Part shown: positions 1 to 64,000 of the stretch, in pieces
Position numbering within the stretch: position 1 is the first letter of the stretch
How the letters are laid out: each line of letters begins with the position of its first letter
NCBI GenBank assembly: GCA_951406725.2
Contig: OX597814.1
Span: 222,270,001 to 222,334,000 of the forward strand
Direction: 5' to 3'
DNA length: 64,000 bases
From: Octopus vulgaris
Taxonomy: Eukaryota
Program-made: the position numbers and the translations under genes
The notes under the pieces: generated by a model
Databases searched by the model: none
What the model was told of the DNA's origin: nothing
What the model saw: the letters and a program-made list of their open reading frames with translations, nothing else

Positions 1-952
1 TCTAATTATGGGAAATTTTTTAGTAACAATGAATTCGCTTCGTCAGTTTTTTCCGTAGCTCTCAGATAATTTGTCTGAATCCTCTGCTTTTTCTTTCGTC
101 CTTGCTATACCTCACATAGACAGGGACTCATACGCTATTAATGATTAATTATGTTAACTGAACATAATTGTTGTTACGAGATAATGCATATGATTATCAA
201 AATTTCTGAAACGTATTCGGACTATTTTTGTACACATTTCCCCATTCCTATCCTTGTTCATTTGTTCCTATAAATTTCTAACATATTAGGGAAGAATTGT
301 TGATCAATAATTTATCTTCTTGTCATTGTTGTTTACTTTTAGATTTTAGATCAACTTAGCAAGCCTTGGTTCAGAAGCGTTCCAGCCATGCCCATTCCAT
401 ACTTATATTGAACACTACTTATACATTTGTACATTATTCCCAGTTCCATTACATTAAATACACTAATTTGAAATTTGGAGAGGTTTATTCTGCGATTTCT
501 CTGAAATAGACTGACCAGTTAAAGGCTTTCTATTGGTTTCGATATGATAGTTTTCAGAAAGTTGTAAGAAATATTCAACCCTTTAAATATTTTTATCGTT
601 TTCACATATGGCTAAATATCTTTCAACTGCTTTTCAATGAACAAACTTTTCTTTATATTTAAACCAAATTTCCTTTCTACAAAAATACATTATATCTTTA
701 AACATTTTAATACGACAATGATTATACTTATTTTGATGTGTCACGTGACAAACATATTCGTACGCATTTAGCGTATCTCTGACACATCAAATTTCATTTG
801 TAATTCGCTTATCATTAATTTTTGGCGTCTTAAATTTGGGAGTTAATGCTGTCGTTATGCGAATGCTAATATACTGGACATAAATATCATATTTGCGAAT
901 AACTAGTCAATTTGCTTACGGTCAGCTGCCGCAGAGCGCTAATCAGTCACCG

Positions 953-997
953 TACGAAGACTGAAATTTAAGAGAAACTCTCGTTCATCAGTTCGTA
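953..997 (-). ncRNA. Degenerate type I hammerhead-like motif
   Basis: Minus strand reads TACGAA-CTGATGA-ACGAGAGTTTCTCT-TAAA-TTTCAG-TC-TTCGTA: perfect 6-bp stem I, intact CUGAUGA, short stem II, GUC triplet, but GAAA core reads TAAA. Confidence 0.5.
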
Positions 998-1264
998 GCT
1001 CCAGCTTGCCTAGTGCTTGTGAACGAAGTGCATATAACTAGTCTGAAATGCTTGCATCCCACAGTCTGGATAGGTGGCGCTACGAACGGATATATTGGTG
1101 TATCACACCATTCTGTCTGCAGCGAGAAATTTTCACCGTGACAAAACGCAGTGAATGGTTTATTTACATGCATATTTGAACTGGTGATAACATTTATTTC
1201 TACACATCACTGCTTAGCCATCGCCCTCTCGCTGACAACTTGGACAAACGTATTCTGCTTTAGT

Positions 1265-1497
1265 CACGGGCCAACCAAAGCCTGGAAATTCAAAGAAGCC
1301 CGTCGTGTGTATATATATTTATATGTGTATGTGCGTGCGCGTGCCTTCATGCCTGTGCTTGACCGCCACCACCGCTTGACAATCGCTGTTGGTGTGTTTG
1401 CATCCTGGTAACCTAGCAGTCCAGCTAATAAGTATCATGCTTAACAAATGTACTGGGGTCGATTCATTGGACTAAAAATTGTCCAAGGCGGCCCCAG
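1265..1497 (+). mobile_element. Diverged partial copy of SINE family A
   Basis: caaagcc..gaagcccgtcg..(TA/TG)..cgcttgacaatcgctgttggtgtgttt..ggggtcgatt..aaggcgg match the intact copy at 52318-52747. Confidence 0.75.
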
Positions 1498-2021
1498 AGT
1501 ATTTTCGTAAAATTATTGTTTAATTGAAATTCTTCAGGTTACGTTATCCCGATATCCTAAGACTGTATTTCGCTTATTGAATTAGTCGAAATATTGTATA
1601 TTTGTATATGTAACATTGTGCGTTCTTTTAGAATTTATGAGGTCAAAGAGAGCATTGATATGTTTAGATTGAAAGTCTTGCGAGTTTTAGTATAAGAATA
1701 GACAGAGAGTATTTTATTATGCATGGACAAGGTAGGAGAAACAACATTATATTCCATGACATAGATATAGAATTGATAATTCTGACTGCACAAAAGTGAA
1801 AACTGAAGAATATGGAGGACAGGGAACCATATCAAATGTCGCGGTTGTGTATGATGTATTAGCTGAGCTAATACAACTAATACTGAATTAAAACGCAACC
1901 TATAAATTGCTAGCAGCATGACCTTCCAAGGATATAACATGAGTTATGTGAGAGGTATTCTGAGTAAAGCAATGTCAACACTTCCAAAACAGATTTATAC
2001 CCCCACCACACACACACACAT

Positions 2022-2057
<36 letters not shown>

Positions 2058-2770
2058 GTATATACGAAAATACATGCTATCATCTTTCTTTCCTTTCTTC
2101 TTTCCATCCTTCCCAATTTCCTTTCTTCCTTCGTGCATTCCTTCCCCCTTTTATTCATCTATTCATATATACATACACAAATATATACGTATGCACATAC
2201 ATATACACATGCATACATACAAAAATGCATAGATACAGTGAAATTTAGGAATATAACCTCCATGTTGAGACGGACCAAGCTCCATCAGCTAGCTTGTTCT
2301 AATATGGAATCGTGACAACCTTTATCAATGGGTAATAATGATGAATGTGTGTGAATTTTGAAAGCTGCAATGACAGTAAATATTTTATGTGAATCACGCC
2401 ACATGCTTATAAAAAAATATTTGGTGATATAGTATTAAATTCTTAAAATTATGTTGGAAAAGAAAAATCCATACAAATCTATATTCAAAACTTTTCTTGT
2501 TGTTTGAATATCCATTCAGTGTTGCCAGTATTAGTAGCAAAATAGTTAACCATACACACACGCACACATAGACACGCGGACGTACCCTACGCACACACAC
2601 ATATCACGCACTCACACACGCATACACACATTTACACACACGTACACACATCCACACACAGGCATACACACACTCACACACACTCATACATACACTCACA
2701 CACAAGCACAAATATTCATAAATTTCCAGCTTCAATTAATACAGAATGACATAATCGGTTTTTAAATGTA

Positions 2771-3003
2771 CGGTAAACCCTCGACTATCGCGGAGTTACG
2801 TTCCAAAAGAACTCCGCGATAGGTGAAAATCCGCGAAGTAGATACAGTACTGTATAATTTTTTCTAATTATTATTATAATATGTATATATTTATTTTATT
2901 ATAAATGCAAAACAACACCACGGAGGAGTCGACGTAAATTTAAATAATAAACCGCGATAGGTGAACCGCGATAGGTGAACCGCGATACGACGAGGGATTA
3001 CTG
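2771..3003. mobile_element. Tigger/pogo-like MITE
   Basis: Imperfect TIRs CGGTAAACCCTCG...CGAGGGATTACTG (CAGT-type ends), TA at the left flank (ca at the right), repeated sub-terminal CCGCGATAGGTGAA motif, no coding capacity. Confidence 0.75.
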
Positions 3004-3664
3004 CATAACTTTTTAATGCCGTACGCAATAGTGTATAACATTTAAAATCTAACATGTAGTCATGAGAGGGGAAAAAAGCATAAGTAGGAACAGCATTGCA
3101 TCTTTAACTGTCAGAGTTTAATAAATGCAAATCAAGCTGATATGCATTTTGAAAAAGATTTATTGTTATAGAATGTCAACATATAATCCAAAGAGTGAAA
3201 GTGAATCATAGCCATTGTGCCACGCAACTGTTGTTTCCAAATTGCATGTGCCATAGGTATAAGGTATTTTGTTCCTTGGTTGTCGAAGCATATTTTTTTC
3301 TTTTTAATTACTTTATATTTTTATTTGCATATCACGTTGTACTATTGAAAATTCAGAAAAAAACTTCCACTATATTCGTAATATTAAAGCCATTATCCTT
3401 TTTTAAATAAATAAAGAATTTCGAATATCTCACAATACTATAATTTTTTGAATAAAAACAGAATGCATATTTATATGTTCGCGCATATGCGAACATATTA
3501 ATATGCAATCGTGGTTATGAAGTCTATAGCTTTACAGGTAACACAAGTGAGGGTATATAAGTAGACGTGTGTGTGTGTGAGAGAGAGTATGAGTGTGTAT
3601 GTGTGGATGTGTGAGTGTGGGTGTGTGTAAGTGTGTGCGCGTGCGAGTGTGTATCTGTGTGTGT

Positions 3665-3862
<198 letters not shown>

Positions 3863-4239
3863 TAGGTAAATTTCCAAATTAGTTTGGTAAGGATATATAA
3901 TCATCCTAGCTACCGTATTCACTTTTTCCTTTAAATAATGCTGGCTAACCTCCGTGAGTGTAAAAAATTTGCAATTAGTTTATTTCACTATCATCAGTAG
4001 ATCTTCACATATGCAAGTCTGTACGTCTCTATAGAGATTGCGTGTTGTCGGTAGAGAGGAGAACAGAGATTTATATATTCTTCAGGGTATATTAACAGAG
4101 TTGGGATCTAAACGCTGCTCATAGCACCCTGAAGAAGCGGTAATTAATACCAAAATGTACACCAATATACAAAATTTTGCAATGTGCATTAAATTAGAAC
4201 AGAAACATACGTAGGTGCAAAAATGGAAAGACGTAATAT

Positions 4240-4390
4240 GTGTGTGTGTTGGTGTATATGACGCGTTTCTGTCCGTTTCTGTCTACCAAATCCACTCACA
4301 AGGGTTTGGTCGGTCCGAGGCTATTGTTGAAGGAACTCGGCCAGGGTTCCACGCCGTGGGACTGAACCCTGAACCATATGGTTGCGAAGT
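4240..4390 (-). mobile_element. 5' part of SINE family A, diverged
   Basis: gtctaccaaatccactcacaagggtttggtcggtccgaggcta...gggactgaacc is the reverse complement of the family A head. Confidence 0.75.
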
Positions 4391-4757
4391 AATGATCATA
4401 CCACATAGAATAATACAGTGTAATATGAATGGGTACAGATCGTCCAAGATGTCTTTGGTGGGAGCTGCAAAATTTCTGGTAGATTTCAACGCATATAACA
4501 AATACCTATCGTATCCTATGCAAATTTGGTCCACAGTTATTGACAACAAGATATTATCATAGAGTGAGAATTCTCTTGTTATACATCATGAATTTCATAG
4601 TATCCGCAGAGTTTATATAAATAGACAAATAATAGGAAAATGTATTTAAAATCTCTATTTAAAATCACTACAATTAATTCTACTCTTCACTACACCCGCA
4701 GTACATTGATGGGATGATATAATTAATGTATTGTGTCATCATTATTATCCATCAAGC

Positions 4758-4799
<42 letters not shown>

Positions 4800-4894
4800 T
4801 ATATACATACATATATGAATATATATATATATATATACACATATGTTCATATATGTAGATAGATATATATTCATACATACACACATACACACAT

Positions 4895-4971
<77 letters not shown>

Positions 4972-5597
4972 ACGAGGAAAGAATGTCTAAATCCATAAAT
5001 ACATCCACAGCGTTAGATCAATTTCGTTGGAAAAAATGTTGAATAGATTCGAATAAATGATCCTGAAGATAACGTATTAATTCACGAAATTCGATCTCTC
5101 ACTTATGTGAGGAATATTTTCTTTATATCGATACCGGTAATGAATAATTAAACAGGTATATAAATAATTCGCTGAATTATTAAAAAAAAAAAAATCGGCC
5201 TGAAAAGAAATTTGAGCTGGGGAAGCAGATTAACGTTTTATAAGAATCGCTTACTAATCATATCTTGTCATGAAAGAGTATATTGTCTTTTTTTAAAAGC
5301 AAAAAAAAAAAAAAACGAAGAAGAAGAAAATAAAATAAAAAATTATATTTCATTATAAATTTCAAAGCGATATCATCTATTGAACAGGCTTAGAGAAATC
5401 GAATATAATCTTTATATTTAAAATTATCCTGAGATGAAAAATTAGCCTCGATTCATTGGTTCAAAAGTATCCGATAAATGATATCCACTTCAAATTTTCA
5501 AGAAACTCCATTATTAGACCATTAACATTAACCATAATTGCTAAACAGCACCAGCACCAGCGCCAGTAGGAACAACAACAAAAAAATGCAACAGCAG

Positions 5598-5650
<53 letters not shown>

Positions 5651-5957
5651 GCTACCGCTGTTGTTGCTGCTGCTGCCGCTGCTTCTCCTTTTACATACCG
5701 TATTGAGCATGAAACGCGTTGAATTAATATTATTGGCAATGCACTATTAACAAGAGTAACCAGATGTGACGCAATATCATATATATTAAGTTACAGAACC
5801 ACTTGCTTGGAATGTAAAAGAGAGGACGGAGCGAAGGGATGGGTCATACGGGTGAATCACACCTCTACACAGAACTGTTACAACATTTGGGCGGATATAT
5901 TATAACGGTAACAGTTAAGAGTTTCCGCAATGACGTTTATTTTTTTATATATATGAC

Positions 5958-6125
5958 AGTATTTCGTCTTTCTTTACGTTCTGAGTTCAAATTTCGCCGA
6001 AGTTACCTTTGCCTTTCATCCTTTTGGAGTTAATATATTAAGTATCAGTAGCGTATTGAAGTCGGTCTAATCGACTGGCCGCCTCCATAAAAATTTCGGA
6101 CCTTGTACCTAGAGTAGAAAAGGAT
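5958..6125 (+). mobile_element. SINE family C fragment (Deu/Nin-like central domain)
   Basis: ttacgttctgagttcaaatttcgccga..tttgcctttcatcctt shared with the other family C copies. Confidence 0.75.
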
Positions 6126-6390
6126 ATATATGACAGGCAAGTCATGAGTTCCGAGGTGATCAGGAGTGATATGTAGCTGATGGAACTTTACGGATCTTAT
6201 ACGACCTCAGAACAGGGGCTGGAGGTAGAGTTGACGGTGGTGGTTCGATAGCCAAAGTGTATTTGTTTTTTAACTAAGTTTTTTTTTTATATCTCATATC
6301 ACTTAACACATACGCATAAATGCAACTCCCTGAAATATTCACGCTTATTTACGTGGCAGATATATGTAATCTAAGATATATGTAATTTGT

Positions 6391-6553
6391 GAAGGCGCGT
6401 GGCTTAGTGGTTAGGGGCATTCGGCTCATGATCGTAAGGTCGTGAGTTCAATTCCCGGCGGCGCATTGTGTCCTTGAGCAAAGCACTTTGTTTCATTTTG
6501 CTCCAGTCCACTCAGCTGGCAAAAAAAAAAAAAAAGAAACTGAGTAGTACCTG
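6391..6553 (+). mobile_element. tRNA-derived SINE head (A/B boxes) with CORE-like motif, 3'-truncated
   Basis: ggcgcgtggcttagtggttagg (A box), gagttcaattcccgg (B box), gtgtccttgagcaaagcactt; joins directly to a mariner fragment. Confidence 0.8.
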
Positions 6554-7557
6554 CATTTGTGTATGGAGAGGGTGCCATAGCTGAAAGAACCGCCCGTGAT
6601 TGGTACGCCAAGTTCAAAAATGGAAATTTTGACCTCAAAGACGCACTTTGTTCTCACCGTCCAGTTGAGTTCGATGAAGAGCGATTGAACCAACGTTTGA
6701 ACGAAAATTCTCGTCAAACGTCAAGAAAACTGACAGAGAAAATGGAATGCTCCAACACTGCTATAGAGAAGCATCTTCACTCGATGGGAAAGGTTCAGAA
6801 GTATGGATCATGGGTTCCACATGCTTCAAGTCACAACAACAAAAATCAACATGCCACAATCTCCGCTGATTTGCTTGCTTATCACCGCTCAACTCATGGA
6901 CACAAACAACGATTTCTTTACTGAATCGTTACTGGCGACGAAAAATGGTGCTTGTACATCAATATGAGACAGCGTAAGGAATGGCTTAGCCCCGATAAAC
7001 AAGGATCTTCACCCGCGTAAAACAATGTTGTGCGTATGATGGGTCTGGGAATGGATTATCCATTACGAATTGCTTGAACGGAACCAAACGGTCAACGCGG
7101 AACTCTATGTTCAACAGATGGAACGACTCAACACGGCTATTCAAGAGAAAAAATCCTAATCGGCAGCAAGGAGTTCTTCTGCTGCACGACAACACCCGCA
7201 CTCATATCGCCAATATGACCAAGGAAGCCATTCAAACGCTGGCTGGGAAGTGCTGCCACAGCCGCCATACTCTTCTAATTTGGCACCAAAGGATTTCTAC
7301 ATTTTTCGATCTCCTTCAAATGCTATGCGCGGAGTTTCGTTCAATACTGATGCAGAATTGAGAGCTTCGTTGGATCAATGTTTCGAATCGAAATCGCGTA
7401 ATTTCTACCAACGAGGTATTGAAAATCTTGTTGAACGTTTGGAAGAAGTTGTAAACAACAACGGTGAATACATTATAGATTAATTAGTTGTTATTTTTTG
7501 TTAAAACTTTTTAAAAATTTACATTAAAAAACGGCGGGAACTTAGTTGCCAACCCAA
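6554..7557 (+). mobile_element. 5'-truncated mariner (DD34D-type) transposon with pseudogenised transposase
   Basis: Motifs WVPH, IVTGDEKW, LLHDN, PPYSSNLAPKDF and C-terminal NNGEYIID* across a stop and frameshifts; right TIR ...cttagttgccaacccaa followed by TA. Confidence 0.93.
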
Positions 7558-8515
7558 TATATATATATACATATTAATATATACATATATTAATATATAC
7601 ACATATTAATATATACACGTATTAATATATACATATATGTAAGAACGAGTATAAAGTGCGGTTGTATATTTAGCAATATATATTTATTTTGAAAAGAATT
7701 ACCATCATAAAATATGTATAGATGTAACAAAAAGAAATATATATATATAGATGTAACAAAGTGTTAAAAAAACACTCTGGTACCATTTAAATTTTACATA
7801 GGGTTCTCAATCTCCGCTTAATATATTCATACTCAGACACCGCCATCCAGATAAGAGATACACGTGGATTATATACAATTGCACACGTGCGCGTGTGCGC
7901 AGACACACACATATATATATATAGAAAACTCAGGATATGTGTGTGCGTGTATATGTACGCTTGCTCGTGTGTGTAAACCAGAAGAACTTCTGAAGTTCGT
8001 AGCTGATTTCCTCCGAACTGGGAACATACATTCCGTTCCGGAGATTGTTTTAGACTCTGAAAAGTTTTCACATAATGAGTAATCGGGCCTCTGTGAGCAG
8101 AAAACCCACTTTCCTGGGGTACGCACGACTACCTTAATGGTCTACGCATTGCTTCTATTTAAATTGTAAAAAAAAATAGCTACTAAAATTATATAAGTAG
8201 GCTGTATTAAATAGATGAACCGATATAGATTTCAAACTGCATTGTCTATAGTAGCAATTATTGCCTTTTCCCGTAGTACCTGGAATAAAAACCGTTTGGA
8301 ACGCTCTCTGTTCATTATAAAAAATATGCTAGAATATATTAAATCCTGAGCAACAATTCAACTGTTTTCTTTTAGCTTCAGTATCAAAGTCTTTCTTCTA
8401 AATGTATAGGAAACCCATAAAAATATTTATGAGCTATTGATTACAAACTAAAATATCGCATGTACATTTATTTTGTCTAATTTATTTTGTCTAAGACCCA
8501 ACTACGTTAGTTAGA

Positions 8516-8845
8516 GACCATGTCCTTAATGTGACCTTGCGTGATCAGACGCTACGTGCACAATTATTTTCGTTTGGAATCTGAGTTGTCCTCACAATGG
8601 TCGCACGCTGTTAACGCGAAAGAATGGTTCGCTGAGCCACGATTATTCATTCCAAACCACGTCAGCAACTCAACGTCATGTGACACAACCATGTTTGCTA
8701 CAGACCGTGTCCTTAACGTGACCCACACACCCCGACGCTGCACGTAGAATTGTTTTCGTTTGAGAGCTAAGGTGTCCTCGTAATGGCCGCAAATGTTTAC
8801 ACGAAGGAGTGCACGGTTGATCTACGACTATTGATTCCGAACCGA
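8516..8845. repeat. Two diverged ~188-bp tandem units
   Basis: gaccatgtccttaatgtgacc...ttttcgtttg..tgtcctc at 8516 recurs as gaccgtgtccttaacgtgacc...ttttcgtttg..tgtcctc at 8703. Confidence 0.75.
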
Positions 8846-8861
8846 AATATTGCTTAACAGT

Positions 8862-8928
<67 letters not shown>

Positions 8929-8976
8929 GTATATATATATATATATATACGTATATCAGTGTGTGTATACTTACCA

Positions 8977-9101
8977 CAGGAGTGGCAGTGTGGTAGGTAG
9001 CTTGCTTACTAACTACATGGTTCCGGGTTCAGTCCCACAGCGTGGCATCTTGGGCAAGTGTCTTCTACAATAGCCACGGGTTGACCAAAGCCTTGTGAGT
9101 T
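8977..9101 (+). mobile_element. 5' part of SINE family A
   Basis: caggagtggcagtgtggtaggtagcttgc...ttgggcaagtgtcttctac...caaagccttgtgagt. Confidence 0.85.
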
Positions 9102-9270
9102 TTTGGCGTGTTCAAAGATCACATAGCTCCACCAACATTTCTATTAGAAAGTTAGGGCCTGGCACAAATGCTTTGTCGTCAATGCTGCACTTCCCCGCAT
9201 CACGTTTCAACTTTATTGTACCATATATACAAACTTTTTAAACCCCGAGCAACACCGGGTATGTCTGCTA

Positions 9271-9326
<56 letters not shown>

Positions 9327-9345
9327 CAACACCGGTATATTGCTA

Positions 9346-9390
<45 letters not shown>

Positions 9391-9394
<4 letters not shown>

Positions 9395-10254
9395 AATCCA
9401 AACGGGAAACAAAAAAACAACAACAATGGAACAATTACAGTATTATTATTAATAGGCGCTCAGGAAATGGAAGCAGGGTGGTATGACGTTTCGAGCGCAG
9501 CTCTTCGTCGGAAACATAAAGAAGGAAGAGAGAGGAAAGAAAGATCCCGGAGCGGGCAACGGAGATAGAGAAAAAACGGCTGGTGTTAGGAGTAGCACAT
9601 GGTGAAAGGCGGATGTTTACGATAACAAGAGCAAAGTGGGTTTTTAAAGGCAAAAGAGTGGAGACAAGGTTGGTAACGCAACAGATGTGTGTGTATGTGT
9701 GAGTGTGTGCGTGTGCGTGTGTGTATGTGTGTGTGTGAGGCGAGGTAAAAAAACAAAAAATATATGTATGTGTTAGTGTGTGCGTCTGTGTGTAGGCGTG
9801 TGAGGTAGGGCGAGACGGTGGTCAGCATAGCAGCAGCATAGCAGACAAAGGTCAGTAGTGAGAAAAGGGAGGAAGGAGGAAGGGAGGGAGGGGAAGGGGT
9901 GGGGGCGTATGTAGCGTGCCAGCGTGTGTTGAGTAGTAGTGTGTGTGTGTGTCCAGTGTCGTGGTAGTATTAGTGGCGAGTAGATTGAATGTGTGTAAGA
10001 GTGATGTATATGTTTAAGCAATGTGTGTATATGTGTGCGCGTGTGTGTAACGAAAAAAAAGGGGGGGGTTTAGGAAAAGGACTCCAGCGGAGGGGAAGAT
10101 GGAAGAGTGGTCCCGCGGAGACGGGCGTGGGAAAACCCAACGACAAGCGACATCCCAGGAACGGGCGGGAGGTCTCGTCGGGTCCAAGGGCGAGGTGCAT
10201 GCGGGGCGCATGCGTGCGCGAACCGGCGCAAACGCGTGTGTGCGCGAGCCTGCG

Positions 10255-10255
<1 letters not shown>
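9391..10255 (-). mobile_element. Probable 3' end/pLTR of a Penelope-like element in (TA)n, with minimal hammerhead motif
   Basis: Flanked on both sides by (TA)n; minus-strand CCGACGA-A-GAGC-TGC-GCTC-GAAA-C-GTC at 9511-9485; the GC-rich 10045-10165 stretch loosely resembles a frameshifted PLE endonuclease C-terminus (weak). Confidence 0.55.
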
Positions 10256-10291
<36 letters not shown>

Positions 10292-10333
10292 AAGATAGGT
10301 AGATAGATAGATAAATAGAAAGATAGATGGATA

Positions 10334-10505
<172 letters not shown>

Positions 10506-11960
10506 TTGCTTTATATATACCGAGCTTACGCATTATAAATCTATTGTATCTTGACAATGGTTGTCATTGAAAAATATATTTTATTGTTGGAAAGTAAAAT
10601 AAAATATCAGTTAATAGATGAATAGAATAAAGTAAGAAATAAAAAAAATGAAGCAAACTTAACTCTGAAGAGAAAAGTTATAGAATTGTGAGTAAGAATG
10701 TGAAGAAACGAAGCTTAAGGTAACAAGGAAATTACAATAGAATTTAGAGACAATACAGATGGTTTGGGTTTGTCTGAGAAATGCTGAATGTGGTATTTTG
10801 TACTCTCATTTCATTTTAATAGAACAGATTTATAAGGGAAATATAAAGGATAGTGAATTTGTGTGAAAGCTAAATTTACTTTATTGTCGTTGTAGTATAA
10901 TTGTGATTGTTGTTTGATTGTTTGTATACTTAAGTCAATATATGGGTGCATGCGATTATGTCTGTCAATATATATGCACACACGTCTCTCCATCATCTTC
11001 TGTATCTCTTTATGTCTTTACTAATACATAGATATAAGGGCACACGCACATACACAGACACACACACACATACACACCCAAGTACACACACATATACGTA
11101 TCTTTATATATACATATATATACGTATATATACATATATATATTTACATATATATACATATGTACACATACACGCATGCACATATGTATAACTGTATATT
11201 TGCATGTGTGAGTGTGAATGTGAGTGTGTGCGTTAGGAAAAACTAGGTGAAATTTTGCCCTCAATTTAGATTTAATATCACACTTCTCAAATAAACAAGT
11301 GAACTATAAGGCATTATATATTTGAGCAAAAGCTAAAGTGATAATATTGTTATATATTTGTGACTGTACTAAGTTTTATGAATGTGTACATACGTGTGTA
11401 CAACTCTCCTTTTACCCCTCTCAATCACTTTCACTGTACACACAAGGTTTTGCCCTCCTAACTATATCCCATTTTAGGTTGTATCCTACATTATTTGTTT
11501 TAAGTTCCCAAATTTTGCTAGAGAACTTTTGGGAACTTAAAACATATAATATAGGATACAACCTGAAATGGGATATAGTTAGGAGGGCAAAACCTTATAG
11601 AAATAGTAGAGTAGGCTGTCAACTCTGTTCTATGGAAACCTATGAAATTTTAAAGTATCGAAGTAACAAAAATCTACTGAATAATCGTCTAGAGTTATGA
11701 TAATATTGCATACATTCCACAACTAGAACATTTAAATACTTTAAATAGAAATTTAAGCTTTCCGATATTTTCAAACTTTAACTTTTTAATATAATAGTAA
11801 CCTTTAATTTACTTTCATAGTCGACTAGATTAACTTCACTGTAATCTTGAATTTGGATCTTTCTCCAAATCTATTCTAATTTTAACATTTGATATTATTT
11901 CCCCCAGTTATAAAATACGATACCTACTATAAATTAGATGATAGGTTTGTTCCTGGCTTT

Positions 11961-12410
11961 TTGTTCTAGTGACAACCTGAATTCCCTTTATGTATTCTAA
12001 ATTCTTCCTTATTTCTGCAACTAACTTAAATCCCTTTTACAGTTTTCTATCACATCCCCTTACCCAAATTCCTACTACTAAAAATATTTTGATGGCTCTC
12101 AGTTGCAAGTGGGGTTTTGGTCAGTTAGTAGCTGACCTACTACCTCATATGTTCCTAAGACTTTAATGATCTTTCTACACTGACCTAAATTTTTTTGTCA
12201 CCACATATATAAATTGACCCTTTGTTCTAGTGACAACCTGTTCTTCTTTTACATATACTGAATTTTCCTCCTCTTTTCTTCAACTAACTTGAATTCTTTA
12301 CCTGCCCTTACCCCAATCCCTATAACTAAAGAAATTTTCTTACAACAGTTAGTTGTAAACAAAGTTTTGGTCAGTTAGCACCTGAACTACACGATCTCTT
12401 GGTCCTAAGA
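11961..12410. repeat. Two diverged ~260-bp tandem units inside the PLE 3' region
   Basis: ttgttctagtgacaacctg..aactaactt..cccttaccc..gttttggtcagttag..tcctaaga occurs from 11961 and again from 12222. Confidence 0.8.
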
Positions 12411-12499
12411 TTCATATCTACATCTTTATCTGTATGTTTACCTTCCCTAAGATGTTAATTGATTTGAAAACTTTATATTATTGGAAAACCTATATAAAA

Positions 12500-12585
12500 T
12501 TAGCTGAAGATTACTCGGCATCTTAAATCTGCTGTAATATTTACAGCTTTTAATAGAATGTTGTAGTATGAAACAACTGTACTAA
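12500..12585 (+). ncRNA. Type I hammerhead ribozyme motif with extended stem II
   Basis: TTAG-CTGAAGA(12504-10)-59-nt stem II region-GAAA(12570-73)-C-AACT-G-TA(cleavage predicted after 12581)-CTAA. First stem II pair is a T/T mismatch. Confidence 0.75.
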
Positions 12586-12755
12586 ATTACCGGATTCATT
12601 CTTGTTGCTTATTTTTTTATTATAATCACCCCGCATATTTTTATGGGTAATACCATACAAAATTCTGGTGCATCTAAATTAAGTACCATATTCATTTGAA
12701 TCTCTCTCTCTCTCTATATATATATATACATATAAATATATATATATATATATAT

Positions 12756-12815
<60 letters not shown>

Positions 12816-12822
12816 TATATAT

Positions 12823-13080
12823 AAAATATTTTCGTCGCTTTGAGACCGCGACCTGTTCACTGACAAAGCTTCATGCTGCATCTCGAAGCTTTGTCAGTGA
12901 ACAGGTCGCGGTCTCAAAGCGACGAAAATATTTTGACAAATTAAATTTAAATGTTGAAGTGAATCTAATGGCTTTGTGTGTTTCTTAAATGGCTTATAAA
13001 CACCTTCCACGCTGCAATTGTTTTCGTTCCAGCACACGATCTCAGATCAAGTCACTCGCTATGCAAGTACATCTCCGTAA
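12823..13080 (+). mobile_element. Short fold-back insertion in (TA)n: perfect 50-bp inverted repeat plus unique 3' tail (probable PLE 3' end)
   Basis: 12823-12872 is the exact reverse complement of 12885-12934 (12-nt spacer); ~145-nt tail; (TA)n on both sides. Confidence 0.7.
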
Positions 13081-13161
13081 TATATATATATATATATATA
13101 TACATACACACACGCACACATCTGTATATGTACATATATACAAACACGTATATGTGTGAGT

Positions 13162-13196
<35 letters not shown>

Positions 13197-13737
13197 CGTG
13201 TGTATTCTTCTCCCTCAGAATTTAGCCAGATTTATTCAACACCGCTAGATTTTATTTTGATGACTATTATATACGTTTTATTCTAATATTGGAGTACACC
13301 GCCGTTACCAACCTCCATTTTCAAGCCACGCATAGATCTTTGGTAGAACTATGGGCTCAGAACGCAAAGAGCTGCAGTAGATGCCTTATGGTTTCTAGTC
13401 TAACTCAAATATTACTTGTAATATAGCGTTCTTGCTTGGTACTTTATTTCTCTGCCCGAATGAAAGCATGAAAAGTGGGCTGACAGTGGCTCGGTTTGAA
13501 CGGTGAATGTAAGGAGCCGAAAAAAATAAAATAACGCAAAGGATGCAATCCGATGATTTAACGAGTTTAACGGTTTCCCTTATACTTACGTACACGTTTG
13601 TGCGTACCTGTGCGTGCACGTGTGTACGCATGTATATGTGTGTATGCGTATATACACACACAGACACACATACAGACACACATACAGACACACATACAAA
13701 CACACACAGAGACAGACACACAGACACACACACACAC

Positions 13738-13780
<43 letters not shown>

Positions 13781-15499
13781 CACACATACACACACGTATA
13801 ATTGTTTATGTTATGCAAAAACGCATACATATATGAGTATGTATGTAAGTACATACATTTATGTGCGTATGCATATAGCTATACATGTGTGTGTATGTAT
13901 ATGTGTACCTACATGTATATACGTAAGCATGTGTGTGTATTTATAATTATAAGAAGCATGTACGTATGTATGTTTGCCCGAGTGTAACTATGTATTTTCG
14001 TATGTGATTTCATGTACATGTAGGTGTTTAAAATATTATATAGTAGAATATTTCCAGTATCTCTCTGTGTGCGTGAATATATTTATATGCACAGAGCTGA
14101 CACTTGTGAAATGATCGATAAACTTTCTCAATCATCCCATCGCACAACCAGAACACTTTCTTCTATTTCATTGTCCATTAACCACATCTATCAAATAAAC
14201 TCGCTTCAGATGCGTTTATTTTATTGCTTAACTTACCGTAAAGTGGAAATGATCCCTTTGCCTTGAGTAAAATATTTACTCTTCCCCACCGCTCAATTTT
14301 TCCTTCTTTTCCATTGCTTTTGTTGTTCTATGTAGGTTTTCGAACGAGATATCAATTATTTAAAGAGCTCGGTTGTTGTTTTGCCAACATCTATGTTGAT
14401 AGGCGGACTCCAGAGAAGCAGAAAACTATATTATATTTCATAATTCGATACTATTTCTGGTAACTGCCATGACGATCTTCTAAGTGCGCCGACTATACAA
14501 ATTTAGCTTTCTGTTTATGTTACAAATGTACTCAAGAAAAAGACATCAATGTTAAAGCACTTAATTTTGTTATGTATAAAACTAAGAATTCCTCTCCAGT
14601 TAGTAAGAAATAAACTCAGTGTGGTTTCAGTTAATATTTGCTAATTTCCTTCTCTTTATTCAATACTCGTGTCTTTTAAAGCGTTGATAAATACGAAACA
14701 CAAAATCATTTTCATATATCAATTTAATAAATCTCAAAACAAGGTGGTGATCAGGCACAATCGTTGGCACGCAAAATACTTAATGACATGCCGCCTGTCC
14801 TTACGTTCTGAGTTCAAATTCCTCTGGGGGTTAACTTCGGCTTTCATCCTTTCAGGGTCGATAAAAGAAGTATCAGTTTGCTGGATTGGGCCACGATTTG
14901 TTCAAATAAACATTTTGTAACTTTTGTTTTTGCTTCGATTATTCAATGCAATTTTGTTATCAATACCAAAATCGTATTTGAAAATTAATTCTCGATGTTA
15001 TCATCTTTTATTATGAAAGTTGTATCATCCAGCTGATCATCTAAATATCAGTTCACTCTTCTGGAATTGCCACAAATTCCTGTCATCATTAACAGGATAT
15101 CGAGTTTTGGTCTGAAGACACATATCCTGTAAGAACAGTGTACACGATTTAACTGATCCCGCCCAGTCCTTGAATGACACTTATTTTATGAACATTAAAT
15201 GTAAAATTGTGTTTGTTGAGATTTCATCTCAGAACCTGAAAGCATACAAGAAAATAATGAACGATATTGTGCCCAACCTGTGTTACTGTGGTGACAGTTT
15301 ACCTGTAGGGCCCTTTTATCATCGACGATATAACGCTTTTATCTACTTACTACTGCTTGGCTTAAATATCTAATTATTTGTTTTTCAGTCGATACTCGTT
15401 TTCCTTACATTGTTACATTGTGTATCAGTAGTAGGAGATAATATAGACGATAGAGTTATTTGTCTTTAATCAGCTATAGAATAGTTTCAATTTTTAACA

Positions 15500-15690
15500 C
15501 TAGGTCCGGGAAGGAGGCTAAGCGATTACATCGACCCCAGTATTCCACCGGTATTTATGTTATTGACCCCGAAAGGATGAAAGGCAAAGTCGACCTCGGT
15601 GGAATTTGAACTCAGAACGTAAAGAAGGATGAAATGCTGCTAAGCATTTCTCTGGCGCGGCATGGATTCTGCCAGCACGTCATCTTATAA
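15500..15690 (-). mobile_element. SINE family C
   Basis: gaccccgaaaggatgaaaggcaaagtcgacctcggtggaatttgaactcagaacgtaa...attctgccagc. Confidence 0.85.
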
Positions 15691-15797
15691 CCAGTAATAT
15701 TGTAAATACGACTTTGATCAAAAGGCAGACAGTTTGAAGAAAAAGAGAAATAGAAGGAGTTGGAGAATTATTGTTTTTGTTATTAACAAAATGTTGG

Positions 15798-16027
15798 AAG
15801 GCGGCGAGCAAGCAGAATCGTTACCACATCGGACAAAATGCTTAGCGGCGTTTCGACCGTCTTTACGGAGTTCAAATACACTCGTAGTCGACTTTGCCTT
15901 TCATCTTATTGGCGTGGCGAAATAAGTGCAAGTTATACACTGGGATCGATGAAATTTACTAGATACCCCCACCACCCGCTTCTCCCAAAAGTTTTAGGTT
16001 TTGTGCCTATAGCAGAAGGGATTATTA
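15798..16027 (+). mobile_element. SINE family C
   Basis: aaggcggcgagcaagcagaatcgtt..aaatgcttagcggc..gtcgactttgcctttcatc. Confidence 0.85.
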
Positions 16028-17089
16028 TCGAGATGTTGTTATGAACCTATACAGCACAGTGAAAAGCAATGGAAACTTATTCATGTTAACGGATGATACG
16101 GGTGAGTTCTCAGAAAAACCAGTCCCATGATTCATTTCCAGCTTAGTCTCTTTTTACGTTGCCATCACGTGCAATATCTTCTAAGCAGTGGGGATGCCAC
16201 AGTCACTAAGTGTAATATATTTAACGCAATAAGCTATGAACATTTTGATGTCTTTTTTATATAATGATTCAATATTAAATGTAATGTCCAGTTTCTGTTA
16301 GGTTTGTAATAAAAAAGTTTGTAGCATTACTTTGAAGTCCTTCGTAGTATGTTCAAGTTTAGTGACATTCACTATGAAATTCGTCCCTAAGAAGTAAGCA
16401 AAGTCGCAATGAATCGGGTTTATGCTTTTTTTGTGCTGACATAAGGGATCGGTTTGACAAATTTCTGGCTTTGTTAGATATTTATTAGAGAAATAAAACC
16501 CAGATCCCTCCTGTCTCCATATAAAACTGTGGTTATTTAACGTTTATTTTTGGAATTTCTTTATATAAAAGTAAACACTTACACTGGTATACTCAATGTG
16601 CATAAAAATATATGAAATAACTATGTACATCGGTTAGAAAATAAATAGTACACTAGACAGTGTAAAATGAAATAATCTTAAAAATAATTTTCAAAAGTTG
16701 TGATATAAATTAACTTGTACGTTCACCAAAAAGAAAAAAATGTGTTAAATTTCAGTTTCTACAAAACAGTTTGTGAAATGCATGGATAAATTGTTGAAAT
16801 CACACGTACATTTATGCGTAGACAAGGATATATGCGTGTATATATGTGTGTATATGAGTATGTATGCACATATGTATGCACATATGTATGCAGATATTTA
16901 TGCTTGCATGCATATATTTATGTAATATGTATGATGTCCATCGACTTACTATCTGTTATGACTACTGTTACAATCGCTCCTAATTTCTTGAGATGTAGCG
17001 TTATGTGCCGCAGGAGTTATACAACAGTATATGAGGAGCAAAACTGCAAGTCACAGATACTTATAATTGACATATGCATTGACATATTA

Positions 17090-18344
17090 TTGGGTTATCC
17101 CATAAATAATGCGGATTTTTTATACTTCTAGTAGTTTTTAACATTAAGAGAAGCGAAGTTTTTTTTTTAATTCTAAAATATACTCGCTTTCATTTTTTAC
17201 AATGCTCTTCCATTTATCTCGTAGACTTGCAAGGCCCCTCTTCCAAAATTCATTTGTCCCTGACGAAAAATACTGTTCCAGTACTGTTCTGACCTCGTCT
17301 GCAAATTTTTTTTTTTCTGTCCAAATAATTTTGAAGACTGCGGAATAAATGGTAATCAGATGGAGCAATGTCCGTCGAATATGGTGGGTGGGGCATCATT
17401 TTCCATTCCAACTGCTCCAGCCTTTGGAATTTTAACCTCGCTGTATGTGGCAGAGCATTATCCTGACTGAAGAACACCTTTCGTCTTGAAACCGAAGTTG
17501 TTTTTCTTCTTGCGATGACTTAAGCCGCTCAAGCTGCTCGCAGTACATCTCCTTTAGTATCATTTGTGCTTTGGTTTAAACGTTCAAGGTGGACTAAACC
17601 TTTCATATTCCACCAAACAGATGACAACATCTTACGTGGGCGAAGTCCTTCCTGAGCCTGGGGTGCCGGTGTTTCTTCTTACCTTACACACTGTCTTCGG
17701 CGTTTGATATTTATGTAGGGAACCCATTTCTCGTCACCAGTTATTATTCGGGCCAAAAAAATGGTTCATTCGAAAGACGTGAGCAGCAAGAATCTCTACG
17801 CGCGATTAAACTAGAAAACGAACCCATTGACCCAATTTGCTGACTATTCTGATGATACGCAAGTGTCGATGAATGGTTGAATGAGTCAATCCAAACTTCT
17901 CTGCGAGTTCTTCAGCAGTTACGATGGGATTCTGTTCCACCTAAGTTTGCAGGACATCCTCGTCGACCTCCACTTATTATCCAGGACGATACTCTAGGTT
18001 GTAGTTTCCGGTTCGGAATTTCTGGAACCACCGTTCACAATGGCTTACGCTTGTTGCCCGATCTCCATATACTTCATTAATATTCCTCGCTCTTTCCATT
18101 GCGTTGTTGCCTTTATTGAACTCATAAACAAAAATATAACGAATATGCTCCTTTGTCACTTACTTTGGAAAAGTAACTGTTAAAACAGAACTGCACTTTT
18201 TAAAACTTGCACTAAGAATATGGACAAGGTAAAATTACTACCTGCTTCTATAGCAGGTTAATGCAGGTAGTTTATCCCGGCCACTTCCGACTTTTAGTTC
18301 ATGCAATTGACAAAAAAAAACGCATTATTTATGGGATGACCCAA
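17090..18344 (-). mobile_element. Full-length (1255 bp) mariner with both TIRs and TA target duplication; transposase disrupted
   Basis: TA|TTGGGTTATCCCATAAATAATGCG...CGCATTATTTATGGGATGACCCAA|TA; minus-strand fragments EHIRYIFVYEFNKG..VYGD..RWFQKFRTGN and QDNALPH..HPPYSTDIAPSDYHLFRSLQN. Confidence 0.95.
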
Positions 18345-21300
18345 TATAAGATTTCTCACGTTTCAGTTGTTTGTTCTACAAAATTAACCCCAAAAGCGCT
18401 GAGATTTGTATTTACACAGCATAGACTGCTGATCGCATTTATGAAAATGAGACAAACATGTACACATAAAAAACAAAAAAATTATAATTCAAATATCTTC
18501 TTAGTATATATTTACAACATCTGAAAAGTCACTAGTTGAACTATTCGTCTTCTTGCATTCTGGGGGTATCGGGGCGTTTGTGTGAAATTAAATCCCAACA
18601 AACGCTCATAAATTAAATGCATCTATCTGGGCTACGATCGTCACCTGTCGACCTGTGCCTGGCGGCTACGATCCTGGCCCGTCGCGCTTTATGTGTTAAT
18701 TTCCAAACTTTCCCACGGTTATGAAAGTTATCTCATTGTCCGTCAGTCTCTACCACACAGACATAAGCTCTTCCACATTCTCGATTCATATCTCACTACA
18801 ATAAGAAATTGATTTCATCTAAAACAAAAAAGGGTGTTCTCTTCATTCTCTTTTGAATGTAGTTTTAATCAGAAGGCTTTGATGTCGTATGATGCTCTCA
18901 AAATATGGACAGTTAGTTCGATACTAAACCGTAACAGCCAGCGAATATGTCAGCGGCATTTTGGCCCATTTAAGCATTTTTAATTTTGCATATTCGCAGC
19001 TACTCACGTGCTCAGACGAGAACACATCGACTGCGATACAGATGTATCGAATGGCCGTGTACTAATTAGACAATAGTTAGTGTACCGAGTCAAATTTATT
19101 TATGTGCCTTTTTTAGTAATATCTTAGTGGTTATCACAGCAAATTTGAATTCAAATTTGTTTTCGACGGATCTGATGCAATAAGAATCGGTCGCCCCTTG
19201 AATTATATAGATATGCACCACGGTCGAACGCTCTTGACAAAGTCTCTGCACAATAATGTGGTTGTTCTGTCATGGTTTGATTTTCAGTTGCTAATTTAAA
19301 CAGGGAGCACAACTCTATCTGTAGAACCGTAGCTATCTGCATACTAGAGTTTGTGTACCTACCCGTTGTTAAAAACGATGAACATCTTCACAACTGCAAT
19401 GTACTGCTATCTAAACTTTAGTTTGGCGTTGTCAGCCAGGTTGATCTACTGTATATTCACAAGAAATATGCAGGTTTATGAATGTTAATCCTTTTCGTTT
19501 TATCCCTTATCGAAAAGCAACTGATAACTATGCATTTATTATTTTACGATACCACTGAAGAATAATGATATGATATTACTCTTCTTCGAATCTATAATTT
19601 TGAATTCACGTTGACAATTCCAATTCATACAACAGACCCATCAAGAGAACATTTGAGTAAAAGACGTGTATTTATTTTGGTCCCACTTTGTTATTTATGC
19701 AAATTCCTCTAGGATATTACTTTAAAACAAAATGTTGATAGTGAGATTGGAAGGTACAAAACAAATACATTTTACAATATTAAGCATTTTCCTTCGGGGA
19801 GTTTTTAGTCTCATTTTTTACTTTTGAAACCACCAATGCAGAAAAAATCTGCCACAAATATGAGTGATTAAATTCAATTAATTATCCTCTTACCCATCAA
19901 ATCTCAACATCTTCCTGTCTTTATTGACGAAAAAAAAATAATCATAAAAGTCATTAGAACAACTAGAACTAATATAAATAATAGCAGTTGTAGTAGTAGT
20001 AGTATTAGAAATACTAATGGACTGTTTCATACAAGCGAAAGAAGTATTATTTAGTATTTTTATTATTTTTTGGTATTTGCTTAGCAAACATTTTGATCAT
20101 TGAGGTTACGTATGGTTAATAAATTTATGAGTGTTATATTATTTTATCTCCGATTCAGTCTCTATTATGTATTTGTTTTCTCTTAAAACAGAAAGGAGAC
20201 AGATTTTGTATAATATCACTAAGGAAAATATAGAATATAGTCAGTATAGTTATATTTCTCATTAATGCTGCAGACTTCCATTTAACTACCACTGCACGCA
20301 TCATAAATGTAATATAACATTAGTGTTTGATATTAATTAAAAGTGAATATCTAGTCAGGTTTTTAATTTTCAAAGGAAAAAATAACTTAACAGACAAGCT
20401 GCAAGGTGTAAAAGTATTTGTATTCTAGTCACTGTCATATAATTGCTAGCTTCCATTTATGTTTTTTTTTGCAGGTTTGTGCTATAAAAAAAGTTTCTTT
20501 CATTTATTATTATTTTTCCAATATTTTGATACAAATCTCAGTAACAATTATATAAGTTCTCACAAGCGATATAATAAATCAGAGGACACAGGTATTGTGT
20601 GTATATAATGCGCGCGTATGTGTGTGTGCGTGTCTGTGTATATGTGTGTGTATGTATGCCAATGCACACCTACATACATGTATACAGAAATGCACATATA
20701 TACGTGTGGGCATTTAGAAGGAGAATAATGAACAAAATTTAGTGCATATTAATTCTGTAAGTAACAATGCTACTATTTTAATTACATTAATCTGCATAAA
20801 TGTGTCTAGAAAATTTATATTTAATTTTCATTCAGTTTCTATGTATATATGGAAATCATATACACTTTTAATTTTTTTTCTTTCTTTTGAAATCTGAGAC
20901 AAAGTAGACAAGAAAAGGTGAGAGATATTAAAAGTTAGGCATAGAAATAAATCAGAAATCATAAAAATAGTGATAGGTTTTTTTTATACAGTCAAATGCA
21001 GTTGATCACCCAAACATATGCGCATGAAGATAAAGTCTCTGCAGTGCTGAAGTATTGTAGCACCAGATATTAGGCAATATTAATAAATTTGGGCATAGTA
21101 CGCATTACCATGTTTTGCAGTTAGGTGCCGCTTGAGTATGTGACAGATGTTTTTTCTTCTGACTGCAACAGTTATTCCAGACCAGTTTTCTTCGTGGTAC
21201 AATTCAGGCTGAAGACTGCATTCATTTCTTCTACGAGACCGCATGTTAACAGTTGCAAATGTGGCAGCAAATATATTCCTTTCACACTTGTTACTCGCTG

Positions 21301-21568
21301 TTCCATGTAAGTTAGAATAAACAGGTGTTCCTCCCAAGCGAAAACTACTTCTGTGGATTTCCGAGAGCAACTCGCACTTTACTGTCTTGGAAGGCATTGT
21401 GGGTGTTGACAAAAATTATGTTCATCCATGTGCACCTCTAGCAATTCTATATCTAGAATTTTCGACTACCTTCCATTCATTATGGCGCATTTGTATTTCA
21501 CCCTTATTTTAGAAATTTTCACTAAGGTCACAAGTGAGACAGCTGATGCAAACCTTCTGTTCTCTCAT

Positions 21569-21775
21569 TACTCTTTTACTTGTTTCAGTCATGTGGTTCT
21601 GGCCATGCTGGAGCACCACCTTTAGTCGAGCAAATCGACCCCAGGACTAATTCATTGTAAGCCTAGTACTTATTCAATCGGTCTCGTTTGCCGAACCGCT
21701 AGGTTACGGGGACGTACACAAACCAGCATCGGTTGTCAAGTGATGTTGGGGGGACAAACACTGACACAGAAACAT

Positions 21776-21814
<39 letters not shown>

Positions 21815-21980
21815 CATATATACGACGGACTTCTTTCCGTCTACGAAATCTACTCACAAGGCTTTGGTCGGCCTGAGGCTATAGTAGAAGACACTTGCCC
21901 AAGGAGCCACGCAGTGGGACTGAACCCGGTACCATGTGGTTGGTTAGCAAGCTACTTACCACACAGCCACTCCTACGCCT
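21569..21980 (-). mobile_element. SINE family A, full length (tRNA-derived head, CORE-like CCTTGGGCAAGT, internal TA/TG microsatellite)
   Basis: Reverse complement of 52318-52747 and 60324-60724. Confidence 0.92.
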
Positions 21981-22729
21981 CATTAGAGAAACATTTTCAT
22001 TAGAGAAACATTTCCCTATCTCTCAGACCAGTCTGTTTCTTTTCCAGAGAGATATGCTAAGCTATTCTACAAACTTTGCAGTAGATCCAACCTTGGCATC
22101 ATTTTCAGTTTTTTTGGGTGTTTTTGCGGTTAGTATTCCTGCTGATAGTTGTGGTGCTGACATTCCTAATGAATGTAGTCGATGTGGCAGTCATGGAAGC
22201 TGTAGACAATTGGTTTTATTCTGCTATTTCTGGTTTCAAGGCCATTAGTGAACGGGACCGTTATCTTGTTATTACTGGTATTGCTTGAGGTAGTGGTACT
22301 GAAGAAACCACTTTCTGTCGCTTCTGCTTTTGCTTCTGCAAAGATTGTCATCTTATTTTATTATTGTTGTTGTTCCTGCTGTAGCATCTGTCAGGGCTGA
22401 TAGTTATGGTGATGGTCATGGGTCCGTTGTTAACGCTTATCAATTCTACAGGGAGAAACTGTAATTTGTGAGTACGAAGTATAATTTTGCTTCAGTTCAT
22501 TCTACATTTTTCTGTCCATCCTTTCCTTATTCATCTCACGACAATATTTTTAGTTTTTAACTATTATCAGTAAACACATTTTTTACATGAGTTCGGTGAA
22601 ACGGAATAAACACTCATCTGTCCTTATGGCGAAGTCTACAACCAAATACACAGCAAAATATTTTGTAATAATACTTTAAAAGCATAAACAAACGACATTT
22701 TATCAAACTCATCAAGCGAGGAGGAAAAT

Positions 22730-22949
<220 letters not shown>

Positions 22950-22950
<1 letters not shown>

Positions 22951-23463
22951 TCTTAACTGATTGAAAGTGTTATCATGTACATTGTTTTGTCTTGGTATAA
23001 AAGATGGGCTACAGCAAATATTGTGCTCAATACCACAAATTTGCCTGTCAGTTGTTTGACCTTAACCAGTTGAGCATGTCCCTTTTTAGCTGACGATATG
23101 CGCATCTCTGATCACGAGCAGAAGTACTGGGGGATCATCATAGCCATGTATTGAGAGGGATACTTTAGGGTTTGAATAATTCACCTCTGGAAACATGGGT
23201 GTTTCGTTCAACATCCTTAAATAACCCTTATTCAGGGACCTTTTGAGCGGGATGGGTTACTCGACAAGAAGCAAACTTTGACTGGGCCCCACCTGCAAGG
23301 TCATGTGCTATTTATCTCGATATGAGATCACCATGTCGCGCACATATGGTTGCGATGCATGTCCCTAGTGTACTCTTATCAGACGGGTAGTCATGATGGG
23401 TATACTGGACTTCGTATATTTTACCCCAGTGTCACTTTGATGGCATGCACTGCTCTTTCACTC
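22950..23463 (+). mobile_element. Interspersed repeat family D (~550 bp, embedded in (AAT)n), 5'-shortened copy
   Basis: Closely similar to 30590-31261 and 54982-55534; ends gcactgctct..ctc then (AAT)n. Confidence 0.88.
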
Positions 23464-23784
23464 AATAATAATGACAACAATAATATGTACAACATCAATA
23501 ACAATAACCACAATAACAACAACAATAATGATAAAGGATAATAATGATATTTATAATTATAATATCGAGTTAGAAATATTCGCCAAGGCAACCTTGAGGA
23601 GAGGGGGAATTACAAAATTTGTTATCGTGTTAGATAAAGAAAGCAGAAATAAGAGAATCACAACGAATGAAGACAAATAGTCAGAAAACAATGAACGAGA
23701 CGGTGTGTAAAACACTCATGGAAGTAAAGGTTAGCGAGTGATATTATACATACATTAGATTAATACTTCAAACGGTACTAAATA

Positions 23785-23817
23785 ATAGTAATAATAATAA
23801 TGATCATAATGATGATC

Positions 23818-23854
<37 letters not shown>

Positions 23855-24005
23855 TGATGATGATGATGATGATGATAATGATAATATATAATAATAATGG
23901 TAATAATGATAACGATAATAATAATAATTAATAATAATAATAGTAATAATAATGATAATAATGATAATAATAATAATAATAATAATAGTAAGAAGAAGAA
24001 GAAGA

Positions 24006-24040
<35 letters not shown>

Positions 24041-24180
24041 TAATAATAATAATAATAATAATAATGATGATAATAATAATAATAACAACGATAACGATGA
24101 CGATGATGATAATGATGATGATGACGACGATACGGACAACAACAACAGCAGCAGCAGCAGCAGCAAGAACAACAAATAAC
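23785..24180. repeat. Compound AAT/GAT/AAG/CAG trinucleotide repeat
   Basis: Directly visible. Confidence 0.95.
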
Positions 24181-24339
24181 GTAATAGCCAATTGGTTGCT
24201 AGTTCTCCCAGTATAGTAATAGTTGTTATAGTTAAAACGTTTTCATACGAGCCAGACAGAAAAGAAATAAAACGTGAAATATAATTGTTGTAATTAGAAT
24301 ATTCAGTCTGAAATCTGAAAAAGAAACATTATCTTTGCT

Positions 24340-25020
24340 ATGACAAAAGAGACAGGAACTTAATGTATCTGAAATCTGTTATGAATATCAACTGAAGGAT
24401 TCTCTTCATCTTTTTGCAAATACCGAACGCTGTAGCTGCGACAATGAAAGGAGAAGGGAGGGAAATTTTCTCAAACTGGAAATAAGACCAGAATACATAC
24501 AACAAAGAGCATTGCACTGAAGGTGCGAAAGGAGTTTCTGTCTTCGATAAAGCTAACATAGAAGAACTAAAAACGAATCTAAAACCAAAAGAAGAAATGA
24601 ATGCACGAGAAACACAGAGGTGAATAGTAGTTGGGAAATAGAAAAGATTTCCAATAGAAACAGATATAAGACCACATTGCTTGACTAACGCAGGATGCAA
24701 AAATAAGATAGAGGATTCTTGATTGTGCTACAGGATTAAAAACCTCCCAGAAGCCAGGAACACGTACCGAAGCTGACGATAGTTGTAAAAGCGAAATAAG
24801 CAGAGGATGGGAAAAAAATTATTTGCACAGTCTACAGCATAGTCAAAAGTGTGTTCAGTTTTTAGCAAACGGGAATATAACTAGAACTTTAAAATGTTTT
24901 TGGTGACGACGACGACAACGACGATGAAGAGGCGGAGGAGGAGGATGCGAAAGAAGTTATCAATTTACGTAGACAGGAAAATGAAAGTTAATCGACCGGA
25001 TATTGATATCAAAAGGATAT
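24340..25020 (+). mobile_element. Highly decayed R4/Dong-like non-LTR retrotransposon fragment
   Basis: Frameshifted motifs LTNAG.K..GFLIVLQD (cf. WL..AGLK.ETEGFIIAAQD) near 24690-24740 and NRPDI near 24990 (RLE PD motif); follows a trinucleotide tract. Confidence 0.55.
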
Positions 25021-26179
25021 CTAGAAAATTAACTATTCCTAATCGAAGTATGTCTGCCGATATATAATATTCTGTCACTAAACGAAATGGAGTAATTTTC
25101 CAGAAATAACAATTCGGAAACGCAGGTGACGAGATTGAGAAGAGAGAGAACAGTAATAATCTATGTAATAAAATATTTTGCGAATGATTGTAGAAAACTG
25201 ACCTCAGAAACATATCCAAAATTCCGTGACTTATCAATTTACCCAAAACAAACACACAGACAATGTCATAAGTCGGTAATAGAGACTTGTTGAATTGAGT
25301 ATTTTCCATACAGTATAAAATATACGATAATAAACGAAATACTTCACATATCCACTGCACGTATATACGCGAGCTGCAGTGCAGCAAAATATACAAAAAG
25401 AAAAATAATAATATGGTAAATTAAACTACCCAATATAATGACGATTAATTAATTACACAAAGGCGACGGATTAGGGATCATTACAAGTGGAAACTATAAA
25501 AAAAAACTGCGATTTTGCTCAGTGTTCAATTTTGAAACGTAATCATGTGCAAAAGTAGTATATAAAAAGATTTAAAGGAAGGACATCTAGGGTTAACCTC
25601 TCAATGGCGAGAACCATCTCACACCTCCTATCCTCAGTATACATGCCCACGCTTAAATTTAGCTCATTTATCCATCCCATTATTTCAACACAAACAGCCA
25701 TATTTTCAGCAACACCATATTTTCTATCTTCATCCTCTTTTTCAAGTGGAGCGTTAAGAAACTGACTGCGTTTGTCCTAATCATGAAATATCACCTTGCC
25801 ACAGCCACAGGTGTGTCTGATATTCATAGCTAAAGATGTCAGGTGTAATCCTCCACATGAATTCGTCTTCACTGACAGCGTGAATTACTAAGGAATTGTA
25901 AAGCGTGACTAAAAGGATTCTGTCATACTACGCATTTCTAGGACAAGCTTGGTTGCCTATAGTATTGTACCAGTTGTGTTTACCCTCAACCAGTAATACC
26001 ACAGTCTTGCTATCATTCCAACGCCAGAGATTTCTGGAAGTTATTCATCGGCTCAGGACTGTATCATCTTCAAGTGTATGATGTTCAATTGATTTCTTTT
26101 GACACGAGACACTGTGCGTACTCTACGCAATGCAATGAAAACCCGCAATGAAAATATAACTGAAACACCGATATCAATT

Positions 26180-26180
26180 A

Positions 26181-26242
<62 letters not shown>

Positions 26243-26245
26243 CTG

Positions 26246-26309
<64 letters not shown>

Positions 26310-26335
26310 GAGCAGGAGTAGTAGTAGTAGTAATG
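26180..26335. repeat. (GTA)n microsatellite
   Basis: Directly visible. Confidence 0.95.
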
Positions 26336-26397
26336 AAGCAGGCCAGATAGGACTATTTGAAGTAGGAGATAAAAAGACTATAATCATTGATGAATAT

Positions 26398-26646
26398 GAC
26401 CGCTGTACCTGTTGTTATTGGATCCCTAGGAGCTATAACTACGAAGTCAATAACCTAAATTGAAAAGATAGGATTAAATGTGAAGACATAGTATCTACAG
26501 AAAATCGCGTTGCTGGGAATAGCAGAAATCCCCTGCGAAGTCTTCGAACTTTGAATAAAGAGTGTCACCTTAGTTCTTTGGTTGTGGACAGATAACACTT
26601 TTTTACATTGCCTACGGAAGGTGCCAAAGTAAACAAGAATAACAAC
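26398..26646 (+). mobile_element. 3' end of an R4/Dong-like LINE (restriction-like endonuclease C-terminus plus 3' UTR)
   Basis: AVPVVIGSLGAITTKSIT*IEKIGLNVKT*YLQKIALLGIAEIPCEVFEL* matches the VPVVIGALG...LQKxALLGTAxILRxVL terminus of R4/Dong proteins. Confidence 0.8.
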
Positions 26647-28499
26647 GCAAAAATCTAAGCTATGCTGCAGTTTGAATAACCACTGCACTGTGTAAGGGGA
26701 AATACTAAATATATCAACAGTAACGAAAAATACAAGTAACGGGACGGGAAATAAACATGGTAAGGGTCAATTAGAAATAATATTAATGCCATTAGCTATG
26801 ATACTGAATTATTTAAGAGTACCAAGAGCAAAGAAAATGGATAAGAGGTCAGATTCTAAGAAGCTAAATATAAAATATAGCATAAAATGTATAAGCGAAT
26901 TCGATGAAGTGACCGAACAAAAGCATCAAGCAAAATATCCAAAACTTTGTCACATGTATAAAGAATTATCTAGAGTAAAGATCAAACTGCTTCAAGGATA
27001 AAATTATGTTCCAAGACAATACTGAACATCCTTTGCAAAAGAAAATACAAAACCTCTGAAACCACACTTCTTAAGTAGAAGTAGTGCAAACGTTTTGGAA
27101 ATGAATCCGTTCGAATAATAATTAATGCAATCGTCATGATCCTTGACACTGAACGTATTAAAAAGTAGACATTGAAAGATATCTCTGCTCTGTAATATGT
27201 TTTGGTAAGCTATCTCTGTTGAAGCTCTCAGACCAACACTGGGAAAATATAGTAAATGGAAATAACACGGAGTAGAAAGAATATCTAACTGCTGAAAATG
27301 AAAGAAAATGTTGTCCTGAGCAAGATTTGAACTCACTACATGAGAAACCAGTATAAATAGGTATTCTGCCCAATTTCCATTTAACATGTCAGCACACCTA
27401 ATATTGATAATGGTTTCAAAATTAGGCACCAGCACCGAAATTTAGAAAAGCTATCGCTAACAGTACTTGACTGGTACTTTATTCTATAGACCCAGAGGGT
27501 GGAAAACAAAGTCTACATTGGTAGGATTTCAAAGCATATTGCGAAGAGCATAAAGAAAGAGCACAAGTTATTTTTTGGAGTCTCTAACGATTCTGACTGG
27601 CTACTTCCTCTCATACGTTAATTCTCATAATGCGCCAAGTCGCTAAACAGCATTTCTTAAATGTATAAAGTGTTAGTTTTCACTAAGCTAAATAGAATTT
27701 AGCAATACATGTTTGCCCCCTTTATAAATATAAAGTTTTGGCTTAAACACCCATACGCGTTTACAAATAAGGGTATTGTCCAACAAAGAAAGGTATAGAA
27801 CGACAGAGAACTGAAGAAAGATGAAAATGAATATATAAATGTGTGTGTATTTGTGTGTATTTTGTGTATGTGTGTATTGCGATGCCAGTTGAAAGTAGTC
27901 GTGTAATTGTGTTTCGCTGAATAACGTATCATCACACCGTTTAAATATGATAATGTATATCTCACAATATTCAAGTTCTTACTATTTTCCCCCCATATTT
28001 TAAAGTTGCTCTTCACTTCAGACTATGATTTGCAACGTATCTTACACAGTGCGGTACATATGAAAGAATCGGTTTAAATTACATTAGAAACTACAGTTTA
28101 GAATCTACTTTGGAGTTAGGCTATTTTATTGATATTTTTATGTCACTAAAATCTAAAAGATGAAAGAAGGATGTACAATTTTATGGGAGTAGAACACAAA
28201 TCATAATCGGCGTATTTAGCAATAACCGGATATATTATGAGAAAAAGTGCATTTAAACGCTCAGTCGTGGCGTTTCAATACCGTCTAAAGAATTACATTG
28301 CAGCTGGATTAACCAATATCCTTTGAAGAATACGACATTCAGAAACTATAGTCCACTCGTAGGAGTGTCATATGAAAAGAAAAGCTACCATTATGGAAAA
28401 CTATGAATATACATATATTGTTCGCACTGCATGATAATCTATTACTTGGCAGCAAAACTAATACGTGTATTTCTACAAAAGCTTTCGTATAATACAATA

Positions 28500-28525
28500 C
28501 ATGCATATATATGTATATGTGTGTG

Positions 28526-28573
<48 letters not shown>

Positions 28574-28726
28574 TACACATACATACATAAATATATATGT
28601 ATATATATATATGCATATATATATCTATGTGCGTATGTATATTTGTATATATATATAAACATATTCACAAAACACCAATACATATACATAATGATATATA
28701 TGTCTATATATGTATGCATGTATGTA

Positions 28727-28761
<35 letters not shown>

Positions 28762-28798
28762 ATATATATATATATATGTATATGTCTTCGTGTATAGC

Positions 28799-28829
<31 letters not shown>

Positions 28830-28844
28830 GTCTTCGTGTATAGC

Positions 28845-28881
<37 letters not shown>

Positions 28882-29007
28882 GTCTTCGTGTATAGCTATG
28901 TATATATATATAAATATATGCATATATATATGTACATGCATATTTATGTATATATATCTATATATCTATCTATCTATATGTGTATAGATACATATGTATG
29001 TATGTAA

Positions 29008-29063
<56 letters not shown>

Positions 29064-29189
29064 GTCTTCGTGTATAGCTATGTATATATATATAAATATA
29101 TGCATATATATATGTACATGCATATTTATGTATATATATCTATATATCTATCTATCTATATGTGTATACATACATATGTATGTATGTAA

Positions 29190-29229
<40 letters not shown>

Positions 29230-29230
29230 G
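28500..29230. repeat. Complex TA-rich tandem region with ~180-bp duplication and 4x tgtcttcgtgtatagctatg motif
   Basis: Motif near 28783, 28829, 28881 and 29063; about 28880-29060 repeats as about 29062-29230. Confidence 0.85.
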
Positions 29231-29578
29231 CACATATATGAGTTCGTGCTTGTAATCAAATGTATAAGTAGTAAGCAATACTAAAAAGTATATAAAACAG
29301 GAAACAAAGAAGATAAACCGCATTCTATCGAACAAAAGAACATACAAGCTTGAAAGGAAAACTTGTTAAAAAGGGAAAATAAAGGCAAAGAAAGTATGAC
29401 AAAGAACAGGTGTGTAAGGCTTCAGCCTGTATAATTATACACATGGCAATGTAAGGAGTATGAGAGAAATAAAACAAAATGAAACCCAGATATTTAGCAT
29501 AATTTGTTGGTAATTGGTAATGTTTAATATTCAATTATTCCCTAATAACAAATCTGTCCCGTGCTTTCAAAGGAAGCC

Positions 29579-29619
<41 letters not shown>

Positions 29620-29789
29620 TTCACACATACAATCGAAAACCAAAAATAAAATAAAAACTGATACAACAAAGACAGCAACAACAACTATAACAACTAGAAG
29701 AACAATAATGGCAATGGTTTCAAATTGTGGCACAGTGCCAGCAATTAATCGATTTCGTGGTTTCCATTAAATGATTTCCCTTTCTATTA

Positions 29790-30519
29790 TTTTATTGACG
29801 CGGGATGTATAAAAGGGCAAAGTCGACCTCGGCGGGATTTGAGCTTAGAACTTAAAAATGCGAAAGAAATGTCGAAGCGCTAACAACTCTGGAAACTTGC
29901 TTCTGAAATTAAAATAATACCAATCTTTTCTTCTATAGGCAAGTGGCCTGAGAAAGAGGGCAAGTCAATGACATCGACTCCAGTTCTCGACTGGTACTTA
30001 TTATATCGACCTCGAAAAGATGAAACTAAAGTCGACCTCCATGGAATCTGCGTAGCGAGTTGCATGAAATGCCTCTATGCCCGATTTTGCCCGATTGCTA
30101 ACGGCTTTGCCCGCTCACTGCTGTTACAATACTTACAATAATCATTTCTGCTTAGACATAAGGCTTGAAATTTTGCAGGAGGAAGCCAGTCGATTACATT
30201 TACATCAATGTTCAACTGGTATTTATTTTGATGGACACTGAAATGATGAAAATTTGAAGTCAGAACGTAGTGACGAACGAACATGCCGGTAAGCAATTTG
30301 GAAGGCGCACAAATGATTGTACTACTCGTTGCCTTAGAGGATTTTTCGAATTGTTCCCACAATACTTGGAAGGGGCTAGTCAGCCACGTGGTACTTTATT
30401 TTATCGATGCGATAGGAATGGAAAGCAAATTTGACTTCGGTGCATTTGAACTTAGAACGGAAAGAAATACCGCTACGAATTGTATCCGTCGTGCTAACGA
30501 TTTCTACCAGCTCACCGCG

Positions 30520-30520
<1 letters not shown>
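29790..30520 (-). mobile_element. Cluster of about four same-orientation diverged family C SINE copies
   Basis: Recurrent tggtactt..tttatcga..gatgaaa..aagtcgacctc..tttgaacttagaac motifs near 29820, 30000, 30220 and 30390. Confidence 0.7.
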
Positions 30521-30576
<56 letters not shown>

Positions 30577-30589
30577 GTAATAATAATAG

Positions 30590-31261
30590 ATGTCCTGATG
30601 CAATACCAGGCGGTGGCTATGTCCTGATGCAGTACCATGCAGTGGCTATGCCCTGATGCAGTACCAGGCAGTGGCTATGCCCTGATGCAGTACCAGGCAG
30701 TGGCTATGCGCTGATGCAGTACCAGGCAGTGGCTCCCATGGCTCCTTATCTTAACTGATTGGAAGTTTTATCATGTACATTGTTTTGTCTTGGTATAAAA
30801 GATAGGCTATAGCAAATATTCTGCTCAATACCACAGATTAGTTTGTCAGTTGCTTGACCTTAACCAGGTGAGCATGTCCCTTAGTGGCTGACGATATGTG
30901 CATCTCTGATCACGAGCAGAAGTAGTGGGGAGCATCATAGCCATGTGTTGAGAGGGATTCTTTGGGGCTTGAATAATGCACCTCTGGAAACATGGGTGTT
31001 TCGTTCAACATCCTTAAATAACCCTTATTCAGAGACCTTTTGAGCGGGGTGAGTTACTCGACAAGAAGAAAAATTCTAACTGGGCCCCACCTGCAAGGTC
31101 ATGTGCTGTTTATTTTGATATGAGATCACCATGTCGCGCACATATGGTTGTGATGCATGTGCCTAGTGTACCCTTATCAGACTGGTAGTCATGATGGGTA
31201 TACTGGGCTTCGTATATTTTACCCCAGGGTCACTTTGATGGCATGCACTGCTCTCTCACTC
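30590..31261 (+). mobile_element. Repeat family D with 5' 29-bp unit amplified five times
   Basis: atgYcctgatgcagtaccaggcagtggct x5 (30590-30734), then family D body; (AAT)n on both sides. Confidence 0.9.
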
Positions 31262-31304
<43 letters not shown>

Positions 31305-32584
31305 GTCTTTACTTCAGGCACAAGCGCTAAAATTTTGGTGGAGGGGTTTAGTCAACAACATTGGCCCCATTCCAAGGAAATATCCATATCTTGCACAAGC
31401 GACTGTCTATTGAATAAGTACCTAATCCTGTTAAGCAGCTATCCATCAATTTTCTTTTTGTTTTTCCCAAGTGATATCGTGAAGTCTCCTACTGCGTGAT
31501 TGGAGATCTCGGCGGTGCTACAATGACGGAATTAGTTCAACCGTAAATCATAAGATAATCTACTACTGATTTACGCTTATATTACTAGTTTATATATCAT
31601 TAAAAACAATAATTTACTATATGATACTTTCAAAATATGAACATAAATTCACTAGTATTGAAAGTACGGGAATTAATTTTCCGCATCATTACGAGCCGAT
31701 ATATAAATGAATGGATGCGTGCCAAAAGGGGTAAAGAAAATACTGTATTAAAATGTACGATCGTGAAAATTATAGATATACATATACATGTGAATGCATA
31801 AAAAAAATATAGATGCGAATTGAGGTCGAAGACACTGGGATTTAATATGCATAGCACAGTAAGAAAAATAGCAAAACCGAACAATCTAGATGAACGTTTC
31901 TATGTATTATAAAGTAGCCGGAATATAGATTAAAATGCAACATACACAAGTTGGAATGGTAATGAGGAACAAGGAGAGGATGATTCTAAATTAGAACTAA
32001 TAACTCTATTTTTACATTTAGGATAATGTGATATAGAAAAAAATTTGGCGGTCATATTTCTGATGCTGCAGAGGACATTTTCTGAAATTTAGATACAAAC
32101 ACACACACACATACACACACATACACTCACACACAGACACACACACGCACAAACACACACAAACAAGCAAACAAACAAACATACACTCACACTCTCTGTC
32201 TAGCTCACATATACACATAGACACACATAATACATCATAAAGGAAAATAGTGAATCATACATTTTACCAAATTTGTTTATTAAAGTATTATTTTCAATAA
32301 ATTCCAATCCCACTTGTGTTTCTGCTGGATAAGTGTCCTGTGTCTTTTGATCTTGTAATTATGTGTATTTAGTCGATTAATATTAAATCAATTGCAATAA
32401 AAATGTATGAAAACACTAACATTTCTATGCACGTTTATTTATGGTGTTACCCATACGAGTGACTGATGCGATCTCGATTCTGGATGTTCCCTATCATACA
32501 ATGTGGTTAGTCATATTTGTATCAAAGGGCTCAGTTTAAAATCTCTATTCCTTTACGTTATATATACACACACACATATATATA

Positions 32585-32624
<40 letters not shown>

Positions 32625-32627
<3 letters not shown>

Positions 32628-32790
32628 AGAATTATTGAATTTCTAAATCTCTCGTAGAGACATGTACGGTGGTGGGGCGATAGAATGGTTGTATAATGTC
32701 AATCTAACAAGAATGTGACAGTAGGGGGTACACCTACAGCGGTGGTGTACCCCCTACTGTCACGTTCTTGTTAGATTGACAGTATACAAC

Positions 32791-32798
<8 letters not shown>
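32625..32798 (-). mobile_element. Short fold-back insertion in (TA)n: 55-bp inverted repeat plus unique tail
   Basis: 32680-32734 versus 32744-32798 (2 mismatches, 9-nt spacer); 55-nt unique tail at left; (TA)n on both sides. Strand inferred from the tail side. Confidence 0.7.
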
Positions 32799-32837
<39 letters not shown>

Positions 32838-32914
32838 CACACATATATATATAATTAGAAGGTTAAAAAGGAACACACGAGTTGATATGTATAAGGAAAA
32901 ACACAAACACACTA

Positions 32915-32950
<36 letters not shown>

Positions 32951-35094
32951 ATATAGATAGATATATACGTACATCCATTCACATTTATGAATGTATGTGC
33001 ATATATATATACATATATATATATACATACACACACACATATATATATATACATATGTAAATTGATGGGAATGCCCATGCGATAACTTGGCTCGTATGTG
33101 TGATACGGAGTATCTATATAGTCTTTTGTCTAGTGTGTGTTCTTATGCGTGAATGCAGTTCAAGTATATGAAAAGAGATTTGTTATATTAAGAAAATTGG
33201 TTGATATTTAATAAAATACCCTACTAATTGTTTCAACGTATTGTTTTATAACTCAGGAAATAGAATGCAGGAAATTTTAAGGGCCAAGAAACGGATAACA
33301 AAACGTGAATAATCGTGCATTAATGAAATGTATCCCTAACACTATCAGGTTAAATCAGAAATGGTTATTTTAATAGGTGAAGTTATTCTATCACTTTTAT
33401 TAGATCCATGTAATATGTAAACCAATATGTATGCAAACGAAGCTGGTAATAGTAACTGTTCCAAAAAAAAAATTATATTTGAAATGGAGGGAAAATATGA
33501 TTTAGTATTATTCAGAAATAATCGCTGTAGCAGGGTAGTACCATTTTAACACAATCTAATGAGATGCACGCATATAAACATGTACGTGTTAAAATAGAAA
33601 TCACTAATGTTAGGTAAACGAAATTAAATTTAAACTTTAAATTCTAATAGGAATAGATTTTAGTAAAATGATCGTTTTAGCACTGAGTGGTAAAAAGTAT
33701 GTGAGTATGAAATTATACAAATTATAACATTGCGCAAAAACATTTTCTACATAGTTATTTGTGTTAGTATAAAAATAGCATGTGCAGTTATTGTTAAGAC
33801 AAATATTCACCGTTGCAAGTGGATTTTAGTTCGTTAGCAAAGTAAGTTAAGAGTGAGAAAGAATTAATGATGGTACAAAAGATATGTTATGGTAAGGATA
33901 GAGCATAGTATAAACTTTGTACTTATGGAATATAAATCAATGCGGTACTCATAGTATAAATCAACGAGTAGTCAGCATATAATGCTAGTTCTGAATAAAC
34001 CATTAATATCTACCTGTTGGTATAAATTAGAATTTCAATATCATGTAATATTCACGTAGACATGAGGATAAGCGACCTGAATGAACATAAAGAAGGGACG
34101 AGTTTTGAACTATTTTTTACATTCATTATCGACAAGTGTTTATACTGTAAACGTAAGATTTGTTGACAGATAGAATGATTCACATAATATACTGCACTCC
34201 TACGATGACTAAAACACCGAATGTTATAACATGTCAATCACATATCCACATATTCATGAATAAAATTTTGGTGATTATCACTTTTAAACAAGTCGCGAGA
34301 TGAAGTACTTGTGATTTCTAAGCTAGGTTTCGTAAATATGTACTTTTCATAAATGTATTACATGCCATTTCAGTCACACTTCTCTTGTAACTACTTCTTT
34401 ACACTAAGATAATTAAGGTTACTTATTCCAGTAAACTGGTCGAGATAGATTTACCATTCTTTGATCAGTTCTAGGCGTATCCAAAACGTACCAGTTTATG
34501 TACGATTTCCGTTCAGTAGTGACCAAGCAGAAGATTTCCATGTCTTCAACATACACTTTCTTCTATGCGGGCACCGACTAAACACCTCACTTTTGGGATC
34601 TGAGAAGACGCCAGAGTCAAGCGTATACACAATGCAAACTTTTCTTGGCTTAAGAACAAGGATCCTAAAAAATTCTGTTTATTAAGAGGATGAATTGTTA
34701 ACACCGGTAAGAAAGGCTCATGTAGTCTGACGTTAAATGTGTCTTGGAAATGTACATTATGATTGGTAGAGGATTCAAATGTAAAAAACAAAACTGTACA
34801 AGTTTGAGAATGTGACTGGTTTATAAGGAGTGAGGTAATTATAATTGGAAAAGATCTCAAATGTTTGCAGGAGTAGAGGCAGGTCTAGTAATACATTTAT
34901 TCATAGTTAAATTCTCACTAAAAAGTCTTTCGTACCATTAATAAACAAAAGATTTGGAATGGTTTATACAATTTCGTTTAGAACGAGTATTTAGAAGCTA
35001 GAGTCCTATGATAAACAGTATTACAACATATCAAGAAAGGAGGTTACATGTTCTTTATAAGTGTGGGCACTGTTTTTGTTATTTCTCTAATGAA

Positions 35095-37624
35095 TGTTAC
35101 AACAGATAGAGTGGTCCAAATAAAATATAAAGAGTAACGATACGAGTGAATTCGGAGTTCGGAGTCGAGTGAATTTAGAGTTAATTCGCGGTGAAGTCGG
35201 TAGGTATCGGCTGGTTAGTTCAAAGAGAATACTTATTGTTGGTTCGTTAAGAGATTTGTTAGTTCGTTACATTGTTTTGCTGCTGTCTGGTTATTTTATT
35301 TATTGTTCGTAACAGATTACGTTACAACATCTGGCGACGAAGGTTTCGAAGCTCACGTAGGTTATTTAACAATTTGTTCGTAATACAACTTGTTAAATAA
35401 TAGAAGACCTATTTAGCTTCCATAGTACAGTTGCAAAAGCATCAAGAGCGGCAACAAGAGTTGCAGAAGCAACAACTACAACAACGATTATTGAGACTGT
35501 GTTCAAAGAAGTCAAAAACTGAGGTAATTTCGTTTTCGCCAGACGGCGTTTCAAACTCCAATTATGAATTCAGCGATACCCCAGAGGAGGGTATAACTTT
35601 TGCATCGTACTACAGAAAGTACGAGAATTTTCAGCAAGATTGCAAATCATGGTCGGGCGAACAAAAACTGAGAATGTTATTGCAAAAAGTAGCGCCGTTA
35701 GAACATGAACGTTACTGTAACTTCATATTTTCCCCCAAAAAAAACAATGAAATATGTTTTAAAGAAACAATAGAATTACTGTCTAACATATTCGGTGACA
35801 AAACGTCTCTTTTTAAAACTCGAATGGAGTTTTGGAGTATAACATAAAAAGAAAATGATGATTTTATCACATACGCAGGAACAGTCAACAGGATGTGCGT
35901 ATGTTTTTAATCAAAGAATTCACATCTGAGATATTCAAGTGTCTTATTTTCGTGTAATGCCTTACAACAAGCGAAGATGCAGAAATTTGGGAAATAATTC
36001 TGTTTGAATTGGAACATGAGAACCAAGATCTAAACTTAAAGCCCGTGGCAGAAGAATGCCAAAGGATGGTTGGCCTGAAACACGATGTAGAACAAATTCA
36101 AGGAAAGGATGTCTCAGAAACACAAATATGGTGATTGAAATGACACTATCACGGCCTCTTCTAGCGGTTCCACGCTCTGGGGAATTAGCCTTGATAAGCA
36201 GGCTGCATTACCAATTTTCTTCAATGGAATATGCAGCATCTTATAAATTGTAGTTCAGCAATATTGTGCCCCAGAGTTGTATTCGGTTCGCTGTATGGGT
36301 AAGCAATCCTTTCTTTGATCCAAAAATCGATCGTGATGATCGATGGTCGGTTTGTAACAAACAACGTGACATTAGTCCACATATCGTCTATTGTGTGTAA
36401 TATAGTCCAGGAACTGCCGGTGTGAGCACATGATATCAAAATGAAATCCGTAAAGGATAGTTACATTACCAGAATAAAAGAAACCTTGAAAAATAAGCAT
36501 AATAAAAATAAAAATTCAAATATGTTCTCACTATGCGACGATGTCTTAATGTACGCGTGGAGAACAATACTACCAGGTGCACTGATGGGAACGAATATTG
36601 CAACAATTCCACTGTGGGCACCCGGGAGAGTCCAAAATAAAAGCTTAATGAAAAGCATTGTACATTGGCCGACTATGGACATGGGCATCAAACATTTAGT
36701 GAAAGTATGTAGTATGTAGAGGTTGTGCGTTGGCAACCAAAGTACCACCAGTAAAATGACAATCGTGGCCGGAGACCGAGAATATATAGAATAACGCCAA
36801 CTCTAAATACTAATTCCGGAAAGTCACCAGCAGAGTTAACGTTCGAGCGTAGAATAAAATCAATTTTCGATAAATTATTGCCAGGAAAAAAAAATAGATA
36901 TAAAAGAAAGACAAAAATATATTTGAAGGAAATACAAGAAATATTACAAAACATTTCAAAGTGAGATATAAAGTTCAATTAAAAGATTACATAATAGTAA
37001 AGAAGGTTGGGAGGTTGGCTGTGCAATCACAAGATTAGGTAATGTGATGTATTTAATTAGAGGACAACGGTCGGAATATAAGAGACACCTTAACCAGTTA
37101 AAAGATAAGACATACAGAAGAACGAAGGATAATACCAATGGAACTCTTCTATGATATGTTTGAAGTACCAGCACCGAGAAATATTGAACCCCGTAGAACC
37201 AGAAAATGAAAACAGACTGAAAATCTGGAAGTAATACCTAAACGAAAGATATATTAATTTGCAAAAATAAAAAGGAAGATAATATTAACTTTTCAAAAAT
37301 AAGAAAAGACAAGTGTGCTTAGTTTAACGAATGAAAAAGTGCTGTGTGCAATGAACAATTTAAGCAGAAAGAAAGAAAGAGAGGGAGAGAGTGAGAGAGG
37401 TGCTGGAAAGAAAAGAAAAAAGAGTAAAAATAAAAGAAATTTCACTTTCTCATAGTAGTTGAAATCTCAAAAGGGGAGATGTTGTGATGAGAGATACGAC
37501 ACCCCCTTGCAAGTGATAGACTGGTTCAAGTAAAGTATGAATTGTAACGATCCAAGTGAGTTCGGAGTCGAATGAAGTTCGTTTAAGTTCGCAGCGAAGT
37601 CAGAAGGTGTCGGTTTTCAAAACA
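35095..37624 (+). mobile_element. Decayed Gypsy (Mag-like) LTR retrotransposon with internal deletions and an inversion
   Basis: 5' LTR ending ..acaaCA at 35329; PBS TGGCGACGAAGG at 35332; gag-like ORF 35431-35847 (EFSDTPEEGITFASYYRKYE..IFGDKTSLF); RNase H motifs on the minus strand 36137-36385; integrase zinc-binding-region remnant (KSLMKSIVHWPTMD..VKVC); PPT aaaaggggaga then TG at 37480; 3' LTR resembles 35104-35210. Confidence 0.88.
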
Positions 37625-38374
37625 TTATTTGTAAACATGCTCAGAATCAAGAACAAAAAATATGAGGAAAAGCAAACTTCGAGAAACAAAGAAAAGGAGG
37701 TAATATAAAATTTGCACGTGTATAGACATTGAAAACAATCATAATCTACACAGTTCGCAGATTCTCTTTTCTGTTTGTCTAGTTTTCATGATTTTGTATG
37801 GCAAAAGTTTTCCATTCAAATATATTTAATCTTTTTGCTGAGTAAAACATATTAAATACAAGATGAAATTTTGTAAAGAAAATATATTTGAAAAAAGAAA
37901 AATAATGTAAGAGAAAAGTTCAAGAATGTGGAAAAGAAATAATATATAATACGTATGTGTGTTTTCTTGCAAAAGTAAGGAGGTAGAAAATTATGGTAGA
38001 CCGCGAGGTGTCGTAGAAGCGTTAGGTGTTTTGCATAGATATATAGTTCAAATAGTTTTGTAACTCTCGTGTCTGCGTGTTGTAGCCCATTCGGGTTGAT
38101 TTCAGATTATGGTATGGTAATCTACGATGTATCTTCTGAATTATTTCATACAGATGTCTAAATGTCTAAACTGTTTCACTGAACTTATAATTTGTTATAA
38201 GATGAAGGTATTTCCCTGCAACATGCTACTGGATTATTTTACGCATTTCTCTCATTTCTCGGGCTTTTTGGAAGGTGTTTTTGAATTTTTTTCTTAATAT
38301 GAATACGACATATTGTTCTTTATGAGGCAAAAATAGTCGAAGCGAATAAATGACATGGTAGATTTCAGATACAA

Positions 38375-38466
<92 letters not shown>

Positions 38467-39935
38467 CATATATACATATATATACATATATATATACATA
38501 TACATATATATACATATATATATGAATATGTGTGTGTGTTTGTTTGTTTGTGTACATATATATATATATATATATATGCAAATATATAATATATATATAA
38601 AAAGTTTGTGGGCAAACGAAAGAAAAAGGCACACAACACATTAAGTAGAAGTTACATATATTGTCGGTATTTAAGACAATAGTTTTAAATAAGATATGTG
38701 TGTGCGCGTGTATGTGTGTGTATATTTATGTGTGTGCATGTTTGTGAGAGTGTGCTTGTATGTGTGTGAGTGCGTGTGTACCGCATCATTTTTGATACTT
38801 CTGCCCTCCATGTCCGTCACCCTCTGCCATAGCCTTACCGTTTTGCTTCTCCCAGCGATAGATCTTTTCTCACCAATTTCTCACAAAATCCAATCGTTAG
38901 CTTAGTTGATTCCTCTAATTCCACCCTGCCCTTCATTTGTTTCTGCTATAATCTCATCATCTCCAATAGCCCACTATTATCTCTTATTCATCTTTCATTC
39001 AACAATTTTCCCCTTCTCTCTTCCCCCAACCTACACCCTCTCGCCGTTTTAATTCACATCTTTGCATCATTGTCTTGGTAGCTACTTCTTTTATTCAATC
39101 GCAGCTGCTCTCTTGCTTAAAGCTACAAGACATTTCCAAGTTTTTTAAGCTTTACTTTCTTAATTGTCGAGGACTAAATGCCATTTATCCTATTATTCCC
39201 AAATTGCTTCGTTTTGATTTTTTTACACATTAAAATTAGCATTAAGTTGTAAAATGACAAATAGTTATACATTCTTCCTCGATTTCCTGCGTGCCTTGTC
39301 CCCATTTTTCATTTCCTGTCGTAATAATACTGATATCTTCTCTTCCTCTCATATCGTATTTTTCCGGTATCCACACTCACCATTGAACAATGTGCAATAA
39401 ACAATACATTCGTATGCTATATACAAATGCATGCACGTTCAGTTTCAAACTCTGGGACAAGTAGGCTTAACACAAGAAGAAATGTATGAATGAGCGGATT
39501 TTCTTACGAACGCATTAGTATAAAGTTGTGCTCATGTTTCTTTATGCGCACATTTTGTTTGTAATAGATACGAAGCCCTATCTTTAAATCTTAGACATAA
39601 TAATAACAAAATGTAGAAGTATGAAATTGTAACAGGCTCGTGTACGGATAGATAAATATGTTAAACTGTGGCTAAAGTAAATAATGAAAAGTGTCTTTAG
39701 CTATTATCTCGTAGATAAGTACTTCAATGCTTGTAATTTATTCCTTCAGAAAGAGAATTGCGATTTTTTAAACGTTAGCATCACAAAGTCTCATACTTGA
39801 GGTCAAGTAAATATTCTCTAATGACATTCCTTTAAAATTATAGAATTCAAAACTTATGCAAATTCTGACAAATGACCCCTTCATCTTATGAGTTTATTGC
39901 CATGTGCACAGTCAACTCAGTATTTGTGTGATACT

Positions 39936-39990
39936 GTAGTTGTTGTTGTTGTTCTTGTTCTTGTTCTTCTTCTTCTTCTTCTTCTTCTTC

Positions 39991-40025
<35 letters not shown>

Positions 40026-40132
40026 GTTATTGTTATTATTATCATTGTTATTATTATTATTATTATTGTTATTATTATTATTATTATCATTACTATTATT
40101 ATTATTATCATCATCATCATTATTATTATTAT
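39936..40132. repeat. Compound GTT/CTT/ATT microsatellite
   Basis: Directly visible. Confidence 0.95.
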
Positions 40133-40468
40133 ACCGTTTGAAGATGGGTGATTGTGTGGACGGAATGTCCTATAACGTCTCGCAAGCCGAAATTTCGAAC
40201 TCTCTGTCACTTCTCTTTTCTTCGTAAAAGTATAATAAACATGTTCACTACACGGGAATTGTGTTAGGAAACACGTCGCCTCCAAATGTACGGTCGTGAC
40301 ACCAAACACCCTTACGGTACTATATAAGATCATCGACAATCAAAAAAAAAATGTAGATTTCCATGCTCCGTCGTTCTTTTAGCAACAATCTGCAGCTTTC
40401 CGTCTCCCTAATCGAATACATATTTAAACATATTTAAAGTCGAAAGGGATGAATATATATGTAAAGTA

Positions 40469-40546
<78 letters not shown>

Positions 40547-41975
40547 CTCTCTCCTATACACACACACATCAATATATATTTATATATATATGATATATCA
40601 TCCTATGGATGGATAAAATTTGTATGAAAATTGTTGTAGGAAAAAATCAGTTGAGATGAAACCTGAGTCATACTCTGATGAGTCCAGATCATTTATGTGT
40701 TACACGACTATAACACTATACTAAATACATATTTTGATCTGTAAAAGAACTCGTGTTCCTGTTCTACAAAAGCTATGGTTTCTTGTAGACCAATTATGTT
40801 ATCAAACGATGAAAATGGCCTTCATCTATAGAGAATGCTGAAAGCATATAATCATGACGGGTTTAGTAGATTAAAATAGAGACAAAATGTATAAAGTGAT
40901 TAAATGATATAAAATCTGACATGACAACAATAGCAAGAAAAATGAGCTGGGAGTTATCATTGCCTTATGTAACCAACTATAACTACACATGTAGTAGAAC
41001 TCCATAAATAATTAGAGACAGGGGTTCTAAACCGGAAGTAAAAAAAAAAACTATAGGGAATAATTGCCAAATGAACATCTTGGAACCGGTAAACTTGAAA
41101 GAATTTTTGTGAGCATGCCACAGTGACAAGGAGGATATTATTTTCTTTTGATGCAATTGCATAGAAATTTAACGTGTTTTATTTCAAGAAATTCCTATCT
41201 TGTTTCCTGCATAATGGGATATCACCAAAAGTACACCCGTATGTATGTTTATTTGTATTTTATATATAATATATAATTTTGCTCGAGTTCCTTAAGATTA
41301 TTGAAATGCGTATTGCATAACAGCAAGTCGACAGGAATTTCATTCAATATAATCGACTGCGCACTTGAAAGAAGTTACCTATGACTATGATGCATTTACT
41401 TAGAGCAACAGGCGATCAAATGTTTTCATATATTTTATGGAAAATATAGTAAGCAGGAGAGTCTTCCTGTACTGTAGAAACATGCCAGTGAGCAACCAAT
41501 TTCTTTTACTGTATGCCTTCTTTTCAAATTGCTTATTACTGATTAAACTTTCAGCGATACTAGTTTCAGAAGTTCTCTACCTCATCTACAACTTGAGTGT
41601 TTGGTGAGGTTGAAGTGGAAGTTTACAGTCTCTAACTTAAAATAACCAGCGATGCTCTCTCCACAAGCAAGGCCTGTCGACCGGCGCACATATAGCAGAT
41701 CGTTACATGACAATGTGGAAATATACATGAAAACATAAAACAGAAATAAAAGACACATTTCCATTTCGTTGTTTCACTTCCTCAGATAAGAAGGGTATAG
41801 CACAACATTTCAACGAGTAGGAAATGGAAAACCACCGCAACAATATACAATGAATGGTGAGAAGACAACATATTGTTGAGTAATACCACCGAGCACAGGC
41901 ATGAGCTGCAAGATCTTACAAGTACATCTACAAGCACGCACACAAACACACACACACGTGTGTATAAATATATAA

Positions 41976-42030
<55 letters not shown>

Positions 42031-42074
42031 TGTATATATATATATATATATATAAATGTGTATATAAATATGTA

Positions 42075-42139
<65 letters not shown>

Positions 42140-43697
42140 GTATTTATGAACATTTTTAAAAGTTGCATGAACATTAATGAAAAGACAAAACAGGTCCATA
42201 TAAAACCCTACTACAAATATTAATGAGGCTGCAAATCAGGTTATGTGATTCGAGTCGCCTCATAAAACCGTAATAAGCAGAATGAAAATATCATAAATAT
42301 ACATCTATAACAATCGATTACATAAAACCTGAGTCCTATAATTATTATTCTTTTAGTTCAAAGCAAGACATAGTAATCATCTCTATATGCATATAATCAC
42401 ATACATACACACAAACACAGACACTGCGCTACATAATGCCACATATACACATATAAACACACACACATACGCACATACTCGCACACATGCACATATACAC
42501 ACACACATATAAGTGAGTGCTAGATATAGCCAATAATCGATTAAATTTATTGAATGGTATATCCCATTCAAATGCATGCTCACAAAACATATAAAGTGAT
42601 ACTTCAATATTACTTTGAGAATTCCTTGAATAAATGAATACGTGAATATATATATATATATGTGTGTGTGTGTGTATTGTTGGCTGATGCCATGTATATA
42701 TGAACAAATATACATACCTGAACACAAATAATAATCGATTAATCCATAAAGCACAACCGAAAGAGGCAAGAGTTTTATGTGATTGTTAGCTACATAAATT
42801 AGACCAATTGTTTGCTATATAGATGAAAATAAATGGTGAATGGAAATGAATTTGAGCTACATAGAAATCGCCAATCTCTAAGTTCACTCTTTCCGCTACT
42901 GCTGCCAAATCAAACTCTGTCATTATTTTTTTTCGAATATTATTGATACTAGAATAATATACTTCCAGTTGAACATCAACACAGTTGATTTGAGGTGCGA
43001 GGTTTGAAAGATAAAAATCTTGTCTGCATCTTGATAATTTATCAGAAATGATCGTAATATAATGAAGTGGTGAAAGCACAGATTCGATGAGAATAAATAG
43101 TGTAATCATATTTATTATTATGTCTGATCACGAAAAAGCACTCATATCTTCACCGTTCTTGCGGTTCGTAGTGTTAGTACAAAGTAAGTTTACGTATATC
43201 AAAAGCAAATCATAAAATGCATCCTTCTTTTAGGAATTGCTTATTTAGAATTACAGAATGTGTTATATCATTCACAGTCTTATGACTGAATTTTGATATC
43301 ATATCGTGTAACCCTGGTTGAAGATAAATTCCTCTTCTTAAGTTGTAATCTTGACACAGTATCTGGTTTAACATTACAAATGAATTTAGCATGCATTTAT
43401 CGGACTCCACTCTCATGAATGTAATTAAAACAAGACTTTCTTTTAATCCTTCTATTCATAATGTGAAACCTTAATTGAATGGAATATTAAAATAACTCTT
43501 CAATGCTGATTAGATCAATCTCAAGCATACTCTGCCAATCAGACAGAGTTGCCGATTAGTTTCTCCTACTTTGGTTCGTATACTTACGTTTGCTGTACGT
43601 ATGAGGCTTACAATATTCAGCCATCATAACCATGATAAGAACAGATAGTGCAACTACTGACAAGCTTGTAAATAAAACAGAAACATATAGTCCATAC

Positions 43698-43843
43698 CTG
43701 ATAGTCGAAAGAACGGCAAATAATTGATGTTTCCTCCAAACAGTTCCGAGCACATCTGTTAGGAGTAACTCTGTCGTAGGTTTTCTCGTTATTTCCGAAC
43801 ACAACAGAATAAGGTGTGGGATAGAAGTATTCGAGGTATTCTT
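43698..43843 (-). CDS. Internal coding exon encoding the N-terminal part of a second PAN/Apple domain (146 nt, phase 1-0)
   Basis: Acceptor gcattccag|AAGAATAC and donor TATCAG|gtatgg. Translation (E)EYLEYFYPTPYSVVFGNNEKTYDRVTPNRCARNCLEETSIICRSFDYQ contains C-x3-C-x7-CRSFDY. Phase is compatible with direct splicing from the 52217-51951 exon across an ~8.1 kb intron. Confidence 0.88.
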
Positions 43844-45974
43844 CTGGAATGCACCATGAAAATAACAAATTGATTTTAATAAGATAAGATGCAATAAAAT
43901 ATTACTTCAGATTATTATTTCATTCATATGAAAGCAGTAAAGTACGGTTTCATTTCATGCTTTTGCCTATTCTGTTAAATTGTTTTTATTTGCTCTTTCC
44001 AAACGTGAATGTTAATATATTCATAAAAGTATTTCGTTTCTCACCTGAAACCACTTGACATTACCTAAGGCGTAATGAATGGTCCATAAACTTCTTTTAT
44101 AAAGTGCTAAAACAGTCAACCTAATGAATCTAAATATTTCTCGTATTAATATCATCATGAATATCTCGTATGAATATCACACACTTATACTAACGAGAAA
44201 GTAGCTAGTAATTTTAAGAAAGAGTGTAGAGCAACTACATGTTTCCGGATATCAAAGTATGTAAAATTATCTTGAGACCTGTTTTAGTAGGATTAGTGGA
44301 AAATACATTTTATTATTTAAGAACTACGCTATAAAACTTAGGATTAAGCTAATGCAGTTATTTATAAAAGCGGACTGTAGCCTAAAATCGAAATAACAAT
44401 TCTTGTATGGGACAGCATCTATAAGAATTTTTTAAAGCCTTAAGTCAGTACAAAAGGAAAGTAACTATGGCCTTTGTTGTGGCCTCCGAGAATGGTAGCA
44501 AGAATACCGGAAATTATCTCAGAGACCAATACCTGGGTCGAGATCTTATCACACACCAAACTGCAGTGAAGTCCCCGACAATCAGTTGATCTCTCTCCCA
44601 CAAAGAGAAACGACGTTTCCAGCAGACTTCTTCGCTGGTTCTATCAAATTTTACTTAAATAATTCATCATTCAAAAGCTATCGTAAAAAACCAAATACTG
44701 GAATCAAACTAGAAACCAGGTAGTTGTAAATGGAAGTTTCTTCTACAGAGTTACCTGGCGCAATGAAGTAATATATTACTTTTAAATTTTACTTTTAAAT
44801 ATGATGGCATATTTAGGTTAGTAGAAATTGGTTATTTGATACAAATACATTACTAGCTCTTATTTTATAAAATCTGAAGCATGAAACCAAGGTGGGCAAG
44901 ATTAGTACTTAGAAGGTAATGCAGTATTAACACTCACCTAGGCACTGCGAAACATTCATTTTTTTGTAAATCAAAAACTGTGGCCATAGTACAGTTTATG
45001 CTAATATAATATTTAGTTACAGTAAAATCGAAATAAGTTTTTGCTTAAACAGCATGCAAGCTATGCTCACCGTCAAAGGAATATGAGTGGTTGACAGTGG
45101 AGGAAATTAGTTTTCCGTTATGATAATGTTTCAGCTGCACAGACAACTAAATAAAGAATATGTCTCTAAATTTTTTTTTATTACACCTTAGGGAGATGGC
45201 TTGAAATAAATTGTCTACATAATTGATAAATTTCCTGTATATTTCAAATAGCTATTCATTTCTAGCTATCTCAGAATTATAGCACTACTGTACTGGCAGG
45301 CGTTGAGAGCATGTAGTAATATCACTAGAAAGTTATGAAAACTATTTAAAACTGAGTAACAAATGCTGTATTAAAAGCTTTTAAAATCTGTTTTTTTTTT
45401 CTTTTTGTTTCAGAAATAAAGTAGTTTATGAAAATGAAAGTTATTCTAAATTTTCACAACTTTCAAATTGTTTGCTTTTCTCTCTTAGGTAAATTGTTAT
45501 CACATCTTTGTAAAATGCCGTTTAGTAAAATATTTGTATATGTAAACACACACTCATATGTGTGTGTGTAAAAAAGAGTCTGTATACATGTGGCTGGGAA
45601 GAGATACACACAGAGAGCAAACGAGAGAGGGTTTGTGCCTATGTGTATAATTTAATTTTAAGGGAATCTTCAGATGCTTTATAATTTTAAGGTTTCTTTT
45701 CGTTTAAACTTTATTATTACTTCATGCAGTCCAAAAAGCAATAAATAAATAAAAAACAGAAAAAGGAAGACTAAAATAAACTACGAATTATTTTCAGAGA
45801 CTACTAATTATCTTCCAGACTACCTGAGTTATTGTTGCCAATTGAATCATTTCTCTAAATTATCAACAAAACCATTTTGATGTCTCAAGCTGCAGCGATA
45901 TTTGAATCGACAGAATGTCTCATTTTTGATAATTTGCGTATTTTTATCAGCCACCAAAGTTACCACCAGCATCC

Positions 45975-46032
<58 letters not shown>

Positions 46033-47221
46033 CACTGCTCTATCTTTTCGCTGGTAAATTTTATAATTCATAATTTGCTTTTTATGAAAATGTTTCTCTA
46101 TGTGGATTTTGTTTTTCTTTACATATAATTTCGATTGTTGATATTAGTGCTGCAGTTGTATGAAAATGCTGCAACAGCTCGTCCTATCATTATTAATATT
46201 TTTCTTATTGGTATTGTTATTGTCTATGATGTTATTCTGTATCATGATCATCGTCATCATTATAATTTCACCTCCTTATTGCTAAGATCTTAATAATAAT
46301 TGTTTTTCAGACAATCATGAAATCATATTTTTATAAAATTAATTTCTAATAGTAATCTCATTTGTTATTTTCCGCCTAATTGTTTTCGTAACAAAAACAT
46401 TTAATATATTCATCAATATAATAAAACAAAAACATGAAATATAAATGTGACAGCTGACATGATATGAGCAACAGAATTTATTTTTTTTTTTATAAAAAAG
46501 AACTATTTGTTCTACAAATATAATAAGTGGTCTTTTCATAAGAGCAATCGTTACTTTTAGAAATTTTTGTTGGATCTGCATAATCAACGATGCACGAATG
46601 ATAAATAAATAAATAATAATTACAAGGAAAGAAAGAAGGGCGGGAAATTGAAACACTAAATGAATGAATGAATTAATGAATGGAAGGAAGATAATAATTA
46701 TAAAATAAAATTAGGAAAACGAAAAACAACGGGAGAAGTCCAGTAAACTGTGATATTGATCTTACATAATGATACGTTAGAGAATACTGCCGGGAACAAT
46801 GCTATGCAACTATCAATTAATGTGTTTTCAATAGATTTCTAGTGCGTATCAGGGAGAGATAAAATCAAAGTGTGCGGACGTTCAGAAATGCTTAATGTAA
46901 GAACACATGTAGGATTGTATGTTTATATCTATATATACAAATGGGTGTAAACAAGTATTTGGAAATATAAAAATTCCTGCACAAGTTGGAATTTATATAT
47001 ATATATATATATATTAATGCTTATTTTTCCATAAAGTTATCAAAACAATTTTGTTTAAAACTGAAGGATCACTCAATATTGTTTAGTAAATTGGATATTT
47101 ATTCATTTTACAAGGGAAATATTGAAAGCAACTTCAGACTTTCAGCATACAAGACGTCGTTAGCCTTATGTGGTTATAGGAACATATACACACATGCATA
47201 CGTTCATACATACATACGTAC

Positions 47222-47260
<39 letters not shown>

Positions 47261-47282
47261 CGTGTGTGTGTATGTATGTATA

Positions 47283-47492
47283 TACTCTTTTACTTGTTTC
47301 AGTCATTTGACTGCGGCCATGCTGGAGCACCGCCTTTAATCGAGCAACTCGACCCCGGGACTTATTCTTTTGTAAGCCCAGTACTTATTCTATCGGTCTC
47401 TTTTGCCGAACCGCTAAGTAACGGGGACATAAACACACCAGCATCGGTTGTCAAGCAATGCTAGGGGACAAACAGACACACAAACACACACA

Positions 47493-47550
<58 letters not shown>

Positions 47551-47711
47551 TACGACGGGCTTCTTTCAGTTTCCGTCTACCAAATCCACTCACTAGGCTT
47601 TGGTCGGCCCGAGGCAATAGTAGAAGACACTTGTCCAAGGTGCCACGCAATGGGACTGTACCCGGAACCATGTGGTTGGTAGACAAGCTACTTACCACCC
47701 AGCCACTCCTA
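47283..47711 (-). mobile_element. SINE family A, near full length
   Basis: Reverse complement of 60324-60724. Confidence 0.92.
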
Positions 47712-48208
47712 TATATTTTTTTTCATTTTATTTTATCTAGTTTCAGCTCACGAGCTGTGGCCATGCTGGGACAATATTAAAGAACACATTAAAGTGTCTA
47801 CTCACGATAAATAACATTTAAAACTCTCGTTTGGGCCACCAAAAATATATACATTGAAAATAACAGATTCAACAGTACACGGCCGAGCGAAACGAAAAAA
47901 ATCCCTCACATAGCTTATGTAGCATAAAACTATATATTTAATGGACCAGGTGTATATGTGAACCGGTTTCTGCCTTAATACAGTGATCTTAACATGTTTA
48001 GCACATCTTAACACTTTGAACCATCTATATATACGTATATATCTTCCATGTATAAGTATATATAGCGATAATTCAGAAAGTGACGGGCTTATGTTACAGG
48101 CCTGCGAAACTTTAAGATGCTTGGACCCGAATCAAACTGTTTGATGTAATACATGTAACTCCCACTAAAAGTATTGAGTGCGCTTTTCTTTCATTTGTCT
48201 TTTCATTC

Positions 48209-48279
<71 letters not shown>

Positions 48280-48308
48280 TACACACACACACACACATAT
48301 ACACACAC

Positions 48309-48367
<59 letters not shown>

Positions 48368-48369
<2 letters not shown>

Positions 48370-49479
48370 TAGTTGAATGAATTATCCTAGTATGGATAAT
48401 TCGGTTAACCGATACCCGGGTAGCAAATTCACGTCAGAAAAACACGGTTGAAGCTACATGCCAAGGGCAGAGATCACATGCTTTCGTTTTAAAAAATTAA
48501 ATTGAAGATGTCGACACTTTAAAGAGTCGTTGGTAGCTACCGCTCTCCGTCCTTTTTTCTTTCTTTCTTCTTCCCTTAATCATCAATACAACTTTCGAGT
48601 CCCGTAGACTGAAACAAAGAAATTCTACCTATATTTTTATGAGATATCTTTTGAATCACGGTTTTTGGGAGTTTTTTTTCTTAAAGGGGGAAATTACTAT
48701 TTTATTTAAAATAAAATATTAATCTTTACCACCTTGCCCAAAAGCGACAAAAATAGACAGAGACTATCTCTTTATAGACGATTAGTTGGAATGGGAGGGA
48801 TTGCATCTCATAAGAATAGAAAAACAACCAATAACAAATGGGTTGTACATAATAATGAAACATTTTTAAGAGCATTCATATTCCACTGCAACGTTGAAAT
48901 CCTTTGCCTCAGTCAGGTCAATTAAGTACGTCATCAAGTACTCTCTGAAAGTAAAGGACTAAGCTGCTGTTCAAATAAACAATGATAACGAAATTAATCT
49001 ATATCTAATGGGTAAGTATATTGGACCACCCGAAGCAGTTCCATCCATTTTAGGATTTTCAATAGACGAAAGAGCAACCGCAATAGTGACACAGCAACTT
49101 CATCTACCAGATGAACAATAATATTATAATGAGTATATATGGTTGTCAATGAATTTCATATGAGAACAACTGTTTTCGTTGTGCATCAATGATGACTTTT
49201 GCACAACATGACTTTATGCTGAAGTAACCATGTATTTCACTTGGAACAGCAGTAACAAAGAATGGCAGAAAAGAATGCAATGTTGGAGGCCGTTTGAACG
49301 TTTTCGAAGAAGAAACACTTAGTCGTGTTTCTGTTGCCACACCAAAGATAGGAGAAGTCTATTATTTAAGAATTTTATTGTATGAAGTGCGACATAGTAT
49401 TATTTTTTCTTTTCCGCCGCGCATCAATGTTTTTAACTTGGAGCGCTTCTGGCCAACCGGGTCCCAGCAGGTACATCTA

Positions 49480-49480
<1 letters not shown>
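48368..49480 (+). mobile_element. Internally deleted Helitron with decayed RepHel coding fragments
   Basis: LSLYRRL..GG...NNKWVVHNNETFLRAFIFHCNVEI / SVRSIKYVIKY..KD..NEINLYLMGKYIGPPEA..ILGFSIDER..LHLPDEQ / LSRVSVATPKIGEVYYLRILLYEVR (48734-49395) follow Helitron Rep-region consensus; ends in CTAG at 49477-80. Outer boundaries approximate. Confidence 0.85.
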
Positions 49481-49523
<43 letters not shown>

Positions 49524-49990
49524 GCGAGAATGAAGCAACAAGAATGGATAGGTTTTTAGTACAATCGTTTCATACAAGGACATGTTTTATTAAAAGTTGC
49601 AAAAATTACAGCATATAAACGTGTCTCGTACTCATCAGCTAAAATACATGTGAGTTCTCTAGACATCCTAGTGGTTGAGGCTATACTCATGAAGTAATGT
49701 AGATAATGTAGTATAGCCTCAACCACTAGGATGTCTAGAGAACTCACATGTATTTTAGCTGATGAGTACGAGACACGTTTATATGCTGTAATTTTTGCAA
49801 CTTTTAATAAAACCTGTCCTTGTATGAAACGATTGTACTAAAAACCTATCCATTCTTGTTGCTTCTTTCTCGCTTATAATCACCCCACATTACTGTATTG
49901 TTAAATCAGTATAGTTTTTTTTGGTGCATCTAAGTTAGGTACCATATTCAAGTAAATTCATTTAAATTAACTTGAATCTTTATTGCTTTT

Positions 49991-49992
<2 letters not shown>
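49524..49992 (+). mobile_element. PLE pLTR fold-back insertion in (TA)n: 164-bp inverted repeat containing a hammerhead on each strand
   Basis: 49524-49687 versus 49710-49873 (162/164 identical, 22-nt spacer). The 3' part (cattcttgttgctt..ttataatcacccc..ggtgcatctaa.tta.gtaccatattca) is homologous to 12597-12694 of the GIY-YIG-bearing element. Confidence 0.88.
49753..49843 (+). ncRNA. Type I hammerhead ribozyme, intact core (mirror copy on the minus strand at 49554-49644)
   Basis: TTTTAG-CTGATGA(49759-65)-GTACGAGACA...TGTCCTTGTAT-GAAA(49826-29)-C-GATT-G-TA(cleavage predicted after 49837)-CTAAAA: 6-bp stem I, ~10-bp stem II, minimal stem III. Confidence 0.85.
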
Positions 49993-50023
<31 letters not shown>

Positions 50024-50710
50024 CGTTTAAATACGTTTATTGGCTAAACTGGCAATATCACCATTCCGAAATATAACAATATATATATATATTAGTAGGC
50101 ATAAATTACGGAGAGCGAAACCTTTTTTTGCACTTGTGTTAATGTTTCGCTGATTAACACAACTACACATGCGCACACATATGTGTGTGTGTGTATAATT
50201 ATATATGTATGTCTGTGTGTACGTTATGTAAGATGTAAGACGGCCTATTAGTTAGTGAATTGCACTCACGAATGTCAAACCGTGGTTTCGATTCTCCAAC
50301 TGAGCGTCATTGTGCTCTTCAGCATAGAACATCTCAGTTTTACTGCTAGCATTTCCATATCTAGCGTATGGCGCAATCCACAACTTTACAGACAATATCG
50401 ATTTGATGGAAAGAGTGACGTAATGTACAGCTCAAGATTTCAATTGCCACGAGCAAAAAATCTGCGCAGGTTGTTTATCGAGAAATAGCAGAACGCTCTT
50501 CTTCTGTCTAATACAAGAGAGGCCGCGGTATATATACATGTATATAAATTCATAGATGCAATCACACAAGCAACGTACCGCACTAACCCACATACACATA
50601 CAAACACACACACATATATATATATATAAATGAATAGATATGTATATATAGTTGTATATATCTATCTATCTACATATATATATGTGTGTATGTATGTATA
50701 TATGTATATT

Positions 50711-50777
<67 letters not shown>

Positions 50778-50784
50778 GTGTGTC

Positions 50785-50988
50785 TATTCTTTTATTCTTT
50801 TACATGTTCCAGGCGTTTGGCTGCGGCCACGCCTTTAGACGAAAAACTCGACCTTAGGATTTATTCTTTGTAAGCTTAGTAATTATTCTATCGGTTTCTT
50901 AGGCCGAACCGCTAGGCTACGAGGACGCAAACACATCAACATCCACGTCAAGCGATGCCGGAGGGACAAATACACACACACACACACT

Positions 50989-51052
<64 letters not shown>

Positions 51053-51212
51053 CACGCACATATATGTTTGTCTGCCTGTGTTTGTACCCCCACCATCGCT
51101 TGACGACCGTTGTTGGTGCGTTTACACCCCCATAACATAGCAGTAGGATGAGTACTAGGCTTAAAAGACTAAGTAGTCCCGAGTTTAGTTTCTTCGACTT
51201 AAGGCGGTGCTC
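50785..51212. mobile_element. Two 3' halves of SINE family A in opposite orientation joined by (CA)n
   Basis: Minus-strand half at 50785-50970 and plus-strand half at 51062-51212. Confidence 0.7.
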
Positions 51213-51349
51213 CAACAATTCTCCATACTTCACCCAAGTGTACACGGAATTACCTATCGGAAGAATTCATTGAATGACTAGCAATAAATAGTAGTCAAAG
51301 AGATTAAATACTAATGAATGTTAACCGTTAACTGAAACTTAACTGAGAG

Positions 51350-51841
51350 CCAATAAGGTATATCCTTCCAAGGATGGAAGGCAAAGTCGGCCTCGGCGGT
51401 ATTTGAATTACGAACATGAAGACAAAAAATACCTATTTCTTTACTACCCACAAGGGGCTAAACAGAGAGGACAAACAAGGACAGACACACGGATTAAGTC
51501 GATTATATCGACCCCAGTGCGTAACTGGTATTTATTTAACCGACCCCGAAAGGATGAAAGGCGACCTCGGCGGAATTTGAATTCAGAACGTAACGGCAGA
51601 CAAAATACCTATTTCTTTACTACCCACAAGTGGCTAAACAGAGAGGACAAACAAGGACAGACAAACGGATTAAGTCGATTATATCGACTCCAGTGCGTAA
51701 CTGGTACTTAATTTATCGACCCTGAAAGGATGAAAAGCAAAGTCGACCCCAGTTCAAAGTTGAACTCAGAACGTAGCGGCAGACGAAATACCGCTAAGCA
51801 TTTCGGCCGACGAGCTAGCGTTTCTGCCAGTTCGCCGCCTT
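51350..51841 (-). mobile_element. SINE family C multimer (about 2.5 tandem ~178-bp body units)
   Basis: aaaatacctatttctttactacccacaag...aggacagac..cggattaagtcgattatatcgac repeats at ~51427 and ~51602; head ttctgccagttcgccgcctt at 51822-41. Confidence 0.9.
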
Positions 51842-51950
51842 ATGATGATTGTGATAATAATGATAATAGTAACATCAACAACAACAACAGCAATTGATAA
51901 TCTTTCCTGACATTTATAATGTTACGCATAACTGATACCAATTAACTTAC

Positions 51951-52217
51951 CTTTCAGCTCGTAATGCATGACTCGAAAGTTGCTATCATCGACAGGCGCA
52001 ATTCCATGAACATTTGCAGCAATATATTTGCTCATATGACATGACTGATCGGCAAACAAGTAATCAAATGTTGCACACTTGAAAGTATGTTCCGCTAGAC
52101 AGAGCTGTGCGCATGCGCCCAACGTCAGTCCTAACATGATCTTTTTGTACAGCTGCACGCCCTCTAGTGGTCGCAATGATCCGAAGCCATAATTCACAAA
52201 TTTGGAGAGTGGTCCTT
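51951..52217 (-). CDS. Internal coding exon encoding a complete PAN/Apple domain (267 nt, phase 1-1 symmetric)
   Basis: Acceptor tttatatttgcag|AAGGAC at 52218/52217 and donor GAAAG|gtaagt at 51951/51950. Open frame (E)GPLSKFVNYGFGSLRPLEGVQLYKKIMLGLTLGACAQLCLAEHTFKCATFDYLFADQSCHMSKYIAANVHGIAPVDDSNFRVMHYELK shows the PAN pattern C-x3-C-x6-C-x2-FDY-x6-C-x2-S...HYE. Confidence 0.9.
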
Positions 52218-52317
52218 CTGCAAATATAAATGAATTAATGAATTAATGAATGGAACGCAGATAATAATTATAAAGTAAAATTAGGAAAAAAGCAACAGTT
52301 GAGATGTAAAATTTTAT

Positions 52318-52487
52318 AGGCGTAGGAGTGGCTGTGTGGTAAGTAGCTTGTTTACCAACCACATGGTTCCGGGTTCAGTCCCACAGCGTCGCACCTTGGG
52401 CAAGTGTCTTCTACTATAGCCTAGGGCCGACCAAAGCCTTGTGAGTGGATTTGGGAGACGGAAACTGAAAGAAGCCCGTCGTATATA

Positions 52488-52544
<57 letters not shown>

Positions 52545-52747
52545 CTGTGTTTGTCCCCCCAACATCGCTTGACAACCGATGCTGGTGTGTTTACGTCCCC
52601 GTAACTTAGCGGTTCGGTAAAAGAGACCGATAGATTAAGTACTAGGCTTAAAAAGAATAAGTCCCGGGGTCGATTTCCTCGACTAAAGGCGGTACTCCCT
52701 CATGGCCACAGTCAAATGACTGAAACAAGTAAAAGAGTAAAAGAGTA
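52318..52747 (+). mobile_element. SINE family A, full length
   Basis: ggcgtaggagtggctgtgtggtaagtagc..ggttcagtccc (Pol III-like boxes), caccttgggcaagtg, internal (TA)(TG), tail (gtaaaaga)n. Confidence 0.93.
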
Positions 52748-52827
52748 TGGGAGTCTTCAAAATAAACACACACATAAGCACACACACACACACACACACT
52801 CACGCACACACACACACACACACACAA

Positions 52828-52962
52828 AGTGGGTGCTGAAAAGTTCCTGTCATTGCGTAAAAGAAATACAGAAAGATCAGTTACTTATGATTTTATTGAA
52901 CATGTTTTACTCTCAGATTCACGCAATTATTGCAGCGGTCCTTCAGTTTTTCTAAGCCTTGT
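52828..52962 (-). mobile_element. Mariner 3'-end remnant interrupted by a SINE
   Basis: Minus strand GLEKLKDRCNNCVNLRVKHVQ* resembles a mariner C-terminus; gggtgctgaaaagttcc resembles a TIR. Confidence 0.6.
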
Positions 52963-53342
52963 GTGGAAGCACTCCGTCGGTTACGACGACGAGGGTTCCG
53001 GTTGATCCGATCAACGGAACAGCCTGCTCGTGAAATTAACGTGTAAGTGGCTGAGCACTCCACAGACACGTGTACCCTTAACGTAATTCTCGGGGATATT
53101 CAGCGTGACACAGAGAGTGACAAGGCCGGCCCTTTGAAAACCAGGTACAACAGAAACAGGAAGTAAGAGTGAGAGAAACTTGTGGTGAAAGAGTACAGCA
53201 GGGATCACCACCATCCCTGCCGGAGCCGGAGCTTTAGGTGCTTTCGCTCAATAAACACTCACAACGCCCGGTCTGAGAATCGAAACCGCGATCCTACGAC
53301 CGCGAATCCGCTGCCCTAACCACTGGGCCATTAAGCCTCCAC
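52963..53342 (-). mobile_element. SINE family B (tRNA-derived), full length with 12-bp TSD
   Basis: TSD tctaagccttgt at 52951-62 and 53343-54; tRNA-like head tggcccagtggttagggcagcgga..ggtttcgattc. Confidence 0.93.
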
Positions 53343-53423
53343 TCTAAGCCTTGTATAAGAACACTCACATCAGACGATGGGTGTAAGGTTGTCAGACTCA
53401 GCATAAAGAGGAGACAACCACCA

Positions 53424-53540
53424 TGTATGTATGTATGTATGTATGTATGTATGTATGTATGTATGTATGTATGTATGTATGTATGTATGTATGTATGTAT
53501 GTATGTATGTATGTATGTATGTATGTATGTATGTATGCAT
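53424..53540. repeat. (ATGT)n microsatellite
   Basis: Directly visible. Confidence 0.95.
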
Positions 53541-54018
53541 GTATGTATGTATATATGTATGTATGCATGCATGTTTGTATGTATAAAGAAGCTATAAATG
53601 CTGCAATTTCTCTTGCTGTATATCTAAGAAATATGTTCACCGGTGCAAACTTACTGTAAATTGAAATCATAATAGAACTGATTGTAACGTATATTATTAG
53701 TTTTGCTGAGATTCAGAAACGGATACTTTTGGCAAGATTTGTGCTCAGAACTACATAAACTGCAAATATACTTAGTGTTATATCTTTTGCAGGGCCATAT
53801 TACTATACAGCAGCAGAAGAGCAGAAGTCTTGTGTATATATATATAGATTGGATTTGAAAAGTAGCAGATAGAAAAAATCATTTCTAATATGCAAATAGT
53901 AATATTTCAGGCAAAACGCAATTTATTATATTCTGTGAACGTAGCCGTTAGCGAAAATATATTGCAAGAATTTGGTGGGTTCTTCTACGAGAAAATGTCA
54001 TCGTCAACGATAACAATG

Positions 54019-54072
<54 letters not shown>

Positions 54073-54559
54073 GAAGAAGAAGTAGAACGAGAAAGAGGAG
54101 GAGGAGAAGAAGAAGAAGAAGAAGAAGAAGAAGAAGAAGAAGAAAAACAACAACAACAACAACAACAATGGTTTCAAAATTGCTAAGGAACAAGCACTTT
54201 CGAACAAATCTGATGAAGAAAATGTTTGATAAAACTCAATCAGACAGCAAAGGTAGGATTTGCAAGGACACGAAGTAAGTAAGGTATACTAGCACAAAAG
54301 TGCAGACATAACTGTGTAGGCAAAATAATTCATTGGGTCGTTAGCCGAGTGTGTGACTTAAAACAATAGAAACGTGGTTCGAACACGAACCAGAGTCAAT
54401 GATAGAAAATAAGTATCGCAAGGTATTAAATAACTTCCCCATAAAGACTGACCATTATGTTGTGGCAAGTTGACCAGATAGGATTGTAGAGGACGAAATA
54501 AAAAAAGTGTGTGAGGCCATATATTTTGAAATTCCCAAATGATGACAGAGTCAATACCA

Positions 54560-54772
54560 ACGAAACCGGAAGCACAAGGCCTCAAATTTGGGGGAAGGTA
54601 TAAAATTGATTACCTCGACTCCAGTGCGTGACTGGTACTTATTTAATCGACCTCGAAAGTATGAAAGGCAAAGTCGACCCCGACGGAATTTGAACTCAAA
54701 ACGTAGCGGTAGACTAAATAACGCTAAGCATTTCGCCCGGCGTGCTAACGATTCTGCTTGCTCGCCACCTTA
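54560..54772 (-). mobile_element. SINE family C
   Basis: ctggtacttatttaatcgac..aaggcaaagtcgac..gctaagcatttcgcccggcgtgctaacgattctgc..ctcgccacctt. Confidence 0.88.
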
Positions 54773-54775
54773 ATA

Positions 54776-54909
<134 letters not shown>

Positions 54910-54911
54910 AA

Positions 54912-54981
<70 letters not shown>

Positions 54982-54984
<3 letters not shown>

Positions 54985-55534
54985 CCCTGATGCAGTACCA
55001 GGCAGTGGCTCTCATGGCTTCTGATCTTAACTGATTGGAAGTGTTATCATGTACATTGTTTTGTCTTGGTATAAAAGATGGGCTACAGCAAATATTCTGC
55101 TCAATACCGCAAATTTGCTTGTCAGTTGTTTGACCTTAACCAGTTGGGCATGTCCCTTAGTGGCTGACGATATGCGCATCTCTGATCACGAGCAGGAGTA
55201 GTGAGTGAGCATCATAGCTATGTGTCCAGAAGGATTCTTTGGAGTTTGACTAATTCACCTTCGGAAACATGGGTGTTTCTTTCAACAACCTTAAATAACC
55301 CTTATTCAGGGGCCATTTGAGCGGGATGGGCTACTCGACCTAAAGAAAATTCTAACTGGACCCCGCCTACAAGGTCATTTGCTGTTTATCTTAATATGAG
55401 ATCACCATGTCGCGCACATGTGGTTGTGATGCATGTCCCTAGTGTACCCTTATCAGACGGGTAGTCATGATGGGTATACTGGGCTTCGTATATTTTACCC
55501 CAGTGTCACTTTTAATGGTATGCACTGCTCTCTC
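54982..55534 (+). mobile_element. Repeat family D
   Basis: Starts ataccctgatgcagtaccaggcagtggct after (GAT)n(AAT)n(ATT)n and ends in (AAT)n. Confidence 0.9.
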
Positions 55535-56570
55535 AATAATAATAATAATAATAATAATAATAGTAAGAAGAAGAAGAAGAAGAAGAATTTCTCATATATA
55601 TGCATATATCTGGATTCATAGCACTACTTGAATTATTCACAGTGTTTGAGTAGTGCTTATTTTATTGATTATTAGATAATGAAAGAGATATCAATCTTGG
55701 CATAAGTTGGACTCAGAATGTAATCAAATATAACGTAATAGTGCTGTACTGCATATAGTCAATACCAAATTAGGCAACTATTCATCTAAGACAGGCAAAA
55801 TCAAATTTTCCTTTATATAAATACTATTGTATGGAATTCGTTAAAAAAGATTGGGATGAAAAACTTTTTATCCGAGTTGTTAAGATATTGTTAGATATGG
55901 AGCATTTAGGATAAAAACATGAGGTAATATCAATAATGATTGCACTGGAACACAATAAAGCTAATTCTAATTCCTTTCTCAATACATTAATCATTCTAAA
56001 ATTTCAACTCCCATAGTAAATAAAAAATTATATAAACCAATAGAATAAACAATTATTTACATTAACAAACTAGATAACGATATACGTACTGCAATAGGAA
56101 TAACGACTTCTCGTATACGCAGGAGTCGATTCATTCACAGTTAAGCTTATCGTTGAATTTTATCAAACTTATTACTTTCTGCTACTTTATTTTACCAAAA
56201 TTGGTATGTCAAGGTTACCTCAAAGGGGTTTGGAATTCGTAACTTCAATGGCCAAGGCTGTGTGGAATTCGTCAAGTTTGTATGACAAGTGGGGTTATCT
56301 GCAGATACATCAACTTTCCCACAACACGCGACTCTACTATGCTGACGTTGAATACCCAAGTTATGTTTAACTCATGAAATTCTTCACAACAATAAATTTA
56401 AAATGTTAACCGCTGCATGTCGTTGAAACTACGACCTACATTAACTGTAAATATTCACAAAGAATAAATATGTATTCATTTTTAAGGTGTGCTAGGGAAA
56501 TAACAGTAAAAATTTGACGACGCTGAGGAAGACAGCAAAGACTGACTTAGTAGATTTGTACTCCAAAATA

Positions 56571-56938
56571 AGTGGTTAGGGCAGCGAACTCGCGGTCATA
56601 GGATCGCGGTTTCGTTTCCCAGACCGGGCGTTGTGAGTGTTTATTGAGCGAAAACACCTAAAGCTCCACGAGACTCCGGCAGGGATGGTGGTGATCCCTG
56701 CTGTGCTCTTTCACCACAACTTTCTCTCACTCTTACTTCCTGTTTCTGTTGTACCTGTATTTCAAAGGGCCGGCCTTGTCACTCTCTGTGTCACGCTGAA
56801 TATCCCCGAGAACTACGTTAAGGGTAACGTGTCTGTGGAGTGCTCAGCTACTTACACGTTAATTTCACGAGCAGGCTGTTCCGTTGATTCGGATCAACCG
56901 GAACCCTCGTCGTCGTAACCGACGGAGTGCTTCCATCC
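56571..56938 (+). mobile_element. SINE family B with 11-bp TSD
   Basis: TSD actccaaaata at 56560-70 and 56939-49; reverse complement of 52963-53342. Confidence 0.93.
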
Positions 56939-57009
56939 ACTCCAAAATAGAAACAGATACTTATTTACGGCAAGGTATTGTGTACACTCTCTACTGCGCT
57001 ACAGTAGCA

Positions 57010-57059
<50 letters not shown>

Positions 57060-58670
57060 GCACAAAACAGTCATTTCTGAGATAAAAAGAAGGAAAGAAG
57101 TCTTCTCGTTATCATAGTATAAATGTATATAAGTATATCAGTACACGACTGGTATTTTTTTTTTACCTATCGCAAAATAATGATAGTTAAAGCCAACGCC
57201 GGATAAACTTCAACACCGGCATAATGTTTTAATGTAGAGAATCACCGTCATTTGTCAAAAACATTTTTCCGGATTTTGATGAAATACGTACTGAAACGCT
57301 GTTTGGATTAATTCTATCGCTACTACGTTATCGCCAAGACAAATAGATTTGTGAGTTTTACTAAAGAAATCACAGCCATTATCATTCTGCTTCGAGAAAA
57401 TGTGGATGAGAAAGCTGCAATGAATGACAATCGGTAGAGCGCCGGGCGAAATCTATTGTGAGAGTTACTTATGCTTCTTTATTTTCTAAACCAAAAACGT
57501 CAGTGCTGATAAGCCTTTCATTCTTCGGCGATCAATAAGTAAGATTGAGTTCCTTGGATTGATTTATTCGACAAAGCTCTCTCCCCAAATGATGTGTAGC
57601 TGAAATATTTTTATACCGCTATTAATTGTTCATCAGCTCCGTCAAAGCTTACAACTACTACTACTACTACTACTGCTGCTGCTACTACTTAGTAAGATAA
57701 CATATATATATATATGATCAGTTTTACTACTTATGGGAGATTGTTTAGCGGAATATTTCGTGAGAATAATTAAAGTAGATTGAGAGAAAAAAACATGTGA
57801 GAGTATGAAGGAATCCAAAGAGAGAGAAAGAGAAATATAGAGAAAGAGAGAATGTGAGAAAGAGAGAGAAAGAGGAAGGGAGAATGTGAGAAAGAGAGAG
57901 AAAGTGAAGAAAGAAATACAGATAGAAAGAGAAGTATGACAAGTATCCTTAAGAATGTTTGCCCCCTGCCTATAGATTTTCCTCATCTATTAGCGAAATC
58001 TCTGTTAGCCGAGCAAACCACTATCTCCTATATGCTGGACTATTCAACAGAAATATAGTTGAGTGTAGTTTCAGAGAATCATTAAATATCGATTTTCTCA
58101 TGCCATTTAATGAAAGATACTTCATTAAAATCGATTGCTCTGTCAATTTAATATTTATTTTTCCAATAAATAACTAAACTTTTGTGAAATTTTGTTAGAA
58201 ATTTTATACATTTGTCTTTTCCGTATCATCTTTTTCTAATTTATTTTCTCAATTATCCATGCCCTAACAGATTATTATCATTTAAAAATGAATATAGCTT
58301 TCTTAAATAGACTCACTCAACACACCAAACAGATAAAAGGGAAATAACATCATCTCGTATCCATCACTTTCTCTTTCTCATAGTTAATAACTATGGAAGT
58401 GAAACTGACTGCTATGAGTAGCGAAACCACATTCCAAACTATATAGTTGGATGCTAAATATTTACAACTTCCGTCTTTTAGCACGGATACCTTCATTTTA
58501 CCCGCTCGAAATCACACGTTTTTTTTTTTTTCTCTTCGATCTCTTCCTTCTTTGTCTTCACAAGCATTTCCTATTTGAAGCGTTGTAACTTCTTTCTTTT
58601 TCCAAAATCATGACTATAAGTTCGTAACTGTGACATTGATAGATATAATACTGCCTAAAATGGAATTTTA

Positions 58671-59050
58671 AGGGCGGCGAGCTGGCAGAAACGTTAGTAC
58701 GCCGGGCGCGTTACGTTCTGAGTTCAAATTCCGCCAAGGTCGACTTTGCCTTTCATCCCTACGGGGTCGATTAAATAAATAACAGTTACGCACTGGGGTC
58801 GATATAATCGACTTAATCCGTTTGTCTGTCCTTGTTTGACCCATCTGTGTTTAGCCCCATGAGGGTAGTAAAGAAATAGGTATTTCGTTTGCCGTTACGT
58901 TCTGAGTTCAAATTCCGCCGAGGTCGACTTTGCCTTTCATCCTTTTGGGGTCGATAAATTAAGTACCAGTTAAGCACTGGGTCGATATAATCGACTTACT
59001 CCCTTAGTCTGTCTTTGTTTGTCCCCTCTATGTTTAGCTCCATGTGGGAA
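58671..59050 (+). mobile_element. SINE family C dimer
   Basis: Head agggcggcgagctggcagaaacgttag, then two tandem bodies starting cgttacgttctgagttcaaattccgcc at ~58709 and ~58893. Confidence 0.9.
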
Positions 59051-59614
59051 ATAAATATAAAATGGATCTTTATGTTTTCTAAAGTACATCAAAAGGTGAC
59101 TTCGCAGATTCTTCTTTGTCTGTCAAATACAATCGTACGGACAATCCGTAAGAAGATCAGGGTGAGATGTACAGACGGAACAAAGAGAGAAAAAAAGACA
59201 CTGAAATAAAGAAATTGAACGAGATAATAGATATGTTTAGCACTGCCACGCTGAAGACATTTTTACTACTATGTTTGCAGGTCATGTGAGCATGTAGCGA
59301 TATATTTTAATGAGGTGGTAAATTAACTTTTTTTACCTGGAACACAATTGTACTTCAACAAATCAAGAAGAAGCGAACTGAACAACAGGATCATTAGCTT
59401 CCCTCCACAACCGACTTGAGGTTAATGAAACCGTTACTTGAAGGAGTAGAAGATATTCTACTGAACATATGTGGACATATGACAATGTGACTGATGAGGA
59501 AGGTATATTTACTTTTGGGGTTGTGCTCCGTGAAGTTGTGTGCAAATCCGCCGGCTTAATAGACAGGTGAGCATTTCGACTCAGAAGTGCTATTTGAGGA
59601 ATAAACACTATGAA

Positions 59615-59990
59615 TATTCTTTTCAAGTTTTGACACAAGGCCAAAAGTTTCGCGAGGTAGGAAGTAAGTCACTTACATCGACACCAGTATTCAGCTGGTA
59701 CTTATTATATTGACGCCGAAGGAATGAAATGCAGTGTTTGCTATCAGAACGTAAAGACGGATGAAATGCCGCTAAGCATTTCGTCCGGTGTGCTAACGAT
59801 TCTGCCAGCTCAGCTTAGCGGTACTTCGTCTGTATTTACGTTCTGAATTCAAATTCCGCTAAGGTCGACTTTGCCTTTCATCCTTTCGGAGTCGATACAT
59901 TAAGTACCAGTTGCGTACTAGGGTCATTCTAATCGACTGCCCCCTTCCCCCAAAATTTTGCGCCTTTTCCCAAAGTAGAAAGGAATATTA
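59615..59990. mobile_element. Two family C SINEs fused head-to-head
   Basis: Minus-strand copy ends ..tctgccagctc at 59810; plus-strand copy starts gcttagcggtac at ~59813. Confidence 0.8.
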
Positions 59991-60323
59991 TCCTCTTTCA
60001 CTGAAAAATAATGTGTGCTCGTATGGTTATGATTCTCGCTTCGGATCCACATTCAATTATACGATGTGTCACACTTTTAGAAAGTGTCTTCTAGCAGAAA
60101 GCAGAACGACAATTTCATATCACTTTTCAAAAGAATATGATGATATTTGAGAAAGATTTTGTTGCTACTTCAAGTAGATCAAACAACCATTTAGACGCTA
60201 TCGCATTAGTTTGCTAGACATACATTTTATCAAGTAGATAATGAAAATTAATTTGCCAGCCCTCTAGTAGATTTGACTAATTTATTACCATAATACTTGA
60301 ATTATGTAATGAATATACTTGAT

Positions 60324-60724
60324 AGGCGTAGGAGTGGCTGTGTGGTAAGTAGCTTGTTTACCAACCACATGGTTCTGGGTTCAGTCCCACTGCGTGGCAC
60401 CTTGGGCAAGTGTCTTCTACTATAGCCTCGGGCCGACCAAAGCCTTGTGAGTGGATTTGATAAACGGAAACTGAAAGAAGCCCGTCGTATATATGTATAT
60501 GCGTGTGTGTGTTTGTGTGTCTGTGTTTGTCCCCCTAGCATTGCTTGACAACCGATGCTGGTGTGTCTATGTCCCCGTCACTTAGCGGTTCGGCAAAAGA
60601 GACCGATAGAATAAGTACTGGGCTTACAAAAGAATGAGTCCCGGGGTCGAGTTGCTCGATTAAAAAAGGCGGTGCTCCAGCATGACCGCAGTCAAATGAC
60701 TGAAACAAGTAAAAGAGTAAAGAG
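60324..60724 (+). mobile_element. SINE family A, full length
   Basis: Same sequence family as 52318-52747. Confidence 0.93.
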
Positions 60725-61810
60725 ATGGTTTAGTTCTACGAGTATATGTCAAGGGAAACTAACAATAACGCGCCCAGATCTACGAAGAGGGACGAATGTT
60801 CTCTTAAGTTACCGAGCAATGGAAGTGAATCCTAAAACCATGTAGTAGCAACGCAAAATTCTTAACCATATAACCATATCTACAATCACAGACATTGGTT
60901 TTTAAGTGTAATGTTCGCACAATTTTAAGTGAAATGTTTACACATTTTCTCCAAATGTTGAGATTATCTGTTTTAAACACATGTACAAATGATGCTAAAG
61001 ACGCATGCGTAGTGAAAATATAAAATAGCTTCGAACGGAATTCGAACAGAGCCTCAAACAATTCAGAAACATCATTCTATGATTCATGCTTCAATTATCA
61101 TCAACTGGATAACTGAACTTTATAAATTTGTTAAACTAGATTGTTTTTTTCGTTGTAAATTTTTGTGAGCACACAAGGTATCTAAGACCTTATTTAATGT
61201 CTATTAAAAAAAAAAAACACCCCGAGTTCAAGAGCGAGTTGTAGTTTTAGCTCTTATTTCTACCTTCATTCGTAGAGGTTCACTCGTTGGCTCAACATGT
61301 TATCACTATTAAAATCAATAGTTGCGATTCAGATGTATCTTTTTTATTGCTCCCAGTGAAAAGAAAGATTGAAACCATCTTTGAAACATGTTTTGACGAC
61401 AGCATAAACTCTGAAGTGATGTTAAACGAATAAATTATAGTAAATTTTCTAATTATTTTTGTGTTTTTTTTTCTAACGTGAAAACAATCTATCTATTTAT
61501 TGCTGGTTGATTTTGCTCAGAGGAAATATGCTTAAGTGAAATTGAAAGCTAAAATGTCAATGTTATATTTTAGTTTGGAAAGATTTATAATGTGAGCATA
61601 AAACAGATTATTCACAGAGGAACTCAAATATTACCGTACTCTAATAGTATACATTTTATCTATATAATGAACGGCTATTATGACACCTGATTGAATTATA
61701 TCGATATAAATTTTTATATAAGTTGAGAAATATTAACTTCCGCATTAAGTTTCACATTAAAATACAGATTCCATTAGATGGCAGTCATTACTAATAATGT
61801 TGTATTGTTT

Positions 61811-61862
<52 letters not shown>

Positions 61863-62736
61863 TTTGTAGTTGCTTGAGGTTATAACACAAAATTATTTGA
61901 AAGCAAAGCTAGAAACAATTTCCGATATATCTATATTCAGCTGATAGCATCTATTATAGGTAACGTGATTTTTATTTTACACAAATGGATAGTAACATCT
62001 ACGGCATCAGGTGATTTATTTTTGAAATTTCCGCATATATAAGAAATCTTACCAAGAAAGCATACATGATTCAGTAGAAAAACTGAATTAAATGCAACTA
62101 TGTCAATACAACGATTCCAAGGGTTCGTTTGATTTTTTAGTCAAGAAGGAAAGCAATTCTCATGATGCTTTCTGATGCCTCCATAACTGGCGGGTAGAAA
62201 ACAACAAGGTATCTTCAAATCCGAGGATTGCTTCGAATGTTTTAACAGTCAGGCATCCACTATCTTCACCAAAGATTCCAAAGATTGGCGGTGTAGAATC
62301 TTGAGGTGTATTAAATGCATCATGCAAGTACGCTAATGCATGATCTGTGATATGCAAACAGAAGGTACTAACCGTAATAAATACAAGAAGTTTCAGGCGA
62401 TGAAGTTATATGCCTGCTAACCCACTTTATTGGCATTTTTTTTTTATCTATCTCGAATCTCTGTCCCACTGCTCAACCTGTCCCACCTATGATCTCGAGC
62501 AAATTCAGTTGTGGTTACATGGAAATAATTGCGTAATCCCTTGTTGTGTTGTGCTGCTTCTTAACGTCTTTCTTGTACTACTTGTTTTATTCTTTTCTTC
62601 TCCCCGTCTTCCAATATAAACTCATTTCTAACCCTCACTCAAAAGGTTTCCCCACGAGTTAGATATCTCAACAAGTTTCCTTGTACAATATGCACACATT
62701 CTTCCACACTTATCAGTTCCTTTCCTCCATTTGCTA

Positions 62737-62774
<38 letters not shown>

Positions 62775-64000
62775 ATATATATGCAGACTTCAAGTCAAAT
62801 CGTCCCAACACTTTTCACACATAATGTTATAATTTCAATACATCAAATAAATAAACTGAAACAAATAAATTAAAAGTAGCTTTTACTAAAAGTGGCATTT
62901 CTTTCCTCGTGAAACAATATAAATCTGATAGAATTTGCAAACATTCATCGCTCTGAACTACACAAATGTTCCACGTGCATAAAAGCTAATAATACACGGG
63001 ATTATAGACGAGATTTCTTCGACATTTACATTAAACAGAAGACGGGAAAACTATAGCAAAACGACGTCGAAACATCATCCCATATACAAAATTTGGTTAA
63101 CGAAAATAAATAAATACATCTACAAAAAAAAATTGATATCTTAGACAGGATAAAAGCGACTTGCAGAAAAGAGAGAAAACAATCACAAGCTGCCTCACTC
63201 GAACAAACCAGATAATTCTTTGCACATTTAAAAGCAAAAATGAATTCTTCCTATGCTGAGTACAAGTGTATAACTAGAGTGTAGTATATGTGAGTTACAT
63301 ACAGAAGGAAGACAACCATAATGTTGAGCATGTGTATTTATGTGTCCTCCTATTTGATAAGAGTAAACCGGAAACACGCATACACACAAGACAAGAAAAG
63401 GAAGAAATTCCTCCCCTGCTAAATAACTAAAAAATCACTTACGAATACATAATTGTAAATGTTATTCTTTACTAATCCGATCAAATCTGTACCAGCTTAT
63501 GCTACTTTCAACCTCAAACTCTGTGGAAACTCGAACCTAGTCCACCTCAAAAATTAGCCGCCAAGTCCTGTAGTTGAATATATACAAAACATTCATGCAT
63601 ACATAGATCTACGTATTTACATAAAGACTTGTATTTCAGTCGACATTACCAGTGAGGAAGAGAATAATTAAAAACAACTGCGGAATAGAATTTTCCACCC
63701 AGATTTTAGATATATCTTAGCAGCTATAACTGGTAGAGGTTGATACCAATTATAAATAAATGTCTTAGTAATTCGTTTGAATATCTAATGAAAAATGACC
63801 AGCAGATTTGCACATTACAAATAAAAGTATCAGAAAAGTAATTATATACACCAAACTTGAATTGACTTGAAAATAGTATATATACAGCGATACAACTTTT
63901 ATTTATTAACAACTGGCTGATTTATGTATAAGAAGAATTTACATAATAAATAATTACATCATATATACTTGCATAGATATACTTGTGTGTGTGACATATG

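What the first reader, a model, noticed from the sequence alone, without database searches (positions are those of the whole stretch)
49524..49873. 164-bp palindrome holding a hammerhead ribozyme on both strands, each preceded by its own antisense, inside a gene intron
Seen: an intact type I hammerhead at 49753-49843 (+) and its mirror at 49554-49644 (-), in the intron between the two PAN exons. Whichever strand is transcribed, the antisense arm is made first and the ribozyme second. Inference: the host pre-mRNA forms a 164-bp duplex that sequesters the ribozyme and prevents cleavage. The duplex would also be a good ADAR or Dicer substrate, and coleoid cephalopods are known for extensive A-to-I editing. 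Editing or unwinding could in principle release ribozyme activity, which is speculative.
Basis: partly seen in the sequence, partly recalled or inferred. Interest (0 to 1): 0.7.

Follow-up and report, generated by a model that had tools for sequence, protein, structure and literature searches.

The report
Back-to-back Penelope retroelement ends in intron
The palindrome is one of hundreds of insertions of a Penelope-type retrotransposon in this genome, made of two back-to-back copies of the element's ribozyme-bearing end, so it is likely a by-product of how the element inserts rather than a host switch; that 53 of 53 such pairs join one short and one long end suggests a testable insertion mechanism.

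Summary
In detail: a 164-bp inverted repeat (49524-49687 / 49710-49873, 2 mismatches, 22-nt loop) with hammerhead motifs at 49753-49843(+) and 49554-49644(-), in an 8.1-kb intron of a minus-strand PAN-domain gene. The insert runs 49524-49992, sits in a (TA)n tract and is the 3' pseudo-LTR of a young Hydra-clade Penelope-like element. A full copy elsewhere encodes RT plus a GIY-YIG-type endonuclease. There are 891 exact copies of the ribozyme's 3' half; 42 of 61 loci examined carry this same head-to-head arrangement. Inverted PLE insertions and paired opposite-strand hammerheads are in print. The ribozyme is a PLE-type variant (2-bp helix III, G·U at 10.1/11.1), probably weak without a partner, so the hairpin need not be a safety catch. 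Editing was not tested. One point goes beyond the papers I found. In 53 of 53 pairs one arm ends short and the other carries a 119-nt tail. Arms match at family-variable sites (648 of 653), and either arm can be the longer. This fits both target strands priming at two fixed sites on one RNA (inferred, about 0.5).

The parts
49524..49707 (-). Short-ended arm: 5'-truncated copy of the PLE 3' end (pseudo-LTR), element positions about -147 to +36 relative to the ribozyme cut site; position 49523 is an extra letter not in the element
   Evidence: the same extra G is at 30 of 53 short ends
49554..49644 (-). Hammerhead motif, the copy present in the host pre-mRNA; predicted cut after 49560
   Evidence: mirror of the + copy; folds
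49688..49709 (.). 22-nt loop: 20 extra element bases of the short arm plus a 2-nt junction
49710..49992 (+). Long-ended arm: 5'-truncated copy of the PLE 3' end, positions -127 to +155
   Evidence: 99.3% identical to the natural full copy in L031
49753..49843 (+). Hammerhead motif (type I topology, PLE-type variant); predicted cut after A49837; helix III segment 49829-49836 is self-complementary over 8 bp
   Evidence: Rfam RF00163, 20 bits, E 0.014; self-duplex -5.8 kcal/mol
49874..49992 (+). 119-nt tail present on one arm only
49482..49522 (.). (TA)n target tract, left part
49993..50021 (.). (TA)n target tract, right part
51951..52220 (-). Host exon with PAN domain, upstream of the intron 43844-51950
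43698..43843 (-). Host exon with the start of a second PAN domain, downstream of the intron

Best explanation
The feature is a recent insertion of a Hydra-clade Penelope-like retrotransposon into a (TA)n tract in an intron, made of two 5'-truncated copies of the element's ribozyme-bearing 3' end joined head to head, and the hairpin is likely a by-product of insertion with no role for the host gene. Shown: identity with the end of a full element, copy number, (TA)n target, inverted layout in most copies, one short and one tailed end per pair, and splicing across the intron. Inferred mechanism (about 0.5): the element protein nicks both strands of the (TA)n tract. The two 3' ends prime reverse transcription at two fixed sites 119 nt apart (+36 and +155) on one RNA. 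Both cDNAs run towards the element's 5' end, stop early and are joined to each other by host repair. Inferred effect: the pre-mRNA forms a 164-bp hairpin that buries a ribozyme which would be weak anyway; the hairpin may be edited and leaves with the intron.
For: The right arm is 99.3% identical to the pseudo-LTR flanking a 954-aa RT-endonuclease ORF. RWK, DKT, CxCX5C, CxxC..E and CxH are present and are kept in the 12 of 30 homologues I aligned (the full CxCX5C spacing in 11 of 12); these motifs define Hydra in PMC8557442 section 11. There are 891 exact matches to 32 nt of the ribozyme and 0 for the reversed control. The first 100 matches form 61 loci: 41 simple inverted pairs, 1 complex, 1 rearranged, 18 single-arm. 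End types: 53 of 53 pairs have one short and one tailed arm; single arms end short in 10 and long in 8, so independent choice would give about half mixed. A sister family gives 6 of 6. Arms disagree at 5 of 653 comparisons at 20 variable sites, against 27% (minimum 17%) in 1000 shuffles. The tailed arm is longer in 19, the short arm in 19 - see next: tailed longer 19, short longer 15, within 10 nt 19 of 53 (shuffle mean 1.6, maximum 8). In vitro, another PLE protein cuts and extends both strands and starts at two adjacent internal sites (PMC11167929).
Against: No biochemistry for this family. The window's own arms differ at one family-variable site (49531/49866), one of the 5 disagreements, although they share a private variant. 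Matching arms can also come from fold-back copying, gene conversion, or two RNAs of one donor. The excess of equal-length arms is also what fold-back predicts. Arm lengths are rough, because the walk stops at mismatches to one natural copy and breaks in a repeat near -2500. Twelve of the 53 pairs and all 6 sister-family pairs were found through a tailed arm. This locus's central junction was not confirmed in independent DNA. PMC11167929 saw no difference in start site between strands in vitro. Absence of a host role is argued from generality, not tested.
Confidence: 0.85

Rival explanations
1. Same element, but the palindrome arises by fold-back: one cDNA or an antisense template self-primes and is copied back, and the endonuclease or a TA microhomology trims one end (self-priming model of PMC3846280; EN-mediated resolution in PMC8557442).
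For: Arms share variants (648 of 653); 19 of 53 pairs turn at the same element position; 9 of 53 junctions show microhomology; the element has TATA at the short end.
Against: Fold-back from the tailed arm requires it to be at least as long, yet the short arm is longer in 15 of 53, by 1.6 kb or more in L064, L098 and L108. Fold-back from a short-ended cDNA would give short+short pairs (0 of 53), although 10 of 18 single arms are short-ended. Short ends mostly carry an extra G (30 of 53), which looks more like initiation than trimming (inference). Later asymmetric deletions or two fold-back routes could rescue the model.
Confidence: 0.3
2. One reading: the hairpin is a functional device that sequesters an active ribozyme in the host pre-mRNA, with ADAR editing or unwinding able to release cleavage.
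For: Sequestration is predicted (133 kcal/mol); the intron is transcribed on the strand carrying one sense ribozyme; palindromic repeats and lizard Penelope are heavily edited (PMC5625713 passages). Selection could favour intronic copies whose ribozyme is buried.
Against: The same layout is in 42 of 61 loci (their genic context was not checked). The insertion is young (2 differences in 149 compared sites between arms). The single arm folds no better than shuffles (z +0.2), helix III hardly forms, and metazoan PLE ribozymes cleave poorly in vitro (PMC4209133; PMC11167929).
Confidence: 0.05
3. Assembly artefact (fold-back chimeric long read) or a non-autonomous DNA transposon with long terminal inverted repeats.
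For: Near-perfect palindromes are a known long-read artefact (own knowledge); the junction of this locus was not confirmed in an independent DNA run.
Against: Symmetry stops at the element ends, the flanks differ, and only one arm has the tail. The arms differ at two sites. All 53 loci have different centres but the same two outer ends, and the arms are the 3' end of an RT-encoding element.
Confidence: 0.03

Closest known systems
Hydra clade of C-terminal EN+ Penelope-like elements (Craig et al. 2021, PMC8557442), including Hydra-1_Obim of Octopus bimaculoides
   Same: RWK, DKT, CxCX5C, CxxC and CxH motifs, C-terminal endonuclease, hammerhead in the 3' end, (TA)n targets, inverted 5'-truncated copy, tail on one end.
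   Different: The unit is about 4.86 kb (Hydra elements are generally under 3 kb; Hydra-1_Obim is 2507 bp). The ORF has two Asn-rich inserts. The ribozyme sequence differs from that listed for Hydra-1_Obim, and two 12-16-nt probes were absent from the supplement. The tail is 119 nt rather than 30-40 nt and ends about 50 nt upstream of the first ATG.
PLE hammerheads (Cervera and De la Pena 2014, PMC4209133)
   Same: Type I core in the pseudo-LTR, long helix II, small self-complementary helix III suited to dimers. The paper states that dual motifs occur 100-700 bp apart on opposite strands, which is this observation.
   Different: G·U instead of the conserved G10.1-C11.1, no extra nucleotide before helix II, and a very long loop II (about 39 nt).
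Adineta vaga Penelope elements (Arkhipova et al. 2013, PMC3846280)
   Same: Head-to-head inverted pLTRs, tail on one of them, Asn-rich inserts between RT and endonuclease.
   Different: Few copies there, and explained by self-priming on an antisense template; here hundreds of young copies allow counts that sit badly with a single fold-back route.
Poseidon of Anolis in vitro (Frangieh et al. 2024, PMC11167929)
   Same: Two internal reverse-transcription start sites defining the tail; AT-rich target; both strands cut and extended.
   Different: Different clade; start sites lie inside the ORF; the parts I read do not link the two sites to inverted insertions.
L1 twin priming (recalled, not read here)
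   Same: Both target strands prime on one RNA and give an inversion.
   Different: In L1 the second primer lands upstream and the segments hardly overlap; here both would start near the 3' end at fixed sites, giving an overlapping palindrome.
Animal non-LTR retrozymes (PMC7229834; bioRxiv 10.64898/2026.07.22.740005)
   Same: Type I hammerhead in a short, non-coding, repeated unit related to PLE ends.
   Different: Retrozymes are head-to-tail tandem repeats; this is head-to-head and a truncated copy of a coding element.

Membership tests
Penelope-like element (EN+) | Single ORF with telomerase-like RT and C-terminal GIY-YIG endonuclease flanked by pseudo-LTRs | tested here: met
   L031 ORF of 954 aa from ATG with YRDD and an aligned VIY...YLG endonuclease region, preceded by one arm copy and with another at the element's 3' end. 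Pfam gave no hit; assignment rests on motifs, homologues and resemblance by eye to the Hydra alignment in the supplement.
Penelope-like element (EN+) | 5'-truncated insertions with inverted adjacent copy and optional tail | tested here: met
   42 of 61 loci inverted; tail on exactly one arm in 53 of 53 pairs
Hydra clade | RWK and DKT motifs | tested here: met
   residues 37 and 124; DKT invariant and RWK kept in the 13-sequence alignment
Hydra clade | CxCX5C linker; CxxC and CxH around conserved E and N; no CCHH | tested here: met
   residues 815, 912, 942; alignment; absence of CCHH judged by eye
Hydra clade | Insertion into (TA)n | tested here: met
   both flanks here and nearly all ends printed
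Hydra clade | Generally short (<3 kb), a typical rather than strict trait | tested here: not met
   unit of 4859 nt owing to Asn-rich inserts and a long 3' UTR
Hydra clade | Placement inside the clade in an RT phylogeny with named members | not tested
   no tree with named Hydra sequences was built
Canonical type I hammerhead | Catalytic core and three-helix topology | tested here: met
   core intact, helix I 6 bp, helix II 7+3 bp, helix III 2 bp; a sister family keeps the core, has a fully Watson-Crick self-complementary helix III in 26 of 30 arms and a double change in helix II
Canonical type I hammerhead | 4-bp helix II with G10.1-C11.1 and loop 1/loop 2 tertiary contact | tested here: not met
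   G·U at 10.1/11.1, long helix and loop II, no extended helix I beyond 6 bp in the folds; Rfam score below gathering
Canonical type I hammerhead | Self-cleavage | not testable with these tools
   needs in vitro transcription
Non-LTR retrozyme | Head-to-tail tandem units each with a hammerhead | tested here: not met
   head-to-head pair; no tandem copy at this locus
ADAR-edited or Dicer-processed hairpin | Locus-specific A-to-G clusters or 21-23-nt reads | tested here: inconclusive
   only contigs were available and family copies cannot be told apart

The most novel reading that the evidence does not exclude
Inverted Penelope insertions are made by two-site twin priming: both nicked target strands prime on one RNA at two fixed start sites, always one each, so every inverted insertion has one short and one tailed end and two arms with the same variants. 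This young family, with an estimated 370 such pairs, would make the open question of how PLE inverted structures form directly countable, and would be a steady source of near-perfect double-stranded RNA in an octopus-type genome.
Probability: 0.5. Interest if true: 0.6.

Novelty: new member of a known kind. Interest (0 to 1): 0.33.

Why it matters
For this locus, little: it is an ordinary young transposon insertion whose shape and ribozyme are already described. For the family, more. How PLEs make their inverted structures is named as unresolved in PMC8557442, and the strict short+long pairing, matching arms and two-way length asymmetry counted here separate the proposed models and give clear in vitro predictions. 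Hundreds of such hairpins, some intronic, are also candidates for the high hyper-editing reported in octopus.

Tried and rejected
An Rfam gathering search of the whole window found nothing. Pfam found nothing on the element ORF and no real family on two homologues. The run search listed no holder on record as RNA; the runs used are guessed to be RNA. Contigs laid on the intron cover the arms but cannot be assigned to this locus; two low-depth contigs with many differences (16 in 139 nt; 24 in 234 nt) may be edited reads or older copies, and the per-run change tallies cover the whole 8.9 kb, so I drew nothing from them. Editing and the locus junction in other individuals stay open. Earlier findings of this scan: none by sequence or by words. 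Literature searches listed no paper proposing two-site twin priming for PLE inversions; the library lacks most subscription papers (for example the Evgen'ev and Arkhipova 2005 and Arkhipova 2006 papers cited by those I read), and supplements of PMC11167929 and PMC3846280 were not read, so the idea may be in print. Retrozyme rejected (no tandem). MITE rejected (arms are the end of an RT element). No complex or structure prediction was run, as it would not change the verdict. Loci left out of the 53 pairs: the complex L031 locus, rearranged L105, and loci that repeat listed ones or had no partner within 1.5 kb.

Full report
Observation. The inverted repeat is real: 49524-49687 pairs with 49710-49873 over 164 bp with two mismatches and a 22-nt loop, folding at -292.5 kcal/mol, z = -42. 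Each arm holds a hammerhead core. The flanking exons match PAN_1. One contig in each of three runs guessed to be RNA joins them directly, with GT..AG ends and a continuous frame on the minus strand. The intron is 43844-51950, and the ribozyme copy in the pre-mRNA is the minus one (49554-49644).

What it is. The arm is a repeat: 1308 first-look candidates and 99% identical top copies in the 2.8-Gb genome, and 891 exact matches to 32 nt of the ribozyme against 0 for the reversed control. At one locus (L031) the arm lies before and, about 1.5 kb later, after a 954-aa ORF. The ORF has YRDD, RWK, DKT, CxCX5C, CxxC..E and CxH, kept in the 12 of 30 homologues that I aligned, with one lacking a residue in the CxCX5C spacing. 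These motifs and the (TA)n target are the stated marks of the Hydra clade of Penelope-like elements (PMC8557442, section 11 read whole). That paper's supplement lists one octopus family, Hydra-1_Obim, of 2507 bp with a different ribozyme. The family here is a different, longer one with two Asn-rich inserts. The one named protein hit is from Octopus sinensis, which fits an octopus-type genome. No tree was built.

The arrangement is the family's norm. The first 100 of the 891 matches, in genome order, form 61 loci. After fetching them (and earlier loci), 41 are simple head-to-head pairs, 1 is complex, 1 rearranged and 18 single-armed. That extrapolates to about 540 loci and 370 pairs. The core-to-core distance in 36 pairs runs from 102 to 5502 nt; this locus, at 264, is among the 4 shortest. 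'Antisense first on either strand' follows from the geometry of any such pair. It is also in print: dual PLE hammerheads 100-700 bp apart on opposite strands (PMC4209133, parts 1-2 of 4 read); an inverted truncated copy with a tail on one end (PMC8557442 passages; PMC3846280 passages).

The ribozyme. Helix I is 6 bp. Helix II is 7+3 bp, with G·U at the normally G-C pair 10.1/11.1 and a long loop. Helix III is 2 bp, with a monomer pairing probability of 0.02, but its eight bases pair fully with a second copy (-5.8 kcal/mol). A sister family, 74% identical, keeps the core, has a fully Watson-Crick version of this self-complementary segment in 26 of 30 arms, and shows a double change in helix II. 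This suggests the structure is kept for the element's sake. The single arm folds no better than shuffles. Metazoan PLE ribozymes cleave poorly in vitro even as dimers, and the anole one needed its protein (PMC11167929, parts 1-2 of 4). PMC7229834 (passages) notes that 2-bp helix III motifs with tertiary contacts cleave well in invertebrate retrozymes, so activity cannot be excluded without an assay. In the host-strand RNA the ribozyme fold costs 133 kcal/mol against the hairpin. Sequestration is therefore predicted, but of a motif that probably does little alone.

How the palindrome is made. In 53 of 53 pairs (41 from the ordered list, 12) one arm ends near +36 and the other at +155 relative to the cut site. 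Single arms use either end (10 short, 8 long), so independent choice would give about half mixed pairs. The sister family gives 6 of 6 (found through tailed arms). The two arms agree at 648 of 653 comparisons at 20 family-variable sites, whereas shuffled partners disagree at 27%, so both arms come from one template or donor. One of the five disagreements is at this very locus. The tailed arm reaches further into the element in 19 pairs, the short arm in 15, and 19 end within 10 nt of each other (shuffle mean 1.6; a rough measure). A single fold-back route predicts only one direction of asymmetry. Two primers on one RNA at two fixed sites, with the cDNAs joined end to end, accounts for all three counts. 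It also matches the in vitro finding that a PLE protein cuts and extends both strands and starts at two adjacent sites, though that paper saw no strand difference in start site. I put this at about 0.5, fold-back variants at 0.3, and the rest on gene conversion or two RNAs of one donor. My eight literature searches listed no paper with this model, but older subscription papers were out of reach.

The hairpin and the burial of the ribozyme are sound predictions. Editing is plausible by analogy (PMC5625713 passages) but untested here, since contigs over the arms cannot be assigned to one locus. Nothing supports a host switch or release by editing. The insertion is young, generic in form, and the exons are spliced across it.

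Other papers seen: PMC6155905 (passages) and bioRxiv 10.64898/2026.07.22.740005 (part 1 of 5), used only for the retrozyme comparison.

Verdict. Real feature, new member of a known kind: a truncated, inverted Hydra-clade PLE insertion. Interest 0.33, most of it from the family-wide end-pairing rule and its mechanistic test rather than from this locus.

Noticed in passing
window 11300-12720 (+): A copy of a sister PLE family: endonuclease C-terminus 69% identical to the L031 protein, 3' UTR, hammerhead at about 12497-12587 and tail ending at a simple repeat. 2838 first-look candidates in the genome; it also forms short+long inverted pairs.
   Followed up: partly
window 48610-49480 (+): An older dispersed repeat (74-82% identity to copies elsewhere) with broken frames that look like a Helitron Rep/helicase segment and a CTAG end just before the (TA)n into which the PLE inserted. 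The Helitron label is recalled from motifs; Pfam and the Atlas gave no hit.
   Followed up: partly
L031 (G000:C2:37618500-37628400): Complex insertion with four pseudo-LTRs, a 2.2-kb perfect inverted stretch, one intact ORF and one frameshifted ORF with a templated duplication.
   Followed up: partly
short ends of 53 arms: 30 carry an extra G giving a CGCG repeat where the element has CGCT; it may be a two-base slip at the start of reverse transcription, reminiscent of telomerase-like reiteration (speculation).
   Followed up: no
junctions of L085, L096, L013, L018, L089: Short inserts between arms are copies of neighbouring sequence, as in polymerase theta-type end joining (label recalled).
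   Followed up: no
window 40675 (+): A lone CUGAUGAGUCC hammerhead-like half core; no GAAA/cut-site partner was looked for.
   Followed up: no
window 47064-47950, 50800-51800, 52300-52700: Very high-copy short repeats (SINE-like) in the same intron and beside it, including a 178-nt inverted pair 4.6 kb apart across the upstream exon; further potential dsRNA.
   Followed up: no
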